Below, piece after piece: positions 1-64,000 of a stretch of 64,000 nucleotides of DNA. The first letter of the stretch is position 1; each line of letters starts with the position of its first letter. Source of the DNA: Mantamonas sphyraenae STR306 (lineage: Eukaryota; Protista; CRuMs); assembly GCA_026936335.1 (NCBI GenBank), contig JAPMXV010000019.1, forward strand, positions 124,001 to 188,000, in the 5' to 3' direction. The notes beneath the pieces are model-generated. The model had not been told where the DNA came from. It ran no database searches and worked only from the letters and a program-made list of their open reading frames with translations. Position numbers and translations under genes: made by a program.

Positions 1-2026
1 GTGGGCGACGACGAAGAGAGCGACGCTGCGCTTGAAGAGGCGGAGCAGGAGGACAGGGTGGAGCTGAAGCCGCTGCCTGAAGGGGAGTATCTGAGCGCAC
101 AGCGAGACGGGGCAGGAGAGGAGGAAGAGAGTGGGGCAGAAGACAGCGACCGGCCCAAGAGTGCTCTTCGTCTGCGCATGGAGGAGTTGCGCCGTTTGAG
201 TCCACTGCCAGAGCGGCAGGGCAAGGAAGGACGCAGTCGAGCCAGCAGTCCTGGAGGGCACACACGCGCACGTAGCCGCAGCCGCAGTCGCAGCCGCGCT
301 GGGTCGCAGGAAGGACCGAGTGGAGCAAGTGTGTTGTCGCTGTCCGACGTGGCTGGAAGGAAGGAGTACACGCCTGGTGGGTCGACACGCACAGCGGATC
401 GGGGCTTGCGCGGGTTTTCGGCAGGGTCACGACCCACAAGTGGCAAGACGGTGCACAGCAACACGTCGACAGAGTCGGAAGAGGCGCTGGACGAGTGGCG
501 TGAGGCGTTGCCAGAGGCGCACGGTGAATTGAACGAACAGGCGCTGCCGACGAGTGACTGGCGCCGCGTGCCCGACAGCGAGTTTCGTGTGCGCGATGGG
601 TCGGCACAGGTGATCCACGAAATGCCGCGTACACCGCAACAGGGACAACCTGTGCGTGAGCCTGCCATGACGCCGGCAACGCCGCTGGCAGAGGGAAGTG
701 GAGGGGAGGAGGTGAGCGAAGACGACGGCAGGCCGAATTCGAGCGAAGGGTTCCTGACAATCAGCGCAGCGCCTGCGGAGGGACGTGTGGCGCTTCCAAG
801 TGTGGTGAAGGAGTACTCACGGTACCTGAAGGAGCTGGAGGGACGTCTGCGTCTTGTGGAGTCGACGGGCTTTGGTCAGAGCGAAAGCGCGTCGCAGCAG
901 CTGGCGGAGGACATCACGCTGGTGATGCACAGTGTGCAGCTTCTGGAGGAGTCGCAAGGGGAATTGGCACGCAGGTTGCAGGAAGAAGTGGAGGATGTCA
1001 AGGCAGAGATCCGAACGCGCGTTCAAAACTCGCTGGAGAATGCATACAACGTGATGCACGACCAGCAGGAGCACATCACACGTCTGAAGGAGCAGGAACA
1101 AGAACACGAGCGTCGACTGGTATCGCTGCAACGGCAGCTGGACAACGAGTTTACGGCGCGGACGGAGCTTGCGGGCAAAGCGGGAGTTTGCGTTGAGTGC
1201 GACGGACGAGGCACTGCTTGCGTTGGAGGATGCACTGAGACTGGAGGTGCAGGCGCGCAAGAACAACATGGAAAAGTGGGCGGAGGAGCTGGAGACGCGC
1301 ACGCGAGAGGCGATGGAAGAGGTGCAGCAGGAGTTGCAGGAACGGCTGGCGACAAAGGCCGGAGTGGACGATGTCAAGTCGATGATTCGAGAGGCAGCAA
1401 CACGACTGGCAGGCGGCACGACGCCACGCATGACGTCGTCTTCGTCTGGACGAGGCATGCGACGCGGAAGCAGTGCCAGTGCGAGCGGGAGTTCGAGTGG
1501 GACACAACAGCAGCCACAGGATGCCAAGTTGCACGTGGGTGTGCCATCATCGTCCACAGAAACTGGCGGTTACGCAACCAGTGTGTCTGTGCCCAGTCCG
1601 GAAGCACGGCGGGTGAGCCAGGAAACGACAACGGTGACCTTGCTTCCCGGGCAGGAAAGCGGCAGCAGCTCAGAGTCACTGACGACAGAGGAAGGGAGCA
1701 CGAACAGCAGGAGCCAGCCGCACAAGAGTGTGTTTGCATCGCCCAGTCCCGAGTCGGACGATGAGTTGCAGGCGCTGGTGCGACAGAGCGAAGAGGTGTT
1801 TGGGGCGGTGCAGAAGCCGAATCCGCCTCCGAAACGCACACTGGGAGGGGGTGGAGGTGTTGGGGGAGCTAGTGGACGTGTGGATGTGAAGCAAATGGCC
1901 ATGGATCAGTCGATGGCACGTGCACAGGAGCAGCGTGCCAAGCGCACGGGGGTCAAGAAGCACGGAGGAGGAGGGATCAACGCAGCCAGTCGCGCGTGGG
2001 GCTCAAGGAAGGGATGGAATGATTAG
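1..2026 (+). CDS. Coiled-coil / low-complexity protein of unknown function (5'-partial; apparent 1-nt frameshift near 1170)
   Basis: Acidic, Ser/Arg-rich then heptad-like sequence in ORF 1..1764 up to ~DNEFTARTEL. It continues as coiled coil in ORF 1169..2026 (RAKREFALSATDEALLALEDALRLEV). No GT-AG intron at the switch. Confidence 0.6.
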
Positions 2027-2086
2027 GGTGAGAATGACGAAATGTACAGGGTGTATGGGTGTATGGATGGAGGGGAAGGCGACAGG

Positions 2087-2773
2087 TCAAACGTCCGAGG
2101 CCAGAACCGAGGCAAAGTCCTCGTAGTGGCACACCTGCTTCTCCGAATCGAGGCACGAGCTGAGCATTTCCGTCATGACCGAGATGGAAAACACTTCGCC
2201 CTGGGTGGTGAGCAGTGACGTGAGCTCCTCTTTGGTCAGGAATCCCTTGCCCTGAGAATCCAGTACCTTGAAGGCCTGCAGCAACCGCTCCTCGCTATCC
2301 CGCTTCATCTCTTCGTCGTCCATCATGATTGGCAGCATGACGCTCTCAAACTTTTCGTAGCGAATGAACCCAGACGCTTCGTCGTCTTCACACTGTGCGG
2401 GGGAGAAGGCAGGTGGGTGGGAGAGCGGAGCGGAAACGTGAGCGAGAGGTTGCGCGCGGTCGTTGTTGTGATTGTGTGTTTGCCTAAAGACGCACCTGGG
2501 CAATGATGGTGGCAATTTCCTTCTCCGAGGGGGCCTTGTTGAGTGCACGCACAATGGTGCCGATCTCTCTGTGGCATGAGTGTCCATGAGGGGCTGTCAG
2601 CAGTCGAAACAAAGGGTGACGGGGGGTCAACGGCTCGCCGCCGAAACGCACCGGACGTCGCACATGCCCTGGCGATCGTGGTCCATGACATCAAAGGTCT
2701 CACGAAGCAATGACTGCATGGCTTGCCTCTGCTTGAGGGCCTCGTCTTCGCCGGAAATGCTGGAAGAGGACAT
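2087..2773 (-). CDS. EFCAB2: EF-hand protein, dynein regulatory complex subunit 8 (EFCAB2/DRC8)-like; 3 exons
   Basis: Spliced product reads FDVMDHDRQGMCDVR|EIGTIVRALNKAPSEKEIATIIAQ|CEDDEASGFIRYEKF...LLQAFKVLDSQGKGFLTKEEL...TQGEVFS. Introns are GTGCGT...CAG. Confidence 0.85.
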
Positions 2774-2853
2774 GGGTGTGGCGTGTTGGCCGAGCTCTCG
2801 CAGCCACAAAGCAACCCTCTCTCTCTCTCTCTCTCGTTGGGGACACGGAGCAT

Positions 2854-4406
2854 ATGACCAGCAGTGAGGAGGTTGATGTATTGGTGGGGTTGTGCAAGGC
2901 GTTTGAAAAGGTGAAGCAGGCTGTGGCGGCGGACGAGGAAAAGGACTACAGGACGGCCATCACCTTTTACCACCTTGCGATCATCATGCTGGAGCTGCAG
3001 CTGCCCCGTGTGGTGGAATCCCAACAAAGTGCCCTTATCGACAAGGTGAGTGCCATTCACGAGACACGCCACTGATCGTTTCCCGCGTCTGAGTGTCGAA
3101 AAGCACAGCATCCCAAAAAGAGGGCCCACGTCCCCTGGCGTCCCATGCTGACACACTCAAGCGCGCGCACGCACATACGCACACACACACACACACACAC
3201 ACACAGTACGCTGGGTATAAGAATAGGGTGGTGTTCCTGGAGGAGCTTGTGGCGGTGCAGGAGAGCGAAGAGGAGAAAAGCGAGGAGAAGCCCAACACCC
3301 AGATTGTGTGGGTGGAGGAAAAGACAGAGGGATCGGTGAGTTTTGGACAGACGTTGGGCAGGGGAAACATGCCCAAGTGACGACCAGCACGACGGCTGTC
3401 CGTCGTGCAAAGGGAACACTGGCACGTGTGCAGGTGGCATGAGTGCGAACGAGAAAAGAGCAACCATGGCTGACATCGTCCTGCGTTAGGTTGAAAAACC
3501 GCCGCGGCTGGAGCGCAAGAAGCCGTACTGGCTGATGTCGACGCTGTTGACAACCATTGAACAGGGGGGCTACCTCACAGGCTCTGTGTACGTGCCCAGG
3601 CAGGTGTGGTACCAGCAGGGGCCCAAGTTTGTGGCCATCGACGCCAAGCTCACGGCACTCAACGACCTCTCGGCCCTGCTGCAATACATCAAGGAGAGCG
3701 AAAGCGAAGGACAGCAGGCAGTGGTGGATGTGAGTGTGGAAACGAGAGGATTGGGACAGAGGGTGGGGTGGGGGGTACGAGTTTTGGGCTGACGTTTGGA
3801 CCTTCCCTCCTGCACACGCACGTACAGTCGTTGGACATGTTTACAGAACAGATGGAACAGGTGAATAACCAGCTTGCTCTGCAGCTGAACTTTGTGCACG
3901 AAGTGAAAAAGGTAAGGCATGGCCTGTGGGAAGGATGATTGTGGTGGTTCACCCTTGCAGACACTCACACATTCACACACCTTCTGCCTCGCTCTCCCTC
4001 TCCCTCTATCCCACCCCCCCCCTCTCCCTCTCTCTCTCTCTCTCTCGCTTGCTTGTGTGTGCAGACGGACAAGAGCACACAGTCATTCAAGAAACGGGTC
4101 AAGGGGATGAAGCACAACATTGCCAAGAGCACCTCGCGTCTGGCAGCCTCTGCGTCAGCCACAGCCCTGGACGATTCGATTGCATACACAGAAGCCCTGA
4201 GGCAACTATTCCGTGGTGCCATGGTGTTGGATGAGTGGAACACAAAGTTTGGCGACTCGGTGGCCGTCGTCACACGTCTCGACACCATTGCAACCATGAT
4301 GTACAATGGCGTCTGTGCTTTTGTCATGCGTGACTTTTCCTACCTCCTCAATCGCTACCTCAAGCGCATCAACCGCGACTTTGTCTCGCGCACTCCAGCA
4401 AAATGA
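2854..4406 (+). CDS. MIT-domain protein (multi-exon)
   Basis: N-terminal MIT-like helices (KAFEKVKQAVAADEEKDYRTAITFYHLAI). C-terminal blocks PYWLMSTLLTTIEQGGYLTGSVYVPRQVWYQ and VCAFVMRDFSYLLNRYLKR are joined by canonical introns. Confidence 0.65.
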
Positions 4407-4476
4407 TGATGCTGCAACAAACGTCACACAACTTTCAATCCCTCGCCCTTTCACCCGTTCTCCATGCTTGTGCACG

Positions 4477-5274
4477 CTATTGCCGTTCCAGCAGTGCTTT
4501 GATGTCATTGTCGTCTGTGAGCAAGGCTGGAGTGTTGCCCTCGTCGTCGACAAGGGAAGGATCTGCGCCGTGGGCAAGGAGCACCTTGACGACCTCGATC
4601 CAATCGTTCTCTGCCGCATGGTGCAACGGTGTGTAGTCTCCCATGCCGTCCCTCTGGTCCACAGGTGCGTCATAGTTGTCCAGCAGCACAGTGACCAGTT
4701 CCGCATTCCCGCGTTCCGCCGCCCAATGCAGTGCACTCATGCCTGTCTGGTCCAGAGACTTGATTTGCGCTTTGTCTTGGTCCAACGCCTTGCGCACCGC
4801 CTCAATGTTTCCCACGGCTGCGTGGTAGAACAGATCTTGTGTTTCCTCGCTCTCCTGGTCCTCCTCGGCAACCATCAGCGTGCTCACGCCCAACCCCATG
4901 CTTCCTTCGCCCGATGCACTGTCTCCTCCACCTCCGCCGCCGACCTTGGCCTTCAGGGTGTCCACACCGTCGGGTTTGAAGCTGCGCCAGTCCTCCGCGA
5001 GGCTGTCCACAAGCTCCACGTATGCCTCCATGGCGTTGAGTTTGGTCATTCCCTTTTTCTCTGTCCACGCCTGCCACTTGGCACGCGCACGCATTTCAAA
5101 CATGCCTGGCTGTGAGGTGGTGCAGTCGCCCACAAACGCCTGCTTGTACAACCCGTACAGCTCCAGCTTGACGCTGTTGTCCGTCTTGACTCCGTTGTTG
5201 CCGTGCGACATAAAGTTTACTGCATCGGAAAACTCCTGTTCCACGTCAGCGTCGGTGTGTAGCAATGAGGACAT
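4477..5274 (-). CDS. ACBD6: Acyl-CoA-binding protein with ankyrin repeats (ACBD6-like)
   Basis: ACBP motif KLELYGLYKQAFVGDC...RAKWQAW...AMEAYVELV, followed by ankyrin repeats (GMSALHWAAERGN, TPLHHAAEND). Confidence 0.85.
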   Translation of the reverse strand: MSSLLHTDADVEQEFSDAVNFMSHGNNGVKTDNSVKLELYGLYKQAFVGDCTTSQPGMFEMRARAKWQAWTEKKGMTKLNAMEAYVELVDSLAEDWRSFKPDGVDTLKAKVGGGGGGDSASGEGSMGLGVSTLMVAEEDQESEETQDLFYHAAVGNIEAVRKALDQDKAQIKSLDQTGMSALHWAAERGNAELVTVLLDNYDAPVDQRDGMGDYTPLHHAAENDWIEVVKVLLAHGADPSLVDDEGNTPALLTDDNDIKALLERQ

Positions 5275-5347
5275 GGGTTTCGAAAGCGGGGGGGGAAGGG
5301 TTGCGTTGAACCGCGCTTCCCCGGCCAATCCTTCTGCAATCCATTGC

Positions 5348-7865
5348 ATGTCAGGGCGTACCTCTTCCTCCTCCGCCTTTGTGGACAAGGCCTTCCCCAC
5401 CAACAACAAGTCGCTGTATGTGGGAGGCAAGGTTCCCCCGGATGCTGAGGACATTGTGTGGCGGCGGCCGAGTCAGTTTGCAAAGGGTGTGGCCACACAG
5501 CTCATTGTCGAAGGTCTCGAGGCAGGTGATGTTGTACAGGGGTCGCTGGGTGACTGTTGGTAAGTTTGGTGCGAGAGTGTGACGTGCAGCATGTCGAAAC
5601 AGGGCAAAGAGGCCGGCGCGAGCAGTGTGTGTGGGCGCGCGAACCGTTTGCTCGAAATCCGGCGGGTCCTGACACGGCCAGTACGACCACTCGCACAGGT
5701 TCCTGGGTGCCCTTTCTGTGGTGGCCACACGCAAGGACCTGATGGAAAGGCTGATCCAGGTGGACAAGGGCAGCGAGGGCCGATATGCCTTTACGTTCTG
5801 CAAGGACGGCGAGTGGACACAGGTCGAGGTGGACGACCAACTGCCGTGCGCAAAGTCCGACGGACAGTTGATGTATGCACGTGGTATGAACCCCAGCGAA
5901 CTGTGGGTCAGTCTGATTGAAAAGGCGTATGCAAAGCTGCACGGCTGCTACGAAGCCCTGAACGGCGGTTCCGTGTCCACGGCTCTGGTCGACCTTACCG
6001 GCGGCTCAGCGGAGCAGCTCAACTTTGAAGACTTGGGCGAAGAGGCCATCCGGTCGGGTGGTCTGTGGAAGACTCTGGTGCGCAACATGCGCGAGGGGTT
6101 CCTGATGGGATGTGGGTTTTCGGGCCAGGGGGAGATTGAAGGGGAGATGGACACGGGCATCCTCATGAACCATGCGTATGGTTTGCTGGACGTTCAGGAA
6201 CAGATGGGCCATCGTCTGATTCGCATTCGAAACCCGTGGGGTGAGAAGGAGTGGAAGGGGGCGTGGTCGGATGGGAGCAAAGAGTGGACACCGAAGCTGC
6301 TCAAGGCGTTTGGGCACAGCTTTGCGGACGACGGGACGTTTTGGATCAGCTACGACGACTTTACCACTGCGTTCAACAAGGTCTACGTGTGCCGTATCTA
6401 CGACGACAATGTTGGCGAGCGCTGGAACAAGTATGTGTACCGGGGCGAGTGGAAAGGCGAGCAGGCAGCAGGCTGCCCAGGCATCAGCAACACATGGAGC
6501 CGGAACCCGCAGCTGGGTTTCCGCTTCACTGACGGAGCGAGCAGCAGCGGTGACGACGCATGCGACATCTTTATTGAGCTGACACAGCCGGATCTGCGGA
6601 TGCGCGGCTCACCACCTGTGTATGAGGTGCCAATCGCATTCGCACTGATCCGTGTGGACGACCACAAGCGACGGTGCGAGTCGTACACGATGGAGAATGC
6701 GCTGAATCAGATTACCCTGACGGCGGCGAGGGACGTGTCGCAGGAGTTTGCCCTGGAGCCCGATGGGCGATACATTGTGATGCCCACGACGCATGTGGCG
6801 GGCCAGGAGAGTCGTTTTACGTTGACAGTGTACAGTGAGCACACGCTGGAACTGGTGGAGGTGGGGGAGGATGCGCCGGGCAGCAATTGCGCCGTGGTGC
6901 GTGGGCGCTGGAGCCGTAGCGAGTGCAACGCAGGCGGATGCTGCAACTATGCGTCGTGGTACAACAACCCGCAGCTGTTGATCATGCCCAAGGGCAAGGG
7001 CAAGTTCACGGTGGAGGTGGAGTCGTCGCCGAAAACAGACGTGGTGGGGTTCTACCTGTTCAAGCGTGCGGGTCATCGCATGCGGCGGCTACTGCAACCG
7101 GATCCGGAGGAAGATCTGCAAGTGATGCCTGTGTTCCAGAAGAACGTGGACGTGTGCCGCCTGCCCGAAGCCATCGAGCTGTTTCCGACAAGCGCGGCCA
7201 ACCCGTATGTGCTGGTGCCATGCACATTCCGTCCAGACGTGGAGCGTGAGTACACGGTGCGTGTGGGGTGGGAGGATGAAGGCAACGGGGTGGAGGTGGA
7301 GCCGTGCGACGAGTGGTACGAGGTGAGCGAGTACGGATCGTGGATTGCAGGGAGCACAGCAGGCGGATGTCCTGTGCGCGAATCGTGGGTACAGAACCAG
7401 CAGTTTATGCTGAATGTGACGCGCACGAGCAGGCTTGTCATTGGTTTGGAGCGTGATCCGCGCAAGGAAGACAAGCACTCGGTGAGCAGGCGCGTGGACA
7501 ACGAGTACATTGCGTGCTACCTGTGCAAGAGCGATGGCAACGGAGAGCTCACGCAGATCTCGGACGAGGTCATGCTCACCGAGACAACATTTACACCCAT
7601 GGGCTCGTTCACGGAAGAAGTCAAATCCGTGGGCATTGGCCACTACGTGCTCATCCCGTGCACGTACGGACCCAACGTCCAGGGCAACTTCAAGGTGACT
7701 GTGTACAGCGACACGGGCTACGTCGACCTGGTCGCCCTCAACGGAAACCTGGACGAGAGCGCACAGAAGAAGGTAGCTCGCGCCGCCGCCGATTTTGCCA
7801 AGTTTGATGCCGACCGCCAGGCCCTTCTTGAGGAAGGAGCAGGTACATCTTCCTCTTCATCATGA
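5348..7865 (+). CDS. Calpain cysteine protease (CysPc plus about three calpain domain III repeats); 1 intron ~5560-5698
   Basis: Catalytic triad motifs QGSLGDCW|FL, NHAYG and RNPWG. Repeated GxW...AGGC...NPQ and YVLVPCTF/YIVMPTT domain III motifs. Confidence 0.92.
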
Positions 7866-8009
7866 GCGTGGGGTGTGTGGAAATGTTCATTCGCTCGTCG
7901 CCATTCGTGCCACGTTTGCGGTGACTGAAGGCTCACTCTCTCTCTCTCTGTGCAATGTTGTTGTGGGTTGTGATACGGTGCACGTGTGCGTGCACATTTG
8001 GGCTTACGT

Positions 8010-8865
8010 TCACCGAGCGTAGACGGCGTGGCAGCGCTTCTCAAAGGCCTTGCGCATCTTGAGGGCAACTTCACGGTAGAACATGGAGGCGACGGTGGAG
8101 TGCCATGCGTTGGCAAAGGCAAACTGGATGTCAAAATGCAGCCAGGTGGAGTCTGGCCTAGGGCCGACTTCGAAGCGCCACTCTGTGCGCAGCGTCTCCA
8201 GGAAGGCCCCCTCGATGACCTCTGCGACCACACGCTTGCCCGGCACGTACGTGACGTGTGATGTGTACTCTTCCACAAAGGGAGGGAAGCCAATGCGCAG
8301 CACGGCGTCCTCCCAGCCGTCGCCACGCTTCAGCACCTCTGAGTGCTCACACCAGGGCAGAAACTCTTCGTAGCGATCGCAATCCACGACCACGTCAAAC
8401 ACCTGTTTGGGTGTGAAGCTGTGCATGGGTCACAACAGCACGTATTGGGGAGAGGTGTGGGTGGGTTGTTTCGAGAGTGGTGTGGGTGTGCATGTGTGTG
8501 TGTAAGCGAGCAGAACCGAACCAAGGGACAAAAGAGATGGTGGGGTGGAAACCTCCGCAGGCGGAAGAGGGCAGCAATGCAGGTCATTCCACTCACCCCA
8601 GCACAAGGCGACGCTCGGAATGGGTCAATAGGTTCTCATGAGTCTGTGTGTGTGCAGATGCACTGCTGCTGGAGGCCTGTGGGGACGTCGTGCGGTTGCT
8701 GTACATGTGAACGCCGACGCCCGTCTGGTGGTTCCTCGACTTTTCCTTCCGCGTGTCCATTCTGCCCGATCCCTCCACGGGTGCGCTCAGCATAATTGCC
8801 CCCACTGGCGCAGCCCGTTGCACAATGGCTGTGGTATACTGACCACGTGCTGCCCGTGCAAACAT
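8010..8865 (-). CDS. COQ10: Coenzyme Q-binding protein COQ10 (START/polyketide cyclase fold), mitochondrial; 1 intron
   Basis: HSERRLVLG|FTPKQVFDVVVDCDRYEEFLPWC...IGFPPFVEEYTS...AFEKRC, with an Arg-rich N-terminal presequence. Confidence 0.88.
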
Positions 8866-9046
8866 GCGGCCGATCTTGTTGGGTGAGTTCGGGCAGTGTG
8901 TGTGTGTGTGCACGTGCATGTGCATGTGCGTGTGGATGTGCATGTGCGTGTGCGTGTGCGTGTGGTGGACGTGGGTGGACGTGGGTGGACGTGGGTTGCA
9001 TTGCATTCACTGTTGTCGCAGGTGAGCGATTTCGCTCTTCCGAACT

Positions 9047-9730
9047 TCAAGCAAACAGCCAGGCAAACACAGAGCGGGTGACGGATGCATCGCTGGTGGC
9101 ACCAGCAGAAGCAGCGTTGCCTGACTTTTGGAATTCCTGGATGCGTTGGACGAGGTCGCCACGTTTGTGTTGGGCGGCGTAGTCCTCGAGGGTGCGATTG
9201 CGAGCGTCGGGTTGGGACGGGTCCACACCGGCCTGGAGTAGGTGCATGAGCATCAAATGGCTGCTGGGAAACTTCTGTACAGGTTGGTTGACCAGGCGAA
9301 AGGCGGCATGTTGGCCATAGGCGTCGGGTTGGTTGAGCAGGGCTCGCACGGCGGAACGGTTGTCCCGCGCATCGAGCTGGTTCAGCAGCACATTCAACAG
9401 GTCCGCGTTACACATGCCAGCAGCCGTGTGCAACACAGAGCCTCCACTGACGGGTTCCACTGCCTCCATGCTTGCGTTGTACGTCAACAGCAGGCTGGTG
9501 GTGCTCAGGTGGCCGTTGGCAACTGCCAGATGCAAGGGTGTCACTCCGGCCAGCGGCGCATCCACTGCCACCGCCCCGGTTTCCAGCAATTGTGTCACCA
9601 TGTTGTCTTCCGCCCACGCTGTAGCCACGTGCATGTGCACCACAGACGCGGGGCCTGTCACCATCAGCACCAGCACAGACACGGCTAGCACAGCCGTAAC
9701 AATGGCTTTCGCCTCGCTTCCTGAACCCAT
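9047..9730 (-). CDS. Ankyrin-repeat protein with N-terminal signal/TM segment
   Basis: Hydrophobic AIVTAVLAVSVLVLMV, then GVTPLHLAVANGH and SVLHTAAGMCN ankyrin motifs. Confidence 0.7.
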   Translation of the reverse strand: MGSGSEAKAIVTAVLAVSVLVLMVTGPASVVHMHVATAWAEDNMVTQLLETGAVAVDAPLAGVTPLHLAVANGHLSTTSLLLTYNASMEAVEPVSGGSVLHTAAGMCNADLLNVLLNQLDARDNRSAVRALLNQPDAYGQHAAFRLVNQPVQKFPSSHLMLMHLLQAGVDPSQPDARNRTLEDYAAQHKRGDLVQRIQEFQKSGNAASAGATSDASVTRSVFAWLFA

Positions 9731-9802
9731 CTGTTCCTGGCTCGCACCGCGCAAGCTCACACACACACACACAACACACAACACACAACACACACACAGT
9801 GC

Positions 9803-12370
9803 ATGCCACTCACAGGTCTGGAGTACCAGGCATTGGGAGAAGGGTTGCGACACGTGGACACACGTGTGGTGGTGCCGCGTGGGGTGTTGTGTGGCGACGC
9901 GTTGGAGGATCTTGACCCGCAACTCGTCTACACGGCGCAGCAGCTTGCAGAACGGCAGGTGGAGGAAGAGACGCAGGCAGAAGAGAGTATAGAGGGACAC
10001 GCAGAGGATGGGACGTTGGATGGGACGGTGGTGAAGGCTGGGAAGGGACAGGAGACGACGAGAGAGCGCAGCTACACGTTCCAAGGGGAACTGCTGCAGT
10101 TCTACCTCGTCATTGAGTGGGAAGGCAACACACGGGAGGGAAGGGAAAACATCACGTACGACCACAAGGCATGGAGTGAGTTTCACGCCAACCTGGATGT
10201 CAAGGTGCAACTGGTGAACCAGATGGAGGGGGACAAAGGCGGCGAGAGGGACGCAGCAGCAGGGAACAGCAGCAGCAGCAGCAGCAGCAAAAGCAGCACA
10301 CTGGCACCGCCCAGCTCGCCCTCGGCACAACGGGTGCGCAGTCACAAGCGGGCATCGTCTGTGGGAAGCCCTTCAGCGTATGCATCCGACCGACGGGTGT
10401 CACTTGGAGGCGTGGCAGGCGGCGGAAGTGTGGGCGGCGGGGCAGGTGGAGGCACTCGACGACGCAGGGGCGTGGGCGAGTCATCCATGTCGACGTCGGC
10501 GGTGGGTGCCATCAAAGGGGAATTGCGACATCCATTGCTGGACAACATCCACTATCCGTATGCCTATGTGCCCAACCACGCGCCGTTGACGTGCCGCCAG
10601 GTTGCGGTGCAGGGCACCGAGAGCCACTCGGTACTGGCTGACCTGCACGAGAAGAAACGCCACGACCAGGCTGTGCAGCAGCTTGTTGGCATGGATGGGG
10701 AGGGTGATGATGCACAGGAGACGGTGATAGTGATGGAAGATGTGCAGTTGCAGGACAAGGATGAAGGCGACGACGACGTCGTGGACAACGGGAATGGAGA
10801 GGAGGACCAACACCAGGACGAGACACACCCATCACCATCATCACCAGAAACAGGGACAGGGTCAGAGACAGGGACAGGGATGGAAGAAGCAACGGTGGCA
10901 GACAAAGAGATGCTCACCACCACCACCACCACCAACTCTGGATCGACCTCGACAAGGAGCAACAGCACGGGACCGACGGTGTTCACTCTGCCCAACGGCA
11001 ACATTGCGTACCTGTTGCAAACACCGGTGAACTACCAACCGAAGGGAGGTGTGTTGAGCATGGTGGTGTCACTGTCACCGTCGTTGATGCTCCAACGCGG
11101 TCACCACAGCACCGATCTGTTTGCAGAGAGCAGGGAATACGCGCAATTGGGTGGCAAGGATGACGAGACGAGGCAGCAGCAGCAGCAGCCACAGGGCCAC
11201 GAGGGAGTGTCCGCTGTGAATCGGATCACCATGCACAACCGTCTGTTGAACACCCTGGCTGCGGGGAGTTTGGTGCCTGTGCGACACGTGGAGTGCACGT
11301 TGAAGATTGTGCAACCGATGGAAGTGCAGTACCTGGATGCGCTGTCAAACAACGACTCGTTCATCACGCTGCTCATACGCAATACCACCCCGGACAAGGA
11401 CATGCAAATCCTGGACGTGGAGTTGCATCCCAACAGTACACGGCTCCTCTCACGCACCTTTGCCTTCTTCAGCAGTGCCAAGAATGGCAAGAACAGCAAT
11501 GGCAGCTCGCCGCTTACCGACGCCGAGGGCAATCCGGTGAACATTCACGATTACTTTCACTTTTCCGCCTTCAAGAACGACTTGCCACTGATACTGCGAC
11601 CGGACGAGCAGTACGCCATCCTGTTCAAGGTGGAAGCACTGGACACAGAGGAGGCACCCGTGTTTGGCAGTTTGGAGAGCAGTGTGAGCATCAACTGGAG
11701 CATGGAGGAGCACATGCATGGCACCGCCCTGTCACAGTACCGTGTGCGATGGGCTCGTCCCCAACGTCACGCGTTGGTGGCCAACATCACAGGTGCCACC
11801 AAGGTGACCATGAACCAGCTCACCGTGTTCCACTTTGCCCTCACCAACCTCAGCGACCAGGTCATGAACATCACCGTCATCATTCCCAGCCACGACAGAC
11901 TGGAAAGCACCGTCAAGATGCTGCAAGAGGCCATGCGAAAGGACTCCCTGGCAGCAGAGGAGAAACAGCAGCAGATGCAACTCCAACTGCAAGCAGCAGC
12001 CGGCGACAACAACAACGCCTCCTCGTCATCATCAGACCTCACCACCTCCACTACCTCCAGAAAATTGAACATGGACAACAAGCAGGAACACACACAGGGC
12101 CAGGAGCAGAGCCAGCCATTGCCCAGCGAACGACAGGAACACAAACACAACGAACGCCTGCTGAACTCGGATGCACAACCCTCGGCGGTGTGTTTGGACA
12201 AGACACTGAATCTGGGCATTCTGCAGCCCATGAGCACGCTCACCTTTGCATTGCACTTTCTGGCTGTCAAGGAGGGCGTGTGCAGCATTGACAACATTGA
12301 ATTCTACGAACAGTTCCAGGGTGTCACCTACCGTCTGTGTCGTCCCCTGGAACTGTTTGTGCTTGGTTGA
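9803..12370 (+). CDS. TRAPP II-associated subunit-like protein (Trs65/TRAPPC14-like)
   Basis: 855-aa ORF with N-terminal FQGELLQFYLVI and C-terminal Ig-like strands (FALTNLS...VCLDKTLNLGILQP...FLAVKEGVCSIDNI), as seen in Trs65/C7orf43-type proteins. Confidence 0.55.
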   Translation: MPLTGLEYQALGEGLRHVDTRVVVPRGVLCGDALEDLDPQLVYTAQQLAERQVEEETQAEESIEGHAEDGTLDGTVVKAGKGQETTRERSYTFQGELLQFYLVIEWEGNTREGRENITYDHKAWSEFHANLDVKVQLVNQMEGDKGGERDAAAGNSSSSSSSKSSTLAPPSSPSAQRVRSHKRASSVGSPSAYASDRRVSLGGVAGGGSVGGGAGGGTRRRRGVGESSMSTSAVGAIKGELRHPLLDNIHYPYAYVPNHAPLTCRQVAVQGTESHSVLADLHEKKRHDQAVQQLVGMDGEGDDAQETVIVMEDVQLQDKDEGDDDVVDNGNGEEDQHQDETHPSPSSPETGTGSETGTGMEEATVADKEMLTTTTTTNSGSTSTRSNSTGPTVFTLPNGNIAYLLQTPVNYQPKGGVLSMVVSLSPSLMLQRGHHSTDLFAESREYAQLGGKDDETRQQQQQPQGHEGVSAVNRITMHNRLLNTLAAGSLVPVRHVECTLKIVQPMEVQYLDALSNNDSFITLLIRNTTPDKDMQILDVELHPNSTRLLSRTFAFFSSAKNGKNSNGSSPLTDAEGNPVNIHDYFHFSAFKNDLPLILRPDEQYAILFKVEALDTEEAPVFGSLESSVSINWSMEEHMHGTALSQYRVRWARPQRHALVANITGATKVTMNQLTVFHFALTNLSDQVMNITVIIPSHDRLESTVKMLQEAMRKDSLAAEEKQQQMQLQLQAAAGDNNNASSSSSDLTTSTTSRKLNMDNKQEHTQGQEQSQPLPSERQEHKHNERLLNSDAQPSAVCLDKTLNLGILQPMSTLTFALHFLAVKEGVCSIDNIEFYEQFQGVTYRLCRPLELFVLG

Positions 12371-13469
12371 ATCCTCCTTCTCCTCCTCCCTTTTCCTCTC
12401 CCGCCTCTCCCTTTGGTTGCCCATGTGCCTCGATGGCCTCCTCCAGCGCACGGATCAGACTGCTCAACCCAAACCGATACCCGTCGTCAGGACCGACGTC
12501 ATTCTCGTCATAGTGGCTGTGTGCAAAGTCCACCATGAACACACATTCCTCCTCCTCCTCCTGCTTGCCCATTTCCTCGTGTTCCAGAAGCCGGCCTGCA
12601 TCGTACAGGAGCAGCACACTGGAGGAGTAGAAGCGAAAGTGGTGCAACTTTGTCACGATTTCATACAGTCTGCGCAGTTGCGCAACCATTGCACCGACAT
12701 GAGCACGCTTGCGGCTGGTGTCGAGATTCAGGAATCGAGCGAGCAGGTCCGGGAAGCCCTCGGGTTGCAACTCGCGCCCAAACAGCTTGTCTTGCTGTTC
12801 GTAGGCGTGTTCATCCACACGGAAGCACTTGTAGCCACACACACGCATGCCTGTGGTGTATGACGTGGTGCTCTTGCACTTGTCGATCTGGCGCCGGATC
12901 TTTTCCGCCGCTGTGTTCTTGCCGTGCTGTCTGCGCCCCAGTTTGATGTCCATCACGCAGGCGTATTGTTTGCCTGCGGTGAGGTCATCCATGACGAGCA
13001 TGGGGGCGGTAGCAAGCTCACGCGAGTGCGGGTGACCCTCCAGGTCTGCTTGCTCCGACGTGACGTCCACCACGGCATAGCACTCGGGCATGTATGCACT
13101 GAGGGCACCCAACAATGGCTTCTCCTGCGATTCCCGTTGCACAAACGCATACCATTGCACCTCCTGCGTCAGGATCGGCTTGAGCACAAAGTGAGGCGGA
13201 AGGCAACTCAACGGCCCGTGGCCAGCCACCTGCATTGTGTGTGCTTCCAACTTGTCATCCAACACACCCGCATGCACCTCATCCATGGCCTTTACAAACT
13301 CTGCCAACTCCATTTGTGCCACCGTCAGGCTCTCTGCCTCTGGAAACGCATCTCCCTCCTCCACCTCCAACTTGTCCCAATCGTCGTCGATGGGCTCCTG
13401 TAGCAACGCTGTGTCTCCTCCTGCGACGTGTACTGTGTCCTGACCCAGACCACTGGTGGTACTGCTCAT
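12324..13469 (-). CDS. Inositol polyphosphate kinase (IPK family: IP6K/IPMK-like)
   Basis: QVAGH, CVMDIKLG (PxxxDxKxG variant), STTS..GMRVCG, FYSSSVLLLYD and MVDFAH motifs. Confidence 0.9.
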   Translation of the reverse strand: MSSTTSGLGQDTVHVAGGDTALLQEPIDDDWDKLEVEEGDAFPEAESLTVAQMELAEFVKAMDEVHAGVLDDKLEAHTMQVAGHGPLSCLPPHFVLKPILTQEVQWYAFVQRESQEKPLLGALSAYMPECYAVVDVTSEQADLEGHPHSRELATAPMLVMDDLTAGKQYACVMDIKLGRRQHGKNTAAEKIRRQIDKCKSTTSYTTGMRVCGYKCFRVDEHAYEQQDKLFGRELQPEGFPDLLARFLNLDTSRKRAHVGAMVAQLRRLYEIVTKLHHFRFYSSSVLLLYDAGRLLEHEEMGKQEEEEECVFMVDFAHSHYDENDVGPDDGYRFGLSSLIRALEEAIEAHGQPKGEAGEEKGGGEGGFNQAQTVPGDDTDGR

Positions 13470-13583
13470 TTGCAAAGGGTGTGGGGGGGTGGGGGAATTG
13501 CTCTGGGAGTTGGAGGGCAACGACATCCATCCAACCATCCATCCATCCTGTCATCCTGTCATCCAGTCATCCCTTTGTGTTGG

Positions 13584-15049
13584 TTACTGCTGTGCACGAA
13601 GCAGCTTGCCGGCTGAAAAGCCAGCCATGAGGAGGCGAGCACCGGCAGTGTGTTGTTGTGCTGCGGTTGCAGCAGGTGTGTTGCAGGGCCACAGGTCGTC
13701 GTTGGGACATTGCGTCTTGTCAAATGCCTCCACCTTGAAGTTGATGGGCTCCAGCAATTCGTCGTAGCAACGTGGATACTCAGGGGACAGGGAGGAACGC
13801 AGGGAGCTGACGCGTCCGATGTGGTCCAAGACGTTGTACCGGAACGCCACATTGCGTCGATTGTCACCAAAGTACTCCCTGCTGGCCGGTGTCTCACGTG
13901 CATACCACTCGACCAGGATGTGATCGGGGGGACGTGCAAACTGCCTCTTCTCCAGGTAGTTGGCAATCACGTTGACGTGGTCTCGTGCGTTGCGCACAAT
14001 GATGCCCGTGAGACCAAACGATGTCCGGATGGCCGACCATTCACCGTGGTACGCCGTCGCCTTGCGCATCATGTAATTCAACGCATGCAACCCGTTGGCA
14101 CACAGCAGAAAGTCATCCTCGCTGAACAGGAAGTTCTCGGCCAACGGAGCACTCTTGCGCAGCATGTAAATCACATCCCTGATTGAATGAGAGGAGTTTG
14201 GGGTGAGGGGAGGAGGGGAGGGGAGGTGTATCGGAAGGATGATGGGCGTGAGTGGTGGGGATTGTGGCAGGTGTGTGTGTGAGTGAATCTCCCGTGTCAG
14301 GAACGCCACTCTCGCCGCCTTGGTACGGCCTTCACGCACCGTGTCTGCCTGCGCACGCGGTACCCGGGTTTGTTCTGGTTGCCCACGTCTGTGGTGGACT
14401 CTCCGGCAGGGTCTGGCACGCTGCCGTCGTTGCGGTCGAAGCGAAAGTGAGGGTTGTCGGCGTACTTGGCAGCCAGAGTGTCAAACACCGGGTGTTGCAG
14501 CTGCGGCTTGTTGTTGATGACCATCACCAGCACACGGCCGTAGAACAGGTCGCCCTTCTCCTTGGGCAGAGCCTTATCCCAGCTCTCCAGCGTCGGCGTC
14601 AGGTAGTCGATGGGTGTCCCACTGCCGTCCTTTCGGGGCACAGTTGGGATGCCCACCACCAGCCAGTAGCGAGTCGACGACGACGACGACGACGTGTCTG
14701 CACCTGTGCTTGCCGCCGGATGGGCGGCGTTGCTCTCTTTGTCCGGCACATTGCCCGCATTGGGCGGCAGGGTGGGACATGGTGTGGCCTGGGGCCTGGG
14801 AGGCGCGGCTTCGGGATGCTCGGCCGCAGCAGCCAGGAAATCCGCACGAAGGGCATCCACGTTGCGTTCGGCGGCTCTGAGTTTGTCCTGGAGCACTGCC
14901 ACCTTGCTTTGGTATGTCGTACGGATGCGTTCCAGCTCGGCCTCCTTTGTGGCCACCGTCCCGTTCACGCTCGCACTGCTCCACAGTGTGTATGCAGACA
15001 GTAACAGCAGGTAGCCTCCCACCACTAGCAATTGAGTCCGTGTCTTCAT
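13584..15049 (-). CDS. Type II membrane glycosyltransferase, GT54/MGAT4-PGAP4-like; 1 intron
   Basis: N-terminal TM helix and coiled stem, then LVVGIPTVPR...DYLTPTLES, QTR|D and an FSEDDF DxD-like motif. Confidence 0.7.
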
Positions 15050-15059
15050 GTGTCCCCTC

Positions 15060-15300
15060 CACTTTTGCAAAATAAAGTACAACCTGGCACGAACGACGAG
15101 ACAAAGAAGAGCTGCATGCCTCTGCGGGCAATGCCCCCCACATGCAATTGTATTTTGCAAATCACCTCGCGCCGCATACAGGCGCTAGTTTTCACAAGTA
15201 TTTCACCACAACAATCATCTACAACACCACTTGGACATTTTGACCCCCATGGCCTGCATCTTGTCCATCATGCATGGCCTTGCGGGCCGCCTCTTGTAGA
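15060..15300 (-). ncRNA. Candidate omegaRNA scaffold at the 3' end of the Fanzor-like ORF
   Basis: This is the position where Fanzor/TnpB omegaRNAs lie. Nested inverted repeats: TTTGCAAAATA (15064-15074)/TATTTTGCAAA (15151-15161), TGCATG/CATGCA, GGGC/GCCC and GCGCC/GGCGC. Confidence 0.3.
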
Positions 15301-18300
15301 TGCCCCCGATTGCTGCTCCAGACCCACGTGAATAGCCACAGCTCGACACCACACCGACGAGCTGCATGGCATTTGTTGGCGATGTTGATGGCAGCACTGC
15401 GGTCCTTGTGCGCCACCCACTCCTCTCCGTCTCGCAGCGTCTTGCTGGCCACGTCGTGCACATACCACCGATCGTTCCGTGACCCACTCTTGTCCACACT
15501 CCAAGCATGCTTTCGAACGGCTTTACAGTCGTACGCAGAGTGTTTGGATGTTTGGGGTTCGTGCGTCAGGGTGACTGTGGAGACACAGGCCAGTTGGGCG
15601 GCATCCGTACGCACAGGCACGCTTGCTACAACGGGCGCTGCTCCGTATCCGACATGAATTCGGTGGTTGCACTGTCGTTGGAGGTCAGCCATCACTGCTG
15701 CGCTTCCGTGTTTGATTAACCGCGCCATATGCTCTTGAATTGGCTTCAGTTCGTGCGCCAGCGTGTTCATCTCCTCGTTGATTTCCAAACGTTTTGCTGC
15801 GTTCGCAGCGTTGGAAAGCTGCTTGCCCAGCTTGCTGAGCTTGTTGGAGATCTCTGCATGACCCGATCGCCTCTGCTCGTAGCGAACATTTGTACCTTTG
15901 ATGTCGAATGTGAGTGCGTAGCTGATGCACAAAACGCCGTTCTTCTCGGACACCGTAACGCTGTCAAAGTACAAAACGAGGGCACCAATGTGCTGGTACA
16001 CGCCTGGATCATAGCCTGCACACAACCCATGAACACTGGATGCCCAGCGTGTCATCATTGTTGTGTCCGAGGACGACGACGACGACGACGATGATGCAGA
16101 CGACGACGATGATGCAGACGACGACGATGATGCTGACGACGGTGCCTCCACGTTCGCCACGCCGGTGCGCGGCCACCACGACGTCGACAGTGCAAGTTGT
16201 TTGCTCGCGGGTTTTCCTCGCATGGATTTCTCAATGTCGTCCCACGCTTCCTCCAGCTGCCCTTGCGTTTCTTTGTCCAGGTCACGTGCCTCCATTGCAT
16301 CCTTTAGCTTCTGCAAACAAGGGGGAGCATGGTCCTTGATAGTGCTCACCACACGGTCGATGAGTTGGGCCGCCTCACGATCCGCCAGCTGCGCATTCAA
16401 TGCCGTTGTGAGAATCTGGCTCCAATCGTTTCCAAATTCCCTCCACATGTTGTAGCCAATGGTGCAGAGCTTGTGAGAGCTGATTGTGTCCGTTCTGTTG
16501 TCAGCCCAGTGGACAAGGGAGTTGAAAAAGGGCACAGCTGCGTTCGTGTTGTCTCCAAGCCCAACCCGCCTTTTGCTCGTTGACGACTCGGGCAGAGTAT
16601 GCAAATCTTGGAAGCTCCACGCCTGTGGTTTGTATCGTGTCGATGCGACGCGGTCACCCTTGAAAATGAGATCATTGGCCAGTTGGGCGCGGAGGAACGG
16701 GTTTCTTCCACGGGGACCAACGGCAAGATCGCGAATCAGGTCGTGGTACACGAGCAACTCGTCCTGGCGCAATTTGTCGTCGCTCCGAAGACAGAGATTG
16801 TAGTCCACCAACGAAGCGGCATAGCACGCCAGTCGAATGTGCTCAGGAAGCTCCTGTAGCCCCGCGAGCATTTCCGCTTTCAGCTCCCAGAGCAGCTGGC
16901 GCTGCACTTTGTCGTCCGTAGCACTCATGACTGCATCCACGGCTTTTTTGAAATGTACGTACAGCAAAGAGGTTTCCTCGCGTTGAAGCAGAGCGACGTC
17001 GAGCCCACGCTGGGCAGACGCAATGGTGTGGGGGGCTGATGTTCGGCGCTGCGTTGGCAGAAATCGTCGCTGGCGGCCACCGGCCCTGCGTGCCAGCCAT
17101 GTGGCCATGGCGAAGCTGGACAGGTCGGCATGTTTGAGATTCACACCACGTGTGGCAAACACCACGTTTGCCAGCACCAGAGCCAGCAGACACAGACGTG
17201 CGCGTATCGTTTCGCGGGACGATGCATTCCCCATGATGGTGGTCTTTTCCGGCCACACCAGAGTGTCCACCGCTCTCCCTCGCTGGAGGCGCTGAAGGCC
17301 ACGGATGAAGTTTCCCCACTTGTTGGCAAATGTGATGATCTCCTGCGTCACGATTGGCCCCTTTGTCTCCTGCTCCTCCAGCCCTTCTTGCTCCTGCTCT
17401 TCCTGTTCCTCCTGCTCCTCCAGCTCTTTCTGTTCCTGCTCCTCTTGCTCCTCCAGCTCTTCTTGCTCCTGCTCTTCCTGTTCCTCCTGCTCCTCGTCAA
17501 CTGCGTCATCATCGTCCTCCATGTACTCCTCATCCTCATCCTCTTCTTCCTCGCATTGTGCGTCCACTGCAACCTCTTGCATCAACCGGCGCTTCCGTCC
17601 CTTGATCTTGATGTTTGTCAGTCTCGACAATAGGGCGTCTGCCTGTTTGTAGTTGCTTGCGAGTCCGGCTCGGATTGCGTACAGGCGGACAAACTCTCGC
17701 AACGCGAATTCGATTTTTGTCATCATCATGTCGAAATCATGCCGAAACCTCGCTGCACCCTCTGCCTCCCAAATACCGTCCACGCGTGCCCTGGGATACT
17801 CTTCTTGTCCACTTGACACGGTGTCTTTGAGCTGTAGCAGGGCATCGACGAGCTGTTCAAAGCTGGCACATCCCTGCACCGAGTTGAGCCGCGTGTCAAT
17901 GCGCTCGATGTCCTCGATCCGGCGCTGTTGATCGTCTTCATCCATCTCCTCCAGCGTTTGCACGGCCTCCAACTGCTCGTCCTTCGCCAGCACGGCAGGC
18001 AGTTCGCACTGGGTGGCCATCGCTTCCACCGCCGCGGTCCCCTTCCCCTTCCCCTCACTCTTCTCCTTCTCCTTCCCCTCCCCCTCTTCCGTCACATCTT
18101 CTTCCTTGCTTGAGGAGTTTGGAAGAATGCCGTCCAAGTGGAGAAGCAGCTCGTGCCGCTGCTTTTCGTACCCGCGTCGATCCGCCTCTTGCACTTCGGC
18201 CGCCATGCCTGCCAGCGGCTCGCTGCCGTGCTCCACCTGCCTCACCTGGCCTTTGCTTCGCGTAAACTTGACAGTCTTGTTTGTGAGGACGTCTGTGTGT

Positions 18301-20838
18301 GTCACAGTCGCGTTTGCGACACCCTTGACAATGCGTCCCAGCTTGTCGCTCAAGAAGTCCGGCCACGACTCGCTCAGCAGCGGCCGTTCTGCCTTTGGCT
18401 TCTTGGGTTTGTGCGGAACAATGCGCATCAGCTTCACTCCTGTGGGCAAGGAGAGCACCTTGCTGGCCTTCGGGGCAGACGCACGCAGCTGCTCGATCGT
18501 TGCCGAGTCGAGTTTGGTCGTCGACTGGCTGAACCTTTGCGTCAGTGCATTTGATTCCTCGAATTTGTCCAGTGCTGCCAAAAACTCGTTCCAGGTATCT
18601 TGTTCCACATACTCCGTGGCATCGGCCTCTGCCTTGGCGCTTGACACCAGGTCCTGTTCTGCTTGCACCAAACGGCGGATGACGCATGCCCACTCCTCCA
18701 GCTGAGCACCATTCAGTGCGTCCAACACGTGTTGGACACCCATTGCTTGCAAAAGTGACCCGCACTCGATGGAGTCCTGCTCGAGGAACAGATGGAGGGT
18801 ACGCCCATGAACCATCCTGCGGCGCACAAAAACGCAGGTACGGCTGACACCGACAGATGGTCGCTCTGTCGGCTGTGCTTCCACTGCTTCGTGCACCAGA
18901 GCAATCACATCCCGCACGCGTGTTCCATGCGGGAATCGGCGAAGCAGGTCGGCCATGACTCCAGCTGCCCTCGGTGGCATGGCACGCATCGCTTCCAGGA
19001 GACACTCTGTGCCCTGGATGGACACCTCGTCCTCGCCCTGGCCGTCCAGGGAGCACGGATCCAGTGTCGTGTGGGTGAGATGTTCGGTCAGACGCTCGTT
19101 GACACGGTCCAGGGCAGCCGAACTAAGCACGGAGCACATGGCTCGGACGGTCTCAGCGTGCAGCTGGTCTCTCTCTGGCTTGCGCAACCTGCTCAACCCT
19201 GCGGTTTTGGTCACAGTTTTGAGATTCAGCAGACCGCCAGCTCGCACCATGTCCACCGCCTTGTGCGTCTCGCCCACCAGCGACATCGACACATCCAGAG
19301 TCGTCGAGCCACAGAGGATTGCGCAGACAAGCCTTTCGGCATGGTCGTCTTGGATCAGTCTGATGGCATCGCCTTGTGCGTTGACCCAAATACCGGCCCG
19401 AAGCACAGTCCCATCGTTGGTTGGGCACCACAGCAAGGTTTCACCGTCACAAGCATCCCGGAGGCACCTTGACGTTGCGGCAGTATGCTCAACAACCTTC
19501 ACGCCTCTCTGCTCGCACCTCTGCTTGACTGCAGTGTGGACGTGAGACACCGAGATGTCAAACTTGTGCGCAAGTTCGGCTTCCAAAACCAGTTCCCTCC
19601 TGTTGAACTGGGCCAGAGTCGTGTCCACCGAAGCCACGGTGTTTCTCTGGAGATAGAGTGTGACCGTGTCCGGAGCCATGTTGAATCGACCTCGCAACTC
19701 ATCCAGCTCGTCGCAAAAGGAATCCACGGCCTTGTCCAGCACTGATGACGATGAGGAGGAGGAGGAGGGAAGAAGAAGAAGAGGAGGAGGAGGAAGAAGA
19801 AGAAGAAGAGGAGGAGGAGGAGGAGGAAGAAGAAGAAGAGGAGGAGGAGGAGGAGGAGCTGGATGTGCTTGAGGTGCAGAGTGGCGTTGACGACCCTGCA
19901 GGTGCCCTGTCCAGGGGGGAGCTGGGTTTCGCGGGAGCAGATGCAGCTGCCATGTGGCGTACGATCATGTCTTCCACGTGCAACACACACAATTGCATGC
20001 AATCGTGCGTTTCGCCCGCTGACACCTGAGGCTGATTTGCACAAACTGGATTCCGCTTCTTCCCGCCGAACCCGTCGCCCATTTCGCGTGTGCTCAGACT
20101 GTCCGCCATGTGGACGACGGGACGCGTGTTGGGATCCGTGCGTTGGGTCATGTTGAAACAGGAAGAGACGTAGCTGCCCGGGATAGGGTGCCTTGGAGAA
20201 ACGCATGTTTCCAACTCGAACTTGCGCTCCGTTTCAGCCGAGAGCGTCTCGGCCAGAGCCGTCAACTGGTCACCCGTGTAGAGGCCGGTTTCAGTAACCC
20301 AACCGCAGTCGCGACACAGGGCTCCGCTCTGTGCTGCGTCACAAACTGCGCGTTTCAAAGCAGACGTTGCATTTTCCGTGTTGTGCGCGACGTCGGACGC
20401 ACTGTAGGCCGCTTCCATGATGATTGGGGTGGTGGTGATGATGGTAGAGTGTCGCTTGAACATGTGCAGAGTCTTCTGGGGGACATCATACACCCCGACA
20501 CCAGCCACCAGCGACAGAAGCGCACAAACCAGCTGGAACTGCAGCGCGCCCTCTGTGTCCACCCTGTACCGGGTCAAGGTGCTAATTGCATACCGCATCA
20601 GCCTCAGAACCACACGGAAATGCTCCTCCGATGCAATGGGAACCCGACAGCGATGCGATTTGCCTGTTGTATGGCACAGGAAGTGGAAGGCGGAAGCGTG
20701 AATTTGCACTCTCGGCGGTGATTTTCCGTTTGCCCTGTACTCGTCGTGTATCCAGGCGGCGTCCATCTCAACATCCGAAAGGTTGCAATTGTACTTTTTG
20801 GACGCGTCGCGACGGTGGTCTCCACGCGTGAGGACCAT
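15219..20838 (-). CDS. Very large Fanzor/TnpB-like RuvC nuclease (~1870 aa if the 1-nt indel at ~19767-19769 is corrected; 1507-aa ORF downstream of the indel)
   Basis: C-terminal RuvC-I CAGYDPG (D at 16008-16010), then IHVGYG, RuvC-II THEPQTSK (E at 15558-15560) and RuvC-III HKDRSAAINI (D at 15402-15404). Order and spacing match Fanzor1. No introns are needed. Confidence 0.8.
17368..17555 (-). repeat. Acidic tandem repeat (EEQEEQEQEEL-type) inside the Fanzor-like ORF
   Basis: Imperfect repeats of ctcctgctcttcctgttcctcctg, translating to an E/Q-rich tract. Confidence 0.8.
19753..19858. repeat. (GAG)n/(GAA)n compound trinucleotide microsatellite encoding poly-Ser in the Fanzor-like ORF
   Basis: Directly visible; contains the out-of-phase GGG at 19767-19769. 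Confidence 0.9.
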
Positions 20839-21127
20839 ACCTGGCACAGTCGCACGTTGGTTCTGCTCGGGCTGCAAACCCGCTGCTCAATCAGACGGCG
20901 AGCTAATACACGCCGGTGCAGCAGGTGAATAGAGGGGTGTGCGGCCAAGTGCATTGGAATCAACGGGTAGCCGCAGGTTCAGGTGATGGGGACGCACTAC
21001 CAGGGGATCCCAGTCTCCACGCTGGTATTGTCTTTTCCATGCAATGGGTACGAACCCAGGCGCGAGTGTGCACGGTAGAGACGTACGTAGATGACATGGA
21101 CGATTCGTACGACACTGAGTTCATTTC

Positions 21128-21170
21128 CAGGAGGGGTTGCAGCGGGTTTCAACCGCTGCAATCCCTGCTG
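21128..21170. other. Long near-perfect hairpin upstream of the Fanzor-like ORF
   Basis: CAGGAGGGGTTGCAGCGG-GTTTCAA-CCGCTGCAATCCCTGCTG: 18-position stem with one mismatch and one G.T pair. Confidence 0.7.
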
Positions 21171-21438
21171 AGGGACTATAGATTGAGCAAGCACACCATG
21201 GAGCACCGACATGACAAGTACATGTGGCTGTTTCAATACTTTATTGCCCCTGTGCGTGTACCTGCAAAAGCGCGCTCAACTGCAACAAGCAAACAAGTGG
21301 AACCAAAGGCAGGGATTTTGTTGTGTCAAATGTCCGGTTTGAGGTCACATTCGTCACACACACACACGCACACACTGCTCTGCGGCCCACACACGAGCAC
21401 ATCACCCTTCTTCTGCTGCAACACACAATCTTGCTCGC

Positions 21439-21942
21439 TCAAGTCGAGGGCGACACCTGGACGACACGCAGCATGTTGATGCTGCCACTGACACCCTCGA
21501 GCAAGCCAGAGGCGACGACGACAATGTCGCCCTCGCGCACAAGACCGAGCTCGCGAGCCTTGTTGATGCCACGTTCAATGACAAACTCGGTGCCCTTCAT
21601 GCTCTTGGTCACATACGGGATGCAGGAGCGAGAGAGGAGCATCTGACGGGACGTGCCAATGCTCGGCGTGATGGCCATGATGGGGCACGAGGGACGGAAC
21701 TGCGAAATCAAGCGTGCGGTGTTGCCACTCTCCGTCAGCGCAATGATCAGGCTGGCCGCCAGATCAGAAGCCGTCTTGACACAGGACGAGCACACAGACT
21801 GGGGCACAGTCATTGGCAGTGATGCCTTGGCCAGCAGGTTGCGGTACAGGCGCGTGTAGTTGATGTTTGACTCGGCCTCCTTGCAGATCTTCACCATCGT
21901 GGCCACAGCCTCTACGGGGTAATCACCCTTGGCGGTTTCGCC

Positions 21943-21976
<34 letters not shown>

Positions 21977-23297
21977 CGAGTGGCAATCATGTCAGTGACC
22001 TGTGGATCCTTCAAATCCCCGTTCAGCAGCTCTCACCACTTACCTGAGCATGACGCAGTCAGTGCCGTCATAGACAGCGTTGGCGACGTCGGTGGCCTCG
22101 GCACGGGTGGGACGCGGGTTGTGGGTCATACTGTCGAGCATCTGGGTGGCAGTGATGATGGGTTTGCCCACCTGGTTGGCCTTGGCAATCATGGACTTTT
22201 GGAAAGTGGCCACACGCTCCAGGGGCACCTCGACACCCAGGTCACCACGAGCCACCATGATGCCATTGGCTGCCTCCAGGATGGAGTCGTAGTTGTCAAT
22301 GCCCTCCTGGGACTCGATCTTGGCGATGATCTTGATCTTGTTTTCCAGCACCCCCTCGATCTCGCGGATCTCGTTGATGTTGCTGGCACTGCGGATGAAC
22401 GAGGCGGCAATCATGTCCACGCCCTGTTCCACGCCAAACTCAATGTCCGCAATGTCCTTCTTGGTGAGGGCTGGCAGGTCCACCTCCACACCGGGCAGGT
22501 TCACACCTTTGGTGCCGCCCAGCATGCCACCGTTGATCACCACACATTTCACCTCCGTGTCCGTGACCTCCAGCACACGCATCTCGATGAGGCCGTCGTC
22601 CACCAGGATGGTGTTGCCCTCCTTCACAACTTTGGTGATGTTTTTGTACGAGATGGAGTTGCCCTCCGACGTGCCCTTCACCTCCTGGTTCGTGGTGAAC
22701 GTAAACGCCTGGCCCTCCTCCAGTTCCACCTCCTTCACGTCTCCGTCCAGCGGGCCCGTGCGGATCTCCGGACCCTGTGTATGCAGTGTTTTGACGCGCA
22801 GGCCGGAATCCGCCCCCCAAAAAGAGGGTTGGTTGAAAATGTGTGAGCCCTCTTTTCCCATTTGGTACAAGGCACCCTGCACGCTTGTCTCTTGCCCGTG
22901 TCACGCTCGACACTCTCTGACATGTGCATGCACACGTGACCGTATCATCCCACTTTGCACTCACCTTGGTGTCCAGCATGATGGCCACAATGGTACGCTT
23001 GTCAGCCTCGACCTGGCGGATGAGGCGGATCGTCTCTGCGTGGCGCTCCTGGTCACCGTGCGAAAAGTTGATGCGGCAGATGTTCATGCCGGCGTCAATC
23101 AGCTCGCCCAGCTTCTTCTCGTTCCACGTGGATGGGCCAATCGTGCAGATGACGCCCGTGCGGCACGGACGCTCGCTTTCCAGCTCCATGCTCATCGACT
23201 CCAGGTTTGTGAACGAGCTGTTGCCCGCCAGCAGCGACAGGTTGTTCGAGCTCGAAGAGCTTGCCGAGGAAGATTGAATGCTTGGAGAAAAGCTCAT
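21439..23297 (-). CDS. PYK: Pyruvate kinase; 3 exons
   Basis: [23 protein letters not shown]|[40 protein letters not shown] and ML|[10 protein letters not shown]. Confidence 0.97.
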
Positions 23298-23387
23298 GTT
23301 TGTTCCAACGAGGTTTTGGGTGGGTGGTGGAGCGAGGAGCAAACCCACCCGACAACTGAAAAGATGTTGCCCCAGCCCCAGACTGCC

Positions 23388-25295
23388 TCACCGTTCATCC
23401 TCTGGGATCCGCATGCGCAGATATTCCAAGAGAGCAGGGGTGCCCTTGGATAACACGGACCTGCGCATGCCCTTGATGGGATTCCCGTCGACAAAGAGGG
23501 CGCTGAGGGAGAGGAGGCCGAGTTGAGGCAGCAGAGTGGCAATGTTGTTGTTGCTGAGGTCCAGCGACTCCAGCTGGGACAGGTTGGTGATGGACAGAGG
23601 CACACGCTCAATGCGGTTGTTGGCAAAGCTGAGGGTGCGCAGGGAGGTGAGCTCGCAGATTTCGGGTTGGATCTCCGTCAGCGCGTTGAACGCCAGCGAC
23701 AGCGATGTGAGCGACGTGAGCCGGTACAAATCAAACGGAAGCATCATTTCGTCGTTTTTGTCCAACACCAGCGTGGTGAGTTTGCTCAGATCGCACAGGG
23801 GATCCGGAAGCGTGTAGAGGCGATTGAACGAAACGTCAAGATGTGTGAGCGATGCAAGGCTTCCCACACCAGGGGACACTGCCACCAGCTGGTTGTGAGA
23901 CACGTCCAGCTTCTCCAGTGCCGAGAGGTGCATGATGTCATCTGGCACCTCCCCCAACGCATTGCGACTCAGATCCAACGACACGAGGACGTCGGCACAC
24001 TCGCCGATCTCTGTGGGCCACACGCGCAGTTTCTGACCCTTGAAATCCAGTGTGGCCGTTTGCTGGTGCTTTGCCTTGCGAAGCTGGTCGTGTGCAGACT
24101 CGGCCTCGCCAATGCGCAGCTGATAGTCGTCGGCAAACACATCGTTGGAACTGCTGCTGCTGCTGCTGCCGCCGCCGAGGGACGAGGATGAAGACGAAGA
24201 TGACATTCCCAGTGCCGCTGCCACGGCGTTGTCGTGCGTTAACCGCGTTTTTAGATACTTGAGGATGCTTTCGGTGCCCTTTTCAATCACCGCGCGACGG
24301 ATGACCCGAAATGGGTTTGCTTCCACATTGAGGTTCTGCAAGCCAGCAATGAGAGAGATCTCGGGCTGGAGGTTGGAAAGGGAGTTGTATCCCAGGTGCA
24401 GGGTGACCAGCTGCTGCAGGTAGCCAATCTCTGGGGCAACGGTTTGCAATGCACACGATTGCATGTCGAGCATGGTCAGGCTGCTGATGGCACACAGTTC
24501 TGCAGGGAGCTCGGCAATAGGATTGTGGTTGAGCCACAACGCGGTGAGCGAAGGCAAACGCGTGGCCAGGCCGTCAGGAATCTGAGCCAGATTGTTGTTC
24601 CCGAGATCGAGGCTGTGCAGTGCGCGCAACGGAGCGCTGCGCACCAGAGGGGACAACGAGGCGATGCGATTGCCACTTGCACGCAGTTCAGCGAGGGCAG
24701 GCAGTGTGGTGACGGCAGAGTCGAGTGTGTCGAGGGCATTGTCACGAACGTCGAGGATCTGCAGGTCGACGAGTTTGCTCAAATCCGAAGGCAGCTCCTG
24801 CAGCTGATTGCTGGCCACGTGCAGCTCTTGCAAAGAGTGCAGATAGAGGACACAGTCGGGCAGGGATGTGAGCATGTTGTTGCTGAGCGCAAGGCGAGAG
24901 AGGTTGGCAAGCTTGGATAGCTCCCAGGGAAGGTCTGTGAGTTGGTTGTCACTCAAGCCAAGGTCTTTGAGAAATTCCAGCTTGCCCAAAGTGGACGGAA
25001 GGCTGCTGAGGGCGTTGTGGTCCAGATACAGCTGGACGAGCTCAACCAAGTGTTGGACACTTTCCGGCACGCTGGGGATCTGGTTGTGGGACAAATCCAG
25101 GAGTTTGCACCACCACCACTCCCACGGGCCCTCCACGTGTTGGATGCCACAGTGGCTGAGGTTGAGCTTGACCAGGTCGGTGGTGGCCCACACCGCATCG
25201 GGGATCGCAGTCAACTCCACGTTTTGCAGGTTCAACGAGTACGTCTCGGCGGCCATGCGCAGCTTGTGCTGCAACACCTTGGAGGACGATTGCAT
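23388..25295 (-). CDS. LRRC40: Leucine-rich repeat protein, LRRC40-like
   Basis: Many LxxLxLxxNxL repeats and two capping motifs (NPFRVIRRAVIEKGTESILKYLKTR, NPIKGMRRSVLSKGTPALLEYLRMRI). Confidence 0.75.
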   Translation of the reverse strand: MQSSSKVLQHKLRMAAETYSLNLQNVELTAIPDAVWATTDLVKLNLSHCGIQHVEGPWEWWWCKLLDLSHNQIPSVPESVQHLVELVQLYLDHNALSSLPSTLGKLEFLKDLGLSDNQLTDLPWELSKLANLSRLALSNNMLTSLPDCVLYLHSLQELHVASNQLQELPSDLSKLVDLQILDVRDNALDTLDSAVTTLPALAELRASGNRIASLSPLVRSAPLRALHSLDLGNNNLAQIPDGLATRLPSLTALWLNHNPIAELPAELCAISSLTMLDMQSCALQTVAPEIGYLQQLVTLHLGYNSLSNLQPEISLIAGLQNLNVEANPFRVIRRAVIEKGTESILKYLKTRLTHDNAVAAALGMSSSSSSSSLGGGSSSSSSSNDVFADDYQLRIGEAESAHDQLRKAKHQQTATLDFKGQKLRVWPTEIGECADVLVSLDLSRNALGEVPDDIMHLSALEKLDVSHNQLVAVSPGVGSLASLTHLDVSFNRLYTLPDPLCDLSKLTTLVLDKNDEMMLPFDLYRLTSLTSLSLAFNALTEIQPEICELTSLRTLSFANNRIERVPLSITNLSQLESLDLSNNNIATLLPQLGLLSLSALFVDGNPIKGMRRSVLSKGTPALLEYLRMRIPEDER

Positions 25296-25456
25296 GGGGA
25301 CCGAGGTTGTCAAGACACAGTTGCGTTGGGTGACACTGCGTGGCGTGAGCAGCAAACTCTTTTTCATTTTGTGAGCGACGGCCGGGAAAAGAGGCCGTTG
25401 GACGGATTTGCGCGCCAACACGGCGCCGTCCTGTCTGTACACGTGCTGCACACGTT

Positions 25457-25675
25457 CTACTGCGACACAAAGGCGGTGGAAGACATGGGAGTGGCCACGG
25501 ATTCGTGGAAGCCCGACCAGACCTTGCTGATCTTGTCAAACTCCTGGCCAACCTGCAGCAGTGATTCCAGGTTGCGGTTCAGCGTGGCCATGTTGCCCAC
25601 AATGTCCACAATGCCTTGGTTGATCTCACCCAGGATGTGCTGGCGCTCCAGTTCAAACTCTTGCTGTGCGTCCAT
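25457..25675 (-). CDS. DAD1: DASH/Dam1 kinetochore complex subunit Dad1
   Basis: 72-aa FELERQHILGEINQGIVDIVGNMATLNRNLESLLQVGQEFDKISKVWSGF matches the Dad1 pattern F..QR..L..EI......LNRSLE....VG.EF..V..LW..F. Confidence 0.8.
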   Translation of the reverse strand: MDAQQEFELERQHILGEINQGIVDIVGNMATLNRNLESLLQVGQEFDKISKVWSGFHESVATPMSSTAFVSQ

Positions 25676-26126
25676 GGCGGCTCTGTGATGTGTGTCGTGC
25701 GTGTGGCGCGTGAGAAGACGCAAAAGGTGGAAGCGCGCGTGTGTGAGCGATCGCCTCTTGACGTGTCAGTGCCTTTTCCGGCTGTTTCGTGCGCTGTCGC
25801 ATGTTCACATGCACATTCCCTGTGCTCCCATGTGCGTTTGTATGGAAACGGGTGTGGGGGGTTGGATGTCGTGCTTTGCGGCGAGGAGATGGGTTCGTAC
25901 TTTTCCAAGAGCGTGTTTCTTTGGTTCCCCGTTCGCATGCCTCACACATCGACACAGACGCAAAGTCGTTTGACCGTGTCCCATGCTTTCCTTCCACCCC
26001 ACGCACACACACACACACTCCCTCTCTGTGCATGAGACGGTGTGCTTGGGCCGAGGCAACCAATCCCCGTTGTGTGTGACCATGTGGCTTCAGCGATTCC
26101 GCAATGCGGACTCTGTGCAGGAGTTC

Positions 26127-27444
26127 ATGGCTGTCCACGAGGAGTTCCTTCTGAGGTAGGTTTGTGGACAAGGGTGAAGGTCGAAGAAAAGGAGGGGGAA
26201 GACCCATTATTCACTGGGTTTGCTGCTGGGTGACAAAAAACACAAGTTGACACGCCGCGACGCCTGGTACATGCACCACACGCATTGCACATTGGCACCA
26301 CGTGGGCACCCACCCATGTGTGCACTGTCCTGTACGACACGCGCGCATGTATGCAGGGAGGGACTCCAGGGGAGGGACGAAGGGGTGTTTGAGGACCTGG
26401 TGGCAAAGGCCGGGCTGCAACCACTCTCCACGTATGTAGATAACCAGCAAGGGGGCTACAGCAGCGGCAGCAGCAACAAAGAGGACAGTGATGACGTGCA
26501 GGTGCTTCCCGACGGTCAGACAAAATTCGCAATGGTAAGTGGGCACACGTGGGATGGAGAGAGGGCCACCAGAAAGGGCAATATCTCAGCGGTTTTTTAG
26601 CTTTTCGCCCCTCAGCAATGCTATGCGGCGTGCGGGGGAGTGCACGTGGGTCTGTGGCATATGACCAGAGACGGAATGTGCAGGGTGGGTGATGCACATG
26701 TTGACACATGCGTTCCCGGTACAGGTTTTGCACGACTTTGAAAGCGAGGCGGACAACGAACTGAGCGTTTGGGCGGGGGATGCGGTGGTGGTGCTGGCTA
26801 CGGCTGGTGAGAACGACGAGTGGAGCTTTGTGTGTGAACAAGAGGAGGCGGAGTACGGTTTGGTACCGACGAATCACCTGGGAGTGTTGGGAGAGGACGT
26901 GTGGGTGGATTCGGAGGCGGTTGAAGAGGAGGACGATCCAGGGCTGCTGCAGGACATGGTCAAGCTGCAAAGCGCATACGCAGCACACGAACATGCCAAG
27001 GCAGTCATGGCACAGGAGGCAAATCAGGCTCTGCAAGCCCTATTTATGCGCACAGTGCTTTCCCTCGCCACGCAATCGGCCGAAGTTTCGCGAGGCAACT
27101 CGTCGCCAAACCCATCGCCACGACGATTGGCACGACACACCTCCACCCCCGTGGGCACGGGCACACTCGACACATCCAGCAGCAGCACACGCAGCAGCAG
27201 TAGCACACGCTCGCAGCCGCCACCCAAGCCCGCACGGCCGTCCAGTCGAGGCGCGCGTCGTTCGCGTCAGGTGAGCACAGGCTCACCTCTGCTGGTGGAG
27301 ACAAAGTCGGTGGGCAGCGAGCCCGCCGTGGGAGAACTGCTCATGCGCACACCCAGTGAACAGGAGGAGGATGGCACCAGGAGTCCATCCAGTGGCGGTC
27401 GACGCGGAAGGTCACTGAGTCTGTTTCGTAGGGCCAAAGGGTGA
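26127..27444 (+). CDS. SH3-domain protein (multi-exon; 5' end uncertain)
   Basis: FAM|VLHDFESEADNELSVWAGDAVVV...EW...GLVPTNHL SH3 motif and a Ser/Pro-rich tail. Confidence 0.7.
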
Positions 27445-27486
27445 GGAGATGTGGCGTGTGGTTTTGGGATGGGTGGAGACAACAAA

Positions 27487-28175
27487 TGAACAGCAGTTCG
27501 CCAAGCCAAACGTCTGCTGTGGGAGTTGAGTCGTGCGCTGTTGCGCACAGCACTCGACAAGGTCTTCTTCTCAGGGGCGCAGTGGAGAGGATGGAGGCCA
27601 CAAACGAGTTCCAGGTGGGCCATCTGCTGATCTTGTTGGGTGTGGCCATCATGACGGCGGCGATGGTGTACTTCCTGTCGCGGTACAGGGTCAAGGTGCG
27701 CGCGGAAAGCATCAATGCCATCCCACGAACGATGATGCTCATACGCAAGGCAGACCTACCACGTGCCATACACACCATCATCCGCGCCGAGTACGACCGG
27801 TCGTTGACCTTGCGTCAAAGCGTACAGCCCGAAGACGCCCTCAGCGGCAGCTTTGGTTGGGGCGCGGTTGGTTCGGGCTTTGAAAAGATTCACTTCAAAA
27901 CCTCCATTGCACTGTCGTTCAACGTGCTGGAGCTGCTGGCCTACAAACGCGACCCCGCACTTGCACGCCCACCGGCCATGTGTATCCGCGAGTGGGTCAC
28001 CAGCCTGCGTTCGGCCGTGCCGTCGCTCACCCACAGGATGTGCTCCCAGTACATCGACATGTACGAGCGCGCACGCTTTTCTCCCGACGAGGTGCCGCAG
28101 CAAGAGTATGCCGAACTCATGAAGGGTGTCCTCGTCATTGTACAGGCCCTGGAGGACCAGGACATGGAGAGGTAG
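27487..28175 (+). CDS. NICE-3/C1orf43 (fungal DLT1)-like single-pass membrane protein
   Basis: TM segment LLILLGVAIMTAAMVYFL and a C-terminal YIDMYERARFSPDEVPQQEY motif. Confidence 0.6.
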
Positions 28176-28281
28176 CAACAACGACAACTTCCGCTCTCTT
28201 TCTCTCTCAATATCCATCTTGTCCATCCCTCTCTTTGCAAGTGCATTCATAGGGAACTGTCGTTGTCAACACGCCAGCGTA

Positions 28282-28318
<37 letters not shown>

Positions 28319-28322
28319 TGTT

Positions 28323-29222
28323 TCATTCCTTGCCCGAAACACCACTGTGGAGTGTGCCTGCCATGAGCACATCGTCGCCCATGCGTGCAACACGCACTCC
28401 TGTAAGCCTTGGGTAGCTTCCTTGGCCATCGGAAGGCAGCAGTGATTGCATGGCATGGTAGCCGCCGACAAAGGTCGGGGCAACCGTCACAAGCACCTCG
28501 TCAACCAGACTCTGCTCGTTGTGTGCTTGCATGAACGATGTGAGCACCTTGGCCCCTCCTTCGACCATCACCGAGTCGATGCCATGCTTGCTCAGCAATT
28601 GCTCTGTGTAGGCGAGAGAGATGATGATGTCAGTTGTGTGCCTCTTCTACAGTCCTTCTCCTTCCCTCCACCCACCCATGAGTGTATGCAGCGACGGATG
28701 TGTCTCGTCTTTGTGTGCGCGTGGCAGCTCCAGAATCTGGGCTCCTGCGTCTTCGAGCGCTGCCTTGCGGGCTTGCCACGCCTCCATTTCTTCCTCTGCG
28801 CCCTCCTCATCCTCCTCAGGTTGTACACACACCACTACGGGTGCCGGCTGCTGCTGATTGACCACGAGCTTGCAGTCGATGGGCATGCGCAGGTGTGTGT
28901 CGAGCACCACGGGCACGGGATTCCCAGCTTCCCGTTTGTCCACCAGCCGCACCGTCAGCGATGGATTGTCCGCAAGCACCGTGGAAACACCCACAAGGAT
29001 GCCTGCATGCAGCATGCGAAGGTGGTGTGTCATCTTCATGCTCTCCTGTCCGCTCAGCAGCAATGGCGAACCCGGTTGTGCGCTGATGCACCCGTCCAGC
29101 GACTGTGCATACGTCACTGTGACCCATGCCCGTCCCTCGGCTTTTGTATGCGCATCCACCTTTGCGTCAAACGTTTCTGTGTCGTCCACCACCTCTTCCC
29201 ACAATGTTCCCGCGGATGACAT
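28323..29222 (-). CDS. RIB7: RibD C-terminal-type pyrimidine reductase (Rib7-like, riboflavin biosynthesis); 1 intron
   Basis: VTVTYAQSLDGCIS...SGQESMKMTHHLR..HAGILVGVSTVLADNPSL and SVMVEGGAKV. Confidence 0.88.
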
Positions 29223-29341
29223 GCGCCTGCAAGTTGGTGGCCCGGCCGCGTGTGGAGATGAACCATTCCATTGTACATTTGCACAGAAAGAGACCATTGG
29301 GAGTTTCAACCCCCCACACACCATCTCATGTCCCTTCTCAC

Positions 29342-32098
29342 TCACACCCGCGATGCCTCGTCCACAATCTCGGCGGGTGTCTTCTTGAGCAGCTGCTTGA
29401 GGTAGTTCTCCATCTGCGTGGCACACTTGAAGTACGGCGTGTCGTTGCCGTTGTACTGCTTGCAGTTGAGAAACACGCGCTTGACGTCCGCCACAAAGAT
29501 TTCCGGAAACAGGTAGAAGCGGCCCCTGTCCAGCTGCGTCTGGATCGTGCGAAAGTCGATCGGGTTCATCATCACGTTGTAGTAGTCCGGCACATCCTTA
29601 GGATCCACGGGTTCCATGAATGGCCACGAGCTCTGGTGCGTCTTGAGCAGCTTGAGCAGAGACGACAGCGCCTGCTGCAAGTCATCCCCACTCAGCTGCT
29701 CCAACGCCGTTGCTTCCCTCAGCGTCACCGCCCTGCCCTTACCCTTGCCCATACCACCACCACCACCTCGGTGGTTGCTGCTCCCGCCAGCTTCGTAGCC
29801 AGCCTCCCGCAAGCCCGGAATACTCTCGATGGGCACAGCACCCTTGCTGCTGCTCCGCTGCAGGCCGGGATACACCAGGTGGCTGTTGGACAGCTTGGCA
29901 ATCATGTCCTTCACCGCTTTCTTTTGCGTGTTGATGGTCATCGGCACAGCGTTGTAGTTGACCCGCGGGTGGATCTTGCAGTGCATGATCGTGCCTCCCT
30001 CGTAGTCCTTGATGTACCCACGCCACACGCTGTCGTCCAGGTCCACCTCGATGGTGAAGCCCTGCTTCTTGAAAAACTCGATGGCGTAGTTGTCGGCGTA
30101 TGTCAGAAAGTTGTAAATGCCCTCCCGCTTCACCATCTCCTTCAGGTTGTTCATCATGTACGAACCGTAGCCCTTGACCTGCTCGTTGCCATCCACCGCC
30201 AAGAACACAATCTCTGCAAACGCCTGGCTGTGAAACGGCCGGAAGCAGATGCCCCCGATGATCTTCTTGCCCTTCTGCAGCACAAGATGCTTGTGGTAGC
30301 GGTCAAACACAAGGCGTCCGATGTACTCGCGGGGCATCTTGGGCAACTGCCGCGAAAAGATACGCTTGAGTCCAATCAGGTAGACGTTGTTGTGCGGCGT
30401 GCCGTCGTTCCACAAAATGTCCACACTGAGTTGGCCCCGCTGCTTCTCGTTCATCGTGCGAATGACACGTGCACTCACGCCGGCATCCACATCCATCTGT
30501 GCGCTGTCCTTGCCTGCGGCACTGGCGGCCGCCACTGGCACGGGCACAGGCACACCCCCAGGCACGACGCCCACGACGCCTCCGCCGCCGCCTGCCGCGC
30601 CGCTGCTGCTGCCTGCCACAGGCATACCTGGGGCCACGGGCACATCAACACGCGACCGCTTTGTGTGCGGCTCCACAGACACGTCTGCCGGGCGTGCACG
30701 CTTGCGGTCGCGCACGTTGGCCATGATCTTGTCAAAGTCCTTGTTGAAAATGACGCTCTTTTCGTTGCGCAGCTCGGTTTCCAGGTCCTGGAAGAAACGC
30801 ACCACCAGCGGGTTCACATTGTCGCCCCGCAGGTAGTTGGTTTTGATGCTGTCGTGGATCTGTGTGTAGATGGCGCGCATCATCCACTTGCCAAAGATGT
30901 CTACCAGTTTGTGGGTGCCCCCCTCGCCGTGTGCAAACTTCTTCCACCGCTGATAGTTGATAAAATACAGTTTCTCCGCCGTCGTCAGCTGTGCTGGCTC
31001 CTTCTTGCTCGGCTGTGCCAGCTCCAGCCTATTGAGAGCCTGCAAGAACATGTGTGCCAGCTTGGTCGTCGCCAACTTGCCCTGTTCCTTTGCCGTCCCA
31101 TACTTGTAGTCCACAAAGTTGGACATAATCTTGCTAATCACAGGCTCCTCAAACGGAGGCTCGCGCAGGTAGTGATCAAACGTGCTGCGCTTTGCTGTGT
31201 TGCCACCCGCCGCCGCCGACCCCGCTCCTCCCCCACCCGTCAACGGGCCTCCTGCACCGCCGCCGCTGCTACTGCTCGCCGTCACAGGCTGCACCTGTTG
31301 AATGGGCGCCCCTTGCGTGCTGCTCGACAGCTGTGTGGCCACCAGCTGCGTTCCACGCATGCCTGTTTGCTGTGTGCCGCCACTCTGCAGCGCTCCGTTC
31401 GTCTGCAGCAACCTGTTGTTTGGTGTGCGCGACAGTCAGCGTGTGTGTGTGTGCGTACAGATTTGCCATGGTGTGCACATGCACCCTGCATGACAGCTGC
31501 TCCCTGGCTACGTCGACGTCGTGCAACACGGCGCAAGACCACACGCAAAGGGGGAAATCGCTCGAGAAATCGGAGGGGAAAATGCCGCAACTCACTCGCG
31601 CAACTCGCGAATGCGCTGCAGGTGCTGCGGCTTGCTGGATGAGTTGTTTCGGATTTCCTGGTAGTGGTTGACAATCTCCAGCACAATGGCCACCTTTCGG
31701 TCCAACTCTGCCACGGGCATCTGGTTCAGATTGCCGTGGTTGGTCAGCTTGTGTTTGCAGGACGAACACAGGTCGTTGTCGATCAGCACCTGCCGCTCCG
31801 CCTCCACCTGCTTCCGCTCAGCCTCGGATGCATTCTTTGGCGCGCGGAACACCACCTGCGGGTTCTTCCAACCACGGCAGTCACATTTCTGGCCCTGTGG
31901 GGAGGGGGCACGGAGCAGTGTGAGTGTGTGGGTGACGGCCAGCAGCAGCAGCGCGCCACTTTTGCTTTGCTTCCTTCCACACGTGTGGACACTGGACCAA
32001 CGTACTCCCTGGGCTACCAGACACGGGAGGTAGGGTCCCACCAGATAGTGCTTCTCAGCAACGGTCAGCGAGCTGGCCTGGATTCCTTGTTGCTGCAT
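29342..32098 (-). CDS. GCN5: Histone acetyltransferase GCN5/PCAF (PCAF_N-like region, GNAT, bromodomain); multi-exon
   Basis: FSRQLPKMPREYIGRLVFD, FAEIVFLA..EQVKGYG, YADNYAIEFFKKQGF and IKDYEGGT. Bromodomain SWPFMEPV...DYY. N-terminal CDCRGWK...CSSCKH. Confidence 0.95.
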
Positions 32099-32152
32099 GT
32101 GTTTGCAAGGGGACGAGCTTGCCTGCGCCGCCGCACGAAGCACATTCCCAAG

Positions 32153-34155
32153 ATGCCGGCCAAGCGATCGGCACGCAAGCGAAAGCGGGTGGTGGTGGAG
32201 GAAGAGGAGGAGGAAGAGGAGGAAGAGGAATGGATGGGAAATGGCGAGGATGACGAGGAGGAGGAGGAGGAGGACTCGCAGTGGCGATTGGTTGGAAACA
32301 CAACCAGCAGCAGCAGCAGCAGCAGCAGCAGTAGCAGTAGCAGCAGCAGTGCCTACATGGACATGGACGACGAAAGGAACGCTGCAACGCAGCAGGTGAG
32401 GCGGGAGGAAATGGAAAGCGAGGCGGCACAAGTGGAGCTTACCGAGTTGCAAGCGGAGATCAACGAGGAGCGCAGACTGGCGAAGCAACGGCAAGGAATG
32501 GCGACGTTGACACGAGCAAAACAGCGCAAGCTGCTGGACAAACTCAAGTCGTTCATGATGAGTAGGTTTTGGGAGGGGGAGGGTGTGCACACAACGCACA
32601 GACGCGTCGGAACGGGCTTCCCGAGATTTGCGCGACGTGATCGCTCGCCCGCCAATTTGGCGCCAACGCGCTCACAACGAGCCGGACACTGACACGAAAC
32701 ACATCGCACCCCTCGTGCACACGGGATGGCACACATGCACACGCAGGCAACGCAGAGGTGCTGAAGTGGGACATGCGTCGCAAGTTGCTTCTGCGTGTGA
32801 TCGATTGCAGCAAGCTGGTGACAGATCCGATAGACGATGACCACGAAAATGAGGAACTTCGGACGGCGTCGGAAGCATCGATGGATGCAGAAATCATGCG
32901 AATGGCCATGTTGTTGGCCAAAACAAAGACAGAGCTGATCCAGAGGGATGCGACGTTGCCCGAGGCCAAGGATCTGGTACGCGTTTTGGGCGTGACGTTC
33001 GAAGGGATTAGCGAGAACCTGTTTGCCATGTTGGGCAACATTGCCATTGGGGAAGGGTGGACCACTCGCACGCCTGCGTTGCGAACGCTGCGTGGGCCGT
33101 TGGTGGTGCCTGCCACGGACCCGAGTGCCAAGGAGCGTGCGCGGGAACAGCGGCTGGCACGTGCGGCGTTGGCCAAGGAGCAACTGGAGAGGGAACAGCA
33201 GCAGATGCAGGGGGTGTCCACATCCATTGTGGTGGCGGGCCAGGGCGAGGATGTGGAGGATACGGAGGAGGCGGAGAGCCAGGTGCGCAAGGACGAGTTT
33301 GACAAGACGGCGGCGGCGGTGGGGCTTCTGGACGGGTGGCATTCCTACTGGCATCTGGTCACAGATCCAAACGAACACACAGGCTACACAAACACAGTGA
33401 CCAACATCTTTCACGTCTCGTTCCTGGTCAACCAGGGCCTGGTGGAACTCAAGGTGCAGCACGGGGACATCTGGATGCGCAAGTGTTCTGCGGGAGCACC
33501 CAGGCGGCGAGATTACAGGAACGGCACGTTGGAGAACAAACACGCGGTGGTGCGTCTGAGCCACGCAGAGTGGAGGTACCATTGTGAAGTGCTGGCCCAG
33601 CGCAGAATCAACTCGGGCGACGAACTGCTCACCCTGCTCGACTTTCAAGAGCAACTGGTAAGCAATGGGGAGCATGAAGAGGCAGATGCAGAGGAAGACG
33701 AGTCCCTTATGGACACAGAAGATGTGGTCGTGCCCACGCAGGAGCTGCCTGCCACAGCCAGCACGCGGCCGCAAGTCACGTCGTCTTCCAGCCGCAGTGG
33801 CAGAAGCAAACGCAACACACCGAAACGACGACGCACTGGCTCCTCTCCCGTTCCTGATGAACCCGTGGCGAGCTCATCGCGAGCCATGATGTCCCGTCGC
33901 TTCGGTGACGAGGAGGCAGAGGAGGAGGAGGAGGAGGAGGAGGACGAGGATCATCGCACGCCTGCATCGCGCCGTGTCAAGGCCGCCGTTGACGCAGACG
34001 AGGGTGAGGGGAACAACGACGGGGACGACGACAAAGATGACAGCAGTAGCAGCAGCGATGACGAGGAGGAGGAGGAGGAAATGACCATCATGTTCACGCC
34101 ATCCCAATCGCCGTCTCCACGCAGGCGGCAGGGCTTGGTGGGCAGGCACAGGTGA
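32153..34155 (+). CDS. NSE4: Smc5/6 kleisin subunit Nse4/EID family; 1 intron
   Basis: Nse4_C-like motif VTDP...YTNTVTNIFHVSFLVNQGLV, N-terminal EASMDAEIM helix and acidic tails. Confidence 0.7.
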
Positions 34156-34214
34156 ACAAATCAAAAGGGACTCATCAATTCATTGAGATCGTGGATTGTC
34201 GTGGATTGTCCAGA

Positions 34215-36317
34215 TCACTGACCCATCTTCGCCTTGATCTTTGCCACGTCACCCTGGACCTTGGCACGCACTGTGTCACTCTCTGCGTTCTGCAGGCTGT
34301 CTTGCAGTTTTTCCAACGCCTGCATGGACTGCTGGTAGTCCAGACACTTCTGAAAGTCCATGCGCTTGGAGGCGTCCTCAATGGCCACCTTGAGCTTGCC
34401 AATGGCCTTTTCCAGAAACTCAATGTCCGCCTGCACCGACGAATCATTGCCACCGCCGCCACTGCTGCCTCCACTGCTGCTGTTGCTGCTTCCATAGCTG
34501 CTGCTCGACGTGCGTTGCGGGGGAGGGGGCGGGCGACGTGTGTTGCCGCCGCCACCACCGCCGCCACCGCCGCCACCTGTGCGACGTTGAGGAGGCGGAG
34601 GCGGCGTACGACCACTGCCGCCACCGCCGCCGCCGCCGCCGCCACCTGTGCGACGCTGGGGAGGAGGAGGGGGTGTGCGTCCAGTGCCTCCGCCGCCGCC
34701 GCCGCCACCAGTAGTGCGCTGGGGAGGAGGTGGGGGAGCACGTCCACTTCCACCTCCGCCACCTCCGCCCGTGGTACGCTGAGGCGGAGGAGGGGGAGTG
34801 CGTCCGCTTCCACCTCCTCCACCAAATGTGCGTTGCGGTGGCGGGGGCGGCGCACTGCGTCCCGACGATGTGTTGCTCGTGGTGGTGCTTCCGCCGCCAC
34901 TGCTGTTGTTGCTGCTCTGGCTCGGATACACCTTGCTCGATCCCGAGAACCTAGGCACAGCCGGCAGGTCTGTGTGAAAATAGAAACGGCCTTCCTGCTC
35001 CATGTTGTTGTTGTCGTCGCCGCCGCCGCCGCCGCCTCCGCCTCCGAACGAGCTGCGTTGCGGAGGGGGCGGGGGTGCACTGCGTCCACCCGACCGTTGC
35101 GGGGGAGGCGGGGGTGCACTACGTCCACCTGTGCGCTGCGGAGGAGGAGGAGGAGCCGTGCGTCCTCCTCCACCACCGCCTCCACCACCACCAAAGGTGC
35201 GCTGGGGAGGAGGAGGCGGTGCTGAGCGGCCTCCGCCTCCGCCACCGCCACCACCGCCGCCTCCGCCGCCAAATGTGCGTTGCGGGGGAGGGGGCGGTGC
35301 GCTGCGTCCGCTTCCACCGCTTCCGCCTCCACCTCCACCTCCAAAGGTGCGCTGAGGAGGAGGAGGGGGAGCAGATCGTCCACTACCTCCTCCACTGTTG
35401 CTGTTGCTGTTGCTGTTGTTGTTGCTTCCTCCGCCGCCCCATCGTGAGCCTCCTCCGCCGCTGCTGCTGTCGTTGCTGCTGCTGTTGCTGTTGCTGTTGC
35501 TTCCTCCGCCGCCGCCCCATCGTGAGCCTCCGCTGCCACCTCCACTGCTGCTGTCGCTGCTGTTGGTGCTCTTCAGGCCACCAAACTTGGGCTGGGAAAA
35601 CGAGTTGGACGAGTTGCCGCTGCTGGAATTCGAACTGCCGCCCCCGCGTGCCTTGGACGGCAACGACGGGATACCTCCGGGTCCAAACAGGCCTCCTCCA
35701 CCACCTCCTCCAAAGCCACCACCTCCTCCGCCTCCACCTCCGCCTCCGCCTCCACCACTGCTGCCTGTGAGGGCCATGCCGAAAACGAACAAACCAACAA
35801 GGGGATGGATGAGGGGGTCAGCGCTTGAAAAGACAACAGCAGCAAACGGGCCCGCAGGACAAGTGCAGACATGGACATGGGCAATGAAGGGCATCCACAT
35901 ATGCACTGCCGCGTCTTTGTGGACATGGGTTGGTTCTGGCCAGTGTGCGCATGCAGGATGGCTGAGGGTGCGCCGATGAAGGGCAGAGGGAAAAAAAGGG
36001 TGTGGAGGGGAAAGGGGTGTTGCTCGCAGCAGGCAGTCTCCCACCACCGCCTGCGTCTTGCACACTGCCGTGTCTGCACAACGTTTTCGCATTGCTATGT
36101 GGTACAGCAGGCGTGTGTGGCATCCTGCGGGGCATGGGGCATGTTTGTGGCCGAGGCCGTCCTGCCAAAAGGTTGGGGCCAACACCCGAATCGCCGTGCG
36201 GAGAAGACACAAAAACGTACCGCTTTTGGATGTGATGGGTGCACTCCGGTCATTGGTGACCGTCTTTTTCAGCTTCTTGCCCGCCTGGATTTGATCCAGC
36301 AGCGAAGAACGTGACAT
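34215..36317 (-). CDS. WIP: WASP-interacting protein (WIP/verprolin) homolog; intron ~35767-36220
   Basis: N-terminal WH2 RSSLLDQIQAGKKLKKTVTNDRSAP, second LKST motif, poly-Pro repeats, and WASP-binding motif EGRFYFHTDLPAVPRFSGSSKVYPS. Confidence 0.85.
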   Translation of the reverse strand: MSRSSLLDQIQAGKKLKKTVTNDRSAPITSKSGTFLCLLRTAIRVLAPTFWQDGLGHKHAPCPAGCHTRLLYHIAMRKRCADTAVCKTQAVVGDCLLRATPLSPPHPFFPSALHRRTLSHPACAHWPEPTHVHKDAAVHMWMPFIAHVHVCTCPAGPFAAVVFSSADPLIHPLVGLFVFGMALTGSSGGGGGGGGGGGGGGFGGGGGGGLFGPGGIPSLPSKARGGGSSNSSSGNSSNSFSQPKFGGLKSTNSSDSSSGGGSGGSRWGGGGGSNSNSNSSSNDSSSGGGGSRWGGGGSNNNSNSNSNSGGGSGRSAPPPPPQRTFGGGGGGGSGGSGRSAPPPPPQRTFGGGGGGGGGGGGGGRSAPPPPPQRTFGGGGGGGGGGRTAPPPPPQRTGGRSAPPPPPQRSGGRSAPPPPPQRSSFGGGGGGGGGDDNNNMEQEGRFYFHTDLPAVPRFSGSSKVYPSQSSNNSSGGGSTTTSNTSSGRSAPPPPPQRTFGGGGGSGRTPPPPPQRTTGGGGGGGSGRAPPPPPQRTTGGGGGGGGTGRTPPPPPQRRTGGGGGGGGGGSGRTPPPPPQRRTGGGGGGGGGGGNTRRPPPPPQRTSSSSYGSSNSSSGGSSGGGGNDSSVQADIEFLEKAIGKLKVAIEDASKRMDFQKCLDYQQSMQALEKLQDSLQNAESDTVRAKVQGDVAKIKAKMGQ
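34510..35395 (-). repeat. Twelve imperfect Gly(n)-R-x-x-PPPPPQR coding tandem repeats in WIP
   Basis: Counted directly in the translation: 6 copies before and 6 after the WASP-binding motif. Confidence 0.85.
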
Positions 36318-36597
36318 GGGCCTGTGCATGCGTGGCATTCGGCCCCGTTTGTCAGTGCAAGGCCCTCTCGAAATCGCCCATCTCCTCACTGCCTCCGCCT
36401 TCGCCTCCGCCTCTGCATGCCATTCTCTGATGTCTAGCCCACACGGAATCGGGTCCCCACGACCCACACACCAAAGGTCTAACCAAGCACAGGGATAAAC
36501 ACACACCACACACACCCTCCTCAACGAACCAGTATGCTGAGCTCGCGTTTTTTGCCCCGCGCCGGCGCTTTCCTTGCCACACCAACCTCCAACCACC

Positions 36598-38007
36598 ATG
36601 ATCTTGTTGGAAACGGCAAACATGATCCTCCAGAACGCGCTGGAGCAGCGTTTCAACCGGTACGTTTCTCCTTTGTGAGCGCTTGTGGACGAGAACGGGT
36701 GTTTTAAGGCCAAGCAGGGGGGGGTCATTTCTTTTTGTGATCTTGCACCCGGGTGGACCTGGCTTCTGCGCCCATGCTTGGTTGCCACTGGCCGCGTGCA
36801 CGTCTGCCAATGCAATATACACACACCAAAGCAGGCACCTCGCGTGTTTGTGTCCTGCATGCGGCTGTGGTAGGCGTGCGGCGCGTCCCAGAAGACAAAG
36901 GGGGCAAGAGGAGGGGGCTTTTTCCCCTCTCGGGACGAGGTTCTCGCAGCGGATGCGGCTGACACACGGCATGGACACCCTCACAGACCGGAAGGGAGCA
37001 AGCACGACATTTGCGACATCACCTTCTGCGACTTTGATGGCGTCAAGTTCCATGTGAGCAGCAACCCGGACGTTCGCAACGAGCTCACGGTGTCCATTGC
37101 CTACGACTGCTTTGACGAGCTCATGGCCAACGGAGGCGACGCCGTCGTCGAGCGCTGCTACGCCCCATATGTCACCAACACCGAGGAGGGCTTCAACTTC
37201 TCCCTTCTGTTTGACCTGGACAACCTGCCCGACAACAAGGGTCAGTTTTTCTCCTGGCGTGGCGCGTCCCTCCCGCAACTTTTTCACCAGCTCTCTCTCT
37301 CGGCGGCTTGTTGACACGCCTTGCACCACCCTGTGCCCGTCCTCACACACACATACACACACACATCCAACGCCTCCACACGCACACGCACACGCACGCA
37401 CGCGCGCACGCGCGCACGCACACACACAGACAAGGTCATTCTGGACGTGGCCAACCTGAAGCGCAATCTGCTGGCAGCGCCGTTTGAACAGGCGTTCTCC
37501 GACCTGGACAACGGCAAGACGGGTGGAATCACCAGCATCAACTACCGCGAGGGCGAGACCATGTACATCAAGCCTGCGGCCGAGGAGGTCACCGTTGTGT
37601 TTTCCATCAAGTTCAAGGACATCGACGACGTCGTGCTGGCCAAGGTCTTTCTGCAGGAGTTTTCCGATGCGCGTCGCAACGTGCGCTCCGCCCCGGCTGT
37701 GCAGTACAGCAAGGACCCTCCTGGAGAGCTGGACGGTCTCAACGCACCCACCGCCGAGGACATCGGCTACGTCACCTTTGTGCTCTTTTCGGCTCACTTC
37801 AAGAGCGCCAACCGTGACGAGACCATCTCCCTCGTCCAGATGTTCCGCGACTACCTGCACTACCACATCAAGTGCTCCAAGGCTTACATGCACACGCGCA
37901 TGCGAGCTCGCGTCGTGTCGCTGCTCCAGATCCTCAACCGTGCCAAGCCCGAGCCCGAGAAGAAGGAGAAGAAGACGGCCAGCGGCCGCACCTTCAAGCG
38001 TGGATAA
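36598..38007 (+). CDS. ARPC2: Arp2/3 complex 34 kDa subunit; multi-exon
   Basis: MILLE..N, DFDGVKFH, LKRNLLAAPFE, INYREGETMY and FRDYLHYHIKCSKAYMHTRMR. Confidence 0.97.
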
Positions 38008-38143
38008 GTCTGACCACAACCAATACAGCCACCTGGGTTGCCACAAGACGCGCACACAGTGAGGAGAAGGACGGTTTTTGGTTGGTTGGTTGCCACATGC
38101 GCTCCTGTGGAGCTCACGGTTTCATTCACCGAGGGGGGGTTGC

Positions 38144-39861
38144 TCACTTGCTCTTCTTGTCCTCGGCGCTGGGCACACGAGCGACACGCATGCCCTGCAT
38201 AAGGTTGCGAGCAGCACGCGAGTGGTCGTAGACGCCGCCGTTGAACTTTTCGGTCACGTCTTCGCCCAGGCGGTTCTTGATCTGTGCAAGGCCGCCCGGA
38301 TGACGCGGCGCAAACTTCTTGACGTCGTGCGCAAAACCCTCCACGACAATGAGCTCATCTCCTGCACGCACACGCTCCTGCACCTCGTCCATGGTCCAGA
38401 CGGGCAGAGTGTCCACGTTGGGTCCCCAGTCAAGCTGGGCAAGCTCCTTCTCTGCGCGTTCCTTCACCACTTGCAGGCGGCCCTTGGTGATTTCGTTCTC
38501 AGGGAACATCTGCAGATCGTACGTCAGGCCAACGAGGGACAGGCCGTAGATCAGCCACTTGGTGGGGTCGTACTGCCAGAAGTGGATGGCGTTGCGGAAG
38601 TCCGAGGGGAATCTGTGTGAGTGTGTGTGTGCGTGTGTGAGTGGGTGTGTGGGTGTAAGCAGATGATGGTGGGTGTGCACGTGTGCGCCAAACACCTGTG
38701 GTCACATACTCGTGGTGGAAGTTGTGGTAGCCCTCGCCCAGGGTCAGGAAGGCGGTGATGATGCTGTCCACGGCAGACACACGGTCATCAAAGGTCTTCT
38801 CGCCAAGCGTGTGAGCCAGCGAGTTGACAAAGAACGTGGCCTGGTGCACAAACACCAGACGAATCACACCTGCGTAATAGAAGCCGCCCTGTGGGTGCGT
38901 GCGCGTGGTGTGTGGTGTGAGTGGAAAGGAGCCACGGAATCTTCATGCACGAGAAAGCGAGAAAGCGGTGCCACACCATCTTGCGTCTGCACGCCACACA
39001 CGCAGCCGTACACCCTTCCTGCACACAGTGATGTACACACACACAAGCACGTGTGCAGGGTGCAAATGCAGCAGCAGGTGCATGGCGCATAGCGCGCTGG
39101 GGGGCGGCACAAGCTGAGGCGGAAAAAAAGGAGGGGTGGAAATCGCTGGAAGAACAAAGAAAACGCTTTCAAACGGGCGCGTGGCAACGTACGAGGGCGT
39201 CATCAAACAGGTACTTGCACACGAGGGTAGGCACAAGGAAGGCCATGGTGACAGCGATGGGCAGGTAGTACTTGTGCTGCCACATGATGATGCGGTTGCT
39301 CTTAAAGTCGCTGATGTCGGAACGGCCGATGGTCTTCCACTCTTGCTTGAAGAGCATCCAGCCGATATGGGCCCACAGGAAGCCATCCTCCACCGAGTAC
39401 GGGTCCTTGGCGGTGTCGGAGTAGCGGTGATGTGCGCGGTGGTCGCGTCCCCACCAGCGAATGCTGCCCTCAAAGGCACCAGCGCCAAACAGCGCCAGGC
39501 CCAGTTCGACGGGCCAGGTGGCCTTGTAGGCACGGTGAGCCCACAGGCGGTGGTAACCAGCCGTGATGCCAAACCCGGTGCAAAAGTAGTACAAGACGGC
39601 AAACACAAGCGTCGGCAGCTTCAGCGGCACCCACGTGGCTCCGTACAAGCCAAGCAGGGGCACACCGATGAGGAGGGGCACGTGCAGCCAGTTGAGGCGC
39701 TTGAGATAGAACCAGACCAGGGAGAAGCCCGTCAGTCCGTCGGGCCGCTCCGGCTGTTCCACCCACTTGTTCTTCGTGCCGGCCTTCTCCTTGGCCATCT
39801 TCGACTCGGTGGTTGCAAACTTGTCCGCGGCTTCGCGGTACACTTTCGTGTCAGCAGACAT
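38144..39861 (-). CDS. OLE1: Delta-9 acyl-CoA desaturase with C-terminal cytochrome b5 domain (OLE1 type); multi-exon
   Basis: His boxes [13 protein letters not shown] and GEGYHNFHH, plus YDPTKW. The b5 domain has HPGG and HS..ARNL. Confidence 0.95.
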
Positions 39862-39950
39862 GGTGTTGATGTCGCGCACGGGTGGTGTTGGGTTTGGTGG
39901 GGGGCGACGGCGCATCCAAAACGAAACACGGAAGAGCAACCGTTTCTCCC

Positions 39951-40152
39951 ATGCACACCCGCCAGTTCAGCTCACGCCGATCCAGCGTGGCTGTGTTTTC
40001 CAATGTCAAGAATGTGTACAGCAAGAACTTTCTGCAGAGCATCCAAAAGAAGAGCAGCAAGTCTGTGTTTGACACCGTGCTCCAGTCGGCCACCTTTCGA
40101 TGCCTACGTTTCCGCTGCTACGGTACGTCATCTGCTCCGCTCTGGCCCTCCG

Positions 40153-40188
<36 letters not shown>

Positions 40189-41275
40189 GTGTGTCTCACG
40201 TTCGTTTCTCCCTTCACCCTAATTCCTTCTCACAGACGTCTCCAACACCGTGCGCTTCTACCGCAAGTGTCTGCAGCTGAATCTGAGCAAATACCACGAG
40301 TCCGAGTCGTCGGTGCTCCTGTACTTCAGCCAGACACGAGAGAACAGGGGCAAGGACAACGTGAGTCTTCGCTTCGAGTTTCCCAAAGCCTCTGCGCAAA
40401 CCACCGTCAAACGCAGCTCCGAGGCCTCGCACATGGTGTTTTACGTCCACAAACTCGAGGGATTCCTCAATCGATTCCGTCGCAACGGCTTCACCATCTA
40501 CCTGGACCCGCAGCAGTTCTACCGCATGAAGATTGCCGTGGTGCTGGATCCCAACGGCTACCCCGTGCGCCTGGTGGAACTCACCGACTCGCAGCTGCGT
40601 GTGGACGAAAACATTCCAGAGACACCCAAGTGGAATGTGCGCCTGGGTTACATTTCCATTCGGTGTCTGCACAGCGACTACACGGTGCCCTTCTACGAAT
40701 CGCTGTTTGCGCCGCCCGAAGAGCGGGAACTGAGCGACGTGGAGCGTGATCTGGGCATCGAGTACACAGCGTCGCTGGAGCAGCTGTTGGAAGACATCAA
40801 CGACGAGACATTCGATTGGAAGGGCGGTGTGAGTGGACGGCAACGACGCACCAAGGGGTTCCGGCTCATCGACTCGGAAGACTTTCCCCAGAGCAGGACG
40901 GCATACAGCTGGATGGGCCACGGCGACCGCACAGACTATGCTTGCGTGTGCTTTGTGGACAAATTGGACGAAAAGGTGATTGACGAAGGCTCCCTCTTTC
41001 TGGGGCTGGTGTTCCAGGTGAGCGACCTGGACGTGGCCATCAGCAAGCTGGAGGGGGACTATGGCATCGAACTGTTGGTGCGCAAGGAGACAGTGGAAGA
41101 CGTGGGCACCTTTTGTACATTTGAGGACCCCAACGGCGTCACCGTGGTCCTGACTCAGGACGAGGTGATGGTCGACGAAAGCACCGTGCCAAAGTCGCTT
41201 CGCAAGGACCACTTCACACTGGACACGTCTGTGCTGGGAAGCAGCAGCAACAGCAACAGCAACGGCGTTGCCGGG

Positions 41276-41317
<42 letters not shown>

Positions 41318-42591
41318 GGCAGTGGCAGCAGTGGCAACAGTGGAGATCAAGGCAGCACACGCACGCTGGGACGCAACATGTCACACACGAGTGCCGGGAG
41401 CGAGGAGAGCAACAGCAGTGCAATGGCCATCCCTGGAGATCTGATACGTGCGACGTCGTCGACGTCGTCTGCAGGGCTGTCTCGGAATGACTCGCAGGAC
41501 TCTCGGTTTTCCGGATCCACGATTGCGTCGGCGTCGAGCAGGTACACGTCGAGCAGTGTGTTTTCGCAGACCAGTGGGCATCCGCGACGTCGTTCGCAGC
41601 GTGGGGCACACATGGTGGAAGATGCTGCGTTGGCCGGTTGGTGTCGGCGACAAGCACAGGCGAGGATGTGGGGCTTCACATCTCGGCATCGATCATGCAG
41701 GGCAACTCATCGTATGGTGGCGACTCGGACGATGGACTCAGTGTCAAGACGGCACAGAGTGCACAAACGACGGGGGGCCGATTGGGTGGCAGCAAGAGCA
41801 GTACGGGTGACCAAGGAGGCACACAGGGTGGTGCGGGAGGCAATGTGGTGGACGGCATCGATTATTCGGCCATCGGCACACAGCTGCTGGATCCAGGGGC
41901 ACCCAACATGAACATGGCGCGGCGTCGAAGTGCGCCGGGTCTCTCGTTTTCAGCGCGTCGACTGAGCTCCGAGGAGGACGAGAAGGAAAAGGAGAAGGAG
42001 AAGCGACAGAACCTGTTTGGATTCCAGACTCTGTCAGAGACGGCGTTTCCATCGCTGCTGACGCCCGAGGAGACCGATCGTTCGCCGGAAAGCAGCGGGA
42101 GTCGCAGTCGCAGCCGATCGCCCTCCGGGCACGGGGACACACGTGGCGGCGGTGGCACGGGCATGATGCATTCGTCCAGCTCTGCCGGAAGCAGTAGCAG
42201 CGATGACAGCGAAGAGGTGGAGGTGGAGGTGGGTGCTCTGAACGAGTACCTGTCACAGTTGCAACCGGACCAGATGGTGAGTGCAGACATGTTGCGCAAG
42301 GTGTCGATCAGCAACAAGGAGGCGGCGGCAGCAAAGGCACGCGCAGCGGCGGCAGCGGCGGCTGCAGGGGACGACGATTGGGAGTCGGGCTCATCCAGGA
42401 TGCATTCGCGTCGCAACAGTGAGCCTGCACGTTCGCCACAGTATCGTCCCAGTAGTGCGGGCTCGTTGCGTGTGCATGGTGATCTCATGCATCATGATGG
42501 AGGCAGCAGGCGGGCAACCGTGGCTCGTTCGCCGCAGGGGCTGCGCAAACTGCAGCAGGAGGACGATCAGGAGGATGTGAGAATGAAGTGA
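39951..42591 (+). CDS. Glyoxalase/VOC-fold domain protein with long disordered tail (intron near 40122-40235; apparent frameshift ~41635)
   Basis: Two VOC-like units (VRFYRKCL...VLDPNGYPVRLVE; PFYESLF...FQVSDLD...FEDPNGVTVVL). Confidence 0.6.
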
Positions 42592-42958
42592 GGAGTGAGG
42601 AGTGAGGAAGAGGAGGAGAAGGAGGAATAGGCAGGAAGAATGAAGCATTGGTGGTGTGTTCGACATCTTGGGAATGCTGGAAGCGCTCCACTTCACCCAG
42701 CCAAACCGAAAAACACTGTACGTTGGTGTCACACACAAAACAGGTTGCGGGTCACGTGCACCGGTACCACCGATGCGATGCACCACGAGGAGGGTGTACG
42801 CAAAGGCGTGCCGTGTGCACACAGGTGACGCGCGGGGCGTGTGTGAGACTCGCCTTGCAAAAAGGAGGGCTCGGGCGAAAAATCGCACGTGAGCGGCACA
42901 CAAAAACGGGCGGCGCAGGGCACTGACACACACCTACGACGGCTGCCACAGACATAAA

Positions 42959-44287
42959 ATGGGAAAGGAACGCGTGCAGATTCAGCGCCACACCGAGCTG
43001 GTGCAGGGTATCCCCCGCTACGGCCGCAAGCAGGTAAGAAAACACGCGAGGGCGTCGCATGCGCCGCTCTGCGTTTTGCCCCGAACGCCACACAGCGCCA
43101 TCCAACTGCTCTGCACGCACATACACACACATCCCTGGTGCTTCGACACACATACGGCTGCACCCTATGCACGCTGCAAGTGTGTCACACGCACACATGC
43201 TGTGACCTGGGCGTGAGGGCAGCCGTCGCATTTCGCGAAGCACCTCCCTCTGTCCCTGGGGCCACACATGTGCATGTGCATGCGCCGTGTCTTGTGCTGT
43301 GTCCATGTGCACGTATGCACGTGTGTCCTGGTGTGGTTGTAGGCGTGTGCAGGCATGCACGTGACTCGTGGGTCGGCATTGAGCCGCGAGTCGCATGCGT
43401 GCCTGCGCTTGTACGGACTGCACACGCTTATGGACAGACGTGTGGTGACGACACGTGTCTGGATCGACACCTGGTCACGTTGCAAAGCGCACACACGTGT
43501 GGATGGCATTGGATGGCGCGTGGATGGCGAGCACGGGGCGTCGCATGTTGAGCGAGGGAAGAAAGCCGCGCTGCTGTGAAATCCGTAGGCTGACACAGAC
43601 ACACACACACACACGCGGACACACACACACACACAGCTGGCCAAGAAGAGCGGCAACTACCGCTTTGCCAAGAAGGGTGGTGCCAAGAAGGTGAAGGCCG
43701 AGACCCCCGTGGTGGTGAAGGAGATCACTGGTGAGAAGCAGAAGGGCAAGCGCCAGATCGCCCCCAAGACTGCCCGCTTCTACCCGACGGAGGACATCAA
43801 GACCCCGCTGGAGCGTCGCCATGGCAAGAACAAGCAGACCAAGCTCAAGAGCGGTCTGGTGCCGGGCTCCGTGCTGATCCTGCTGAGCGGCCAGTTCCGC
43901 GGCAAGCGCGTGGTTTTCCTCAAGCAGCTGGATTCGGGTCTGCTGCTGGTCACCGGCCCGTTCAAGGTCAACGGTGTGCCTCTGCGCCGCGTCAACCAAG
44001 CCTACACTATTGTGACGTCGACCACCGTGGACGTGTCCAATGTCAACGTCAACGACGTGAACGACGCCATGTTTGCCAAGCCCAAGGCGCGTGTGACGCT
44101 CAACGACGACGGACTGTATGTGAAGGAGAGCATCAAGACCGAGCTGACCGCCGAGCGCAAGCAGCTGCAGGCCACCGTGGACGCCAGCATCATCGAGGCC
44201 ATCAACGGCGTCGAGGGTCTCAAGGAGTACCTGGGCAGCCGCTTCTCCCTCAAGAAGGGCCAGTACCCGCACTCCCTCAAGTTCTAA
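42959..44287 (+). CDS. RPL6: 60S ribosomal protein eL6; ~600-bp intron 43034-43637
   Basis: FYPTED, PGSVLILLSGQFRGKRVVFLKQLDSGLLLVTGPFKVNGVPLRRVNQAY and YPHSLKF. Confidence 0.97.
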
Positions 44288-44429
44288 GTGCCTTGTTGGG
44301 ATCGCCAATGAAACTCTGAGAGCTTTTGAACCACAACAAGAACAACCATGCCAATTGCTGCATCTTTGCTGCGTCTGCCGACCCAACCAAAGTACCACAC
44401 ACACACACACACATACATCCCGTTGCACG

Positions 44430-46495
44430 ATGGCGTCTGTTGAAGAGTTGTTTCAGCAGGTGGTGAGTGCGGCTGAACAGGACGACTTTGAAGAGGTGCA
44501 TGCGCTTGCGGCGCAGGTGCTTGCGTCGAATGGCGACGATCGCGACGCACAGCTGGTGAGCGTGGTGGCCAGTCTGAACAACGGCGACCACGAACAAGCC
44601 CTGGCAGACATCCAATCGTACGGCACGCCGGCGTACATGCTCTTCCACAAGGCCTACGCCCAATACAGGCTGGGACAGCTGGACCAAGCCCTAGAGACCG
44701 TCCGTTCGGCACCCCACAAGGTCCCAGAGGGTGACGACAAGAGTATGTACACAGAGGACTATGCAGCAGGTGTCAAGCAGCTCGAGGCGCAGATTGTACG
44801 TTGTGAGGAAGGCGTGTGCCCTGCGCTGGAGGCGGCCCAAGAGCGGTGCCACGTGGAAGAACCCTCCCTCCGGCCTGAAAGACTCACACACAACCAAACG
44901 GACGCACGCTGGACGCGCAATGCACACGCCATGCGATCCCCACGCGTGTATGCATTGCACATACACACAGCTGTACAAGCAGGAGGACTACCAGGCTTGT
45001 GTGGAGATCTACGAGGAGCTGCAGCTGGAAAGCGAGGTGAGTCGCATTTCTCAAAGCCAAGTGCGGAGTGGCACAAAGGCACACGCTGACACACAGAGGC
45101 GGAACATGGACACGTGGTGGCCTGGACACACACACACACACACTGGGTGTCGGTGCGACATGTGCGTGTGCTTTGGGGTGGTGGGGAGCAGTATGACACA
45201 GAGGAGCTGCGGACAAACATGACGGCGGCGCAGGCGTCGCTTGTGCAGGAGGGAAACGGGGCTGCTGCACGCGTGGAACTGAGCGAGTACGAGGGAGGAA
45301 GCACATGGGAGTTGGCTTACAACGTGGCATGTGCCTACATTGCACTAGGCAAGTACACGGAAGCGAACCGGCACCTGGTGGCAGCCGCTCGCATGTGCAA
45401 GAGGGCGTTCTTTGCCGATGGAGGGGACGAGGGCGACGCCGAGGCGTTGGCGGAACTGATGGACGAGGCATCGATCATCCAGGTGCAAATGGCGTATGTG
45501 TACCAGATGATGGGCATGTTGGGACAGGACATGAGCGCAGTGGAGGGTTATCCGCTGGCGAGTGACGAGGCAGCGGCCAAAGATGCGCTGGAGCTGTACA
45601 ACGAGGTGGTCAAGAGCAGCAGTGACAAGGGCACGGTGGCAGTGGCATCAAACAACATCATGGTACTGCACGGCGACCACAAAGGGTTCGACTCGTTGCG
45701 CAAATCCAAAAAGGCGTTCAACGAAAAGGCCGAGGCGAAGCTGACGTCGTTCCAGCGGCGTGCGTTGGCCTTCAACCGGGCCCTGCTCAACGTGACCATG
45801 GGCAAGAAGGACACGGCACGGGAGTTGATCCGAGCCCTGGAGCAGCAGTTTCCGGATTCGGAATTGCCCTCGCTGATCTCCGCGTCGCTGCTGTACCGCG
45901 ACAAAAAGGTGCAGGCGGCCATGGAGGAGCTGGGACGCACGGCAGAGTTGCACCGCAAGGCGGGCAAAGAGAGCGTGCGGCTGTCGTTGACGCTTGCACA
46001 GGTGCAGTATCTGCAGGGGATGGCGCAGGAGAGCGTGCAAACCCTGCACGGCATCCAAGGTCTGCGCAACACGGCGGCGTGGACGATGACGGTGGTGCAC
46101 ATTCTGGAACAGGTGGGCCAGATTGACGACGCCGTGACGGTGTTGGACCAAGCGTGCATGGAATGGAAGAGCAGGGTGGGTAGCGCAGACGACGACGGAA
46201 GCGCGGCGGAGACCCTGCACGCCCTGCTGGAGTATGCAGGGCAGTTTAAGATGCAGCATGCGCAGTATGAGGGTGCAGCAAAGACGTTTGAGCAGCTGTA
46301 CGCCATGGATCGCTCGGACGAAAACGTCCTGGCGCAGCTCGTGTTGGCCTGCTCCTACTTTGACGCAGACGCCGCAGACCGCTTTGCAGAGCATCTGCCA
46401 GGCGACCTGGAAGACGTCGACCTGGACGACGACGAGCCGCTGGAGCAGTACCAGCGACCAGCACGCAAGGCCAAGGGCAGCAGCAGTGGAAGTGG

Positions 46496-46532
<37 letters not shown>

Positions 46533-46957
46533 GGAGGAGATGACTCTGCAAACACAGAGGGTGTGGAGGCAAACAAGGGAAGCGAAGGCAATGTGGATCC
46601 TGCCACAGGAGTGGTTGTGATGGAGGTGAAGAAGAAGCGCAAGCGCAAGAAGCGCAAGGGCAAACTGCCAAAGAACTATGTGGAGGGCCAGAAGGCAGAC
46701 CCCGAGCGCTGGAAGCCCAAGTACGAGCGCAGTTACAACCAAGGCAAGAAGAACAGGCGTCGCAACAACATGCGTGGGCCGCAGGGAGCGGTGGCGGCCA
46801 GCAGTGGCAAGGAGGCTGCCGAGGCGGAGAAGTTGAACCACAGCAACAGCAGCAGCAGCAACAGCAACAGCAGCAACCAGAGCAGCGCACAGACCAGCAG
46901 CAATACGCCAAGAAGAGCAGGAACCGCGGCAAGAAGGGCAAGAAGGGACGTCGTTGA
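44430..46957 (+). CDS. SRP72: Signal recognition particle subunit SRP72; multi-exon; apparent frameshift ~46905
   Basis: TPR N-terminus (FHKAYAQYRL, ELAYNVAC) and RNA-binding KRKGKLPKNY...DPERWKPKYERSY. The basic tail KKSRNRGKKGKKGRR* lies in the shifted frame. Confidence 0.92.
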
Positions 46958-47049
46958 TCGATTCAATGATTGCACTGCTGGCACCCATGGAAACCACCAC
47001 ACACACACACGCGCACACACACACACAATCACAATCACAACACGATATT

Positions 47050-48680
47050 TTACTTGCGCTGCTGCTTCTTGCGTCTCTTCTGTTTCCTCCTCTGTTGTGC
47101 CTTGGCACTGCGCTTGGAAGAAGATGCACCGTCGTTGTTGTCGCTGTCGCTGTCGTCATCGTCATCATCTCTGTCGTCGTCAAACGCATCTTCGTCATCG
47201 CTGCTATCGTCTGCCACTCCATCCTCGTCGTTGACCTGGTCGCGCTTGCGCTTGTCGGTGTGTGCGTTGCCGCGGCTGCTGCTCTGCTTGACGTTCTGTT
47301 CAAACGCGTTCTGGCTTTCGTACTCCTCATCGTACTCAATCTCGCTGTCGCCGTCGCTACTACTGCTGTCATTGTCATCACTGTCGTCCTCGACCTGCTT
47401 GCCCCTGTTGGTGGCCTTTTTTGTGTTGCTGCTGCCCGCGAGCTCCTGCTCCTGCTCCTCCATCTGGCGCTTGATGCGCTCCTCGCGCCTCTGCTTGCGA
47501 GCCTCCAGCTTCTCCATGCGTTTGGCCTTTTTGGCATCGACGTTGCGCTGCTGCTCGGCACGACGCTCCTCCTTCAGCTTGCGCTCTTCCGCCTTGCGTC
47601 GCTTGAGCTCCGCCGCCTCCTTGGCCGTCTTCTTTACAAAGCGATGGTAGATGATGTCGCCTGCAAACAGGCCATCCTCAATCTTGACCAGCTCCAACTC
47701 CATGCGAGGGCCGAGCTCGGTGAGACGCACCGCACACTCCGAGGCCTTTGTTTCCACACCCTTGCCCGTGTACGAGTCGGGCAGCTGCACACGTGCGTCC
47801 ACAGAGTCTTCAATATCCGATTCCGAGGCGTGCGAGGCGCGCAGGACGTAATCGCTGACATCCTGGAAGTCCTTGAGATTGGGCACCTTTTCCTGCACCA
47901 GGCGCTTGACACCCTTGGTGAGACCACGTGGGTTGAGACGGATGGCGTAGTGGCGAAAGACCACGCGGCCCTTTTTCGCGTCGTAGTTGAGAAGGACGAC
48001 GCGGCGGCACTCGTTCAGGCGCACGGTTTTCACGTTGATGGCGGGAAACATGTTCTGGAACATGACCGAGATCAGCTTCAGGTGCTGGGGCTGATCCTTA
48101 CCACTGCCAAAGTTGTTCAGCACCACCTGTGGCGTGTGGGGTGGCGTGTGAGCCGAGGGAACGGGCGGCGTGTGGGCGACGACGGATTTCCTGATTTGTC
48201 GCATGCGTTGGCGGGCCGAGACGGGGCCTAGGGAGGGAAACCGCAGGGAGGGAAACGTACGAGGGGTGAGAAGTTGTAATCAGGACCCAGCTTGGGGATG
48301 GGTTTCTTCTGCATGTTGTGGATGTCGCGGATGAGGGAGAAGCTGGTGATGCGGAAATGCAGGGTGGGGCCTCGCGGAAAGCGGGAGACCTTGAGGTAGT
48401 TGGCAATCTTTGTGCTGCTAAGAGCCATGACATGGCTGACGCCCAGGGTGGAGGCGACCATAAGAAAGTCCTTCATGCGGTTGCTGCGGCGCTGCTTGAG
48501 GCGAGAGGCCGTGTTGGGCTCCATGACGGCACGCAGGTCGTGCTGCAGATCCTCCAACACCCGGCTGACGTCGCCCAGGTGCAGCACAAAGCACCGCGGG
48601 GTCTTGTCATCCACAGGCGCGTCCACGACCCCCTTTTGCGTGCGCTTCTTCTTGCGCTTCATGCCCCCCTTGTTCGGCAT
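47050..48680 (-). CDS. PPAN: Brix-domain ribosome biogenesis protein Peter Pan/Ssf1; 1 intron
   Basis: DLRAVMEPNTASRLK, PRGPTLHF, VLNNFG, FQNMFPAINV and VRLTELGPRMELELVKIEDG. Confidence 0.95.
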
Positions 48681-48875
48681 GGCGAGTGGTGGAGTGGAGC
48701 TGGCGAGGTTTTACGTTGGTTGCATCATCGCGCATCGGCGAGGATGGACAAAGTGACTCACATGCCAACAACAGGGCACAAGGACAGTTGGGAACCCGGA
48801 TGTTGGGTCAGTGGGGCAAGTTGGGAATGTGATGATGCGGTGCGCGAAGCCGCACAAAGGATCTCACACCGCAAC

Positions 48876-49651
48876 ATGTCGTCGTCGTCGTCGTCGTCGT
48901 CGTCATCGACGAGTAGCACCAAACAGGCAGACATGAAACGGCTGCAGCTGATGATCGAACGCTGTCTGTTCCAGTACATGTCACGGGACGAGGTGGTTGC
49001 GTCGTTGCAGCTGAGCGGGTGGTCGCCGCAACTGACGATGCTGGTGTGGAAGAAGCTGGTGGAGCAGAACACAGAGTTTTTTAGGATATACGAGATGCGA
49101 CTGAGGCTGAAGCGCCAAATGCAGGACTTTAACAAGTTGGTGGAGCAGCAGTTGGACCTCCAAGCGCAGCAAACTCGCGCCATGATGGAAAATATGCAGG
49201 TTTGTACGTGGGCCACGTGTGTGTGTGTGTGTGTGTGTGTGTATGGACGCTGTGAAAGGGTGTACACAACGCATACACAGCCGTTCTGCCTGTTGGTTGT
49301 GTGTCACAAGCGGTGTGGGAGTGTAGGAGCGGGCAAAGCTGACACGTGGTTTGGGTGGGTGATGGGCTTTCGCCATTCACGGCTTTATCCACGGCGCGCC
49401 GGCACACGACAGGGGAAGGCAGCGAAACAAGTGGTGGCGACGATCTGATTGCAAACATGGCAGTGAATTCGACGATGGGTGGCGGGAGCATGGGCTCGGA
49501 CATGCCCGACTTTGCGTCGCTGGACGACTTGGACTTTGTGGATGTCGATCTGCTGGCTGGGGACGACGAGGACGACGAGGACGATTACGACGAAGAATCG
49601 ATGACAGGCACAGCAGGCGGTGGGCAGGAAGACACAGAGATGGATGGGTAG
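48876..49651 (+). CDS. A_thal_3526 (TIGR01589/PF09713)-like domain protein; probable intron
   Basis: LQLMIERCLFQYMSRDEVVASL...TMLVWKKLVEQNTEFFRIYEMRLRLKRQMQDFNKLVEQQ closely follows the plant family pattern. Confidence 0.75.
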
Positions 49652-49740
49652 GAAATGGGTTGTTTTTGGGGGGCACACAAGAAATGGAGGGGGTCGCCGC
49701 GCCGACACAGGCATTGTTTCTCGTTTCTCTTGGCGGCCAC

Positions 49741-50684
49741 ATGGAAATCACCTTTGGAGACGAAGACGCAGTGGGTCCGGAACCCAGTGTGCAAGCACAG
49801 GGCCAGCAAGCGGCACGTGTGGCCGGCAGTGCGGGACTGAACAAGTCGTCGAGCTCGTCGAGCGATCTGTCGAGCAAGGCCGGCGGCGACGGGAGTTCCA
49901 ACGCCGGGTCGGCGGCAGGCATGGAAGGGTGCACTGAAACAGCGTGGGTGGGTGCCATGGACGAGTACGAGACGTATGCGGCTTTGGCAGCCATGGAATG
50001 TGGACAGGAAGCGAGCGGGAAGGGCGGTTCTGCAGGAAAGGGTGGGTCGGCGGCGGCAGAGGGCGAAGCGCTGGCTGCGGACGTGGCGTTGTTGGAAGCA
50101 CGCACGTCGCTTGCAGGGAGTAGCGAGGCAGAAGCGAGTGCGTGGCAGGTGGAAGAGTGGGAGAAGGCATTGATGGCCGAGGTGATGGCGGAGCGAGAGG
50201 CGTGGGAGAAGGAGCAAGGGAGCAGGCCTGCACAAGGCGAGCAGCTGGGCGAGCTGCACGCGGCGGCGGCGGCCAAGGTGGACCATGGGGCCGGATCGTT
50301 TGACTGGCATTCCCAGTTCCAGCAGATCCTGGACCAGCCGGCTCTGAGTGCGGACGAAATCCGGATGCGGGAGAAGCAGGTGGCGGCGTTGAGGGGCGAC
50401 TTTGTGAATGCAGCGCAACGCGCCGTGCAGCAGGTGGTCGCCATGTGGTATGCAGACAAGAGCAGCGACGACAACGACGCAAATGCACCCGTGGCCCTGG
50501 TGCTCCCAGACGGAAGCGTGAGCAAGGATACATTTGTGGGCGGCAACATGCTGCTGCGTGTGGTGGGCAACGACGCAAACGCGATGGTGAGTGATTTGGA
50601 AATTTGGTGTGGCCCCCCCCCCACCCCCTTTGCCTTTTTGCTTGGCCGTTTCTCACTGACACATGCGATGGACCACGTATGGAT

Positions 50685-50718
<34 letters not shown>

Positions 50719-53700
50719 TTGGATGATGGATGGAACGACAGAAACTGGCTGGACAGGAGCTGCGTGCGCAGCAGGCGTGGCTGAACGCACGTGTAGGCTC
50801 GTTGAACTTTCCGCTGCAGGCGGTGTTGACGTACGCCGGCGTGCGAGTGCTGGTGAGCTCCATCGCACCGCTGGACGTGGCCAGCAGCACGTTGGCATAC
50901 GGCAGCGATGGCAAGCGAGTGCTGAGTGGCACGTCAGAGAGCAACAGCGGCAGCAGCGATTCTGAGACGGCAGCAGCCATCGGCGGAGCAAGCCTGGTGG
51001 GCCTGCAAATGGACAAGATGGGCCGCAAGCTGAACTTGGAGGCACACACAGTGGCCAACACAGGCGTGCGTGTGGCCACGGCTGCAGGTGTTCAGGGCCA
51101 TGTGGATGCGCAGGACGGACGTGTGACGGTGCTGAACACGGCAGCGTCCATGCCCAGCGCAGTGCCTCGCTTCAACAGTCCCGTGGCCCACGCTGTGCAG
51201 CGTTTGCGGCCCGAGTTTGTGTCGACGCACCACAGCGTGTTGAACAGCGACGCCCTGAGCGGGTGGGCAGGCGATGACGAGGCGGCGGAGGCCTCGAATG
51301 TGGCGGTGGCGGCAGCTACGCAGGAACTGGCCACGTCAACCATCCCGAAACTGGCGGCTGCGTTGGACAGTGTGTACGGAGGGGAAGGGAGCACGCCGGT
51401 GGCGTTGAACACGCGTGAGATGGACGCGGAACGTGCGGCTGCACGTGCACAGCCGTCGAGCAAGAAGGCATCCATCAGCGTGCACAAGCCAGTCAAGGCA
51501 TCGACGCTGGGCAAGCGCAAAGAGGGCGACACGCGTCTGCCCGTGGTGCAACAAAGCCAGGAGGAGGCTGCAGAGGCGTCGAAAGACGAGGCGTGGACGG
51601 ACGCCAGCTCGGTGCCGCTTTCGCTTACAGCACACGAGCACGGCGTCAACCTGCGCTACTTGGGCCTGGTACGTGCTCACGTGACCACTCCGTGGCTGCG
51701 TGCACTCATCCTGCTGGAGATGAGCGCACGTGCCATCAAGCAAGGCCTGTGGACAGCGCTCCGTTCCCAGGCAGCAGCATCCAACAGCTTTGTGCTTGCC
51801 GACCAGCAGGCACTCGTGGCACATACTCTGAATCAGGTTTGGGCCAACACAGGCGGGTTCTGGTCGGCGTTGCAGACATCGTCCAGCGGCAGCAGCGGCG
51901 TGCTGCCGCCGTTGAAGCAACTGCTGCTGCGAAGCTTTGACAGCAGCGCGCTGGCACAGGCGGAATGGGAGGCAGAGGTGGATGTGCGTACGCTGATGAG
52001 CGAGGCTGACAACGAGACGTGGCCGCTGAAGGAACAGCTGCTGCAGCGCGTGAGCGAGCTGGCAGGCTTCAGCGTGCGTGGCGATTTGGCGTCGTCCCTT
52101 GGCCAGGTGGGCTGGTTGGAAGATGTGGCAGAGGGCGACGACACACTTGCGGTGACGGGTGATGACGTGACACTGCTGGTGGTGAACAAGGAGGTGCGTG
52201 TGGTGTCACGCTCGCAGGCCCTGCTGGCAAGCGATCGGTACGCAGAGGCGATTGAGTTGCTGGAAGCGGAGCTTGCGGCACGGCAGGCGGCACGCGGCGG
52301 CGACGAGGATCGCTCGATGCTGTTTGTGATGACGAGTCTTGCGCAGGCACATGCACACGAGGGCCACGTGGAAAAGGCGGCGTCGCTGTATGGCAAGGCC
52401 ATCGCCACGATGACGGCTCAACGCCAGGAGGGCGACAGCCAAACGCTGGCCATTCTCTTTCGCAACCTGGGCTCCATGTACAGCAGTGCACGGGAGACCG
52501 ACGCGGCACTGCGTACGTATCGCGAAGGGCTGGAGGTGTTGCAGGTCGTCAAAGGAGGCGACAGCAGCGGGAGCAGCGGCGGCAGCGGCGGCAGCGGCGA
52601 CAACGACGCATTTGCAGCACAGGATCCCACACAGGTGTCGATTGTGGCGTTGCAGTTGCTTTCGCTGATGGGTTCCGTGTATGCAGCTCGCAAGGACTAT
52701 GCACGTGCAGAGAGCACATTTGGCGATGCGTTGGCAGCCATGCGCACGCGTGCCAAGGCCCTGCTGGACAACCCACAGGCGTTGAACAAGCCGGCACGGC
52801 AGTCGACGCTGACGGCGATCGGGTCGTGCTATCTTGAGTTTGCATCGATGCTGCTGCAGAAGCGAGACCTGGAGATGGCACAGCACATGTACGAGCGTGC
52901 CATGGATGTGTTGCGCCTGTCAGTGGGCACACGATCCATCACGTACGCTGCTGCACTGAACGAGTACGGCCTGCTGTTGTTTGCACGCCGTCGTGTGATG
53001 CCCGCTGTGGCGACCATCCGCGACGCGCTGAGCACGGTGTTGGACGTCAGTGGCGAAACCAACCTGCAGGCAGCGGCGTCGATGGAGAATCTGGCCACTG
53101 TGCTGATGGCACTGATGCAGATGGAGGAGGCGGAACAGCTGCTGCTGCGTTCGCTGGCCATCAAGGAGGCGCTGTTTGGCGACCACGATCGCACCATCGA
53201 CGCACATCTGTTCCTGGCACAGGTATACACGGAACAGGGGCTTACAGGCCGTGCGGTGCAGCATCTGGAGATTGCCGATGCTGTGTATGCGCGGTTGTAC
53301 GGAGACAGCACGCGCCTGATCCAGGCCAAGCTGTTTACACAAAAGGCAACCACGGCTGCCGCACAGCGCAACTTTGACGAAGCGTTGAGCAACATGGTGA
53401 TGGCTGTGGAGGTACGTGACACACTGCTGCCACAGTATGCCAGCGAAAAGTTGGATGGTCTGCTGCTGTTGGCCCAATACGGCCAGTTCATGGGCGACCT
53501 GTCCGTGACGCTGGCGTACGTGCATCGCGCCCTGGAAGTGGTCAAACACAACCTGAATCTGCCGGGCAAGTATTACACGTCTGTGTTGGACAACCTGTCG
53601 CGTCTGTACTACGCCACGGGCGACTCGCAGGGCAAGACCGGTCTGCTGGACGGCGAAGTCATGTACTGGCGAGCGGTGTTGGCCAAGAGCAAACAGGCGT

Positions 53701-54918
53701 GGCAGCGTGCGGCACAGGGAGTGCAGGTGAGCAGCAGCGAAACGCAGACGGAGGACGATGACGACGCAGCGGCGGCCGAGGCGTTTGCAGAGGCCAACGA
53801 CGTGCCCGTGCTGACGGACAAGCAGGACGTGGTCAAGGCGCTGCAAATGATGGTGCACGTGCTGGACACCCAGTTCCTGGAGAGCGGAGCCAACGACATG
53901 GCGCAGCTGCTGAGCATTCTGCGACGTGTACAAGCAGATCCGAGAGCTGGATGAGATGCAGTTTGAGGCGGAGGCAAAGACGCAGCTGCTGCGCAAGCGT
54001 GTGTCGTACGCACGCACGATGAAGCAGGCAGGCAGGCTGGAGGAGGCGTTGGTGCCGCTGGACGAGACGGTGAGCGAGTATTGCACACGCGAAGCGTTTC
54101 TGGAGCAGGGGGAGGTGCACGCAGGGCTGCTGCAGGACACTCTGGACCTGTGGAGCACCATCCACTATGCGCAAGCGGGCGAGGACACAGTGACCAAGAT
54201 GAAGGCTGTGCAGCAGGAGCTTGTGTTGCGTCGCGAAATGCTGCGCATGGAACCGCTGACGGATGAGCAGCTGGAGTCGTTGGAGAGCACAGATACGTCG
54301 TTGCATCTGGAAGGATGCGATGGGTATTATGCCAAGTGTCTGGTGAACATGGCCGCGATGTACGAGGAGAACGGGTCCGCGGACAAGTGTCTGCGCATGG
54401 GCGAATTGTCGCTGGAGTGCTATCAGCTGCCGCATGTGCGCGAGACCACACCCATCCAGTGGCTGGTCACTGCATTTGTCAACCACGCGGGCTTCCTGGC
54501 CGACCATGGTGACGCGAACGGGGCGTGGCCCGTGATCAAAAAGGGCATGGAGTATGCACGCTCGCTGTCGTCGCAGCATCCGTCGCGTCAGTCGTGCGAG
54601 GAGCTGTTTCGCACGGTGCGTGCGTCGCAGACGGTGGAGGCTGTGGAGGAGGAGGAGGGCGTGGAGGAGGTGTACGGTTACGGAGAGGCCGGCATGGGTG
54701 GAGGCAATCCGTTCAGTGGGATGGGAGGCGTGCAGATGATGGGTGGGTTGGGTGGCACACAGGCCATCTCGCTGGAGCAGCTGGGAGCACAAATGTTCCC
54801 GCAGCAGCTGGAGATGATGCACTCGTTTGGGCTCACCGACGATGCCAACAACGTCAAGATGCTGCTGATGTGCAACGGAGACGTTGAAGTTGCAGTGCAG
54901 ATGATGTTTGGAGGGTGA
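49741..54918 (+). CDS. Clu (clustered mitochondria/Tif31)-domain protein with TPR repeats and C-terminal UBA-like domain (intron ~50587-50740; frameshift ~53925)
   Basis: DFVNAA, QRLRPEFV..LNSDALS, HEHGVNLRYLG and EMSARAIK Clu motifs. Kinesin-light-chain-type TPRs. UBA-like QLEMMHSFG..NVKMLLMCNGDVEVAV. Confidence 0.75.
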
Positions 54919-54989
54919 GTGAGTTTTGGAAATGGGATGAATGAATGAATGCCACGGCCAAGCCAAAGCAATTCCAAACCTCACACAGA

Positions 54990-56854
54990 ATGGCGCGACG
55001 TTCGAGGGCTTCCAACGTCGACGAGACGCTGTTTACGAGCAGCACGCCGTACGGGTCGCAGCAGGAAAACAATTATGCAATGTTGTCCATGAGCGACTTG
55101 TCGAGGATCCGCACGGAGCTGGAGGACATTGACGGAACGGCGGAGCAGAAGCGAGCGGAACAAAAGCGTGCCGAGAACATCGAACGATCACGCAGGCGAG
55201 TACAGGACTGGAACAACACGATCAAGGCACAGCGCAAGAAGAAGGAGCAGCAGCTGATGGACAAGCGACGCAGGGAGGAAGAGCAGCGGGTGGAGCAGGA
55301 CAAGCGAGAAGCGGCCGTGCAGGCCAAATTGCGCGAGGAGCAAATCGAACGAGGTGAGTGGATGTGTGAGGGCACACAAGAGACATGTGGTAGGAACACA
55401 CGCACAGTATCCAGGGCTTGATGGGTGGCTTGGGCCATGGGGCAGGACGTGTGTGTGCGCAGGGGGACGGAGAGACAAAGATGGAGTGGAGACGACGCAA
55501 CGGTCGGCTTTGACTCACACGTTTGGCCGGCCACACACGTGCATAACCGCACAGCACACAAGATCCTGTACGAGCAGAACGACCAGGTGAAGAAGCTGCA
55601 CAGCACATTGCTGATGGCAGATGTGATGAAGGTATGGGTGTGGAGCAGTGGACGTGTTTGGGTGCCCAGGGCGAAAAGCTGACGCCAGCGAACGAACGTA
55701 CAGGAACGGGAAGCGCAAATCGAGCTGAAGAAGCGTCGTGCAGAGTACGAGAAGGAGCGGGACCTGGCCATGCATCGACGAGAAATGCAGATGATGGAGG
55801 ACATGGACGAAGCAGACCAGCAGCGTGTGGCACAGCTGCGCAAGAAGGGTGAGTGTGGATTTTGGCAAGGGGGGAGCGAAGGAAGCAGCAGCAGCAACTG
55901 ACACAGGTGTGCTTTGTGTGATGACACGTGACACGCTGGCTGGCTCAACCAACAGAACTGGAGGTGGCCAAGTTTATCCGGGATCAACGTGAGGAATACC
56001 ACCAGATGAAGCAGCGGGAGGAGGAAAAGAACAAGAAGGAGGGCCAGCGCATCCTTCAGTCAGTGTACGAGTACCGTGCGGAGGTGGAGGAAGCGGAGAA
56101 GAAGCGTCGGCAGGTGGCAAAGGAGGCAGCCCATGCGACGTTCCAGGCCAACGAGTTGCTGAAGCAGATCAAGGCAAAGGAGGCGATGCTGGAGGAGGAG
56201 GAGGATCGGAAGATCGAAGAGTTTGCACGCAAGAAGGAGGAGCAGCTGGCGGAACGCAAACGGATGGAGGATCGCAAGTTTGCACAGAAGCAGGCGACAC
56301 GGCAACGGATCATCGACGAGCAGGTGGAGGCGCTGCGCAACATCCGGGACACGGAGAACGCACGTTTGGAGCGGCAAGTGCAGGAGCGCGAGCAGAAGCT
56401 GGAAGACGAGGAGAAGCGGCGCCGAGAGAGGATGCGCAAGATGCAGGAGGACATTGCATACTCGCGGGCACAGGCGGAACGCAAGCGACAGGAGGCCATC
56501 CGGCACCAGAAGCGTGTGGAGAAGGAGTACCAGAAGCAGTACCGGGAACGGCAGTACCGCCTGGAGCGGGAAGAAGAGGCGGAGCGACAGTCGGCTCTGC
56601 TCAAGGCCAGGCAGACGCAGGCGTATCTGCGCAAGCAGGTGCGTGACAGGAAGGAGGCGGAGCGTCAGGAGCGCATTGCCGAAGCCAAGGAGGCCAAGCG
56701 TCTGGCACGCGAGGAGGCTCGCAAGCAGCGTATCTTTGACGAGTATGTGCAGGAGCAGATGAAGGAATACTCGCTGCAGGGAAAGACCGTGGTGCCCACG
56801 CTCAAGAACGTCGTCAACAAGAAGCAGGGTCTGGCAAGCGACGGCTGGAAGTAG
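54990..56854 (+). CDS. CFAP210: Trichohyalin-plectin-homology coiled-coil ciliary protein (CFAP210/CCDC173-like); multi-exon
   Basis: SRRRVQDWNNTI..R.KK and AHKILYEQNDQVKKLHSTLLMADVMK|EREAQIELKK, plus a long E/R/K-rich coiled coil. Confidence 0.65.
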
Positions 56855-57040
56855 GCGACGAGGGGCACAATGCATGGAGCGCAATTGACTGTTGTTCTTC
56901 ACATTCACACAGCACAACATCGTTTTTTTTCATTTGGATGTGGGTTGCCTTTGGATTGGATTGGATTTGGATTGGATAAGGGGTGTGTGATTTGGGTCGT
57001 CCGTGGCTCACAGGAGCGCCAGTAGGCGTAGCCGTCGTGG

Positions 57041-58454
57041 TCAGTATCGGCGGGCCTTGATCTTGCTGCGGATGGTGTCGATGAGCACATCGTCCAGCCA
57101 TTCGTACATGCTCTTGTCGTAGAGTTCGACTTCGTGGAGGCCCATGGAGCCGCTGAAGCCTGCGTCGAGAGAGACGTCGGGGTTTTCCTTGCCGTAGATC
57201 TCGACAAACCTGTCTGCGCAAGCCTTCTCCACGACCTGCAGCAGGTCGTTGTCCGGCAGGGGGTCATGCAGCCCCAATTGAATGATGCGCTCGTACACGC
57301 TGTGTGTGATATCTGCGCGCGCAGGTATGCAAGGCGGGGAGGGGGCCGACGCGCGGAAGCGGGGGGGGAGAGGGCGTGTGAGTGAGAGTGAACAACAAAC
57401 GCGCCACAATATCCGCTCGCCACCAGGGGATGAGCAAGGAGGAATGAGCGCAGATGGAGGGCAGGGCGTGAGGAGGTGTATGTGGGTGTGCGGGTGAGGT
57501 GTTTGCGTGTGTGGCAACGCACCATCATAAGTGAGCGAGGGCTCCTTTACGCCAAGGACGGCCATCTCAAACCGCTGAAGCTGGGCCAGAAATCCGGCGT
57601 TTGGGTGTGCAACGAGGCGTCGGGAGCGGACCATGTGGTAGGCGTCGTGCAGAGACATCTTGGTCTTCCAGATGAGGTAGGCCAGGACAACGGTGGTGCT
57701 GCGGGAGACGCCCGCACGGCAGTGGACGAGCACGGTTCCGTCTTGATCGAGACCGTCGTCTGAAGGGGCACAAAACGCATCGGTTCGCAGGGCACGTACG
57801 CAGGAGCAGAGGGAGAGACACACACACAGATGGGCAAACAAGGAAGAAGGGTGAGTACAGGGCAGGGTGGGAGGGTGGAGGGGACGGGATGGGGTGTGTG
57901 TGGACGTGTGTGGAGGCGCGCAGGAAAGGGGCTGAGGAGGTGCGCGGTTTTTCGCAATCTCTGTGGGGTGCGCGCGCAACACACACGTCTGCCTGGTGCG
58001 CAAGAACACATACCGATGAATGCAAAGGCGTCTTCAAACACATGGTCAATGGACGAGCGCGTGTTGTCCTTGACCTTGATGTGCTTGTACTCCATGGCCT
58101 CACGCACGTCGGCTTCGATGTGATGGCGCGTGAGGTTGAGCACGTGCGTGAACCTGTGGGCCACCGCACAGTGCACACGGGTCAGTTGACGCGTCCACAC
58201 ACAGAACCAAAGGGTGTAGGACAGCCCCGTGCCACCTACCCTTCCTTTTGCAGAAGCTTCAGGTCATTGGCAATGCCGATGTTGCCCAAAAACAGGTTGG
58301 GCAGCACCTCTGAAGCCCCCGGCAGGTTTTGAAACTCCTTCGGGTTGCGGCGGTTGAACGAGTGCATTTCTTCCCACGTTGCGCCCACCACGCGATAATC
58401 CTCCTCTTCCGGCTCCTCCACCTCAACGGTGTCCTTCAGATCGGAACTCGACAT
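57041..58454 (-). CDS. Dual-specificity protein phosphatase; multi-exon
   Basis: SEVLPNLFLG, active site VLVHCRAGVSRSTTVVLAYL and PNAGFLAQL. Confidence 0.92.
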
Positions 58455-58568
58455 GTTGGGGGGGTGGGGTTTTTGGTGGGGGTTGGAGCGCAAACAACAC
58501 ACGTCACGTGTATCCACGAGTGCACGTGCAAGCGTATCTGTCATAGTGTGTGGTGTTGGGTGTGTGTA

Positions 58569-58600
<32 letters not shown>

Positions 58601-58659
58601 CAGGGGGGTCTGATCAACCTGCGCCGCCGCACACAACAAACCCCGAACCACAGACAGAG

Positions 58660-60322
58660 ATGTTCACGCCGTTGCTGCAGGCCAGCGAAGACGGGACTCT
58701 GGCCACTGTCCTGGTCATCTTGATTCTTCTTGTGGTTGCTGTCGTGCTCTTCTACAACTACGGCTTCTATCGAGTCAAGGAGAAGTACGTCATTGTCATC
58801 GAGCGCCTCGGCAAGTACCACCGCACCCTCCACGCTGGTCTCCGCGTCGTCGTTCCTCTGCTCGACTGGCCAAAGGTACGTGTGAACATCCCTCTCCTCC
58901 GTCCCCTCCCTCACCTTGCCCATCAACCCCCTTCTATCCACAATCGCCGCCGTCCGCCCCGTGGGAGGCTCCGTTCACCTTTGCCAAACTCCATGCCCCG
59001 AGCGCCTCCTCCCTTGTGCTTCGCCTCCACCGGACTCGGGTGTGCCTGTCCAATGTCTATACATCGCCAGCCAGCGTCCACATACACCCTGTCTCTTGGC
59101 ATTCCGATTTCCTCCCATCTCCAGCACCACCTCATGCGCGCTGTGCCCTTTCCTTCCCATCACCGCCGTGCTTCGTGGTGCCAAACTCACACGCAAACTC
59201 CACCCTCGCTGGGCCTTGCCTCGCCTCCCGTCCGCCCGCCACAGACCTACTACGAGCGATTCTACCTCACCTCCAATGACGGCAAGACCTTTCTGCACGA
59301 GGAGCGTGGCAAGACCCGCATCTCCACTCAGAACGAGGTCAGTTCCAGCCGAGTCGCCCGGCACACATTTTCCCCTCTCCGCCGCTCCTTTTCGTCGCCC
59401 CGCTCCTGGCCACCATGCTCACATCCACCGCCATCCACACACACACACACACCGTCGTGCCACCCTCATACGCCTTGTCCATGTGCCCACAGGTGTATGA
59501 TTTCCCCAAGCAGAACGTCATCACGCGCGACAACTCGTCCATCTATCTCGACGCCGTACGTTCTCACCGTCGCACGAGCACCTGCTTCCCCCCTCCTCCA
59601 CGAACCACCGACCCCCCACATACTCACACTCACAACACTCTCTCCATGCATCCGTTCACACACCACAGGTCCTGTCGTACAAGATCATCAACCCGGAACT
59701 CATGATCTACAAGTGCACCAACTTGCCCAACATCCTCAGCCGCCTGCTGCAAGCACAGCTGCGTAACGTGGCCGGTTCCCTCGACATCGACCAGATGATT
59801 GAGGACGCCACCGCCCTGAGCGTGCTCACGGGCCTGTTGGACCAGGAGGCCACCCGCTGGGGTGTCAAGGTGCTGTTTGTCAAGGTGCAGAAGGTCGAGG
59901 CCCCCGGTCTGGAGGAGGTGCTTGCCAAGAAGAAGGACGCCGACCTGCGCAACAAGGAGGTCATCATTGGCGCCAAGGCCAAGAAGCAGACCTCCGTCAT
60001 TGAGGCTGAGGGTCAGCGTGACTCGATGATCAAGAAGGCTGAGGGTGAGGCGCAGAAGGTCATTGCCAGCGCACGCGGTCAGGCCCAGGCCATTGTCAAC
60101 CAAGCCAAGGCCGAGTCTCAGACCGTCCTCAAGGTGGCCAAGTCCATTGTCCGCTCGGGCGAGAACCCTACCCGTTATCTCCTCGCCATCAACTACATCG
60201 CCGCTCTCCAGAGCATCGTCACCTCCTCCAACACCGTCGTCCACTACCTGCCAGGTGCCACTGCCTTTGTCCAGTCTGCACAGTCTCTCGGCGTCAACGT
60301 TGCCTTCCCGTCCAAGCAATGA
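58660..60322 (+). CDS. SPFH/band-7 (stomatin-like, paraslipin-type) membrane protein; multi-exon
   Basis: N-terminal TM helix, VIERLGKYHRTLHAGL, FPKQNVITRDN, RWGVKV and AEGQRDSMIKKAEGEA. Confidence 0.9.
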
Positions 60323-60412
60323 AAAAGGGGATTTCTGCAATCAATCTTTTTCTTCCCCATGTGCGCTCTCTCGTCCTTTTTCCCCCCCCTCTCCCATTTG
60401 CCCGGCTCATCA

Positions 60413-61971
60413 TCATTTCTTGCCATCTTCCTCGTGCTCCACCAGGGCGGCCACCATGGCGTCCAGTTCCTTGCTCAGCTGGTCGATGGCGTCTTCGTAG
60501 TCGCTCAGCAGTCCGTCGTCTTGCATCCGCTGCAGAGCCGCACACGCCTTGTTGATCGATTGGTGTGCCTTCCACAGGGTCTTTGCCTCTCCAAAATCGC
60601 CTCCCTTCTCCTGCGCCTCCTCCACGTACACCTCACGCAGCAGGAACGCGTGCAGGTACCACGGTGCCTCCTTGGTGTCGTCCTGCTCCAGCAGCTGCTC
60701 CACAATCTGCAATGACTCTGTCACCACACCCAATTCAATCAACAACTGCACCGTCTGCAGGCGAAACTCGTAGCTTGGCCCGTCCCAATCGTCTTCGTTC
60801 GTGTCTGCCTCCGGGTCAAACCACACCCCGATGCTTTCCAGCAACACCTCGCGTGCTTCGTCCCACCGCTGCTGCGAGATTCGATAGCTTGCCAGCAGCT
60901 GCTGTGCCTCCACATTGTCCCTGTTCAGCTCCAGCGCCTGGTCCAGCAACGCCCCGCATTCCTCCTCTGCATTCTCCTCGTAGCAGCAGTCCGTCAGGTA
61001 CAGCTCTGCCGCACTGCACAGTGCCACGCTCATCTCTCGTCGCAGCTCTGCCGCCCGTTGGCCGCTTGTCTCGTCGTCCATCTCGCTCTCGCCGTCGTTC
61101 CCGTCCTCGTCTTGCCCGGACTCTTCCAGGTCCTTCAGTTCGGCCTCCATAATCTCGAATCCCTTGGCAAACGCCTCCACCGCGTCCATTCCCTGCAGCA
61201 GCTGTCCCAGGTTCATGTAATGACGAGCATTATGCTCGGGTTCCAGTTCCACACACCGCTCAAACACGTATCGGGAAATGCAGAAAACAACGCCGAGTCA
61301 AGGAGTGCACAACCCATGCTTTGAAGACCTCAAACGCATCCCACACTTTGCCACATGCAGCCCCACCCTCCCTCCATGCAATCACATGCATCATCGCATC
61401 GCCTCCACACTCGCATCAAGGATATCTCAAGCGCCTTTTCTGGCTCACCCAGCTCCAGGTACACTTGGCCGGCTCCTTCCAGAGCCTGCAGGTGGGTAGG
61501 TTCCGTGGACAGTGCCCCTTCGTACAGCACCAATGCGTCTTCCAGCTGGTACATGCCCAACAGGTCGTCTGCCGCGTCCACCATCTCCTGCAACGACTCG
61601 AAGCTCTCTTCCAGATGTTGAACATCCACATCGTCCAGAAACGACAGCGGCCGTGCCTTGAAATCGCTTGCGTCATCCTCACCAAATGCCGCTGCTGCTG
61701 CCGCTGACCGCGTCGGCGTGTGTTTCTTGCTGCGTCGAGAGGACGAGGACGAGGACGACTGGTTCAGGTCCACTTGCTCGTCGTCCTCCTCCTCGTCTGC
61801 AGGGTGGTCCACGTGTGGCGTGTGCACAATGGGCCCTGAAGTGTCTTCCTCGTCCTCGTCCGTTCCCGTGTCGTTGCTGTCCAGCGCATGTGCAACCTTG
61901 CTCCCCGTCGTTTTGAACTCCAGCGTGCGATCTTTTCGTCGTCGTCCGCTCATCGGTTTTTTCCGCTGCAT
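60413..61971 (-). CDS. ACL4: TPR protein, assembly chaperone of Rpl4 (Acl4)-like; 1 intron
   Basis: YMNLGQLLQGMDAVEAF.KG, ALCSAAELYLTDCCYEENAEEEC, LASYRISQQR and PSYEFR. Confidence 0.8.
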
Positions 61972-62075
61972 GCCCAAGCGTGTGCACACCCACATCCATC
62001 AAACCCGTCCACAAACAACAACAACAACAACAACCCTTCCATTGTACAACCCTTTACCCAATGCTGCTCACTTCT

Positions 62076-64000
62076 TCAACATTCTTCCTTCTCCCATTTG
62101 GCTTGCAGCAGCACGAAAAAGTCGGTTGGGTCTTCGTCCGCCCCGTCCACCACCAGCGTCATGCCCTTCAAGGACTTTTCCGAGTGCATCCTGTGCATGC
62201 CTCGTGTCGGCTGCACCACTTTGTCCAGCGATTCGATCTCCTTGGGAAACTGGGCCGCCACCTCGCTGAACTTTTTGTGCGTCAGGCGATACAGCACTGC
62301 CCCTTCCTCGCTGCTCACACGCACACGCCATACGCGCGGTGTGTTGGGCATCAGAAGCGCATACTCCCCAAAGAATGCACCGGGTTCCAGTTTGCGGAAC
62401 ACGCGGTCCGTTGTCTTGTTCACTTGGGCGCACTCGCCGTCCATCAGAAAGTACATCTCCGCACCAGGCTCCCCCTGCTCAATCACAATCTCGCCTTGCG
62501 CAAACTTGACCACGTCCAGCCGCTCCAGCATCGCCTTGCGGAACTCCACGCTCGTCTCTGTAAACAGACACGTGCTCTTCAGCAGCGTCTGGAACAGATC
62601 AATCGCCCCTTCCTTTGCCTTGCGCTTCGACATGTGTGCTCGCAAAGACGCCCAGTTGCTCGTTCGCCCTCCCTCCTTTGCCGTCACAATGTCTCGCAGT
62701 CGCTTCTTGGCTCGTTTCGCATTCTCCGACAATCCACTCGATGCCCTCGTTTCGCTGCTGCTTCCACCGCTGCCGCTGCTGCTGCCTCCACTGCTGTTGC
62801 CACTCTCCCCACCCTTTTGCTCGTCATCCATCACCTGATCCAACAGGTGGCGTGTCTCGTTCAGTCGTGCCACCTCCTCCTCACCCGTGCTGTTCTTGCG
62901 CGTGCGTCGTGGTTTCAACGGTTGCTTCAGGTGGCCATCATCGTCACCTTCGGGCGCCATGCAACTCTCCAGACGCGCTTCTGCCACAGCGGCGATCTTG
63001 GCCGTCTCTTCCGGAAAGTGTGTCAACACCTCGTCAAACTCTGTGCGTCCCAGACGAAAGCATGTCGACACGCTCATCGACTTTACACTCATGGTGCGAG
63101 CCGTCTCAAACAGCAGGGCGATCTCTCCAAAGAATGTCCCTGGCGGCAACACCGTCACCTCGTTGCCCTTTTCATCCACCACTGCCACTGTGCCCATCGT
63201 CAGGAAGTACATATCTTCCGCCTCCTCCCCTTGCCGGATGATGTACTCGTTCTCACCGTACACCACGGGCTCGAACATCTGCAGCAATGCCATCTTAAAG
63301 TCGTTGTTCGAGTCCGCCAGCGTCTGCAGCATGTCCGTCGCCGACTGCCTTCGACCCACCTCTGTCTCTGCATCCACCGTCAGTGACAACGAGCTTTGCA
63401 GCATATCTTCGTCTTCGTACTCATCCTCGTCCTCGTACTCCTCGCCCTCTTCGCCCTCTTCGCCCTCTTCACCCTCCTCGTCCTCGTACTCGTACTCATC
63501 GCCCTCCTCCCCTTCTTCATCCTCGTACTCGTCTCCCTCTTCGTACTCTTCTCCCTCCTCCTCTTCTTCGTCTTCGTCATCGTCGATGCGCCGCACCGCA
63601 AAAGGCTTCTGCTTCTGACGCACGTTTTGCGTGTCCACACGCAGCTCCGAGCTCAGATTGCGCTCCAGACCAGGTTTGCTGTTCAGTTCCTGATTGTTGT
63701 TCTCCGTTGCGTCGGTGCTCTCTTCGCCCGCCTTCTCCGTTGTCGACTCCTTGTGCATGGGTGCCCCGGCATGTTGCACCTCGTCCTCCGGATCGACGGG
63801 CAGCGTGATCTCCGGCATGTCCTTCAGGCCGATCTCCTCAGCCACGGCTTCGTCATCCATGTGCTGTTGCTTCTGCTCTGCCGTCGGCGTGGCCACAGGG
63901 GTGACTTCCGCAGCGCTCATCTCGCCCATCTCGGGCTGGTCCTCCTCCTCCTGCGCCACAGGGCCCTCCCTACGCTTGTCCTCGCGCAGGCGACTGCTGC
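62076..64000 (-). CDS. Protein with two cyclic-nucleotide-binding domains (5' end beyond window)
   Basis: IIRQGEEAEDMYFL...GTFFGEIALL...RT and IEQGEPGAEMYFL...GAFFGEYALL...PR. Confidence 0.85.
   Translation of the reverse strand, partial: SSRLREDKRREGPVAQEEEDQPEMGEMSAAEVTPVATPTAEQKQQHMDDEAVAEEIGLKDMPEITLPVDPEDEVQHAGAPMHKESTTEKAGEESTDATENNNQELNSKPGLERNLSSELRVDTQNVRQKQKPFAVRRIDDDEDEEEEEGEEYEEGDEYEDEEGEEGDEYEYEDEEGEEGEEGEEGEEYEDEDEYEDEDMLQSSLSLTVDAETEVGRRQSATDMLQTLADSNNDFKMALLQMFEPVVYGENEYIIRQGEEAEDMYFLTMGTVAVVDEKGNEVTVLPPGTFFGEIALLFETARTMSVKSMSVSTCFRLGRTEFDEVLTHFPEETAKIAAVAEARLESCMAPEGDDDGHLKQPLKPRRTRKNSTGEEEVARLNETRHLLDQVMDDEQKGGESGNSSGGSSSGSGGSSSETRASSGLSENAKRAKKRLRDIVTAKEGGRTSNWASLRAHMSKRKAKEGAIDLFQTLLKSTCLFTETSVEFRKAMLERLDVVKFAQGEIVIEQGEPGAEMYFLMDGECAQVNKTTDRVFRKLEPGAFFGEYALLMPNTPRVWRVRVSSEEGAVLYRLTHKKFSEVAAQFPKEIESLDKVVQPTRGMHRMHSEKSLKGMTLVVDGADEDPTDFFVLLQAKWEKEEC

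Follow-up and report, generated by a model that had tools for sequence, protein, structure and literature searches.

A probable giant Fanzor1-like nuclease family in multicopy mobile elements of Mantamonas sphyraenae

The window analysed here, a stretch of 64,000 nucleotides from Mantamonas sphyraenae, a deep-branching single-celled eukaryote, contains a damaged member of a giant Fanzor family, and it is this family that constitutes the discovery. Fanzors are eukaryotic relatives of the CRISPR-Cas12 DNA cutters and have been described as compact passengers (about 500 to 800 amino acids [aa]) of transposons that have a transposase of their own. The best explanation of the locus, which we regard as probable, is that a giant Fanzor1-like OMEGA nuclease is encoded by a young, multicopy mobile element without terminal inverted repeats (TIRs). 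The element, its copies, its ends, the RuvC fold with its triad, and selection over the whole open reading frame (ORF) are directly supported, and RNA-guided homing is, by analogy, the likely function of the protein.

An earlier note on this DNA had described a 1507-aa minus-strand ORF as part of a protein of about 1870 aa. The ORF was found at positions 15219 to 19742, and an upstream frame on the same strand, running from the ATG at 20838 to a frameshift and early stop (19699 to 20838), belongs to the same gene; its translation is 96 to 97% identical to the N termini of the intact sisters. These are three sister copies (L012, L013, and L014) that are 97% identical to the window copy over 6.1 kb and that have intact frames of 1850, 1881, and 1861 aa starting at the same ATG. 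The proposed length is thus true for the family, while the window copy itself is frameshifted. An intron as the cause of the split was ruled out, because the sister frames are continuous. The giant ORF has no introns, as the earlier note had stated; the contrast that it drew with intron-containing neighbors did not hold, because genes in M. sphyraenae are mostly mono-exonic (its repeats are mostly unclassified; PMC10492846), and an intronless Fanzor gene is therefore not unusual. Pfam and PDB sequence searches with the window ORF gave nothing useful.

Comparison of the window copy with L013 revealed a single frame-changing indel, in a minus-strand poly-Ser microsatellite (19740 to 19871), with all remaining indels in frame; a net shift of +1 at GGG 19767 to 19769 (plus-strand letters) splits the window gene. 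The frameshift rests on the letters of the assembly, and the read contigs, which cover 5,991 letters, skip the poly-Ser repeat, so that an assembly error may also account for it. Changes private to the window copy comprised 9 synonymous and 19 non-synonymous differences, compared to 51 and 40, respectively, in the remaining changes that distinguish the four subfamily A copies (P = 0.03; P = 0.07 when compared to the private changes of the sisters only). This excess of non-synonymous changes leans towards real decay, and the window copy is probably a decaying member of the family. The intact sisters, not the window copy, are suited to functional work on giant Fanzors. The reading frame of another copy, L017, is also broken inside a microsatellite. 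Both frameshifts are located in low-complexity runs, and such runs at window positions 16061 to 16144, 17343 to 17555, and 19740 to 19871 mark module boundaries.

The genome searched comprised 25,061,354 bases in 78 contigs (reported as 25.06 Mb, 78 contigs, and 59% GC; PMC10492846). Eleven copies were read, which fell into subfamilies A (four copies), B (two), and C (three) and a distant subfamily D (two). A genome search with PF07282 found 39 places, 31 of which were in open frames of 1483 to 2087 aa; together with the nine A/B/C copies, these bring the number of giant loci, most of them with intact frames, to at least 40, about 30 of which were counted by profile match only. The unusual size claimed in the earlier note was therefore borne out in at least 40 loci, at two to three times the length of known Fanzor1 proteins (about 1850 aa compared to about 600 to 800 aa; PMC10711439), with an N-terminal extension of about 800 aa. 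Such a number of mostly intact loci, in elements without a recognized transposase, departs from the picture of the compact passenger. Four PF07282 loci of normal size (frames of 633 to 849 aa) were also seen (G000:C44:209417, C52:436203, C58:24124, and C6:54752). The transcriptome of M. plastica contains a cluster with a giant relative of 1836 aa, as well as relatives of 791 and 943 aa; word-index searches, which had limited sensitivity, found no giant relatives beyond M. plastica. A literature search, which missed most subscription journals, found nothing on Fanzors in Mantamonas, on giant Fanzors, or on fusions of a Fanzor with FEN.

The identification of the protein as a Fanzor is based on its C terminus. 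The three RuvC residues named in the earlier note are present at the codons described there, all on the minus strand: D1245 in the RuvC-I DPG motif (GYDPG; 16008 to 16010), the relocated RuvC-II glutamate E1395 (HEPQTSK; 15558 to 15560), and D1447 in the RuvC-III motif (HKDRSAAINI, with HKD instead of RD; 15402 to 15404). Their equivalents in L012 (D1588, E1738, and D1790) are invariant in subfamilies A to D, and because these subfamilies are only 20 to 46% identical, the motifs are not due to chance. DPG and the relocated glutamate form the published Fanzor signature, and the glutamate is in the published position, with the CxxC that follows it lost (PMC10711439). The sequence E-x-x-T-S is invariant across the paralogues, and the register of the relocated glutamate is fixed by the D paralogues, which retain the canonical E-x6-CxxC...CxxC...D arrangement. 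RuvC-I reads GYDPG in A, B, and C and DPN in D; in RuvC-III the aspartate is kept and arginine is replaced by lysine throughout the Mantamonas lineage. Constraint on the protein is strongest in the last 290 codons, with 0 to 1 amino acid changes between intact sisters.

The D paralogues match PF07282 (E = 1e-5) and NCBIfam TnpB models. The C4 zinc finger (TNB, PF07282) is kept in these paralogues and in 31 other giant frames and is lost in A/B/C, in which the cysteines are gone and PF07282 finds no match. From the sequences, we read this absence as a secondary loss, and by strict motif membership the A/B/C clade falls outside the Fanzors. A RuvC domain without the zinc finger but with an intact triad, and possibly with relaxed requirements for a target-adjacent motif (TAM), would be informative for engineering.

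When 1.84 billion proteins were searched with a profile, nine Fanzor/TnpB-like matches were returned, eight of which carry PF07282; the best three of the nine were M. plastica transcriptome proteins, and one of these three belongs to the cluster with the 1836-aa member. Language-model neighbors were Fanzor-like clusters (score, 0.94). In an unrooted tree of the Mantamonas proteins and five other matches, the Mantamonas proteins were separated from the other five (support, 95/96), with A/B/C on a long branch. An AlphaFold model of the C-terminal part had a mean pLDDT of 47.5, and the RuvC and degenerate TNB region (L012 residues ∼1578 to 1821; 15309 to 16040, minus strand) matched CasPi (Z = 10.3), Cas12f (Z = 9.7), SpuFz (Z = 9.5 over 213 residues; rmsd, 6.8), TnpB (Z = 8.8), and ApmFz2 (Z = 8.2). 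The structure search suggested in the earlier note thus pointed to the Cas12/TnpB/SpuFz group and not to an unrelated fold, although Foldseek with both models (mean pLDDT, 41.5 and 47.5) gave no match at E < 0.001. The low-confidence model of the region upstream of RuvC contained helices only, and nothing outside RuvC was matched; a WED/REC resemblance was seen by eye at the motif level.

These comparisons support a Fanzor-type RuvC fold with an intact triad at the C terminus, and the protein appears to work like, and to descend from, a Fanzor1. Fanzor1 proteins (SpuFz, 8GKH; PpFz, 9CF1; GtFz, 9CER) likewise have a RuvC domain with DPG, relocated glutamate, and third aspartate, have a Gly-containing strand (YG/FG), are eukaryotic and borne by transposable elements, and have an RNA at the 3′ end of the element, which here is a candidate only. 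The giant protein differs from them in the KD in place of RD and, in the A/B/C clade, in the missing zinc finger, and its element differs in having no associated transposase or TIRs and no evident TAM consensus. Large Cas12 proteins (Cas12a/b/i and CasPi) share the RuvC fold and growth in size from a TnpB-like ancestor, whereas the giant Fanzor has no CRISPR array, is found in a eukaryotic transposon context, and has its added part apparently in separate N-terminal domains.

Between intact A copies, dN/dS was about 0.2 to 0.33 over residues 1 to 1560 and close to zero over the last 290 codons. Judged by these substitution rates, purifying selection acts on the ∼800 extra residues at the N terminus, which indicates that the extension is functional protein. 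The earlier note had proposed that the protein accreted domains; the selected extra residues agree with this, whereas the FEN-like fold assigned to part of them is only probable and its profile test was not significant. The family would offer a naturally occurring example, in a eukaryote, of domains accreted on a TnpB scaffold.

It is fairly probable that the N-terminal half contains a fold like that of FEN1 and other 5′ nucleases. The putative domain (PIN plus H3TH; L012 residues ∼217 to 520, approximately 19214 to 20190 on the minus strand) is interrupted by the poly-Ser run and has a predicted PIN-like core at residues ∼277 to 465 and an H3TH-like motif at ∼482 to 512. A comparison of the N-half model (mean pLDDT, 41.5 overall and 66 to 83 in most blocks of residues ∼341 to 435) with 48,161 chains placed only FEN-family 5′ nucleases in the top ten (Z = 6.2 to 8.6): plastid Exo1 (8.6), Pol I (8.4), ExoIX (8.0), and T4 RNase H (7.6), followed by T5, FenA, FEN1, GEN1, XPG, and EXO1. 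It is appreciably less probable that the region is unrelated to FEN and that a poor model produced the match through a generic alpha/beta coincidence. The best Z score is near background for such searches, HMM searches and HHalign against 12 5′ nucleases (probability, 0.2; E = 0.3) did no better than decoys, and the Pfam XPG and 5′-exonuclease models matched no giant locus; searches of Pfam and atlas features also gave no match for the N-half. A coincidence would, however, have to account for a top ten drawn entirely from one family in the most confident stretch of the model, for the sole atlas row with a TM above 0.5 being a 5′-3′ exonuclease N-domain (PF02739 cluster; TM, 0.59), and for the best profile alignments falling in the expected register. 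It would also have to account for motifs, seen by eye in order in A to D, that resemble the I region and the H3TH of 5′ nucleases.

The fusion to a Fanzor and the lack of a significant sequence-level match distinguish the giant protein from the FEN1/XPG/Pol I superfamily, and the equivalents of Pol I D13, D63, E113, D115, D116, D185, and D188 are mostly non-acidic (mostly H, R, Q, T, or S, with the register uncertain). One invariant glutamate adjoins the first catalytic site in A/B/C. Because most catalytic acids are replaced, the predicted domain is more likely a binding module in this clade than a second nuclease, if the register is right. The fold search assigned none to residues 1 to 215 and 520 to 820. 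A conserved cysteine cluster (C-x2/3-C-x-W) is present at L012 residues ∼165 to 180 and equivalent positions, with more cysteines in B and C, and is a possible zinc site. A bacterial-type 5′-3′ exonuclease N-domain match (E = 3.6e-6) was also detected at G000:C34:214276-214587, in a 2252-aa frame.

The gene is part of a multicopy mobile element, a point absent from the earlier note. In subfamily A the element spans ∼6.14 kb (15147 to 21282, minus strand), as delimited by homology with L012 to L014, whose flanks differ. Homology among copies starts at the 5′ core CAGTTGAG (21282) and ends at a fixed 3′ end (15147); the 5′ non-coding part is 444 nt (20839 to 21282, minus strand). Target duplications of 4 to 20 bp were found in all 11 copies, beginning at the 3′ end and recurring to the left of the 5′ core. 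The duplication usually overlaps the last bases of the element, and at the 5′ junction variable sequence of up to 18 nt comes after it. The 3′ end is fixed, whereas the 5′ end is ragged and has filler. In the window, the duplication-like word is TTGC, which overlaps the last base of the element on the right (15144 to 15147, minus strand) and on the left (21289 to 21292, minus strand) has 6 nt of filler between it and the 5′ core. TTGC is weak alone, but over all 11 copies the duplications are significant (summed score, 81, versus a null mean of 14 and a maximum of 39 in 20,000 permutations). GTTTT or GTTG precedes the 5′ core in nine of the 11 copies. No TIRs were present in the 11 copies read, no TAM consensus before the duplications was shared over the 11 insertion sites, and no empty allele was seen in the read contigs.

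A TIR/DDE element was rejected, given the lack of TIRs and the variable length of the target site duplications (TSDs). Retrotransposition was rejected as well: copies are full length and have no poly-A tail, and the genome has one reverse transcriptase (RT) match. This only RVT_1 match is at G000:C3:7371-7718, inside a frame of 963 aa close to the end of a contig. The 3′-end motif of A/B/C occurs ten times in the genome, in the nine full-length copies and in one short remnant, a 45-nt piece near a contig end (G000:C10:8465-8509) that is possibly a severely 5′-truncated insertion.

The last ∼60 codons and the 72 nt past the stop form a candidate omegaRNA scaffold and right end (15147 to 15400, minus strand, with inferred limits), as suggested by synonymous-site conservation and hairpins. 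Identity at fourfold sites between C and A/B was 0.55 to 0.65 in the last 60 codons, compared to about 0.3 upstream. Two hairpins are conserved at the 3′ end; in subfamily B, a C-G pair of one of them, a subterminal hairpin (15169 to 15185, minus strand), has become U-A by a compensatory change. In the D paralogues a multibranch stem of 94 nt (z = −4.6 and −3.7) runs exactly to the end of the element; the 3′-end fold of A/B/C is weak (z = −2.0, +0.95, and −0.9). An Rfam search with the candidate end found no match, and in the DNA examined the only guide targets apart from each copy's own flank were 2-mismatch matches. Depth in one read run (X1), with exact matches to the window copy, rises towards the 3′ end, which is RNA-like, although the run is not recorded as RNA. 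The last ∼975 nt of A and B are 85% identical while synonymous sites upstream have reached saturation, and there is little difference between the 3′ ends of the two B copies, which argues that a module of RuvC plus end has been exchanged or converted between subfamilies; such homogenised, swapped modules fit gene conversion at the RuvC end. The switch in A/B homology is located at the poly-Ser run that immediately precedes RuvC.

The omegaRNAs of Fanzors originate at the 3′ end of the element, carry a guide of 14 to 15 nt derived from the flank, and promote the homing of the element into empty alleles (PMC13565253). By analogy, a structured RNA from the 3′ end of the giant element would run into flanking host DNA, which would supply a copy-specific guide; the ribonucleoprotein would cut the empty allele, and host repair would copy the element into the cut allele. 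More tentatively, the N-half may be an accreted nucleic-acid-binding module that includes a FEN/PIN-H3TH-like fold; in this clade the fold would probably be nuclease-dead, and the module would bind cut ends or flaps or bring them into position. The insertions resemble the products of copying into staggered breaks, in that the 3′ end is precise with short microhomology, the duplication is variable, and the 5′ end is ragged with filler. In characterised Fanzors the TAM matches the insertion site (PMC10312701), and the lack of a TAM-like consensus before the duplications counts against a simple version of homing.

How the element moves may be explained differently, and these alternatives concern mobility and are compatible with homing by a giant Fanzor. 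There is some chance, though well short of even, that it is a non-autonomous Helitron2-like element moved in trans by an HUH/Rep protein or another transposase, with the Fanzor as a passenger. CRe elements carry Fanzor1, have intact 3′ ends and variable TSDs, and insert at T-rich targets (PMC3627910); CRe-1/2/3 Helitron2 elements and Replitron-1 insertions (PMC10288648) share with the giant element a fixed 3′ end with a hairpin, variable TSDs, and extra junction bases, and in CRe, too, a Fanzor is the only gene. The subterminal 3′ hairpin and the GTTTT/GTTG words fit this alternative, as does a stretch immediately upstream of the hairpin that matches the 5′ end in inverted orientation in L017 and L018 (9 nt; P < 0.0005) and, less clearly, in L013 (7 nt; P ∼ 0.06). 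However, eight of the 11 copies have no such ATIR-like match at the corresponding place, copies are full length with almost no 5′ truncation, unlike CRe, and there are no short non-coding derivatives. In addition, the T-rich word is inside the duplication boundary and not upstream as in CRe and Replitron-1, the element encodes no RepHel, and a PF14214 search for a Rep partner found none in the genome (with an uninformative control). Folds at the 5′ end of the copies gave z scores of −0.95, −2.1, and −0.06.

Somewhat less probable again is a self-mobilising, transposase-free element, in which one ∼1850-aa polypeptide with RNA-guided RuvC and FEN-like end-handling modules would both home and make insertions, creating the break and starting the copying that host break repair finishes. 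A single ORF that fills the element and is under selection throughout, the many giant loci with mostly intact frames, junctions with microhomology and filler, and a genome with no Helitron Rep and only one RT match are all consistent with this. Self-mobilisation would, however, be without precedent and leaves the precise 3′ end unexplained, the helper screen covered Helitron Rep and RT, and two stretches of the N-half are without an assigned fold. The intact sisters could show whether a giant Fanzor spreads its own gene without a transposase, and the family is a testable system in which to ask whether Fanzors have a part in transposition and give rise to variable TSDs, a question raised previously (PMC3627910 and PMC10288648). 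It seems quite improbable that the giant protein acts, like TldR or Cas12m, as a binder or regulator of DNA that is guided by RNA and does not cut, or that it is the product of a domesticated host gene. The zinc-finger loss, the long A/B/C branch, the degenerate FEN-like domain, and the lack of a shared TAM would suit a binder, but all three RuvC acids are invariant and lie where constraint on the protein is strongest. Domestication at a single locus is ruled out by the dispersal of nearly identical copies, each with a target duplication, and a single-copy domesticated gene was rejected accordingly.

The element copies that were read appear to be intergenic. The right junctions of L013 and L017 and the left junction of L016 are at or within ∼12 nt of the stop of a neighboring ORF, and others are ∼75 to 230 nt downstream of a stop; in the window, the distance is 157 nt after a pyruvate-kinase-like gene. 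A host gene (13584 to 15048, minus strand) starts ∼100 nt after the 3′ end of the window element; its two pieces had no Pfam match, and its VGIPTV..YL..TL motif is reminiscent of the GT54/MGAT4 glycosyltransferases.
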